A stretch of 60,886 nt of DNA, counting the filler, from Phoronis ovalis (lineage: Eukaryota), in the NCBI GenBank assembly GCA_028565635.1. It is 5 parts of 5 records of this genome, joined end to end, with 100 filler letters (N's around TTAATTAATTAA, not from the genome) between each part and the next. Parts side by side here need not be neighbours in the genome. Positions count along the whole stretch, not along the records: positions 25,374 to 32,634 come from JAOXYB010000012.1; 4 more parts are not named here. The stretch is one strand, 5' to 3'. The notes under the pieces are model-generated. The model was not told the origin of the DNA and made no database searches. It worked only from the letters and a program-made list of their open reading frames with translations. A program made the translations under genes and the position numbers. Positions 1 through 60,886 of the stretch are shown piece after piece. Within the stretch, counting starts at the first letter, position 1; each line of letters starts with the position of its first letter.

Positions 1-1830
1 TTTGATGTGAACCTGTGAACACCGAGAAATGCTCTTTGAGCTCTATTTTGTACTGATTGTGGTTTAACATATTTTTTTGATACATGTACGTTTTGCACTG
101 AAGCAAATTACCGAAGCTACGTTGATGGTCTGCCAAATGGGAAAACTACAAAGTAAACTGGTTCCCTGTCGAACTTATCATTATCCGAAACACAGGTAAA
201 TTACCGGAATACAGACTGCACGATTTTACTGGAATTGGGTGTTTTTTAGGCAGGTTAGTCTTTCCATAGTATTTTTTTATATATATAGCCTAAGACTATA
301 TAAAAGCTGATACCCTTATACAATAGGCTAGATATCTGTGTTAAAACCCACGATACTTGCATGACAAAAAACGCGTGATTTTAAGAGCTGAAGTGCGAGG
401 CGTACTTTCTTTTTATCAGTCTGAACTGTTGTAAGAAGCTGATATTCTCTTTCTGTTCGCCATTTCGTGTGTTTGTCATTAACCGCAGGAGAACTGCTAT
501 TGTAACTGCCATCTGTAAGTTATGGCAGCCTTCCTGTGACAGGGATTTACGTGGTTTTATTTCTTCAAGTATATTCCAAGGGCGTAGTACAATGTAAGTT
601 GAAAAGAAGTTTGAAACTGTTTGTAATCATTGTTGGGAGTCGATATATATCTTTCTTAACATTTAGAATGCTATGTTCATTTGGATCATGTTATGTTACT
701 TTGGTCTTATATTCTTTCATGTCAGATTTCAGCATTTCCAATCCACATGTGTTCATGTATAAATCATTCCTGTTTCCATACTTAGCTGACTAAAATTATC
801 TAAAAGCTTGTGGCTACCGTCTACAAAAGTAATAGTCCTTAATAGTTCTGCCAAGTGATATCTTTCTTTTATGGACTTATCTGCTCCTAAATACTTAACC
901 ATATTAGTTGGAGTTTGTACGAGCTCTATACCCGCTGTACTCAGCCTGCCCGGTCTTCCTAGAGGAGTTTTACACGCCCAGGGCATTGCTCCGTCTAAAC
1001 AGAACCCATTAATAGTTACATAGTCAAAAAACCAGTCGCCGTTCTCTGAATCGAAATCATTTAAACTTTGTACACCCACTGCAGGCAATGGTGTCTCGCC
1101 TAGGTTTAGCACAAATAGGTTTAACAAATTAGTTAGATTCCGAAAGTACTGTTTATCATGCTTTTCATCTTCGACAAGAATCATGAATTCTAAATCAGAA
1201 TACGGAGTCATTTCTTCTCGAGCTAGAGAACCCAAGCCAACTATGACATTTTTTTGCGGAGCTGGACCAAGGATTACGATAACACTTTTTAAAAATGTTT
1301 CTAATAAATTGCTTCATTCCTTTAGCTATATCATGACATAAGGCTCTTGTATTTTCAGTTATTCTTTTTTCTTGAAGGAGCCGTATATTATCTGCGTCAA
1401 CTATTTTATATATCCGCTTTCCTTCTCGCCATGCTGTTTCAAGTTTCTTAGTGATTCTTAGACGAAAGTGATTAGTATCCGTCTTAAATGTATCACTGGA
1501 AGCCAAAGGAGTTGACATTTTTGCTACCTATGAGATTTAAAAAATCAGTATCATTATGTTTCAAGGTTCATTTTATACCACGTTTCTTCGCGTGTGTGAT
1601 GGGTCGATTTTTTGCGGATTTAAAGAGTGCAGACGCTTTAACAAAGAAACTTGATGCTACATTCATTGTGTCTGATTTTTGTTTAATTTTTTTACAAGCA
1701 AGCCCTCCGATTATAATGTTTTCTTTCAAAATGTCTGCTTCAGTATCTAAGACAGTGTTGCAACCTTTCGCAGCTAGTTCCAATTGTGGGCCCACAGATA
1801 TGAATGTATATTGCGTTCAACAGTTTTAAA
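1..1830 (-). pseudogene. GlnD/DUF294-like (Pol-beta superfamily) nucleotidyltransferase gene, disrupted by frameshifts and stops; runs off the window start
   Basis: Stitching frames gives ...ILGPAPQKNVIVGLGSLAREEMTPYSDLEFMIL (hG-S-x9-D-h-E NTase motif), then GETPLP, GFCLDG..PWACKTPLGR, and below 753 NVKKDIYRLP and AVTIAVLLRL..NGEQKE (helical substrate-binding region). Frameshifts near 1560, 1283, 760 and 575, plus in-frame stops. Boundaries approximate. Confidence 0.75.
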
Positions 1831-1844
1831 TGGATAAGTGTCAT

Positions 1845-2190
1845 TAATACACAGTATCATTAAAAATTCATCTGATGCACAGCGTCTTCAAAAAGATGTC
1901 GACAGACTGGCAACTTAGGGTTAATCTCGAAAAGTGTGAAGCCCTAACTATCACACACAGTTATCACTATTACTAGCTACTGCACTGACTAACTACAATA
2001 ACCACGACCACACTCTAAAGAATGTTACCTCTGCAGATATTTGGATGCACATTTTACAAGAACCTTTCATGTAACGAACATATATCTCACTTGTCCAAGA
2101 AAGCCAACGACTCTGGAATTCTTGAAGAGAAATATTCACTCCTGCAGCACTGCAGCTAAAAGTCAAGCTTACACTGCTCTATGGAGTACT
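1845..2190 (+). mobile_element. Decayed CR1/L2-group LINE fragment (RT C-terminal region)
   Basis: Frame-hopping translation IKNSSDAQRLQKDVDRLA..NLEKCEALTIT..TLKNVTSA..HISHLSKKAN..GILKRNIHSCSTAAKSQAYTAL..EY is typical of the post-RT region of CR1-group LINEs. Confidence 0.75.
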
Positions 2191-3517
2191 TTTGTTTCGG
2201 AAGCGTTTGCTTAGCTTTATAAAAAACTATTGCATGTTATTGTGTTGTAGCACAATGTTTGATGTTTGCTGGCAGCCAAAATATAAATATCATGCATCAA
2301 AATATTTAAGACATTTAACAATTTATCCCTAAAACATTTTAAAAATATTTTTAGTGCACATTTATATGTTATGGTTGAAAAAAATGTTCTTCTTACTTCC
2401 AGTATTAAACGTGTTTCCTTTGAGATAAGTATGCTACAATATTTAGACAACAGAAGGAAAATAGGAGTTCTAATACGAAGCGAAATATTTCACCATACAG
2501 CTGATAGTTCTCGTTTGAATGTAGTATACATCCTTCTTACAAAAATAAATATTATGAGTATCTGCTTACGATAGATAAATGCAAACATTACTTGATATAT
2601 ATTCAATAGTCTGTCACTAAAACATTCAAACATTCCCCAATTCAGAAAGCTTCGTCAGTCGTTCTCGCTTTATTATTATAAAAACAAACTTCTCAGTGTC
2701 AAGATATCCAACATTATATTCTGCAGTTCGTTTGCTGTAATTGCAGATATATCGATAAACTGAAGTAACAAAAAACTAAAAACATAGTCATGTAAAGTGT
2801 AACTTATTTTACCCCGAATCCCATCGTAGTTACCTTAAGTAGTGGATACAACAGATGATTACTTTAGAATTTTGGAAAATGATACACTCTCTCGTTACTT
2901 TTACATACATGAAGTATAAATCCAACTAAATATTAAAGGAAGAAATTTATAGTACAACTAATACACCACAGGCACGATGTTCATGTACAAAACAATAACA
3001 TTTAGTAGGCATCATATCAGAAATAACACACACGTACACTGCAATGCAAGTTAATGTAAAACTGTCAAACGTTTACATGTAGTGTTAACATGACTAATTT
3101 CGAGCCAAGACACTTATAGCAAAAAAAACATCGAACGAAAGCGTATTTACAACTCGTTTAAATTGAAACAATTTGTCCAGTGATTTGAAACCGAATACTT
3201 GACATTTAATAAATCCAAGGCAGCACTGGAGGGTTATATAAGATTCGGGGTGTTAATTATTCCAGAAACATTGATGTATTCGTATCTTCAGCATTCTCAA
3301 AATCGATAGAAAAAAGGCTTAAGTTCTTTTCAGAATGAAAAACAGTTCGACTAAACAAATTCAGCCATTCCTTATTTGTGTTGCAAGTTTAACTGTACTC
3401 CGAGAATTAAGTATTATGTATTTTTTAATTAATATTCAGTTAATATCACTTATTTCTCTGTAGTAAGCATTCCATAATTCATGTTGATGTTTGGTTTGCA
3501 TGAATACTCTATACTTA

Positions 3518-6227
3518 TTAGTCTAGTTCGAATTCAACAATATCTTCAGTCTTTTTATCATTAGGCGCTTCATCATCCTCCTCAACGTCAGCGACACCTA
3601 TGGTTTCCACAGCTATATTTTCTTCTGCAATAAGTTCAAGATGACTATTGCGTATGTGAGGAGTATATTCTTCTGCGACACCTGACATTATATGTTCTTC
3701 GCACTTGAAAATCAAGGGACGCTGAAGGGAGGATGCAAAATGGGATGCAAGTTTTACCGACTTGCCATCACTGAGTATGTGCAGTTGTTCATTCATGTGT
3801 TTATTAGTGTTTCTTAGAATCGATTCCAAGCTTTCACCTTTATTTTTGTATTTCTTGAAATTTTTTACAAAATGTTTAATAAATGGTGTCCCATCTGGAT
3901 CACGGTATGACAGACATCCAGGCAATGTGGAGTAAGCTATTATAAAATCTTCTTCTGCAATTGGTAATAAAACTTCTGCAATAGCTACTGGAGCTTCTGA
4001 TGGCTTTGAGTCAGTGGATGCAGGTGGTTTTAGAATTTCTACAATGGGAAACAAAACAGTTTACTATTATCCAGTCTGAATAAATCCATCCATTAGTGTT
4101 TCGTACCTTCTCAACCAACGTTTAGGTTTAACCTTAGTCAACTGTCGAGATATTTCTTCAATTTAACAGGAGCAAAATCTATACGTCATTAAAATTCTGA
4201 TCCGATCTAAATAAGCTATTCTCTTTTTGTGATTGGCCTATTTTACTAGCTACCCGCTTAGTCCACTGTTATACCCATTATTGTAAGCTGCAATTTGATT
4301 GGCGTCTAGACTTTCGCGGATAATTTATACATAAATAAAGTGATTATCATTCTTCTGCTTTTCCATATAATAAACAGAAATTGACTGTGATTAAGCTCTG
4401 ACGTTGGTTGAGAAGGCACAGAATACTAACGGATATATTTATTTAGACTGACTATTAACCAAAAAATGCCCCTTAAGTTTACAGTTTAAACTACTTCCAC
4501 AACTTTCACCGCAGACAACTTCGTGAAATGCAATGACAATGAGAGATTGTATATACATATAGGTGATCAGTATATTTCAGTGATAATTTATGGGTCCCTG
4601 TCACAGGTGCTCGCGAGTAGTCATAAAAGGAGTGTTCAACGAGACAAACTGACACATCACACAATTATGGGGGAACCTGGGCCTCGGAAAGACTCGGGTG
4701 GGGATGATGATCCTGGTGGAGCAACCATGGTTTGGTTCTTCCCTCGAAATTAATTGAACATGCGTCAAAAATTCCTGTATGTAGTTACTAGTTAATGTAG
4801 TCCTCGCTTTGTAAATGTAGTATTTCGACACTTTCTGTTACAATGATAGGTTCACAATTATTATTCTATTTTGCAAAATTTAAAAATTGTACTTAAAATC
4901 TTATATCAAATTAACTTCTTCTGCGCAGATACCAAAAAACGGTATCAACTGTAAAATTTCATGTAATGGAAGTGTGATTTTCAAAAGATTTTTTTTTTAA
5001 ATTTGAAATTCAAGGACGTTATTCATTTTCGAATAAAGATTTTATAAGGGCATTGTAATTTCAGCAGAGTATTTTATTGTTTAAAATGTTTCTCGTCAAA
5101 TAAGCATCTTTCAAATATTCAGTTGTAAAAAAGAATGTCGGCCCTATTTCATTGATAATGTTTGCATTTCAGTACCTAATATTTTTCGATGACTTAGTAC
5201 TTGAAAGATAAGACAGAGATATGAAGTGTTTTAGTCCCACTCGTATTTTTTTAAAACTAGGTTTTAGGTTGCTAGTATAAAGCTTGCTTCAAAATGTACC
5301 TCTTGAGCGTTTTCCTTGACAAGACACAATAAGGAAAACCTTTGGTTTACCACTCAGCGTTGGACTGTTATGAGTTGTGAACTTTGATGTCAGTTCGATT
5401 AGTGGCACCAATACTCCATCAACACCGTATATTTGACCACTTATTCCATGACTCATAATACAGCAAATGAAGCAGCTGTATAATGAGTGGTTTTCTTTAC
5501 TGTATGACGTCACGCAGTCTCGTATCTCTGTTGAAGTTAAATCCTCAACGGACTGAACTATAAACCCAGTTTCTTCAAACGCAGTGGCCAAAGTAGCTAA
5601 GAAAAGTTTTTTAAAGGTATCAGAAAAAACAGTAAATGAAAACACAGATAGTAGACACAATAAGGTAATCAGCTACAATCATTTTGAAAAGGTCATCAAT
5701 AAAACAGTTTCTTAATCTCTCTCTGTTAATTCGAAGTAAAAATCCATGTTATCGAATAATTCTTGTTATTAATTTGTACTGTACATGTTTAATTGTAGGT
5801 AGTTACAACTGTAACATTTAATAGAACTACAGTCTTTACCAAACGATTTAAAAAGTAACTGAAAACTGTGCATGCAGAAACCTTAGTTCACTGAAGCAGT
5901 TCAGTTCTTAACAGGTAAGTTTCTTCGAGCAATGTTTGGGAAATTTGCATATTGATTTGGGTTACATGAAATTATTGTAGAAGTGGATGGGAAAAATCAA
6001 CGCTGTCAATATTCCAATAGTAAAAATGTACACACCCTGATCTGCATGAGTTCCTTCTCTGTTATCAACATCTGAGCCTGCCCAACTGAAGTCATAATTA
6101 CTAATGATAAGCGCCACGCCGACTGGTTTAGGGCACATTGGGTATGGAATATTGATTGTTGACACGCTTGTTGAAGATTTATCACTCTTTGGACCACGAT
6201 GATCTCCACCAGAACAAACTGGCCAAT
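3518..6227 (-). CDS. Caspase (peptidase C14A) domain exons, caspase-8-like
   Basis: PYPM..KPVGVALIISN.DF...NREGTHADQ|ATLATAFEETGFIV...CFICCIMSHG...IYGVDG...LSGKPKVFLIVSCQG|...EDFIIAYSTLPGCLSYRDPDGTPFI. Catalytic His (SHG) and Cys are present. Confidence 0.93.
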
Positions 6228-9200
6228 CTATTAAATCATACATAAAACTCCTTCTCACATCATGTCTTTTTTGTTAATTTGTATATAAATATCTGTTACA
6301 GTAACAATTCTTTGTCATATTCATTATAAAATATCATTGCTGTGATTTATTTTGCCTATCTACACAAAATCAACTTAAAAAAACTAAAACAATGTGAATT
6401 GGAATTGATATATAATGCCTACACTACTGAACAATACATTTATCGTCTGGTTATTCTATACATATGACATATCTACACAGTGAATATTAGCCAAAAATCG
6501 GTAGACGCAAGTAAAGATTCCTAGAACCTAGAAAAGTCTAGCTAGACGCTATAAAGCCCTTCCTAGAACCTTACAAAATTGCGGTACCTGGAAATGTAGG
6601 AGCTAGCAAATTGTTGGACCTAGAAGTAATCGTTCAACGCTAAAAATGTTTCATAGGTCCTACAATATTGTAGGCGCTAGAATCGAGCATCGATATAGAT
6701 CAGAGTTCAGTTAGACCGCATACGCAAAGGTTTATGTAGAATTTCCTATGGCGACCTCGGTGTAAAGCGGTTTTTGAATATGTCTTTTAATTTTTTTTAA
6801 CGTATGATTCTTCTGGTTATAATTACATTACGATTGTTAAAGTAGCTTGTTAGTAATAATTATCGTTATTAAATAATATATATTAGATTGGACAAATTCC
6901 ACTTATTATATAATTCTTAATTGTTAATCACTAGGTGGCTTAGAATCGTTCTGGTCGATGTCAGAAGTGTAGTGTTTGGGCTTTGTATGTGCCTGCAGGA
7001 TGTACGTTTCAATCTTTTAAAAAAATTCCCGAACCTTAATTTTTCATACCTGTCTTAAATGCATTTTCCAAGAAATACACCCTGTAAACGAATGGTTTTT
7101 CAAAGATACTTTCCAAATTTGAAACAAATGAAGGTAATTCTTTTATAATTGGAATATTGACATTATGAAAATTTCTCAACAGCACTTGTTTTTGCATTTT
7201 TTGTGAAATGTGGCATTTTTAAAAATTTTAAGCATGAACAAATGTTATAATATTATATTCTGATATTTAGTATTTTTGATTATTTAATTTGTTTTAGAGA
7301 AGTGAACTAGAACTAAGAAATATTTTAGTTTTGCTTGAAATTTTTAAAATATCAAATTTTGCATCCAAGGCTGCCATATGCGGTTCTACTAAATTGTGAG
7401 ATGTTTTTGGAATTATATTATTTACAGCAAGTAGATTAAAAGTAAGTTAAAAGCAGTATCACACCACTCAGAAACGACACTGCCACTTCCTAACAGACAT
7501 TTGAATTATGTGAACATTTATTTGAAACAAAACGTATTGAAAAGAATGAAAGAATAACTTTCTGAATAACACTCAAATCACTAAACGTGTACGTGATATT
7601 TACCTTCACAATAATAAACTAAGAAAAAATACTTATTTCACCAAAAAATTATTCAAAACTAAAATAATGAAATTTAGCACTCAACTTAATATTATAACAC
7701 ACTTAAATGGGCAGTAAAGCTGTGTTTAATATTCCAAAATATTGAAATCTCATTAGCACTTGATATCAAGAGGGATAAAAGGATAGCACCGTAAAGTTAA
7801 ATAGATGACACGTATAAACCCGGGGGTACTCAAAGTTTTTTGACTACCGGGATGTGCCGCCAAACCCAATCCAACATTTTAGCTCGTGGTAGCAAACCCA
7901 ATCCAATTTTTTTTAAATTTTAGGGTAGCAATCCAAATTTTGTGAAGTATAAGGGTAACAATCCAAAATTTCAAAATATCTGAGTATAGCAATACATTTT
8001 TACGCAAACTGACTGATACAAACCAAATCCCAAAATTTATTTTTGGATACAAATCTAAAATTAATCCAAATTATTTACTGTAAGCAGTGGGTAGCAATCT
8101 AAATTTGTGAATATCTTTACAGTAGCAATCCAAAAAAATACAGTAAGAAGTATACAATCCAAATCTAAAATTTTAAGATGGAACCTAAATCTATATGCTT
8201 AGTTTACTTCCAATCTGACATAACCTCTTACATGCATTAAACAAGTACTGGCAACAATAGTAAACAAGTCACTTACCTGTTTTTTTACGTACATTTCGGA
8301 TTACTTCGCTTATTTCAGGGTTATTTTGAAGCAGTCTAGTCACCTCATTTAAAGTGCAATCAGTTTCATAAACTAAACATTTAACTGTTCCCAGTTGGCC
8401 TTGCAATACTGCCAAGTCAAGGGCATTACAATATACACTGTTGCGTAAACACCTCTTTTCGACGTTACAACTCGGAACTGTAATCAAATATCTAACAATT
8501 TCAACGTGACCAATTAACGCAGCTATCATTAAAGCAGTATACCCAATTTCGTTTGTTTTATTGACATCGCATCGAGGATGTGTAGCTAAAAGCATAACAA
8601 TCTTGAGATGGTCATTCATGGCAGCCATGTGAAGACCAGTTTTACCATCATTATTTCCTTTGTTTACGTCACAGCCAAATTGAGCAGATAAATATTCAAC
8701 AACGTCAAAATGCCCATTTTTTGCAGCTATTGTTAGTGCAGTACTGCCAAATTTCTTACTTTGTTTGTTTATGTCACAGCCGGGAAGTCCAATTAAATAT
8801 TTGACAATGTCCATATGTCCATTTTGTGCAGCGAGTACAAGAGCAGTGCTGCCATAGTTGATATCGCATTCAGGTAACTTTGCTAAGTATTTTACCACCT
8901 CAATTTCATTTTTATAAGCTGCTAGGTTAATAGGAGTGTCACCGTCAGTATCTGCGATGTTGATATCACATTTCGGATTTGTTGCTAGGCTTTCAACGAC
9001 ATCAGTATTTCCATTGTATGCTGCCAGTGCCAAGGGACACCAGCCAGCCTTGTTTACTTCATTGATATCACATGACGGTATTGATGTTAGATATTTTGTG
9101 ACTCGAACATGGTCCTTTCTTGATGAGCTCATTAATGCGGTGTTACCATAATCGTCAACCTCATTGACATTAAATCCAATTCTGAGCAAACATTTGACAG

Positions 9201-12200
9201 TGTGAAGATGGCCATAGCTTGCAGCCTCTACAAGAGCACTTTGCTGTTTTGTCAGTATTTTTTTAACATTGCATTCTGAAGCTCTGGCTAAATATCTGAC
9301 AACATCAACATGACCTTTTTGTGCAGCCGCAAAAAAGGCTGCACTGATCGCTTCATCAGTAACCTTGGAATTTTTAGCCAGGTACTTGACAACTTCAACA
9401 TGTCCCCTTTTTGATGCCAATGGTAGTGAAATCTGACCACAATTATTTGTTTTTATCGTGTGACATGTACTGTTTGAAGTTATATATTTTAAAATGTCTA
9501 AATTGCCGTTGTAGGCTGCGAGCATGAGAGCCGAGTCACCATCATTATTCGTTTTGTTCATATCACAGGCGGACACGCTTCCCAAGTATTCAACAAGGTT
9601 ACTGTGGCCGTTCTTTGCCGCCAGTATAAATGCAGTATTGCCTTTGTTGTCGACGTGGTTAACATCACCTTGTAATGAAACTAAACATCTGACAACATCT
9701 GTATGTCCATTACTGGCAGCCATTAAGAGTGCAGTTTGACCATATTCATTTTCTTTATTGATTTCACTGTTAGAAAGCTCAGACAACAATCTCACGATAT
9801 CACCATGACCCTTTTGTGCTGCTAACGACAAAGCGGTGTCACCGTTATTGTTTATTATACTCGTAACACATTTCAGTTTTTTTGATAGAAAATGTACAAT
9901 TTGGTAGTGACCATTTTGTGCAGCTAACATTATAGCAGAGTTACCAGATGTTACGTAATTGTCTTTGTTCCATCTTAACATGTTGCGAGGGGAGAATAGG
10001 GTAAAAAAGTTCGGTTTGTCTGTTAGGTTAATGTCACATTCAGGTAAACTGGTTAATATTTCAACAACGTTCATATGCCCATTCTGTGCAGCAAGTAGTA
10101 GGGCACTTTTACGAACTTTATTTGAATGATTGACATCATACTTGTCAAGCAGGAATTCAACAATCCCTCCGTGTCCATTCTTTGCTGCTAGTATTAAGGC
10201 GTTATTGCCATCATAGTTTTCTACCAAGTTATCATAGGAGTGCCTTTCAGTTAGATAGCGCACGATATCAAGATGACCTGTCTGCGAGGCTTCCATAAGA
10301 GCGTTGTTTCCATTAGCGTGGCTTTGTTTGTAAATGTCACCACTGCATACTGAACATAAGTGTTTCACTATGTCTATAAATCCAACATGTGCTGCAAGTA
10401 ACAGCGGACATTTACCAGTTATAGTTGCTTTCTTGAAGTCACAGTCTGCTATTTCAGTTATACTTTTCACAACATTCGCATTGCCACTTTGAATAGCCAG
10501 AAAGAGCGGAGTATTACCGTCGTTATCTTCTTTATTAATATCGCACAATGGGTTTGCAGCGAGATTTTTTACGATAGTACAATGCCCACAGCACGCCGCA
10601 ATGGACAGAGCATCGTTGATTTGATTGGCTTCGTATTCTCCGCTTGCAGTTAGATGATTTACTTCATCATTGTCTCCTTTGAGTACAGCCAATAAAAGGG
10701 AAGTGTCATAGTTACATGCTTGAGGGAATTCACATGTTTTATATTTAGTTACTGAAAGGAGATATTTCATTACATTCACATGGTTCTTGTTTGCTGCCAA
10801 ATAGAGAGCTACATGGATATTCTTGGTTTGTTGATCTACGTTGAAATTATGCAGTTGTGTTAGGCACTTAACGACGTCTGTATGACCCTTTCGACTAGCC
10901 AATAAAGTAGCACTTTCGCCATTAATGTCAACTTTATTAACGTCACAACCAGAGCATGCAGCTAAATAACTTACTACTTTAGTTTGTCCATTTTTTGCAG
11001 CCATCATTAATGCAGATCTGCCAAGTTTATCTTCCTTGTCGATGTCACAACCAGGTATTGCAGTGAGATGTCTGACGGTACCAACATGCCCATTACTAGC
11101 TGCCAGCATAAGAGCAGTGATACCCTCATATTTACAACAAGTATTAGCAACATGAAATAATTTGCAATCAGAAACTGCATTGATGTCAGCACCATAGTCA
11201 ACCAAAATTTCCACTATAGCACAATCTCCATTAGACGCTGCTATCATTAATATAGTTTGGTTAAGTTCATAGTCCCAAACTTCATAATAACATTTTGTGA
11301 TTGTTAATAACATCTTTACATCCTTAATGTTTTTCTCTTTAACGGCTTTTAGCAACCTTGACCTTGCTAAAGTAGGGTATCCTGACTTAATACATTTACA
11401 GATGGGATAATCATCACTTTCGGCAACGAAATTCTTTATCTGAGCTATAAGCGTAAACAAACATGTGTTAAAGCAAACACGAAATAGAATGGCGTTTTCT
11501 GTAGATAGTAAGTTTTTGCATATCTGTAAAATTCAGAATCGTATGCTGTTTGTAACATTGAAAAATGTTGAATCATTTATTATCATCAGTGTGAGTGATG
11601 TAATACCTAGAAAAATTACTAATTTCATAATTTTTTTAATGTGCGTGTTATAAGCATTCGAAATAGCTCCGCATGGACGAATACAATTGAATCGCACTGT
11701 TCATATTATATCTTGCGTAGTGAACAGAATTCAAATTTTAATTTATAAAAATAAAAAATATGAAATATTTGCCATAAAAATGTTTTATTTTGAATGTTTC
11801 CTAAATACATTATTTTGCCATTGTCAAGGTATCAAAACAGTTGGCACATGTTTGCGCTTTGTTTTTGCGCGTGTGAAAGCTTACTGGCACCCGTTTCTGG
11901 ATTTGCTGGTGTCTGTTTCAAAGGGTACTGTGAGAATAGTTACGTGGTATATATTTATACATATTAGTGATGTAAATTCGATTTCGTTACGTGACAGAAC
12001 ATTAACAATAAACTGTGTTATAGAGAAGTAAAAATGACTCACCAATTCTGCCTTGTACATTTTTTCTTCTTTTCATTTCTGTCATCTTCTTGTTTTGCAG
12101 TTCATCTTGAAATTCTGGCATGAACCAAGGCAGAGACATGTACTGTAGATAGGTCGGTATGCTACAAACTGTTTCAACCACAGTAGCAAATGTTTCACAG

Positions 12201-23793: not shown

Positions 23794-24464
23794 AACCTAC
23801 TTGTAACGGGCATATCCGTAAAGCTGTGAGAATTGGTTATTTAAAGATTAGTTAATATATGATTATTTTCAGACCAGTTCAACACATTTTTTCATTAAAA
23901 GTTCAACTATGAATGTGAACTTCATAGTTGAAAAATGAGAGATAGATATTATCAAACTCTCACGGGTTTTTAAAACTGGAACATTTTTATCTTTGTTCGT
24001 TGTTTTGGTTTTTTAAAGTTTTAAATTATTTCTATGCACCGAAATCATTAGGCGTTTTGAGATACATCAGCTTTTTAAATGCGGAATATAAAATAGTGCA
24101 TACATATTATGAATCGAACAACCTCAAATGCACAGAGGAATACAAACAAGGCCATATTCCAGGAGTTTTGTCACAAAGAAGACATCGATCGTGCACTATT
24201 TGAATTCGTACATAAATATCTCGGATAAACACTTTATTTATAAGCATTTATGCACCCAATAACAAATTTGACCAGGAATGTGCCTTCAAGAGGACTATAA
24301 CTGAATTAAATAAATGGCGTGCATGGGACTTGTGAACAAAAAGATTTCGATATAAGATATGCAATTATAAATTCAGTTTTACAGTGAATATTAATCAGTT
24401 CCAAAAAATAACATACTCGACACACGATAGACATAACTGAAAATAAACGCATTGGATAAAAAAG

Positions 24465-24505
24465 AAAAAAAACATGGAACGCTTCACGAATTTGCGTGTC
24501 TGCGC
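24465..24505 (-). pseudogene. U6 snRNA 3' fragment ending at GCGCA (5' two-thirds replaced by foreign sequence)
   Basis: Minus strand GCGCA-(AGGAT missing)-GACACGCAAATTCGTGAAGCGTTCCATGTTTTTTTT matches the U6 3' end. Confidence 0.9.
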
Positions 24506-25273
24506 CTCATATGAAGCGATCTTAGAGCCATTTTAGAACAGATTTAGAACGGCCGAGAGCCAATCATGGATCTTCATATTCGTCAAGGCGAACTTTTAGA
24601 ACATTAGCTACCAATCGCGTGAAACCTGTGTTCTAAATCTTTCAGCCAACAGCCAATCACAGGCCCTCTTTCATTTCCGTTCATGTTGACTGAATGTTTG
24701 AATACACAGAATACAGCTGATCGGCGGAAAGAAAGGCTTGATCCTTTTTGCCGCAAATAACACACTCAGGGTAAGTTAGTTTGCTATACATGTTAGGAGA
24801 GAAGTGAGAGCCAATTCCGCTTCTCTTCTATATTCATATTTTTGTCATCGGGCCCTATTTTCTGTGAACATTCATGGAAAACTAAGTGGCCGGCATTTGA
24901 TTAAATATGAACGTGACCTTTGCCTGGCCCTTGGATGTGTGATATTATAACCTGAAATGTTGTTTTTGAGCCCTCAGAGCACAACATGAGAGCTTCAGAA
25001 ATGATTCCCAATAGCCTTTCTTTACTCAGCCACTCGGCACTGGCACAGCTAGGGTAGTGCTTGGGCTCGGGGGGCGGGGACGGATCGATGAGTTCTCACT
25101 GAAAGGGGGGGCACACATTCAAAATTCTTACCAACGCAGTTTCTGGACAGTTGGGAAATCATGTAATTGAAACAATGCCAAGTGATGAAAAAGCCCAATG
25201 TTTGCATTGAAATGTTTATGTATCTTTTCTCAACAATACTATTTTATGGAATTTAGATGCCGGATAACCTAGA
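24506..25273. mobile_element. Candidate terminus of a U6-targeting (Dada-type) DNA transposon, cut off by an assembly gap
   Basis: Junction lies at the U6 GCGCA(A) site; near-palindrome CGCCTCATATGAAGCG (24503-24518); repeated TTTAGAAC motifs (24532, 24543, 24595, inverted 24630). No transposase visible. Confidence 0.55.
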
Positions 25274-25991
25274 NNNNNNNNNNNNNNNNNNNNNNNNNNN
25301 NNNNNNNNNNNNNNNNNTTAATTAATTAANNNNNNNNNNNNNNNNNNNNNNNNNNNNNNNNNNNNNNNNNNNNGGGGATATGAATAAGTTTGCTGTGACA
25401 ATGTATTTTGTGCGTAATTCATATGACAAACAAATAATACTTCGAAGAATAGGATTTTTAAAGACAGATTATTACAATTTCATTTGTTCCTATTTTGTGA
25501 TATAGGCACTACTTGTACCAAGTCAAAAAACTACAGATTTCCCATTGTTTGTGCTTCACATGTAACTACACTACCGTAAACGTTTTACGCATAACAGGAT
25601 TTTACATCATTTTTAAATTTCTGCAGTCAAAATTAAGTTACCATTTAGTTAACGAATCTTTTACTTTGTTACCATAGTTTATATCCTGTTTTATGTAGAG
25701 ATTAAGGAGTTAACGTATTTAGTTAACGAATCTTTTACTTTGTTAACGTAGCTCCTACAACCTATAAACCTTGAATCCATAACTCATAGTGGAAAAACGT
25801 CCATTGTTTTATTGTAAGTTTAACTTTAAATTTGAACTGTTTTCGTCTTATAGATTTTAGCTTTAAGCATATAGCCTAGCTTTATTCGTCGCAATTCTAC
25901 AAGCTAGCAGTAGCAAGCCTGGTATTCGCGCGGATATGCGTGTAAGCGAGTAAGGTTAAACGTGTTTATGGTGATTTTTTTATTGTAGATA

Positions 25992-28111
25992 ATGGCGTGT
26001 TCCAAAATTCTTAAAAAACGTGATATAAAGGGTCATTTCACATGGAGATTTCTCAAAAATTTGGACCAAAAATATCATGAGGAATTGCAAGGTTTCAATT
26101 TTTATTGTCATTTATGCATTTATGGTCGATCCACCGTCTTGATCGGCGAGTGAACCCAAATATGGTTTTGTAAATTGAACTGACGTATTTGCCGCGAGCT
26201 TGCGTAATTTTGTAAACTGAAAAAAGCAGGGATTGTTCAGGTTCATGTAGGAATCATGACGATGCCTCATGCAGTTAAAAGTTTATTTATCGTGTAACCT
26301 AATTAGTTCTTCTCGGAGGCAACTTAGGTTTGCTTGAGAAGCATTGCAAATTTTTGGAATAAAACTGGCATGTGCATAAATTCGATCTTATGAAATGTTA
26401 ACAGTCTTAACATGATTACGGAGCTGTTGGGTATTCAATATTCAGTATTAAGGTGTATAACAATTAAACGTATTTGCATCATTTCTCTATTTTATTTCTC
26501 AGACTGTCTTAAAAGAAATTTCGAAGATGAGCCGCATGCCCGCCGTCACGCCATAATGAACCTGCTTGGCTTTGTTCACTGTTGTTTACACGACACGTCG
26601 AAAGGCATTAAGCTATTTCAACAAGTTATGCACGAAGACGAAACCGATTCGAATGCCGTCTGCAATCTTGTTCATGCGTATGACGGCATAAGTATGCAGA
26701 AAGAAAAAGAAAAAAATGAACAATTGTTTAAGAGCATTATGGCAAAACCAGACATCGAAGTGAACATTGTCTTGGCTCGGGCTCTAATCGAAGAAGTTGT
26801 AGCCGCTTGCTTCACTGATCAGCATAAGAAGCAAGCTGATTTTGAATTCGCAAAAAATATGTTTGATGAAGGAATGGAACTTGGTAATAAATACAGAATA
26901 AAGACAGACGAATTATTACATTGGAAATTTGGACTAGCCTTTCATTTGAGTCGTCTAGATAATCGAGTCCGCCTGCATGGCGATATCACTAATAATAAAT
27001 ATTGCAGAGACAGTATGAAACTGTTCTACGAGGTCACATTGTTTGCGCAAGAATTTGATAACATGACACAAATGGGTGTAACTGAACTGTGTGGGAAAGC
27101 ATGGGCATTCTTGGGCGTAATATTAAACTTACACAAGAATGAGTTTGCAAACCTAAATTCGGTTTTTGTTGGATGTCGGAAAGAACACGCAGAGTTTGAC
27201 GGTAACCGATGCCTGGATAAAGCGCTAGACTTCGCACCCAAATGTGCTTGTGTTCTTAGACATGTTTGCCATAGGTTCCACGAATTAAAACAATACCAGA
27301 TGGCACTGCACTGAACTATGGATTAAGGGCAATACAAGTTCAACAAACGGGGTATGCTTATTATCTAGTAGGGAAAGTATATCTATCAATGCATCAAGAT
27401 GGGACTGCAGATCTAAACTGCAAGGACAACGATTGGCTCGATCTTGCTATATGGTACTTTGAGAAAACTATCTCTAGACACTTTAAACTTTCTTATGCTA
27501 TCTGTAATCTAGCTACGGCCTATCTTCTGAAAGGGGATGAATTAGCAGCTTTAGAGAAGTTTAACATGGCAGCAGAGGTTACGGGAGGTTCAGGTGATTA
27601 CCATTTATATCTGCAGTGGGCACAGTATTTAGATGAGCTTGGGGAACACGATCGCGCAAACAGTAAACGAGAACATGCACAAAAAATTATAAGTCATGCT
27701 GTACCAGCAAAATATGATTTTGTTGCGTTTTATTCTTCAAAGGACACTGATGTTCCAGAAATTATTGAATCAATTGAACAACGACTCAGAATAAAAGGAT
27801 ACATGTTTGTACGTGACTGTTTGCCCGGTACCAAAATCCCTGATGAGACGGAAAATCTTACTGATAACAATTCATGTTTTCTCCTATTTGTCAGTAAGAA
27901 TTCTGTTGCCAGTATTCCATTCCAGAATGAAGTTACCTTTGTTACAAAAGAAAGTCAAAGCAATTCGCAAATCATTCCTATTTTACTCGATTTGGAAGTG
28001 GAACACTTGCCGTATGCTCTTATCAACCTGGCTAGCATGCACGCTATTAAATACAACAGCAGATATGTTTGGGATAAATTAAGTGCAGTTTTCAAAGCAA
28101 GCAGTGTGTAA
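25992..28111 (+). pseudogene. IFIT/TTC22-like TPR protein fused to a C-terminal TIR domain; one frameshift
   Basis: Exon 1 25992-26091 (MACSKILKKRDIKGHFTWRFL...) joins exon 2 at 26503 through a phase-1 GT-AG intron (RHAIMNLLGFVH...NAVCNLVHAY). TPR-like helices follow, then TIR motifs KYDFVAFYSSKD, RDCLPG, LLFVSKN, QNEV, IIPILL. A GCACT duplication at 27303-27312 shifts the frame. Confidence 0.82.
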
Positions 28112-29070
28112 CACATGCGGAAAACTGAAGCTTACCGATCCGTGCCACAAATTGTCCTTTTGTTTTCAACGGCTAAATNNNNNNNNNNNNNNNNNNNNNN
28201 NNNNNNNNNNNNNNNNNNNNNNNNNNNNNNNNNNNNNNNNNNNNNNNNNNNNNNNNNNNNNNNNNNNNNNNNNNNNNNTTACTATATTCTTGTCAAAATT
28301 TGCGTTCACTTACCGCTGTGATAAGCCATGTTAATCACATATTATCGCCCTTATTCAATGAAAAAGTCAGCTAATTTTGTTAATAGGCAAATTATGATAT
28401 AAGGAAATAAAGATGATTGTTATCGCCATTTTGTGAATTTCTCACATTAGTACGTGACGTCACCCCGGTGGCCCATTCTGAATGCATCTTTGGTGGTCCA
28501 AACTCTAGGTGCTGCTTCTTTAACTTTATCTGTAATTGTAGCTAACTTTCTTTTAGTATATGCTGAAGCACTTGTTTTACATCTAAGATTTTACAACGTC
28601 GCCCCCTTGTGATGGAATGCATAATTTGGAGAGCAGTAAAATAAGAAATTACAACATATTTTTGGTTTATTTTTTTTTACTCGAAATAAGAATGACTATA
28701 TCACCTCATCTTATGATTTAACTTATAGAAATAGATTTTCTACTTAAAAGATGTTCAAAAATTCAGTTTGTATCCTTAAGTGATGTTCAGTTAGATAAAG
28801 ATTCTTACATTCTGGGGTTTTCATTTTAAGATAATCTTACATGAAGTAAGCGGAAGCATATACATTTTACTTTTTTCTGAAAGTGTACGGAAGCGCTGAA
28901 ATATCAGTTAAGGAATATGCCCGAATTTTACCATCATCAAAAAAAGAGATTTTCTTGTGCGCTGTAGAAAAGCAGAAGTACTGTTTCTAATGTTAATAGT
29001 GTAACATTATTCAAAACTTTCCTTATGTTGTTATAGTGATTCTAACATTTCTTCTTAACTTAATGTCCTG

Positions 29071-29111
29071 TATATTACCTGTATATTACCTGTATATTAC
29101 CTGTATATTAC
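29071..29111. repeat. Short 11-bp tandem repeat (TGTATATTACC) x ~4
   Basis: Direct reading. Confidence 0.85.
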
Positions 29112-29510
29112 ATTTATATGTCATTTTAAACTGTAAATTATATGTTATACTAAAAGTCATGCAGCAACTGTACTTGAAAACTATCGCTACTTTAGAACAA
29201 TTCATCCCAGTTTTCATTAACTGTAATAGATAAACTTTTCAAGAAAGTCAAGAATTACTGTCACTGACATCTAAATGATCCCCGGATAACATCTAAATCA
29301 TGTTTCAAATGTTTAGAATCAAAACTTTAATCATTCTGACCTCAAAATGACATCATGACCTTTTATAAGTATGCAAGTATTAAGTATTGCAAACCACTGC
29401 AGTATTTATANNNNNNNNNNNNNNNNNNNNNNNNNNNNNNNNNNNNNNNNNNNNNNNNNNNNNNNNNNNNNNNNNNNNNNNNNNNNNNNNNNNNNNNNNN
29501 NNNNNNNNNN

Positions 29511-32500
29511 TAAAATGCCCCTCACGGCGTGCGTCTCCAACAGCCTCTGACAACTAAGTCCAGCTCCTAGCCTGCTCGTGTGGCTTAGATATAAGCCCGG
29601 CGGAACTGCTACTACTGATAGGAGAAGGGGTGAAGGCGTGTTACCTGGCGCCTGAAAACTAGTGCTTTGGGCAGATGGGGCTCATCAGTCTGGGAAGACA
29701 GCTCATCTAAGAGAAGGAAAACTCTGATTTCAAACCTCCGCTGCCTTGCGGCCATACTTATTCATAGGAAATGCTTCGGGATTCAACCCTGAGGAAAATA
29801 CGGAGTCGGAGTCCCCAAGGCAGTCCGAGGCTGTATACAGCAACGTTCTGGCAACTCCTGCGACCGCACTAGAACCATGTGTATCGGCGCACCTTTCCAG
29901 TGGAACATTCCAGCGACGTGGAGGGGAGGGTCTGCTGCATGGGTAACAGCTTGCCCTCCATACTTAATTACCCAGGCTTTGTGCTCTGGAGAGGACACTC
30001 CAGCTTCGCTTTGCAGCATCGACAAAACACGGGAAGTAGCAGTCTACCGGTTATAAGTCTGTATACTCAATTGGCGTAGAGTCAGACGCCAGGGGCTGCT
30101 TCCGACGGTGGGAGAGGTCATCGCATCTCACTGGGTAGCTACCGCCCGCCTTAAGCTGGGCAGCCCCCAGCCTTTAAGGTGCTGCTCCGCCACGGTCTGT
30201 TAGCCTCACTGGGTGCGTGGGGCTTAGGGTGAAAACCGACAAGCGGATCGACAACTGTGCACCAAGCAACAAAAAAATGAAAACTCCCGCCCTGAAATTG
30301 GGCACATGGAACGTAAGGACAATGACACCAGGCTTTTCAGACGACCTGCATGAAATAAATGATGCTCGCAAGACAGCTGTTATCGACAGAGAACTGAGCA
30401 GACTGCAGATGGACATCGTCACCCTTCAAGAAACCACGCTCCCAGAAACAGGATCTGTGAGGGAGAGAGACTTCGCTCTGTTCTGGCAGGGCAAACCCTC
30501 AGACGAGGTCAGAGAACACGGCGTGGGATTCGCAGTTAGAAACAGCTTATTGGGGTCCATAAACCCACCAACAGAGCGAATCCTGTCTCTCCGACTCCAA
30601 ACATCCTCAGGTCCAGTCAGTCTAATCAGTGCCTACGCACCAACTTTGGTATCCAAAGCAGAAGCAAAAGATAAGTTTTATGACGACCTCAGTGCTACTA
30701 TAAGGAGAATTCCCGACAAAGAACTACTGTTTATCGCCGGCGATTTCAATGCCAGAGTGGGTGTCGATCACAACTCCTGGCCCACCTGCTTGGGTCAGTT
30801 TGGCACTGGGAAAATAAACGAGAATGGCCAGCGCCTGCTAGAGCTCTGCTGTCAGCATGGGTTGTGCGTCAGCAACACCTTCTTCAACACGAAGCCTCAG
30901 CACCGAGTCTCCTGGAGACACCCGCGATCCAAACAGCTCGACCTGATCCTCACCAGACGTGCCAACCTTTCCAGCATCAAGATCACTCGCCGCTACCAGA
31001 GCGCCGATTGTGACACTGACCACTCTTTGGTGTGCAGCAATGTGAAGCTCCGTGCGAAGAGACTGCACCGTACGAGAAAGGAGGGCAGACCTCGCATCGA
31101 CACCAGCAAAACACGCGATCAAGGAAAAGTGGAGGAGTTTGCGCTTATATTGGAGGATTCTCTCCCTGGTCCACCCACTGCAAATGCCCAAGAACGATGG
31201 GAACACTTCAGAGATGTTGACTACAATGCCGCCATGTCCACCTTTGGCAAAAATACCAGCAAGTCAGCTGATTGGTTCGTAGCCCACTCAGAAGAAATTA
31301 CACCAGTCATCGAGGCCAAGAGAAATGCCTTGATAGCATACAAAACCAATCCCAGTGAGCAGAACCTCCAGGTTCTCCGTGCTGCTCGCAGTAAAGTCCA
31401 GCAGTGTGCCAGGCAATGCGCCAACGACTATTGGCTTCAGCTCTGCTCCCAGATTCAGATCGCAGCTGACACAGGCAACATCAAGGTGATGTATGACGGC
31501 ATCAAGCAGGCATTGGGCCCAACGCAAAAGAATACTGCCCCTTTGAAATCAGCTACAGGGGAAGTGATTCAAGACAGAGAACAACAGATGGAGCGCTGGG
31601 TAGAACGCTACACTGAGCTATATGCAAGGGAAAATGTAGTCACAGAAGATGCTCTGAATGCCATAGAGTGTCTGCCAGAGCTGGAGGAGCTTGACAGAGA
31701 AGCAACCATAGACAAACTCAGCGAAGCCCTGGACTCTCTTGCCTCTGGCAAGGCACCAGGAAAAGACGGTATTCCCGCCAAAGTACTGAAGTGCTGCAAA
31801 GAGACACTCATCACCAAGTTGCATGGAATCCTCTGCCTCTGTTGTAGTGAAGGCGAAGTACCACAAGACATGAGGGATGCTAACGTCGTCACACTGTGCA
31901 AAAACAAAGGTGACAGAAGCGATTGCAATAATTATCGCGGCATATCCCTCCTCAGCATCATTGGGAAAGTCTTTACACGAGTAGTACTGAAGAGGCTCCA
32001 AGTACTTGCAGAGCATGTCTATCCAGTGCGGTTTCCGTGCCAACAGATCCACTATAGACATGATCTTCTCCCTGAAACAACTTCAGGAGAAATGCAGGGA
32101 GCAAAGGCAGCCACTCTTCGTTGCCTTCACAGACCTCACTAAGGCTTTCGATCTGGTCAGTAGGGATGGCCTCTTCAAGATCCTCCCCAAGATTGGATGT
32201 CCACCCAAACTTCTCAGCTTCATCAGATCCTTCCACGAAGACACGAAAGGCACCGTTGTCTTTGATGGTTCAACATCAGCTGCATTCAACATACGGAGCG
32301 GAGTGAAACAGGGTTGCGTCCTGGCTACCACCTTGTTTGGAATATTCTTTGCTGTGATGCTGAAACACGCATTTGGTCCTGCAACTGAAGGTATCTACCT
32401 CCGAACCAGGTCAGACGGGAAGCTCTTCAACCTCTCCAGACTAAGAGCCAAGACTAAAATCCAGCTGAGGTGCCTGCGTGACTTCCTCTTGCAGACGATG

Positions 32501-32634
32501 CAACAGTAACCGCCCACTCAGCCGAGGACCTACAGCAGCTCATGACTCGCTTCAGCGATGCCTGCCAAGACTTCGGGCTTACCATTAGCTTGAAGAAAAC
32601 ACAAGTCATGGGACAGGATGTTGATTCTCCTCCA
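29511..32634 (+). mobile_element. RTE-clade non-LTR retrotransposon (5' UTR, AP endonuclease, reverse transcriptase), lightly mutated, bounded by gaps
   Basis: LGTWNVRT, LQET, GVGFAV, SAYAPT, GDFNARVG, DTDH (APE); GKAPGKDGIP, NYRGISLL, QCGFR, DLTKAFD, GVKQGCVL and FADD (RT). Frameshifts at ~32025 and ~32490. GC-rich ~700-nt 5' UTR containing gagaaggaaaactctgatttcaaacc. Confidence 0.95.
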
Positions 32635-32880
32635 NNNNNNNNNNNNNNNNNNNNNNNNNNNNNNNNNNNNNNNNNNNNTTAATTAATTAANNNNNNNNNN
32701 NNNNNNNNNNNNNNNNNNNNNNNNNNNNNNNNNNTGACATAGATGGCTTTACAACTAAAGAAACTACATCATATGATGGGCATCTGTCTGCACCTGCAGA
32801 CCTCTTGTTTTGTAAATGGCATGTTTGTTAGTTGTATACAATAAACTGATAAATATATTTATATTCATGTTCTGCTTCAG

Positions 32881-35800
32881 TAATAAACCAAACCCTGCAG
32901 CCATTAGTAATAAGCTAATTGGGGAAATGCCTGGCAGAGCTTGTGAAAGTTGTTATGGTAGGTTTCAACCTTGAAGATTTCAAAGTTACTGTATAGAATC
33001 TACAAAAGTCAAGATTTTTGTATAATGTTTTGAATGTTCAGAAGTGTATCAGCTTTATGATTTCATAGTGGAGAGATCCTAGTGCACTTTATTTTACACC
33101 ATGACATGCATAATTTATCAAGGAAAGTTCAAACTCAGTTCAACAATTTTTAGACCAATATTGAAAATAGTGAAAACACAAGGATATTGTCAGAATATAA
33201 CATTTCAGCTGCCAGCTCACCTCAGTGGTATGCTTGGGGACCTGTTCATATGCAATGTCGTCTGTGCTCTGCTTGCTGGAATTACTGGAAAAAAGCTGGT
33301 GGACTTAAGATGCCAACTAGGCTAGGTGACATGCTCATTACTTGTGCTTTTATTACTTACTACAGTTAAAATATGTTAAATGTAAAGAGCCAACCCCATT
33401 CTGCACCTTTCTGTTATAAATTCTTGTTGTTTGTAAAATACAAATCCTCAAAACATTAAATAAGTGTACTGGACTGACACCTGTGCTTGCTAAACTCAAC
33501 AAGTTTTTAAGAATTAAAATTCAGAATTTAATTATAAGCGTGTAATAAAAAAAAATTGTAACTCCACACTGGCACATCTTTCTTTGGAGGGCTTCTTTAT
33601 TAATGATTTAACTGTACTTTTGTTTTAATTACTTACATTCTTGGCTTCCTTTTGTAAGGCCAACATTTAATCTTCATATCATGTATATATTTTGTAGACG
33701 GTGAACGTCCAGCTCCTAATCAAAGAACAGGTAACTACTTTTATATGCTCTATGAATACCCGATTTTGCTAGTTGTACTAAACTTTTAGAAACCATGTTT
33801 TGTTGGTTAAAAATGGAGCTGATTTACAATTCTGATTCTCGTATGTTTATGAACTATTCCAGGACTTTCGTGGAAGTCTAGTGATATTACATTGTTGTCT
33901 TTTACATTTTTATAATTTTTCTGTGTCAGATGTTTAAGACTGGAGCATTTATAATGGTTCGGTCTCTTGTGTATCAACTTCCACCGTAAATATAACACAT
34001 GTTGTTTTACAGAACGTATTCAAATGCAACAGACCATGCGTACACACAAGTGTACGATTGCTGGATGCGGAAAAGTGAGTATTCATGAAGTAGTCATTAT
34101 AATGTAGAAGCATTATTTGTTAGCTTTATGTTCATTGTTCTGTGGTCAAATATCAGTTCTCAACATCATCCAACTATTTTGTATTATTCTTGTTATTATT
34201 GTTGTAATACTTGATGTATTTTTCGTAGGAGTTCAAGCTCAAGACTCATTTAGCTCGTCATCTTGCCACGGCCCACAATTTAACTATTCGTTCAGGGAGC
34301 CCACGTCCAGTGATGAAGACTAGAGCCGCTTTTTGTTTGATAACGACTCCTCTTACACGAATCTCCCGTCTCATATGCGCCGATATACTTAAACCAAAAA
34401 GAGCTGCGAGAAACCCTACGACGCCAATAAATATTGCTACTATTAAACAAGAATGTAAGTGTTGAGAGAAACATTGGCTCAAAGCCTGTAACATCTACAA
34501 TATTATTGATGGCACTTTTTGTTCAAATGAGTCAAACAAATAAGTTACTATTAATATGTTCTGTTGTTAAGAAGAGATGTTTGTAAAACTTATAATAATA
34601 TGTTCTTAAGACGGAACTTGCATTGCTAACAATCCATTTCAAAGTTAAATGAAAATGCAAATATACAGCTGGTCAACCCTGGAAATGGAAAGAAATATCA
34701 GATCAGTGGGGTGTATTAATGTCTCGGAGAGTGTATGAGATTTTGTATTCCTTTGCAGTTTGAAATGCTTTAGATAAAGTCTTTGTATATTGTTACCTAG
34801 GTCAAGCTCGTCTCCCCGATGTTTTGGGCAAGCTGCCGAAACTAAAACCACACAAGAAAGAATTTATGGAAACAGTTTCTGAAAAGCTGGGTATAGATAC
34901 ATCACAAGAGAAACCAGCGTGTCTGAGACGGACTGAACGACCAAAAACACCCCAAAATTTAGCCTACCCAGCCCTAACGTTGGAGGAAAGTAAGTTTACT
35001 GTTGTGTGTAAATGTAACATTAAAATACTTTCAACAGACTACAGTAATATCAGAAATATATAGTCACCTGCTGTTTTGAGTTGTTACTAGTACTCAAACA
35101 TTTAAACTATTCTTTTTGAAAATTAATTTCCTTCTAGTCTTGATGAATTTGTACTGGACAAGAATCAATGAGTACAAAGGTTAAACTTTTAGTGGACCAA
35201 AATAATAAAGTTTTTACTAAATTTTAGTTCAAGAATGCTGAAAAATGTCAATACTTATATATTATGTCTATTAGTGATTGTATATGTATATTGTGCTCTT
35301 CGATGATAAATAGAAATGCTGTTGTACACGTCACTAGGTTCTGTCTCTCAAATTGAAAATTTGCACGGCCATATTTGCTGAATATTTTTAGTTACTGATC
35401 GACGAGAAAAATTAGACGAAGCCCAGAGACAAGCAGAAATGAATCGAACATCGTCATCAATTATGAGAAAACGTCCATTTGAACAAACAAACGGAAATGG
35501 CATAGATGGTATGTTCTACTGCTTTTCTGTTTTTTTGTCATGTTATGTTCTGTTATCTCACTCACCTGTAATGCTCTCAGTAAGTTAATCTTGTATATCA
35601 TCTTGGTCTTTAATGTTCTTTAAAGATAAATACATGGAAAAGCTCTTTGTTTGTTGACAAACCTACTGTCATGTTATGCCACAATGATAATGCTGAGGAA
35701 ATGTTTTGTCCAGCATCTCTGAGGTGCCTTATATTGTATGATATCCGTTAAAATGTCTTTTCGGGTGCATCTGTCCTCATACAAGATTCTCTCCATGATT

Positions 35801-36954
35801 AATGAACATTTGGTCGATGCAGTATGTCCTCTGGCATGCATCTGTTCATTCTAGTCCTAAAACTAAAGCGTCACAATCCATTTATGTTGCTGATTTTTGG
35901 CCGTTGCTTTTTTCTACTGCTAATTTTAACTTTTAGGACCCTCTCCTAAGAAGCCTCCCATGAGTGTCATCAGACAAGCTGGTGGGATAGTCACAAATAA
36001 TATGGTGGTGAGTACTTTTGTATTTTACCGAATTATACTTTCAGCAATAAATTATCAAACTGCGTATCAAAAGCATGACATATTGTTAATGATACTGACC
36101 TCTTTCAGATGTTAGTGTATACCAGGAGACAGATACAAGATGGTTAAACCAATAGTATTCTGAAAAAAATTATGCTGGTTTTGAAAAAAGGTGAATCAAA
36201 CTGTTCTCTGTGTCCTTTGCAGACCAGGGTGCTCCATAATTATGTCCTTTAATAACCTGAGTTAATAATGTACATGTTCCTTCTATCTATAGCATGGACT
36301 GGTGAATCATAATATGAATGGCGGTAGCTCACGGCGTACAGGCAGGAAACAGATACTCAGCTGGGTAGACGCACCAGATGATGTCTACTTTATAGCTACA
36401 GATAATACAAGGTTCGTGTATGTTTTATTTTTCAGGAATTTTCTGACCTTTTGACACGAGGTCTGGGTCTTTTTAATTTTGAGTATGTTGGCACCTTAAA
36501 TTAACACATATAAATTGGGAACTGGATGTATGAATTTCTGAAGGCTGAATACTTTTCTGAATTAAAATGATACAGAGAATTACAATTCATGATGATTCAA
36601 GGAAGGAGTGAATCCTAAATCACCCTGTGCAACTACTTGAATCAGCTTGTATATGAGGAAATTTTTCACAGACCTGTTCTGAAATACATTGTGGATACTG
36701 TATGTTCTGATGCAAGCTACAAAATACTTTTACAAATCTTCAGGATTTCATGTTGGTGCAAGTTTTGAAAATTGTTTGCTAAATTCTCTCTTTTTAGAAA
36801 GATTCGCAAGCAATTAACACAAGTGGAATTTAAGAAGGCTGCCCGCAAACCTTGGCGTAACTTAAAGGTGAAAATCCCGGGAATGAATATACTAGTCAAT
36901 AGCAAGCCTCTTCAGCAAGCAAAAAGTGTGGAAGAAGTTGTTGTGTTGGACTGA
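32881..36954 (+). CDS. MTA1: Metastasis-associated protein (NuRD subunit MTA1/2/3 homolog), 3' exons only
   Basis: Spliced exons: NKPNP...GRACESCY | ..[30 protein letters not shown] (GATA-type finger) | [21 protein letters not shown] (C2H2-like) | [16 protein letters not shown]...AARNP..PIN (R1) | [11 protein letters not shown] | RKIRKQLT...KKAARKPW (R2), stop at 36954. Confidence 0.93.
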
Positions 36955-38617
36955 ACCATGTCTGTGCATGTAATTCTACGCGAAGTTAAAAATTGCATTT
37001 TTAAACCTGACTGATGCAACTAAGTTGTTATAACAAAGTCTTGCCCTCAAAGCCTAGAACAATGACCTATCAATCCCCAAGTGGTCAGGCTAGATTTGTA
37101 GTGTTTTAACGTTTGACATTTAGGTTCTCCTGAAACAATGGCGTCCTCTACATATAGATGTAAGTGTAAATGCCATGTCGTCTTCAGATACCTCCACCAT
37201 AAATATAATGGCAAGGAAAATACCGACTCGTATACTGGTATATGATTTCTGAAGATGAAGAATGTTGTGTATATGAATGGTCAGACGGCTGGTCAATTGT
37301 GTGGTTAACTATATGGACGGATAAAATAAGGAAATGTTTGAACTGTGTATTATGATTCACTAAAAAGTGACCGATCAGATTTGAAATTTTGTATAATAAT
37401 AAGCTTTTTGATTACTTGTAATTTTTTATATTTATGTAGATATTTTGTTTATATAGATAGCATTCTGAGACGAGATGTGTTACTTAATAGTTTGTTTAGA
37501 CACAGACGTTCGCATTATATTTATATTATTAATGTGATCTCCTTCCTTGTCACTGAACTGTTTGTAACTGTTCTCAACATACTGAATCAAAATTGTGCAG
37601 TTCTGTACATTACCACACTTGAGCGATTTGGTTTGTGCAACATGATTTAAGATTTCAAACAAGGAATGTGAAGATTACTTGTGCCTAGGCTAATAAAAGT
37701 AGACAGCTATTCTGAGTAATCAAAAGCCCCAGTCAGATATGCACTGCACGGTTTGGTTATTGTTGCAATGAAGTGTTAAAAACCTTGCCCTGATATTTCT
37801 TAGTCAGATTACAGCTTAGGTTGAAGGGTGACCAGTATGGTACAAAGCCGGATACCATAATGATAAACCTTCCCACCAAAAGGTATCCTGCTAATTGGTA
37901 AGACTCGTCAATTTATAAACCCACCAAAGTTTTGTAATCTTCCCTGCCATGTCCACTTAATCCCAAGCTGTTGTCTCAATAGTCCTCAATATTTGCTAAA
38001 CAGTGTTTCTTGTAATTTCTTTAAACTTGCACATAAGTCTGGATTCATCAACTAATTTTCTAAAATTACCAATTAATTGCCTGTGTATTGAGCAGTACAA
38101 AATATTATTAACAAATCAGTTATTATGCATATGACAACCAAAGAATGATTAAATGGTTACATTTACTTAATAGTTACTTCTGGAAGTTACAAATATTTCT
38201 TTATGTAATTTTCAACTGAACAAATAGATATTTGTCAGAACACAAAATAAAATCGATTCTAATATCTCGTCTTCCTGTGTTTTACCAAAAAGCCATCATG
38301 GTTTTGCACAATCCCATACCATGCATAGTGAGTTCAACTATAACAAAAAGTTGATGATGAATATTTCTTGCTGTTTTAAATTCATTTGTTAGTCACCATT
38401 TTTTGTTACTGAGGAAATCAGCTGGATCCTTTTACAAATTTCGAAAAGGCCTTTATTTTTGCCTGCTATCAACTATGTATTTGCACTTGTCCCATTTAGC
38501 AAAGTACAATATATCCTTATAACTGATGCAGATAATAAATGCGGGACATTGCAATTTTAAGCAAGTATCAATCTTCAGCCCATAGGTCAACGACAATACA
38601 ATGCTACAGTTGATTGA

Positions 38618-41600
38618 TTAGATGGGTCTGGGTGAGTGCAGTCCATAAACATCTTCAGTTATCTTTGGCGAGTGATTAACACCAGATAGATTCCACTTTC
38701 CTAGACCACTTTCAGAAGATATACGATGAATCAGACGATGAGAGATAGAATATCCACCAGTTCCTTCAAGCTGGGATAACACGATTATAACTTGTCTGAA
38801 ATATAAGGATTTTTCCGTCAGCAATAATACCACATTGTGAATCTTTTACAACACCCTTTTATATACAATTAAAGAAGCATTCACGATCACAAACAACTAC
38901 ATGTCATACACTGCAAAACATCACTAACCTAAAAAGCACATTTGAAATCCACCAAATCTTAATTAATTCGACTCCGTTTCACATGTCTGTATGTACTTAC
39001 ACAGCTAAAACATTCTTGCCAAAGAAAGAAAATGTACTACATGGCAAACACATTGAGATATGCAAATCATAAAATTACCTGTGTAATGGTGGGACAGAGT
39101 CCACTGTTCTTAAGACACCTCTAGTCGATACCACATTCATACTATCTGAGCAGTCACATTCTACTTGAATGCTGCAATCTGGAAATCGATTTTCAAGCAC
39201 AACCACCAAACCTGCCCATCCATGTGTTAAGTAATATGCGGTCATTCCCTCACGACCCTATAAACATGGATTGGCAAAAATAATGTACATAATTTGAGCC
39301 AACAGCAGTTATACCAAGCCAAAGAACCTGTTTGAAATGGCAGCATCGAAGTCATACAGTACTGAATTAAGTTTTAGTGTTGATTTCCATCAAAATTACA
39401 AAAATAATTCTACAGAATGATACAGTTGTAGTTACAACCTATAAGGAACCTATTGCCAAATATCTGTGTCGATGCTTTTCTAGATAATGCAAATATTTCA
39501 ATAAAAAATTTCAATTTTCAATTCGATATGACTTTACATTTAAAAGCATGTTATGAAAATAGGTTCATGACCTTGAAATCTGGATACCAGAGACACAGTC
39601 ATGTGGACCTTCTGTATATATATTTGACATGGTGGATAATTACCACACAAGCATCTAATTGAAATGGAGTAGCCATTTTTGTATTGGGTTTTTGAATTGA
39701 ATATCATTAATCCATACGGATCAATAATTCAATAGGGCAGCCAGAGTTACTATTTGTAATCTTTCACAAAACTGGACAGCCATTTATAACATAAGATATT
39801 AAATATACTACTTAATTAATAAGCAAAGTACACACCTCGTGTCTTTGACCCTTAGCAATGGTAAGTTGTATTATGGTATCTGCCAAGAAATGCTGGTCAG
39901 TTGGTATTATTTGTTCAGTTGTCACTGGCTTCGAGCTATGCAGAGAAACTACGTAATTCGGAAATTGGTCTGCACCTGTTAAACCTAGAAAACCCACAAC
40001 CTACATGAATAGGTTTCTCAATTCAAATACTACCATTTTTACTTGCAACTGAATGCACTGCACATACTTGATTTTAACTTACTTGTTATTTTTTCCTAAT
40101 TTATATATTAATTCAGCTGACTAATGTTCTCTCAAGGCAATAAGCAATATATTTTGACACTATTTAGTAAAGAAATTGATCAAGATAGAACATGGAGATG
40201 CACAATCGAAAATTAACAGAAATAAAGATTTCCATCATTCTAACTTATTCATGAGATGTTACCAGCTACTAAGCCAATCATATACTATTTACAAGTTTGG
40301 AGGTCCACATATCTGCTGTCACTATTGATAGATATGACCAAATGCCTCACAGAGCAGTGAAGGTTCATTATTGCTATCTGAAATACCTAAATTCCAGTGA
40401 TTAAAAGCTACAGCCACAACTACATATTCTCCTGGTTCCAGCATGGTACTACAACCTACAAAACTGCGAACCTGACGCTTGCTATGGTCTATAAGTGGTC
40501 CTGCAGAAACATGTGCTGAACCAGAGCGTAGCACTATAATACACAGATCAACGGTTGTTCTATCAGTTTTCTCAGAGCCTCTAAAAAACAAGAAAATGAG
40601 AATGCATTGGTTGAAATATATTTATATAACATAACTTACAGCAAACTGTGGAGAAGCTTATAAGCAATAATCACAATCCTTTGTTAATAACAGTTAAGGA
40701 GATACTCGGTTAAAAATTTAACTTACCTTGCACCCTCCTGGAAGAGTCCAAATTCTATTTCTGTAGGTTGAAAAACTGTTACGTGCACAACCTGAATCGG
40801 ATTTTGAGAATTTGTTGGAAAGTGACCAGACATACGGACTTCACACCAGTTTGGTCTCACTTTACAGATATCCGCACAATCAAAATAACTATAACACCAA
40901 GAAAACAAAATGATTGTTTGATTATTAAAACTAGCCAGTAACATCCAATAGTATACTCCAAAAACTGTAAAAGTTTTATATAGAAGAGAGTGAAGTTGCA
41001 CAGTACTGTTGAGGTTCTATCCTTGCTCAAGTTAGAAAGAGGGGCAATTAGACGAAGTATATTTCTGTTGTAATTTTGTTCCAAGTCATAATATTTTCTA
41101 TCACATTGCGAATATTTCATTGAAACAAGTTTCCCCTGGAGTACTAGACTGGTAACTCATACAGGAAAAAATATCTTAATTATTTTTTTTTAATATGAAA
41201 AGAAATGCCAACTTTGTCATACCAAACATGCAAGACCCTAAAATAACCACCCATTTAAACAATGTTAAGAATATGTGAATATTATGATGTTTCTTTCTTA
41301 CCGCATAAAGTCAGTAAATGATATCCAAAAAACACCCTCAGCAGCACCATGAACCCTGAGATGATCACGTTCTGATGCATCCAGATTTGTCCATAATTGT
41401 GAACTGTCAGACCAGTCTCCTTTCCAAGAAAACCTGCCCCAAGGATTCCGTAGTCTAACAAGCCTGTGAGTATAATGAACAACTTAAAGTTGGTAATACT
41501 ATAATCGTATACTTTTTATAATTTTCACTGAAATTCAGAACACAATGCAATATAGCGTATTGCTAAATTTCATTCCCATAAACAAAAGCATTTATGGTAA

Positions 41601-44600
41601 TGGATATCTATATGCTGCAGTGAAAACAAATTCCAGCAAATACATTTAAAACATCATATATTACACAATATCCTTGAAAATAACGGAAATTACAGTTACG
41701 GTATTGATATCAATTAATATCGAACAAAATAGAATAGTGAAACAAATAGCACTAAAAAGTGTCAGGCAATTTTCCCATAACCCATATACATCTGTCTGGT
41801 GGTGATTGAAGAAAATAATGGCTTCTACTCAGGAAGTTGCTGGACAGAGATCATAAACCCTTTAAATGCTTCAGAAAGATTTCCAGCACAAGAACAATCA
41901 ATAAATTTCAAATCTCAAATGAAAGAGAATAGGTAGGATTTTTTAGAACAGGAAATCTTTTTATAATGGTATATATACATGAACACATGCACACACACAT
42001 ATATATAATATATAATGCAACATGAAGATCTCATCTTATCTGACTTGCCTATTTTGTCTAACATTCTGAACATCTAATATGGAGTAAGCATGCCTTGCCC
42101 TGAGACCTAAATTCTCATAAATCTGCTCATCCACTTTCATGTTACCACCACCACAAGAAGCACCCATTAAATATCTAAAAAATATTGAAATCAAAAAGGA
42201 TATCAGCAAAGCACAAACATTGCATAAAATAGAAGTTATAAATAGAAGGCAAATGTCCATGATAGCAGCTTTTAATCCGAGATGGTAAATCCACACACTA
42301 AAAAATATTTTAAGAGGAATGTCTCACAAAATTAGCTGGATAAAAAAATCTGCCAACACTGTGCTGATCCGAAATTCCCAAACCCACATCGATAATGATT
42401 AATCTAATGAGATTTTGACATGATTGCTATATCTATCAGTGGCTTACAGCAGTTGTCAACAACTGAAAACAGTCACTTATGATGACTTAGCATTTTATTC
42501 AAGATATCTGGGGCTACCTTTAAAATCAATTAAACAGTGATGAATATTAAAATAGTACCCTGATTCTCTTGAACTAAGTAGTTGTGCCCATATAAGGTCA
42601 GGATCTATTTCTTCTTCTTTACCATTGGCAGCAGTTGCTGAATCATAATGCCATATGTTATTATTGCATTATTATGAAATGTTACAATAAAACTAACCAC
42701 CCACTACATATTAGAATTGAATAGATCGTCTGAAGGAATCTCAAAAATACTCTCTAACCATAGATAAAATTAATTTGATTTTCAGACAAAAAGAAATACA
42801 TTTAGGATGCCCATTAGGAGTTTGATACTTAATTGATTTGTCATTAGCGAATCAAAAGAGAGGCAATTTACACAGATCAGGGTAATGAGTAGAGAGAAAG
42901 TTTTTTTCGACTCCTCCGCTGACTAGAATCATGCAATTATTACTGTAAATCACTATTAATAACTAAAATACAATACCCACTTATTATAATGTCAACCCAA
43001 GTAAAACTTACCATGTAACATTATACTTTCACATGGTGCACCAGTTAGAGTGGCTAGACCTTCAATGCACCGTCCAGCAATAAGTGCCTCATAACAACCA
43101 TGTACTTTAGCTAATGCCTTTTCTATTATAGGTACCCACAGCTGTCTCCGCTTAGCCTAAAAAAGATCAGGGCTGAGTATTATCTATACCAAAACATTAC
43201 AATACAAAAATGGGTGCGACTCTTACAACCAAAACACATGCTTATATAAATCTATTAAGTCATTCAAACCCTGCTTACAAGTAACAGGAATAAAAGTGCT
43301 ACTGGCTGTATCATCATAAATACCTGCGAATACACTAAACAGCGATGTCCATTGCATGGAAAAAGATCATCAACTAACACAGTCTTCCACAGTCCGTCTT
43401 TACACAGTCGTACTTGATATGCACCTTCTTTGCAATATTCTTGCGTTATCAAAATATTCTTCACAAGATCTGGCTTCTCTGCTAACACAGCCAGCGCACT
43501 AAGAAACCTGGAATGATACACGAGTAAACTAGCAAATATTACCAGGCCTCTGTCATCTTTAATACAAAATGTTCACAATCATAAGAATGCAGGAAATTTC
43601 TTTGTGCTATTTGTAAAAGTTGTTGAAGCTCTCCTCTACATATTGTGTACCAACATGTTCCCATGTTGTGCGATCATAAAATTGATCAATGTGCACCTAC
43701 GATATCTCATATACGAAAGAAATCTGTCCGACTGTATTCTTGTAACAGCTCCAAAAAGAAGGATGGGATGGAAATTATATGCCCCACAACTCCGTTGCGA
43801 GCTAATAAAATATTAAAAGTTAAATACCAACCAGCAATTTCCAAGAATTCCTTGCGATATGTCAGTAGGTCTCGGAGTTCTAAAGATAGCCCAAGGTATG
43901 CGAGTCTCGCTAGCATCTACAGGTGTTATTTCTTCTGGTCTGCACCATTGGACAACAACTTGGGCAGATTGTGGTACTTGGTTCAAATTATAGTACAGAG
44001 ATTTAGGTGCAGGAGGAAAGGAATCATCCACAAATTTTTCTTGGCTCTGTTAAAAAGCGAAATACACATTTTTAAAATTAAAAAGATCGAAATAAATGTT
44101 CCCATTTGCAAAATTACATGTAATTAAGCTGAAGCACTGGCAAAATCAATGGCTGTCTAGATAATGTGATTTTCATGCCTAGTTTGACAACTGTACACAC
44201 ACCTCCATGACTAGCATATCATGCAGACATATCTTAATGTTATTATGAATAGTGAGACAGATGTCATATCACTGACATTTAACTGGTAGTGGAGTTGACA
44301 AAAATTTTGGTGACTTTGCATTGAGTTTTTACTAGTAAATTCTCATTCACTAACTGTAGTATATGATCATTATATAATATGCTACATGTAATACTATAAG
44401 GAAACGAAGAAATAATGATTATTATGTTAATTAGTAAACTATTGCTAGGCCGCAAAGAATTTAGATTTTCTTTTTTAATTATAGCTAGCATTACAAAGTT
44501 ACATTCTTTTATTAAGGCATATATTAATATATAATAAAACAGTAGCTTTGACATTTAAAGAGGATGTTGCTACTCCTTAAGGAAAGACAAATGACATATC

Positions 44601-47600
44601 AATAATTGATTTCAATAGAATGTACACTAAGTTATTAGATTAACAACCACAATAGTATAATTAAATTCACATTAAATAGACAATTAAAAAACTTTTTTAT
44701 TATAAAATGACTGAGTCTAGTATCATTAATAACCTTCATAACAGGACTCTATAGACCAGAAATGTGCTAGTATGACCACTTTTAGGCTACTAAATAAATC
44801 CTACACAGCAGCACCTTGACACTTTATATCAGCTAAATACTCACCTTAGAACAATACGCAACAATATGCTGCCACAATTCTTTAGCTTCCTGCTCTTCTG
44901 TTTTCCTTAGATCATCAATCAACCGGCTCTTTTGCCTTGTTAAAGTTGGTGCAATGACACCCGAACCAATAGGTTTTTGACACATCTTACACAGGGTGTC
45001 TTTGTTTAAGTTCTTAAATGTACATACTTTGCATTGCCATGAATTAATACTAAGCATAGTTCTGCATAAAGAAGAGTTTAATGATGATACCCTAGCAACA
45101 GGTTGGTGAGATATGCTTGTGCTTGGCAAATTTTCATCAGGAATGGAGGAAATTCTCTTCTTACTGCATATTTCGCATATCGAAGCTTTAGTGTCATTCT
45201 TGTATGTGCAAGCTGAACATTGCCAGCTATAGACATTAATACCAGATGCTGGAACAGTATTAGTAGAGGGGGATTTGGTTAACGGGTTTGAAAATGGTGA
45301 AATTTGAATATCATCCTCAGTAGGGAGACGGACACGTCTCTTTGCCTCACACGCACCGCAAACATGTGCAGTTTTTGGATTTTTTAAAGTACATTTTGAA
45401 CAGATCCATGATTCTGTGCGTTTCAAAGTAGCCGGTAATTTTTTTTCACTATTCAGTTTTGAGCTTCCACATGCAGAACAAGCTACACTTGACAATGGAT
45501 TAAGTAATGTGCATTTTATACATGACCACAAATCTTTTGCATTTTCTGCTTCTAAAACATCACTCTCATCTATTGTTGAAGCAGGTGTAGACTTGCAATC
45601 TGTGTCCGTAGCAGTGGTGGAATCTTCTTGTCCAATGGGAGCTGGGCGCTTTGACACAGATGATTCATCTTGCAAATTTTTCATTTTGCGATTTAAATTG
45701 TCACCAGATGACACTTTAACTATGTTATTCTTTCCAGGATTTACATGTTGTCCATTCATTGTCTCCTCATCTAAATCTAGCAGATTTTTTGTTCGAATGT
45801 TATCACAAGCTTTGCACTGTTCAACACTGATTTCATTTTTCAATGTACACTTGGTGCATGTCCATTCTGAATTGTCTGCACCACCATAATTTGTTCCCAA
45901 GTCACCAGGCCAGGATAAACCACTTAAACTATCTGGGTCTTTTCCCCTTTGTTCTTGCTCACTAATGCTGTTATTGATTTCCTCCTTTGGAATGGGAAAC
46001 ACATCTTCAGAATCTGATATTTCAAGAATTTCATCCTGAGGTAATAAATAATTACATGATATGCATTTAGTTACACCTGAGGGGCTGTACAATGTACATT
46101 TGGGACATTGCTTCTGGGACCTTGTTTGACTACACGACATGCCATCGTCACTATTGGTATGTATAGTAACAGTTTCTTTTAATCTTTCCTCAATGTCATG
46201 ACGTTGCTTCTTTTTTAAAGGAGGGTAAGAAACCAAAGTAGCACCTTTGCCATTATTCTGTTTATCCATTTTGCAATTTTTGCATTGGTCAGTTGAAGGG
46301 GTATTTAAATGTTTGCATATGGTACAATTCCATTCGCAAGTTTCTTCCGTCCTGCTGCTTCCATCATCTTTAGCTGCCTGATGTTTGACAACATGACCAT
46401 TCATTGTTTGACTGTTAGGTCTAAAACATACAAGAATAAGCTGATACTTCGGGAAAACCAATGTAGGATCAACACTGAGAACAGTGTTCTCCATGTATTC
46501 AGAGATAATAAATGAATTTAAACTCATAAATATACAGGAAATAATGTACTTTGCATCCACTAAATGTTAAGGTAAATACCATGAACATCTATGCGCTTGA
46601 AGTGGAAAATACTGCTGAACGATGCAAATTTTAGTTTTCAACTTTAATGCAAGTGCCCATATTTTACCCGGATTAAGAATGTGTAGTACTGTACTTGCTG
46701 GACTTTGGAAACTAATGTATCTAACAGAATCAACCCATTAAACAGTCCATATTGATAAATTATTTCCTCATGACAATTACAATACAAGGGTCAACTATAT
46801 GCATTTGACAAGGAAATAACCAGAGTCTACATTTGTTTTAACTTAATACCTATTTAAAAATAGCAGTAAATGTAACATGCTCACATGCAGAAAAACAGAC
46901 ATTGGTATAATTTTTTATATTCTATTTTTGGTAAGTGTATCTTTGCCTTTTTTCATTTGTATGTGCACATGTAGCCCTAATTTCGGCTTAGTGATCAACC
47001 ATTTCAATTCCTGGATAAAGCCTGAAAGACCAGAAGGCATCTTAAGTCTGACTTTGGCTTAGTGATCAACCCTTTCAATTCCAGAATAAAGGTAGAAAGA
47101 TCAGGAGGCACCTGTAGCCCTTGATCTCAGATTAGCGATTATCTCTTTCAATTTCGGAATAAAGGACCACGAGGCATCTGTAGCCCGATTCCCACTTGGT
47201 GATCAACTCTTTCAATTCTGGAATTAACAGCTGAAGGACCAAGAGACAGTTCTCCATGCAATCACCTCAAGAATTTGTGCCCCATGTCTAATTACAATTG
47301 ATTTATCTTGCCATTTGCTATTAAGCATTTAACTGATAAATTAGTGAATTTATAATCAACACAACTACAAGACATAACACCATCTATGATGTTTGTGTAG
47401 TAACCATGAATTGATCAGGGTAATGATCAACTGCAGTAAATATATATATTTATTTTTTATATATCAACTCATCCTGCATTTAGTACATTTTCTGGCATGC
47501 ACAGCCAGTCAAATGAAGAACACACATAAATGCACTGCAGTGCTACCGGTTTCTGTAGTGACACATATTTTTTGTATGAGATTTGTTCCATGAATAATAA

Positions 47601-48113
47601 AAGGTTTCAATTCATAAAAATGTGTCAAAATTTGTTTGTATGACTGAAAGGAAGTACAAAGAGATCATTTTTCTGACTTTCCATAAAAAGGATCAATTAA
47701 AGTTATTCTTCTAAGATAACAATAAAGGTGGATGTCAGTCATCCGAGGTGATTCATGGTCACTAATCTTACTTTGATTGATACGCCCGATCACTGAGATT
47801 TCAACACATCCTCTGTAACATTGTTTGTCACAATGCCCACCTAAAAACACCCACAAAAGATATTGTAAACTATCGGATTTACCGGGGGCTTTTACACTGA
47901 ACGAAACAGAAAATGTACCCACCGTGTACTTGCCACTGTGTTTGTTTGCGACTGGGGATTTGTATCATTTGTAACTGTAAGAATAGTAGAACTCGCTGAT
48001 CCAGTGTCTGACGTTCTCAGTGTTCCACAATTCAAACAGAACCGTACCTCAGTAGGATTGACACGTTTGCATATTGTACAAGTCCATTGTAAAACTGATG
48101 CAGTAGAGCCCAT
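38618..48113 (-). CDS. CAPN15: Calpain-15 / small optic lobes homolog, complete multi-exon gene
   Basis: ATG at 48113 ([12 protein letters not shown]...). Eight RanBP2-type zinc fingers; CysPc domain with [31 protein letters not shown] and RNPWG; SOL-homology C-terminus (...[20 protein letters not shown]...GLHSPRPI*). Confidence 0.96.
46969..47245. repeat. Degenerate ~70-bp minisatellite (about 4 units) in CAPN15 intron 1
   Basis: Recurring tgtagccc...ttagtgatcaac..tttcaattc..gaataaag...gacca..aggca units. Confidence 0.8.
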
Positions 48114-48421
48114 AGCGTGTAAAACATTTCCGTAAATATCGTTTCGAAAGTGGATCAAAGATAATCAAAAACTTTTCATGATTTCTTCTTTCGGTGCTGA
48201 CTTGTGTTAAAACCGCTTTGATTGGTTATTTATAAATCGCCTGACCAATCAAACTTCTGATTACAAATTCTTCTTCGGAAAGTGACGTCAGCATCGGAAA
48301 TCCCCGACGGCCATATTTGTTACTTCCTGTTCAAAGTTGTGATGAACTTTATTTCCTTATTTCGCGATGAAACTTTTGCAAGATAAGCCACCTAGCAATT
48401 TTGCAGACTAATCCAATTGAG
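48114..48421. promoter_or_regulatory. Compact bidirectional promoter between CAPN15 and the Gab/DOS-like gene
   Basis: Divergent ATGs 308 nt apart; opposed CCAAT boxes (48221, 48245), CRE TGACGTCA (48283), GGAAATCCCC (48296), YY1-like GCCATATTT (48310), ETS-like ACTTCCTG (48322). Confidence 0.7.
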
Positions 48422-48505
48422 ATGGACATCATATGTCAAGGCTGGTTAACCAAATCGCCACCAGAGAGAAGATTACACGGAGCTCTTGCTTTATTTCGCA
48501 AACCG
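48422..48505 (+). CDS. First coding exon of a Gab/DOS-family PH-domain docking protein
   Basis: MDIICQGWLTKSPPERRL... matches the Gab/DOS PH-domain start (C.GWL.KSPPE++L); ends at a phase-0 donor |gtaagc. No second exon was recognised in the window. Confidence 0.8.
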
Positions 48506-51500
48506 GTAAGCCCCCGCCCTGGGCCATTGCCTTCGATTTTTCAACGATGCAACAGGTTTCTATTGTTGACACTTATTTTACAAAACTGGTATAGCTTCGA
48601 TATCTTTGATTATTATTTGCACTTAGTTATACTGAAATTGCTTTTGACAATATTGTTATTTTATTTAAGCTTATTTTTATATTCGAATTCTGAAAACATG
48701 TGTTGTGTTGTGATTTTTTTAGTTTGAACTTGGTTTGAAACTTTGGCTAAACACGACACAATTAAAACTGTAAAGTAATATCCTACTCGTTTTAGCAGCT
48801 TATACAAACGCTATTCACAGAGACTTTGTGCTCTTAATTAATATTGACACGTATTGGCCTAATCCTATTTATGGTACTAACAGCACGCTCCTTCACAAGT
48901 GAATCCGGGAAAATAAGCAATCCTTTTTCATAGTTAATTATCTTTTCACCTTGAAAATACATAGTAATGCTGACATGATTTTTATCATACATGAGAGTTT
49001 CTTAGTAGCTACGAAAAACAGTATGTTTTGTCTAGGAAATTGTAAGAGGTGTCCGTGTAAGTCATGTTAGCAGCTAGTAGCCTCAAAGCAGTAATGACTC
49101 GCCAAACAAATCCACAAAGCGAATATATAAAGACTTATCAGGATGTATTGTTTTACATGATTTGTCTCATAGAGTACCTGGCAGAAGGTACATTATGTTT
49201 GTTTATAAGTTTTATAAGTATAGCTTCCTAAATGACTTACATGGAATGTTTTATTGTATACTATTTTATATAGACTATAGCCTACTTTGTGATTTAACTA
49301 TGAAACTGATTATTGCCAAGATGTGGCTAACACTACTTGTTATGCGTGTCACATCAGATACAGCATAACATTGTGTTCATTGTGTTTTTATGCTAATAGG
49401 CTGATATCAGAATGTGAAGTTTAAATATATCTAGTCCACTGTTATAGCCTGATTGTAAAAAGCATTAGAATTTAAACTGAAGTTTATCCAACTCTAACCA
49501 CTTTTGCCAACTTGAACAAACAATAATATAAAAGGAATTTATACCTAAACAAATACAATAATATTCATAAATTTTGTGAATGTTCTGGAACTGGATGTGT
49601 CCAAGTACTCAACAGATTCCATTATAATTAACTAACTAACTGTATGTTCTTATATGAATTGTGGTTGGAAGTAGGATTCTCATACACTAGTTAGGTGAAG
49701 TATTAGAAGTAAATGCCTAGCCGACCTCGATATTGGTACTGAGGTACCATGGTGCATGTTGTCTTCAGTGGTCCTTATACAGCCCTTAAGGATGTAATGT
49801 AGAGCATTATTGCATAAAGTCGCACTCTATTAACGAGGAAGTTTTACAACTTTGCTTAAAATAGATTAATTTTTACTTCCTTTAGGACCACAATTCAGGA
49901 TGTTTCATGACATGTGCATAACAGTTTAGAACTGCAAAACATATTAAGTGATAAGAGGGCCAGAAAGGAGGTTTCAATTACAATTTATAGATTTTTATTT
50001 CTGCAATCGTAGGTTAGAGAAAAGCCATTGAACTGATCTCAGACTCGCAAATCACTATGAATTGTTGAGGTTTTTGATCACAGTCAGATTTTTGGACTCA
50101 CAAATCAAGCGTGTCATATAGACTCAAATCCCTTTCCCGATTCTTTCTAAGGGGATAACTAAACAATTAGGGATCAGATGAACATTTATTTATGGCTGCA
50201 AGTGTTACTGCACACAGCCTGCAGGATCCTTTCCATGAAATGTCTAACGAAACTGCAACCTAAGTTAATATTTTTTTTTTGAAAAACATTCATTTAATCT
50301 CTATCTACAAAAAATTTAAGAGAAATCATCCTGCTTGCTGTTTGATAACTGAATTTTAAAATGGACTCTTTAGGAAGAAAGATAAAGCTCCCTATTTAAT
50401 CTAGCAGTTTATATGTAAAAAAAACAATACAGAGTACGTAGTTGTTTTTAACTTAATGTGTTTACAATGTCTTCACTAAAACAAGTAAATACTTCCTTTT
50501 ACAGAAACTGTTTTGTTTGCTTTCGCCTCTTTTATTTTCGACAACTTTTTTATCTCTATTAGTAGATATTATTGGAAATCAGGTTTTAATTTCGTTATTT
50601 ACACATCTCTCATAAGTTCAGGAATGAAAGCAAAGAAAGTATTAGAATTATTAGAGTTATTGCTTTATAGTACTTAACAATCAAAACCTATCTGCTTGGG
50701 AATTTGCACTCCTCCTGTAGATAATAAAGTCTAGTAAAAGTACTGCTCCTTAAATAGTTTGTCAGTCCAATCATTGAAAAGAAAGGCACAGATGCATAAA
50801 AGGTGAATCTTGTTTTCAATTAATGCGTCTAGGTATGTAGTAATTAAAACTAATGATAGGGGTAACATACTCTATGCATGTCTTGATACCGGATTCCACC
50901 TAATTAAGTGATATGCCAGTTTCAGACTGCTAAATCAATTTAATTATCATTCATTCCAGTACCTCTATTCAAGTATGGAATAATGATGATATATATTTTA
51001 CTACTTGTAATGTTCTACAAACAATAAGTTTTAGTTCCTAGCTGACTCTTGTTTAAATTGACTCATCATTCATATCCTGTCAGTGAGGGTAATCTTGAAC
51101 TGTGTTATTCGTCTCAGTTTTTATATATCAGTATACTGGTATTGGGCAGATAAGAATATTGTTTCTGCTGGGTACGTTGTTCGGTAACCTGTGTTGGTGA
51201 GTAAAAAAAAATATCATCAAAAAAAGGGCAAGCACTTGGTGCCTTATCATGTCTGTATCTGCGGTAGCTACATTTTGAAACAAATGTTGGGAATAGACTG
51301 TGGAGATCGATTGATATGACTGTCATGGCTGAGATATATGGAATTGAGGAACACATCAAATAAATTTATTTTTGCCAATGTTATTGCTTGTAATAAATAT
51401 CTTTTAATTTTCCTGCTTGGAAAGATAATAAATTAATTATTAATATAGCTAAACACGAAGCGTATTCAGTGGCTGTCAACAATATTTTCTTCTTTCACAT

Positions 51501-51650
51501 ACAGCTAAAGGCAAATTAGAGTGTGAAAGTGTCTCAGCTGATGCTGGAACAGTGATATACATATAGGACTTATTTATAAATATTGTTTATTAGTCATTGA
51601 TTTTAATATTTGCAGATGTCCAAGTAGATTTCATCTTATTTTACATCATT

Positions 51651-51992
51651 CAGGCCTGCCTTAATAGTGTGGACTCCTGCCATCAATCCTCATTCGCAGA
51701 TCTGTTTCTGTCATGAGAAAACTATTCCTCATCCTCGAACCATCATTGCTGTGTACTCACATAAGTTGCCAGGAGCGCAAACAGATTTCCAGACTCGCAC
51801 CTTTATACACTTGTCTAGAAACTGTTCGAGTGTCCAGAAATCTACTTGTGTTGCGTGCAAATTATGCAAGTATGAGAAAATGATGGTTGGAGTAGGAGGA
51901 ATTTCAGTAAGAAAACCAGAAAAAGGTTTTCGTATGAGAGCAAACAGACACACCAACGAGGCATGACGATTCGAGTCCACGCTTGAGGCTTG
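51651..51992. mobile_element. MITE family A, copy 2 (diverged)
   Basis: caggcctgcctt..agtgtggactc ... gagtccacgcttgaggcttg inverted ends; core shared with 23521-23793. Confidence 0.7.
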
Positions 51993-52165
51993 TGATTGTA
52001 TTTTCAGCTGCAATATTTGAAATCATTCCTTTACCTAGGTAATCTTGTAGAGTTTCGGTACCTCTCTTTTCATATCAGTTATTTATTTAAATTTGTTCAG
52101 ATTGTGTTTACATTATACAGTTTACCATAAGTTTCACAAGTGCTTATCAAGTATTAGTTTTTATT

Positions 52166-52276
52166 ACACAACACTTCCGAGAAGTTGGCCAAGGACCGTG
52201 ATAGGTGGCGTATTTCTGTTGTAGCCTTATGTCCCATAGGGGATGAAGAGAACTAAGTAAGCAACACAACACTTCC
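52166..52276 (+). mobile_element. Severely 5'-truncated RTE-type LINE 3' end with a 13-bp target-site duplication
   Basis: Insert 52179-52263 encodes EKLAKDRDRWRISVVALCP followed by a TAAG-repeat tail, flanked by ACACAACACTTCC at 52166-52178 and 52264-52276. Confidence 0.85.
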
Positions 52277-53376
52277 TTTGTCTTGAACATAAATTAAAGT
52301 AGTTACTGATCTATAAATCAGATATTCTCTGTACACTTCTAGTACCATACCTGTTAGTTAGTTTTGTCATGTTAATTACTTGTTTTCATAGTGCCATAGG
52401 ACATGGATACACATCAATTTTATGTTAGAATAAAAAAGGTAGTAAACATACTAGTTTTTAATGGTGCAGCTATTTACAAGAACCTAGTTTCAGATGATAA
52501 GACGTCAATATTTTAAAATTAATATATAAACATCAAGGTGACATTTCTGCTATCATAATCTATCAATATTTTGCAATTATTATGTAAACATCAAGTTGGC
52601 ATTTATGTCACAATTCTATGTAGGGCTGTAAATAATTAAGATATGTAATGTGATTGAATGTGTAGTAATTTGCAGTCATTGACAGGGAAGTGTTTGAAAT
52701 GGTACCGCCAATAGCTAGAAGCCATATTACATGTAAAAGTTAAGCTGCAGATGACAAAATATGTCCTTGTGTGTGATTAAAACATTGATCAACAGAGATG
52801 TTTTTATGGAGACTAGGTCAAGTGAAATCTCTGTTTTATGATATTAAAAAAAAAACAGGATAATATGTATTTTAGAACAGTGAAAATATTTATTGTTTGT
52901 AATGTAGTAAAGGATTTAAACTAACCTAGTTTGATAGAAAATTTGTCTTATCAGGGACCATCATCAATGGTTAAAAAAATCCTGTACCAGCACTTGTTGG
53001 GTAGATACTCAAGTTAGATATACTGCCAGCTCAACAAATCTGCTTGAGCAACCAAACTAAGACTATATTTCCACAATACAGTTTGTTGACCCGTGTAAAG
53101 TGTTACAATTTTTATTTCATATTATTAATGAAAATTGGTTAGGGTGGCACTTAAACTGTGGTTTGTTATGCAATTCCAATATGTGATGAAACTGTATCAA
53201 GTACCAAGAACTCGCATTTTATAGTTCTTTCCAAGTATTGATTTTCTATATCACTGCTGTACCACACACCTATATANNNNNNNNNNNNNNNNNNNNNNNN
53301 NNNNNNNNNNNNNNNNNNNNTTAATTAATTAANNNNNNNNNNNNNNNNNNNNNNNNNNNNNNNNNNNNNNNNNNNN

Positions 53377-53552
53377 TCTAATTCGACCATTCGGTTCCAC
53401 TCTTCGCCCCAGCCTGGAAAAGTTACCAATGTTCCCGCGGACAAATCTTTCACTGCTGCCGATACCCACCGACCTAATCCATCTACTGCCTGCACTTTCC
53501 CCCCGACAATGTCACCTAGCTTATGTGCCCTCTCAGGAAGAAACATGGCCAT
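53377..53552 (-). CDS. Partial ORF with a Tudor/MBT/chromo-barrel-like domain, truncated by a gap
   Basis: VGGKVQAVDGLGRWVSAAVKD....LVTFPGWGEEWNR fits the G.KvEA.D..G.W..A.V.....LV.F.GW...WD pattern. Confidence 0.55.
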
Positions 53553-54162
53553 AAGTCAGCCATATTGGAAGTAATCATGGTCAAAATGATAGGCGGCCTG
53601 CACTTTTACTGATGAGTATCTTAATTGCTCTAATATGAACCTGATCCAGTAAACACTGAAGCTGTTATTGCGAGATAAACAAAGTGTTACATTCAACGAC
53701 AATGACGATGACACCGACACCTTCACTACGACTATATGCCCAGCTACTATGTGAATGGGCATAAAAACGTTATAACGTTCATGCATCTCTTTATGATGTG
53801 AACGTACATTCTTTCACACACTTTCAGTTAACTTTTATGCAGACTGAATTCGAGAAAATCGCATTAGTACCAGACCTACCAATTAATAGTATTATTCCAG
53901 CGACAAAGGTCTGAATTCAAATTTTGATTCTTAAAAAGTTGTAATGATTTCAGGAATGTTATTGATTTAATCAGAAAGTACAATATGTTGAGAATATATA
54001 ACACTCCACTGAAATTAAAATGTCGCGCTCCTCAAAAAACAGAAAAAAATATGTGTATTAATATATATATGCCAGTGCCATATTCGTATGTAGTTTTGAT
54101 AAAGCCTTGCGCAATGATGTACTTAATGTTATGTAGTACATGTAGCATGCCTGAAAACTTAC

Positions 54163-56579
54163 CACATGCACAAGCATAACTTCCAGGTGTTGCCCCACCC
54201 ATATACGTCATAGGTCTTCCATATCTGTCTTCAAGATAGCCATATGGAGAGACACTACTCAAGTATAAACCAGAGTGTTGACAAGCTGTAAAAAATTTAC
54301 TCAGGAACATTAAATGTCAAATATAAATACATTTTTGTTAAATCAACATCAATTAGATGACTCATTAAGATCTAAGCAAGATTTCTGACATACAGTATGG
54401 CATAAAATAATGTGACTATATAGGCATTTTTAAGGTTACAGACTCCCTCTGTAATTCTTCTATTGATCATAGATAATACATATTTTATAGCCCAGTTATA
54501 TATACATTCCGACTGAATCACCTATTGCAATATATATTTAGCCAAAATCAAAGTGTAGGAAGAATATCTCTGTTGTAAAGCATGGTATCATAAGCATCTA
54601 GGGTCTTACACAGTCATATTTTATTCTTTGTGTGTATACATAGGCAATTGGTCATTGCACCTAAAAAAATAGCAATTGGTACAATTACAAAACTGAGTCT
54701 TCTTCTGAGGCGTATCGTACTTGCTGCAAAATTCTCATGTTCAATCACTGCTGACAAAAAAAAGTTAAAATTAAGCAAATATTAAAGCAAAAAATTACGA
54801 AAAAGTAAAACATTTTGATTTCAAAAATGAAATGAACTAAGGCTGGATGCAAACTCCTGGGCATCATTCATGGTCTTGAAACAGCAAGCAAGCTAGTACT
54901 TAACCACTGGGCCACTAATCACTGCAATGTAAGCTTTAATATTTGCATCGCAATATTATTAATACAAATGATGAGCTCAAAATGGCATTGGGTGTAACAT
55001 GTTGCCATTTCAAAATTTGGGAATTAATGACAATGGCTTATTGACAAACTTCTTGGCGTGAATAAGGTAAAGGTAGAGGGAAAGCTAATCAAAAGTTTTC
55101 TAGTGGCCTTAGTTAACGTATTATAATAAAGATTGACAAAAATATATGAGCTTTTTTTGCGTTTCATTACAAAATTTTAACTCCCCATCCAGGAGTTCCA
55201 TGTTTGGTAAAATAGCAGTTTCTATTATATAATGACAAATATCTTTGTACAACATTTCAGAAGAATTGCATCGTTAGTTCAAAGTTAAGAACAGATCAAC
55301 ATGTTCCTTTCAATTCATATCACCCTTTATATGGAACACAAGGTGCCATTATTTGGCCACTAATTATATAAGCACTGTGATGTAAATGTTAACATGTTGA
55401 TCACATTTATTACAGATGGTGTATAGTGAGTACAAAATGGTGTCAGGTGTACCGTGTTGCTATGGGAATCTTAATATTGGCTGGCATTTCAAAATTGGGT
55501 ATATTTAAAGAAAAGGCTTGCTGACAAACTCCACATAATGACTGAGTGGGCCACATCGAAGAATAATAAGGCAGCATTTTTATGATTCACAAAACACAGC
55601 ATTAGCACATTATAATACAAATTTGGGATATATTATATTAGGCGATTTTAGCCAAAAAAATATTGCAATGCAACGATAAACCTCACAAATTTTATCTTAG
55701 ATTTAATTGCTTAACACCAAGCCTGTTCTTTTTTGCAAAGTTGAATTGTGTTACTCCTTCTTAATTGAGCCAAGCCTAATTTTAATTTCTAAGGATAATC
55801 ATTGGACCAAATCATAATGCTACAAGAACATTAGGTACCAGTCGTACAAATCAATAGAAATGCAGATCTGAACGGTACTCAAAATGTGTTCGTTTATCAA
55901 TTTCACATCACCCTGTTTTTATCATTTAACAAAATAAATATTTTATGGTTTTTAGTTAGCAGGACTGCTACTTTATTACCCATTTCTATGGATTAAAAGT
56001 AGTCAAACTATCATTCTATATACTAGAGTTGCAAGTTAACTTTGGCAAGTACAACACATAATTTAGTCCAAAACTGAATGTTGCTTTTCTAACGAGGAAG
56101 CGTTCAACCTTATCTCAGGACCTTTATCCATCCTTTCTGAGATCAGACCGAAAGTGTTATCATTGGAAAAGTAAGATTTAGCAGTGGCCTATTTTAGGCT
56201 ACTCGATCCTTAAATCCTTTTAATTTGTTCATGGAAATTGTGGTAAATAATAAATTTATATGAACTTTAGATCTATTCTAATCAGTAAAATGTGAAACAG
56301 TTTTGCAAATTGTTGGTGAATAGTGAAAAATTTAATATTTATTTTTCTTATTTCAGTGAATGGCAAAAAGCGGTGTTAACCCTCTCGTTATATAATGAAA
56401 AATGAAGACTCATAGCTTACCTATACTTACAAACTACCTGCAAGAGATGGAAGCATTGGCCACTTTTGCAATCTGATGTGCAGATATACCGTCGAGCATT
56501 CTCATACACAATCTGACGATGATAGCATTGGTTAGGCTCACAGTTGGTGTTCTGATTAATTTCAGCTTCTGAATCGTGG
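54163..56579 (-). pseudogene. Two exons of a CASPR/Neurexin-IV-type fibrinogen-related domain, probably disrupted
   Basis: Exon 56579-56438: HDSEAEI....EPNQCYHRQIVYE then, after a frame change, LDGISAHQIAKVANASISC. Exon 54285-54163: CQHSGL..SPYGYLEDRYGRPMTYMGGATPGSYACACG, resembling the YWGGA.PGS..CACG motif. Both have AG/GT borders. Confidence 0.6.
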
Positions 56580-56677
56580 CTGTTGTAGAAAGAAATCATT
56601 AATCGAACTATTATAAATTGTAAAAGCTATTTTAATTCTATGCCATGAAAAAAGTACTTTAATTTAAATTGCCAGGC

Positions 56678-56830
56678 ACTCGAGTTCCTGGCAACTTGTG
56701 CGAGTCTACGGAAACAATGGTTCGAGTAGCAGAAATTTCTGTGCGAAACCCATAAAAGGGTTTGAATGATAGGAAACAGGAACACGAGTGTGGTTTGACG
56801 GTTTGAGTCTATGCTGGTTTGATAGGCCTG
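56678..56830. mobile_element. MITE family A, copy 3 (half element)
   Basis: Reverse complement matches 23555-23665 closely; ends gagtctatgctgg..gataggcctg. Confidence 0.75.
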
Positions 56831-56986
56831 TAATTGCACTTTTGAAATACAAGTGTAGATGATATAAAATATGAATTAAATCAGTATCTATTTAGTGTTA
56901 AATAGTTTTGTGAATGAAAACATCTTTGACATATATTTCCTCTGAGCCCTTTATAAATTTGAAAATGTTAATAAAATTTTATGTAA

Positions 56987-59900
56987 CTATTTTAATAAAA
57001 TGTTAAAAACCACAGCCGACACATGCCAACTTCGACCTTTTTTTCCGTACCATTCTTGCTGCGTTTCTCGAAATTTGGATGGTTGAAACTTCATAGCCCA
57101 GTCCATAATAATAAGGATGGAGTCTTCTCCTAGGTTGTCAATAACGTCAGTTTTACCTCTGTTTTGGTTAACAGAACGTAGAAGGTGGCTTTTCCACGAT
57201 ATAATGCTAGAATTTGCTTTCTGAAAATCATCAAAGAGTTCTTCCTTCTGCTCTGCATACCTGAAATATATTAAGTAGCTGCTTAGCAATATAACTTGTA
57301 ATTCTTAGCTTTGGTAGCACTCTTGATTTGTTTATGTTTGCTTCAAAAACGATGTTTAGCTGCAAATGTTTAACAAATCTAACACCCATCATGCCATGTC
57401 TACAGTACTAGTTTTTGTAAGTTTAATTTAGTATGACCTAGACTTCTCCAAGGCCTTCAGTGTAGTCCCCCACCTCAGGTTATTACATAAATTAGAATAA
57501 TATGGCAATGAACAAATACCTACAACTGGATTAAGACCTGGTTAACTACCAGAACTCAAAAAGTTGTTGTTCACGGTGAACAGTCAGGAGAGACCTATGT
57601 GTAATCAGGCATCCCCCAGGGGATGGTGGTTGGACTGCTGATGTTCCTCTTATATATCAATGATATTGGGGATAGCATAACTTCAAACATCAGGTTGTTT
57701 GCAGATGCCTGTTTTCTTTATAGAACCCTAGACTCAATTCAAGACTCACTAAACCTACAAAGGCTTTTGACTGGACTTTAATGCTACCAAGTGCTTTGTA
57801 CTCTCAGAAAATAAACAAGCTCACAATAATGAATAATAAATACTCAGTCAGTGGAACTACACTGAAATCTGTATAACTCACAATCCATATCTAATTGTAG
57901 AGATAACCCATGATCTCTCATGGAATATTCACATCAAGAACATAACAGCCAAGGCTAACAAAATGCTCAGATATATTTGGCACAATTTATCTAAGGTCAA
58001 CCCTACTGTTAAGGAACTGGCATATACATCATAGTAAGACCCCATCTTGAGTATGCCTATTATATGGGACCCCTGAAGATCCAAACTTATCAAACAGGTA
58101 GAGAAAGTAGAGCATAGAGCTGCATGCTTTGTCAGACAAGACTACAGTATATACAGTAGTGTAACAAACATGACCTGAAATGGGACTCACTGTGGACTAG
58201 ACATAGGAAATGTCTGACAACTTTTTACAAGGCAAAACATAGGAAATCGCCCTCCCCTTACCGTCCTATTTAATACCAGTTCAATGTAGCAATAGAGGTC
58301 ACGACCAAACCTATATTGAGGTTCACAGTAGAATGGACGCTTTTAAGTATAGTTATTTTCCTAGAACAGTACAGAACTGGAACTCTACACCAATACACTG
58401 TTTCATCATCATCATCATCATCAGTATTTACAGATAATCTACTTAAAGATCCAAAATTCACTACTGAGTTCTGATATTTATTTATTTTGATTTTTTGGCT
58501 TGTAACTCACATTATGAGCATCTTATGGGTTGGTGATGATCCCTGCGTGTGATGCCCTTGCAAGTTTTACTCAGTATTCATATAGACATAGACCAGCGTA
58601 TGGAAAAATTACGTATTTTTTTATGCATGCAGGCTTCTGCTGGCCATTATCTGCAAGTACATTAACTTAAGTGTATAAGTACATTGTGTGTAAGAATTGT
58701 CTAGTGTCACAGCAATGAGAATAAACCATGTGTGAATTATCTATAAAAATAATTTAGGGCACAAGCTTGTAGAGTACCTGTATGTTAAAACTTCCATATC
58801 AAATACTGCTTCAATCTCATCTATGGTTACTCGTAGGAGTTCGCATGTAGGGCACTGAAGCTGATGACTGTGAGCACAATCCATCTTAAACTCATCTTCT
58901 GTACTCAAAGCATGGACTAGACAGTGATCAGCACATTCAGAATCCAAAGACAGATGACTCTTGAATTCCATCTTGAGATACGCTTTACATTCAGCCAATA
59001 TATTCACTGTTGCATTAACCCATTCTGACGCTGCACCTTAAATGAATGTGACATGTAATTGATGCAGGATTTCTAGTGGCTTTTTTATTGCAAATTTCAA
59101 CTCCAGAAGGTTGCATGAAAATGCTTCCCTTTAAGCCTATTAATTTGAACTATTTTTGCTCCCTGTCCCCATGACTAAAAGTAATTTCCATAAATCAAAC
59201 ATTTTTTATTGCCTCCTTGTAGTTTGTACTCCTACCCCAATATTTATAAAATGTTCATGCCCTTTGCTGTTAGTAGTATTTGCTAAAGAAAGATTCAACT
59301 GCTCTGGCAATGACTGTCACAATAAGAAAGCAAGTATAATTTGTCTATGGGAGCTAAATCAACAGAAGTCATTGGTATGCTTAAAAAAGATTGTGGGACC
59401 CTTTGTCATATGCATATCTTCATTAATACTAGCTAAAACAATTTCATTTGGAATTATATGTTCTCTAGAAAAGATCCCATTCACCAAATAACATTATATA
59501 CAGACTACAATTTAAACATTGGCTTCTATTGATTTGAGTCTAAGCAATTACCTAATTCTCCTAGCTTCTTTACAGTCTCTGTTAAAACCACAAATGCCTG
59601 AGACCCTTCCGTGCTTATGTTGTCTAAACCACACAACGATTTCTGTTGAGAAGCAGCACATAACTAAAAAACAATCATACTTGTTTGTCAGAAATAAACA
59701 TTTTGCACATATTTTATTAACAGATGAAATGTTCAGACATGGAATGAAACAATTTTTAAGTGAGAATACACTGGCAAAATTGCAAATGGACTGAATGCAT
59801 ATCTTTGTTGATTCAGGTACAGTAAAGCAGGTCTTTACTCATATCTGTTCTTTAATAACAGGTTAAATTATAAATCTTTACCTGTAACACAGAGTACAAT

Positions 59901-60886
59901 GTTGATGTGCCTAAAGGCTGAAAGTTTTCTTCGTTACAAAGACCTTCATACATTCTTATAATTCTTGAACGAATTGTAGTTCGAACAACAGCAGGAATCT
60001 GCAACTTTTCCCCTGAGGATAACTTTAAGTTTCTTGTACCAAATGCAACATCTTGAACAAAAGCAGGACTTGCTGCGAAGTCGAGAAAATGGTTCAACTT
60101 ATTGGTGTCCATCTTCTGCCGGTGGATGGGAGCAAACTCTTGTTTCTTTCCAGCACCAAATTCTTTAGAATATTTTCTGGCACTGTCTATTTTATGTTTT
60201 GACAAACCTGGAATAAGCTGCATCAGTTGAACTTTTGTATAATTATTTGCAAATATAGACAGCACTTCTTTTTTTGTCTGATGATGGCTCGCTTCATTAT
60301 AAACAGTTATTAATTGTAACATTTCCTGACTAGGCAGCTCCTCTTTTTGCTCTGGCTGAGACAATAGGGCCTGTTTCAGTTTGCTACCTTGGTTTGGTGC
60401 TAGGACCTCTAGCACAGCATCAATACACTGATTCGCTTTTCTCTTATACCTGTAATTAACAACAGAGTATTTCAGAGACTGTACAAATAGCTTATGCCAG
60501 ACTCAAGTGATATATAATAATACAAGTGTATATCTATCATTGAAGTACATCTGCAGGAAAACTCGACTGTCTATAGTAAGTTTCCCAATGGCATGTCAAG
60601 TTATGTTTTTCTTTTATATATTCTTATGAACATATCTGAATTATTCTAGATTTTCATAGTGACCTTTCTCATCATATTTTTGTATGAAATATACCTGTAT
60701 TTGGTTGTTGGTGGAGATTTATCATATTCTACATTAAGCTGTGTGGTGATTGGAGATCCAGCACGAGTTATTTTCAAAACACTGTTCAATGCAGTAACAG
60801 CTTCTTTCCCTTTGGTAAAAGGGGTTGGCATCCATGACAATGAAGCATCCTCACAACCTCCACTTGACTGGCTGGAAGTTTCTTCA
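56987..60886 (-). mobile_element. Intron-containing DDE transposase gene, Sola3-like; 5' part outside the window, 3' part apparently truncated
   Basis: In-frame exons >60886-60695, 60449-59882, 59663-59552, 59036-58778 and 57260-~57005 give VQDVAFG...LKLSSGE, CAASQQKSLCGLDN, CADHCLVHALS...CAHSH...CPTC, WKSHLLRSVNQ and MDWAMKFQP..FRETQQEWYGKKGRSWH. The superfamily call is from recall of the DWAMK motif. Confidence 0.78.
57430..58440 (+). mobile_element. Decayed CR1-group LINE (RT 3' half) inside a transposase intron
   Basis: LDFSKAFSVVPHLRLLHKL, SGIPQG.V.G.LMFLLYINDI...SNIRLFADAC and DAFKYSYFPRTVQNWNS, with multiple stops and frameshifts. Confidence 0.9.

Follow-up and report, generated by a model that had tools for sequence, protein, structure and literature searches.

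Analysis of a 60,886-nucleotide window of Phoronis ovalis DNA (the whole stretch under study, filler included) revealed a plus-strand gene in which an IFIT-like array of tetratricopeptide repeats (TPRs) is followed directly by a TIR domain, and whose reading frame is broken by a short tandem duplication. Judged by sequence, its product belongs, as a very divergent member, to a TPR+TIR family whose hemichordate and echinoderm proteins are intact. We consider it reasonably probable that the gene represents a dead copy of an IFIT-fold cytosolic sensor of ~567 residues, encoded by two coding exons, which would signal by TIR-TIR scaffolding. The features are collected in Table 1.

Table 1 Features of the TPR-TIR gene (positions along the window)
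Feature	Position	Strand	Remarks
Start-codon exon	25989..26091	+	Coding part 25992-26091 (33 codons and one base)
GHFTW motif	26031..26045	+	G14-H-F-T-W18, within KGHFTW; counterpart of the relatives' CH[FL]xW and of IFIT CHFTW
Intron	26092..26502	+	411 bases, GT..AG, phase 1
Main coding exon	26503..28111	+	TPR array, then TIR; frame interrupted at 27303-27313
IFIT-like TPR region	26503..27709	+	Collinear with residues ~60-450 of the Ptychodera relative
Tandem 5-base duplication	27303..27313	+	GCACT GCACT G; stop TGA 27312-27314 in the upstream frame
TIR domain	27731..28057	+	Pfam TIR_2 PF13676, residues 153-261 of the 27275..28108 translation
Glu codon of PFQNEV	27929..27931	+	E75 position of TIR domains

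Gene structure

The gene extends on the plus strand from the ATG at 25992 to the stop codon TAA at 28109-28111 and consists of two coding exons. The small first exon, from which the original prediction had derived the GHFTW motif, was confirmed: its product is MACSKILKKRDIKGHFTWRFLKNLDQKYHEELQ plus one base, a GT donor stands directly after position 26091, and the splice itself is seen in a contig of sequencing run X3. This 980-base contig joins 26089 to 26501 and skips 411 bases bounded by GT..AG, which, with the cut moved by +2, corresponds to the exact splice. At the acceptor (..tttctcag/AC, the slash marking the cut) exon 2 starts at 26503, where the phase-1 join creates the codon GAC (Asp) and leads into the 26394..27314 open reading frame. 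Contigs of run X2 cover parts of the intron, and X2 was therefore taken as genomic. From run X4 no contig could be placed. Run X3 carries the label 'DNA?', which is a guess, and for this reason the spliced contig might stem from a retrocopy and not from cDNA.

A further acceptor AG at 25987-25988 (ttattgtag/ATAATGG) adjoins the start-codon exon, which implies at least one non-coding 5' exon further upstream. The X3 contig holds 138 unplaced letters ahead of 25987, and a 30-letter consensus of this loose end was absent from the window when up to 3 mismatches were allowed. The missing 5' exon could be hidden in an N-masked stretch or be located beyond the window.

The TPR stretch NLLGFVHCCLHD...EDETDSNAVCNLVHAY is present in the window translation, and the TPR motifs and the C-terminal TIR domain predicted from the sequence could both be read in one gene, the latter with a Pfam TIR_2 match. 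As both parts share one exon and also one X3 contig (27232-28168), separate transcription of the TPR and TIR halves is not indicated. With a highest 19-residue Kyte-Doolittle mean of 1.59, the window protein shows no signal peptide or membrane segment, a trait shared with IFIT1 and IFIT5. A tblastn search for further paralogs within the window found none, all other matches having E-values of 1.7 or worse. An opposite-strand gene was considered and rejected, the minus-strand open reading frames beneath the gene reaching at most 98 aa. Collinearity with 13 relatives over the whole length, together with third-position bias, excludes a chance origin of the reading frame.

A divergent member of a TPR-TIR family

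Searching with the window protein's N-terminal half returned 13 matches at E ≤1e-3, comprising 10 TPR proteins and 3 unrelated repeat proteins; the six TPR proteins with a source name stem from echinoderms or hemichordates, and the other four bear no source name. The family search retrieved 12 proteins of 565-681 aa (E ≤4e-83), eight of them with a named source: Ptychodera, Saccoglossus, Apostichopus, Acanthaster, Amphiura, Patiria (2) and Diadema. None of the 1300 candidates from a word-index search for longer proteins related to the C-terminal half obtained a score. Proteins of the window animal were absent from the public collections searched. A window reading frame with a RanBP2 finger had only two matches, neither bearing a source name.

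When read through the frame break, the window protein matched the Ptychodera relative (P0008) with an E-value of 7.4e-24 (small database), and a 14-row alignment placed it collinear with all 13 relatives from end to end. Identity to individual relatives is low, the highest being 23% over 538 columns and the range at most 23-28%, and among the 105 family-conserved columns 42 are identical and 58 similar in the window protein. A quick tree joined it to the 13 CHxTW rows with an SH-aLRT of 96 and separated both from seven 'TTC22-like' rows; the window protein lay outside the clade formed by all 13 ambulacrarian rows, on a branch of length 2.31.

The ambulacrarian CHxTW-TPR-TIR proteins (Ptychodera XP_070566814, Saccoglossus XP_077868727 and others, all annotated as 'uncharacterized') share architecture and motif order with the window protein. 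In contrast to the window copy, they are intact, and they carry a linker of ~70-90 residues ahead of the TIR domain which the window protein lacks.

Frame break and status of the copy

The remainder of the protein, behind the tandem duplication, is read in the 27275..28111 frame, and if one of the duplicate copies is ignored the window protein aligns with its relatives across the break without a gap. The original prediction had spoken of a 'repaired protein', and the frame is indeed broken at this site, so that no uninterrupted reading frame is found in the window copy. Since the duplication cuts the product short after 303 residues, ahead of the last TPRs and of the TIR domain, we regard the window copy as a pseudogene or a null allele. 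Programmed frameshifting and a tiny intron at the break were both rejected, because related copies simply do without the 5 bases and the alignment is free of gaps.

An assembly artefact in a gene that is intact in the animal would also place a frame break at this position, and versions without the 5 bases do exist: they are missing at 27303 in runs X2 and X3, in the single covering contig of each. Recent substitutions moreover still look coding-like. Among 39 listed differences between the window and the X2/X3 copies (40 of 120 differences being listed), 20 are synonymous and 19 non-synonymous, none creates a stop, and 24 fall on third codon positions; no other indels are listed for these copies, with 40 of the 120 substitutions shown. 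In contrast, the Logan assembly of run X1 reproduces the duplication with 0 differences over 27250-27767 at a depth of 42.8, and no X1 contig without the duplication was found (0 of 42.8 depth), although X1 may be the source sample of the window assembly and so perhaps no independent witness to the duplication. A second frame break occurs in the window-type copy in X1, where one additional A follows 26562 (depth 52.2 of 52.2). The X2 and X3 copies differ from the window by ~5%, a divergence that marks them as other alleles, paralogs or orthologs and not as the same sequence correctly read. We thus judge an artefact to be highly improbable. The duplication is missing from copies that differ by ~5%, in the same and in a related organism; for one of these copies a spliced form exists.

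The TPR half is IFIT-like

The N-terminal half had been predicted to be IFIT/TTC22-like, and this assignment held in sequence profiles, in the structural comparison of a relative, in language-model features and in the 'TTC22-like' names borne by the sister clade. Against the PDB, the family profile matched, among the matches listed, IFIT5 (E 1.6e-11, profile 4-146 to chain 3-150) and IFIT1 (E 1.6e-8, 9-124 to 3-124), while the N-terminal 186 residues of the Ptychodera relative alone gave IFIT5 at 0.036 and IFIT1 at 0.037. The window N-terminal half alone had no Pfam match and, searched against the PDB, matched no IFIT and only a designed TPR (E 0.087). By language-model features its nearest clusters were IFIT2, TTC22 and IFIT5 (0.95-0.94), TTC22 among them with 0.95, at a recognition value of 1992, which is below the 2300 mark.

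CHFTW is described as the N-terminal motif of IFITs (PMC11462223). The window protein reads GHFTW at this position, with Gly in place of Cys, and the relatives read CH[LF][TSQMN]W, in which conservation of C, H and W is at least 90%.

The evidence for the IFIT fold itself comes from a model of the Ptychodera relative and not of the window protein (pLDDT 80.3). In the structure comparison of this model, the best 12 of 50 listed entries were IFIT5, IFIT1 and IFIT2, with Z-scores of 27.1-20.4 and 326-385 aligned residues. The relative's model shares with vertebrate IFIT1 and IFIT5 (5udi, 5w5h, 4hot, 3zgq) the same all-helical TPR clamp, at Z 26-27 over ~380 residues; CH[FL]xW occupies the same N-terminal place, and the profile match begins at IFIT5 residue 3. 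Several differences were also apparent. Identity amounts to only 17-20%, and for IFIT5's final ~60 residues (after 413) the Ptychodera model offers no aligned counterpart. Solved IFIT chains comprise 426-482 residues, whereas in the family the clamp is followed by a TIR domain; IFITs are not known to carry a TIR. The first exon of vertebrate IFITs is said to contain little coding sequence beyond the ATG, in contrast to the window start-codon exon with its 33 residues including the motif, and the interferon induction of IFITs cannot be carried over unchanged to an invertebrate. The echinoderm proteins named 'TTC22-like' by NCBI (S. purpuratus XP_030829284, Patiria XP_038075920), which the window N-terminal half matched with E-values between 2.3e-8 and 8.8e-4, have a TPR array of like length and in some cases a C-terminal TIR, but they form a separate seven-row clade and lack the CHxTW motif.

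Long TPR arrays may resemble one another for generic reasons, in which case the TPR part would be an ordinary interaction scaffold and the protein a plain invertebrate 'TIR-TPR' adaptor, a label under which one class of TIR proteins is listed in the oyster (PMC4346834). Designed consensus TPR proteins do score above IFIT5 in the profile search, and in the account of Liu et al. 2013 (PMC3688568) acorn-worm TPR genes come closest to IFITs in BLAST but lie outside the IFIT clade, a result blamed on TPR degeneracy. However, the IFIT match is collinear from the N-terminus and includes the CHxTW motif, which is not part of a TPR, at the same place. The ~380 residues aligned at Z 27 are followed, ~9 Z units lower, by the unrelated TPR protein Tom70 (Z 18.3), with APPBP2 and LGN likewise behind. 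Foldseek ranked IFIT1/5 in 11 of the first 12 places for the Ptychodera model, with TM-scores by target of 0.59-0.67 for the IFIT1 and IFIT5 monomers and 0.52-0.56 for the IFIT1-IFIT3 and IFIT2-IFIT3 complexes, compared with at most 0.52 for all others listed. A generic scaffold therefore appears very unlikely, and we favour an IFIT-fold clamp, as predicted by the relative's model. Because Liu et al. 2013 put the acorn-worm candidates outside the IFIT clade, and our tree spans the CHxTW and 'TTC22-like' rows, the TPR half is filed as IFIT-like (IFIT-fold) and not classed as an IFIT.

The family TIR domain resembles those of the Toll/IL-1-receptor type

Pfam TIR_2 (PF13676) matched the C-terminal part with an E-value of 7.8e-10 and 39.7 bits (cut-off 28), whereas TIR (PF01582) remained below its cut-off of 21.3 (E 0.062, 13.5 bits). 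Box 1 (KYDFVAFYS) lies just upstream of the Pfam match, Box 2 (RDCLPG) at 27812-27829, and the Trp of Box 3 in YVWDKL near the end; all three are aligned with the relatives and, via the family profile, with TLR2. Among the 60 of 249 family-profile matches listed, TLR2 was found at 3.7e-20, followed by TLR1/6/10/15, Hydra TRR-2, TLR3, TIRAP and MyD88. The TIR domain of the Ptychodera model superposed on Hydra TRR-2 with Z 17.6, an rmsd of 1.6 and 32% identity, and on MyD88 likewise with Z 17.6. TIRs of the TLR1/2/6/10 type and of MyD88 are thus the best sequence matches of the family TIR, with Boxes 1, 2 (RDxxPG) and 3 kept and the SxWCxYEL stretch of the Ptychodera protein matching TLR2. Unlike in the TLRs and MyD88, no transmembrane LRR receptor and no death domain is attached.

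Searched alone against the PDB, the window TIR, being too divergent, gave no TIR match and one chance match (E 1.3), and the window C-terminal half gave 11 matches, namely 10 designed TPRs and one radical SAM protein (E 1.4), with no TIR among them. A single-sequence fold of the C-terminal half was unusable (pLDDT 40).

The original prediction had also pointed to a Glu (QNEV) at the position that is catalytic in NADase TIRs, and had proposed a sensor-effector fusion. The Glu is present, at E75 in the numbering of Toshchakov and Neuwald (PMC7075850). In the 14-row alignment it stands opposite the Glu of Ptychodera RWCQYEL, which via the family profile matches TLR2 SEWCKYEL, so that the residue is a generic E75 that TLR2 has as well. 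Only four of the nine relatives with a complete TIR carry Glu here, the others having G, A, A, I and V. Four residues before the Glu, at the W71 position, the window protein has Pro (SIPFQNEV) where P0008 has Trp (SRWCQYEL), a Trp that is at least 90% conserved among the relatives.

These residues bear on the possibility, contained in the original prediction, that an IFIT-like clamp senses foreign RNA and the TIR domain then cleaves NAD+, leading to cell death or to a nucleotide signal as for SARM1, plant and bacterial TIRs. With those NADase TIRs the window protein shares the E75 Glu and TIR_2 as the best-fitting Pfam model, the latter above and TIR below its cut-off. In language-model features, bacterial TIR_2/ThsB-like clusters come closest to the C-terminal half (0.95, 176-178 of 256 features), ahead of the echinoderm TIR+TPR cluster with only 0.93. 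Bacterial TIRs are often NADases, and this nearness therefore leans towards NAD+ cleavage. Defence systems combining TIR and TPRs also exist in bacteria (bioRxiv 10.1101/2023.05.26.542521); in the bacterial group 6 described by Toshchakov and Neuwald, however, the TIR is N-terminal with the TPRs behind it, the reverse of the order in the window gene (PMC7075850).

Other observations argue against catalysis. According to the same survey (PMC7075850), E75 occurs in >70% of all TIRs and in >90% of the non-enzymatic TIRs of TLR1/2/6/10, W71 binds the ligand in SARM1, NADase activity among metazoan TIRs is known for SARM1 only, and SARM1 orthologs lack the TLR-type Box 2 RDxxPG. The family under study retains precisely this Box 2. 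Its Glu in just four of nine relatives contrasts with the >90% conservation found in NADase groups, the window protein has lost the W71 Trp, and no SARM1 chain occurs among the best 60 of 249 family-profile matches. The window copy itself is moreover unable to make a TIR domain. We conclude that an NADase output is unlikely, and less likely than TIR scaffolding. Of the proposed sensor-effector fusion, the union of IFIT-like TPRs and a TIR domain in one gene stands, while the effector half is unsupported, the family TIR resembling those of TLR2 and MyD88 and the window protein having Pro in place of W71.

Discussion

Taken together, the intact protein would carry an xHFTW motif at the N-terminus of an IFIT-fold TPR clamp, with a Toll/IL-1-receptor-type TIR domain directly behind the clamp, and would probably reside in the cytosol. 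By analogy with IFIT1/5, the clamp may bind a ligand, possibly a nucleic-acid end, and this binding could drive or permit TIR-TIR assembly with MyD88-type adaptors. Such a protein would unite sensor and adaptor in one chain.

Liu et al. 2013 (PMC3688568) presented IFITs as having arisen with interferon in jawed vertebrates and the acorn-worm look-alikes as just TPR proteins; the word TIR does not occur in that article. In the openly searchable full-text literature we found no description of an IFIT-like TPR array fused to a TIR domain, the only mention being the bare label 'TIR-TPR' in an account of oyster TIR proteins (PMC4346834).

Fold, profile and motif together indicate an IFIT-clamp family fused to a Toll-type TIR that is conserved across hemichordates and echinoderms, and this family suggests that IFIT-like sensors predate the vertebrates. 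A more far-reaching and tentative reading, which we hold to be possible but doubtful, is that IFIT-fold sensors are not an invention of jawed vertebrates at all. Invertebrates would then have single-chain clamp-TIR receptors, vertebrate IFITs and TTC22 would be their TIR-less descendants or sisters, and the window protein would represent a second, older or fast-evolving lineage whose copies in the population are partly live, being spliced and in frame across the break, and partly dead. The worth of the window copy, a dead or null one, lies in leading to this family, and it also exemplifies variation of the presence/absence type in an immune gene. Provided that foreign RNA ends are bound by the clamp and that the TIR domain signals, the intact proteins would form a compact sensor-plus-adaptor that joins two innate arms which are separate in vertebrates, and, if this is true, they would offer a testable model of the role of IFITs before interferon.

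Gene structure and reading-frame break

Examination of the plus-strand TPR-TIR gene revealed a small first exon, TPRs and a C-terminal TIR domain with its Glu, all where the original prediction had placed them, and the architecture is real. The first exon is spliced to a long ORF, and the reading frame then switches to an overlapping ORF because of a tandem 5-base duplication (see table). When one GCACT copy is ignored, the sequence reads ..LKQYQMAL followed by NYGLRAIQVQQTGYAYYLVGKVYL.. and aligns gap-free with ..MKQYGHAMEYFKKSLDMLQSWFAYRHQGRLFL.. of the Ptychodera relative. Among minus-strand ORFs, none longer than 98 aa lies under the gene, and no second copy of it was found within the window.

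Features of the TPR-TIR gene and of the surrounding sequence
Feature	Position	Strand	Detail
First coding exon	from ATG 25992	+	encodes MACSKILKKRDIKGHFTWRFLKNLDQKYHEELQ plus one base
Splice donor G/GT	26091/26092	+	
Splice acceptor ..tttctcag/AC	26502/26503	+	phase 1 join to first exon, codon GAC
Long ORF	26394..27314	+	ends TGA 27312-27314
Overlapping ORF	27275..28111	+	different frame; runs to TAA 28109-28111
GCACT GCACT G	27303-27313	+	tandem 5-base duplication
DUF294 nucleotidyltransferase-like piece	756-1313	-	E 3.3e-5
Caspase p10-like piece	3521-4060	-	E 4.3e-9
Caspase p20-like piece	5292-5672	-	E 3.8e-23
Long ankyrin-repeat ORF, 1087 aa	8272-11532	-	
Long ankyrin-repeat ORF, 446 aa	13204-14541	-	
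CA/CG-rich tandem repeats, about 1.4 kb	18993-20380		periods 26-52 bases
U6 spliceosomal RNA gene, full-length	22228-22334	-	Rfam RF00026, 118.2 bits, model 1-105 of 105
LINE-type retrotransposon ORFs	30178-32509	+	endonuclease/exonuclease/phosphatase domain E 6.3e-9, then reverse-transcriptase-like ORF
RanBP2-type zinc finger-rich ORF, 577 aa	44836-46566	-	Pfam E 8.5e-21

Copies in public sequencing runs

Read support was assessed on Logan contigs of three public runs, X1 and X3 (organism A) and X2 (organism B). X3, from another sample and study, provided a 980-base contig lying on 25987-26089 and 26501-27239 ('skips 411, GT..AG (cut +2)'), from which the predicted intron has thus been removed. 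Ahead of 25987 this contig carries 138 letters that are absent from the adjoining DNA, and since the AG at 25987-25988 forms a good acceptor (ttattgtag/ATAATGG), a further 5' non-coding exon exists, which was looked for in the window and not found. N-masked stretches (25285-25374 and 28179-28279) lie on either side of the gene, and the missing 5' exon could lie under such a mask; the 12-mer ttaattaattaa, enclosed by two N runs at 25318-25329, resembles an all-frame stop linker more than native sequence. A second X3 contig (27232-28168) spans both the last TPRs and the TIR, which lie in one exon, and so gives no indication that the two are transcribed separately. X3 covers neither the intron nor the upstream sequence and so behaves like cDNA; alternatively, its spliced contig might be a retrocopy, the run's label 'DNA?' being a guess. 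X2 contigs cover parts of the intron, which identifies this run as genomic.

Divergence from the window is about 5% for both X2 and X3. The one contig of each that covers the duplication lacks five letters at 27303, which restores the frame, and three at 27407, in frame; no further indels were listed for either run. X1 (86% of words), possibly the window's own source sample, carries the duplication (27250-27767, 0 differences, depth 42.8), has no contig without it, and shows an extra A behind 26562 (52.2 of 52.2), a second frame break absent from the window. Forty of 120 differences were listed, one of them belonging to X1; the 39 remaining against X2 and X3 comprise 20 synonymous and 19 non-synonymous changes, with 24 at third codon positions and no stop created, which indicates that moderate constraint kept the sequence coding until recently. 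We interpret the window-type copy as a pseudogene or null allele that has a spliced sister copy or allele, unbroken at this site. Further X1 variants on the window-type copy include -1 at 27751 (120 of 333) and, in the intron, +GTTCAG behind 26234 (23 of 55). The summed X1 depth climbs to 115-321 over the TIR region, compared with about 50 elsewhere, a hint that this genome holds additional copies with a TIR.

A conserved family of TPR-TIR proteins

The C-terminal half matched Pfam TIR_2 (E 7.8e-10, 39.7 bits vs a cut-off of 28), and the N-terminal half had no Pfam match. When 1.84 billion representatives were searched exhaustively with HMMER, the N-terminal half had only 13 matches at E <=1e-3 (best 2.3e-9). 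Ten are TPR proteins, six of them with a source name, in each case an echinoderm or a hemichordate, and four without; the other three were unrelated repeat proteins (Ig_7, PKD, low complexity). Of the TPR proteins, P0004 (Saccoglossus) and P0008 (Ptychodera) combine CH[LF]TW near the N-terminus with a C-terminal TIR_2 above cut-off, P0014 likewise has TIR_2 above cut-off, and the TIR matches of P0016 and P0012 fall under it. A profile search yielded 12 family proteins of 565-681 aa (E up to 4e-83) from Ptychodera, Saccoglossus, Apostichopus, Acanthaster, Amphiura, Patiria (2) and Diadema, with four lacking a source name; the remaining 12 matches were generic TPR or LRR-TIR proteins. The family proteins are present in public databases under automatic names, those with a named source all being labelled 'uncharacterized' or 'TIR domain-containing'.

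Read through with X at the break (568 positions), the window protein aligns collinearly with 13 members of the family, starting at the motif and extending to the C-terminus, with a best identity of 23% over 538 columns; at 105 family-conserved columns it is identical in 42, similar in 58 and gapped in 6. Unlike its relatives, it has no linker of about 70-90 residues ahead of the TIR. A quick maximum-likelihood tree of 21 rows placed it as sister to the 13 CHxTW rows (SH-aLRT 96, branch 2.31), a position possibly affected by long-branch effects, and seven 'TTC22-like' rows stood apart. We conclude that the architecture belongs to a conserved, uncharacterised invertebrate family with an IFIT fold, and that the window copy is a divergent, frame-broken member.

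IFIT-likeness of the TPR part

The predicted IFIT-likeness of the N-terminal part was borne out at the family level by both profile and structure comparison. A profile built from 11 relatives matched IFIT5 (E 1.6e-11, profile 4-146 on chain 3-150) and an N-terminal fragment of IFIT1 (E 1.6e-8, 9-124 on 3-124), preceded only by designed consensus TPRs, TIR chains and OGT. From a 15-row alignment including both window pieces, AlphaFold gave a model of the Ptychodera protein with pLDDT 80.3. Foldseek placed IFIT1 or IFIT5 at 11 of the first 12 ranks (E 4.5e-8 to 1.5e-7, TM by target 0.59-0.67), with SPINDLY at rank 7 (TM 0.19). All 12 top rows of VIA-align were IFITs, including IFIT5 (Z 27.1, 383 residues, rmsd 4.5, model 18-450 on chain 6-413), IFIT1 (Z 26.7) and IFIT2 (Z 20.4), followed by Tom70 (Z 18.3) and by APPBP2 and LGN (both Z 18.1) as the first non-IFIT rows. 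As Z values up to about 13 may reflect a common arrangement in repeat proteins, the model's Z of 27, about 9 units over the next row, clearly exceeds that level.

CHFTW is described as invariant in IFITs, in a loop joining two non-TPR N-terminal helices (PMC11462223); at its place the relatives carry C-H-[LF]-x-W and the window G-H-F-T-W. By language-model features, the window's N-terminal half lies nearest to IFIT2, TTC22, IFIT5 and IFIT1-like clusters (0.95-0.94, 187-196 of 256 features). Its recognition value of 1992 falls short of the 2300 mark, which makes this nearness a lead only. We call the family IFIT-fold or IFIT-like, not an IFIT.

Type of TIR domain

Among the best 60 of 249 matches, the family-profile TIR was closest to TLR2 (3.7e-20), then to TLR1, TLR6, TLR15/2, TLR10, Hydra TRR-2, TLR3, TIRAP and MyD88, with no SARM1 chain. 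Superposition of the Ptychodera model's TIR gave Z 17.6 with both Hydra TRR-2 (rmsd 1.6, 32% identical) and MyD88. The original prediction considered NAD+ cleavage as output from a Glu retained at the catalytic position. In the TLR2 alignment, the family stretch ahead of helix C (SRWCQYEL in the Ptychodera protein, SIPFQNEV in the window) falls on NFVKSEWCKYELD, so that this Glu occupies the E75 position in the numbering of Toshchakov and Neuwald (PMC7075850). According to these authors, E75 is found in >70% of all TIRs and required for NADase activity, but is also >90% conserved in TLR1/2/6/10; SARM1, whose W71 and E75 bind ligand, is the sole known metazoan NADase TIR. The window has Pro at W71. 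Across the family the Trp is conserved and the Glu is not (E in four of nine relatives with a complete TIR, the others having G, A, A, I and V). The Glu is therefore present as stated, but lacks diagnostic value for the NADase idea that rests on it. Moreover, the window keeps the TLR-type Box 2 (RDCLPG), whereas SARM1 orthologs have a different BB-loop motif (PMC7075850). Consistent with NAD+ cleavage, language-model features of the C-terminal half lie nearest to bacterial TIR_2 clusters (0.95; an echinoderm TIR+TPR cluster reaches 0.93), and the Pfam TIR_2 model fits better than TIR. On balance, we favour a predicted scaffold (TIR-TIR) output as fairly likely and regard NAD+ cleavage as rather improbable.

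Genomic surroundings

With about 35% G+C, the window is AT-rich; it is animal DNA containing introns, a LINE element and a U6 gene, the 3' end of which appears by eye to be repeated near 24470-24500. A minus-strand run of ORFs with immune or death-type domains (756-14541) may belong, as exons, to one or two large ankyrin-caspase genes next to the TPR-TIR gene. The LINE-type ORFs sit in a G+C-rich island (51% vs about 35% around), and the tandem repeats give spurious ORFs of about 500 aa in every frame. The RanBP2-finger ORF had only two weak relatives among 5.8 billion proteins; the animal's proteins seem to be missing from the collections searched.

Relation to known systems and proposed mechanism

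Liu et al. 2013 searched sea urchin, acorn worm and amphioxus genomes for IFITs; their nearest BLAST matches (E <1e-6) included three candidates from the acorn worm and none from sea urchin. The authors did not accept these candidates as IFITs and placed the origin of IFITs in jawed vertebrates (PMC3688568); the word TIR is absent from that paper. A class named 'TIR-TPR' is mentioned in the figure legend of an oyster study (PMC4346834) and in a paper on Aplysia. In the openly searchable literature we came across no account of a TIR joined to an IFIT-like TPR, although subscription journals or supplements could mention one.

Architecture, family fold, frame break and splice are established. The intact protein would be cytosolic, as it has neither a signal peptide nor a membrane helix (the highest 19-residue hydropathy mean in the window protein is 1.59). 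The IFIT-like clamp would bind a ligand, and binding would control how the C-terminal TIR assembles with MyD88-type adaptors. From the window copy only an N-terminal fragment of 303 residues would be made, lacking the TIR and most likely of no use. An IFIT-like sensor and TIR signalling are known kinds, of which this architecture is a new variation.
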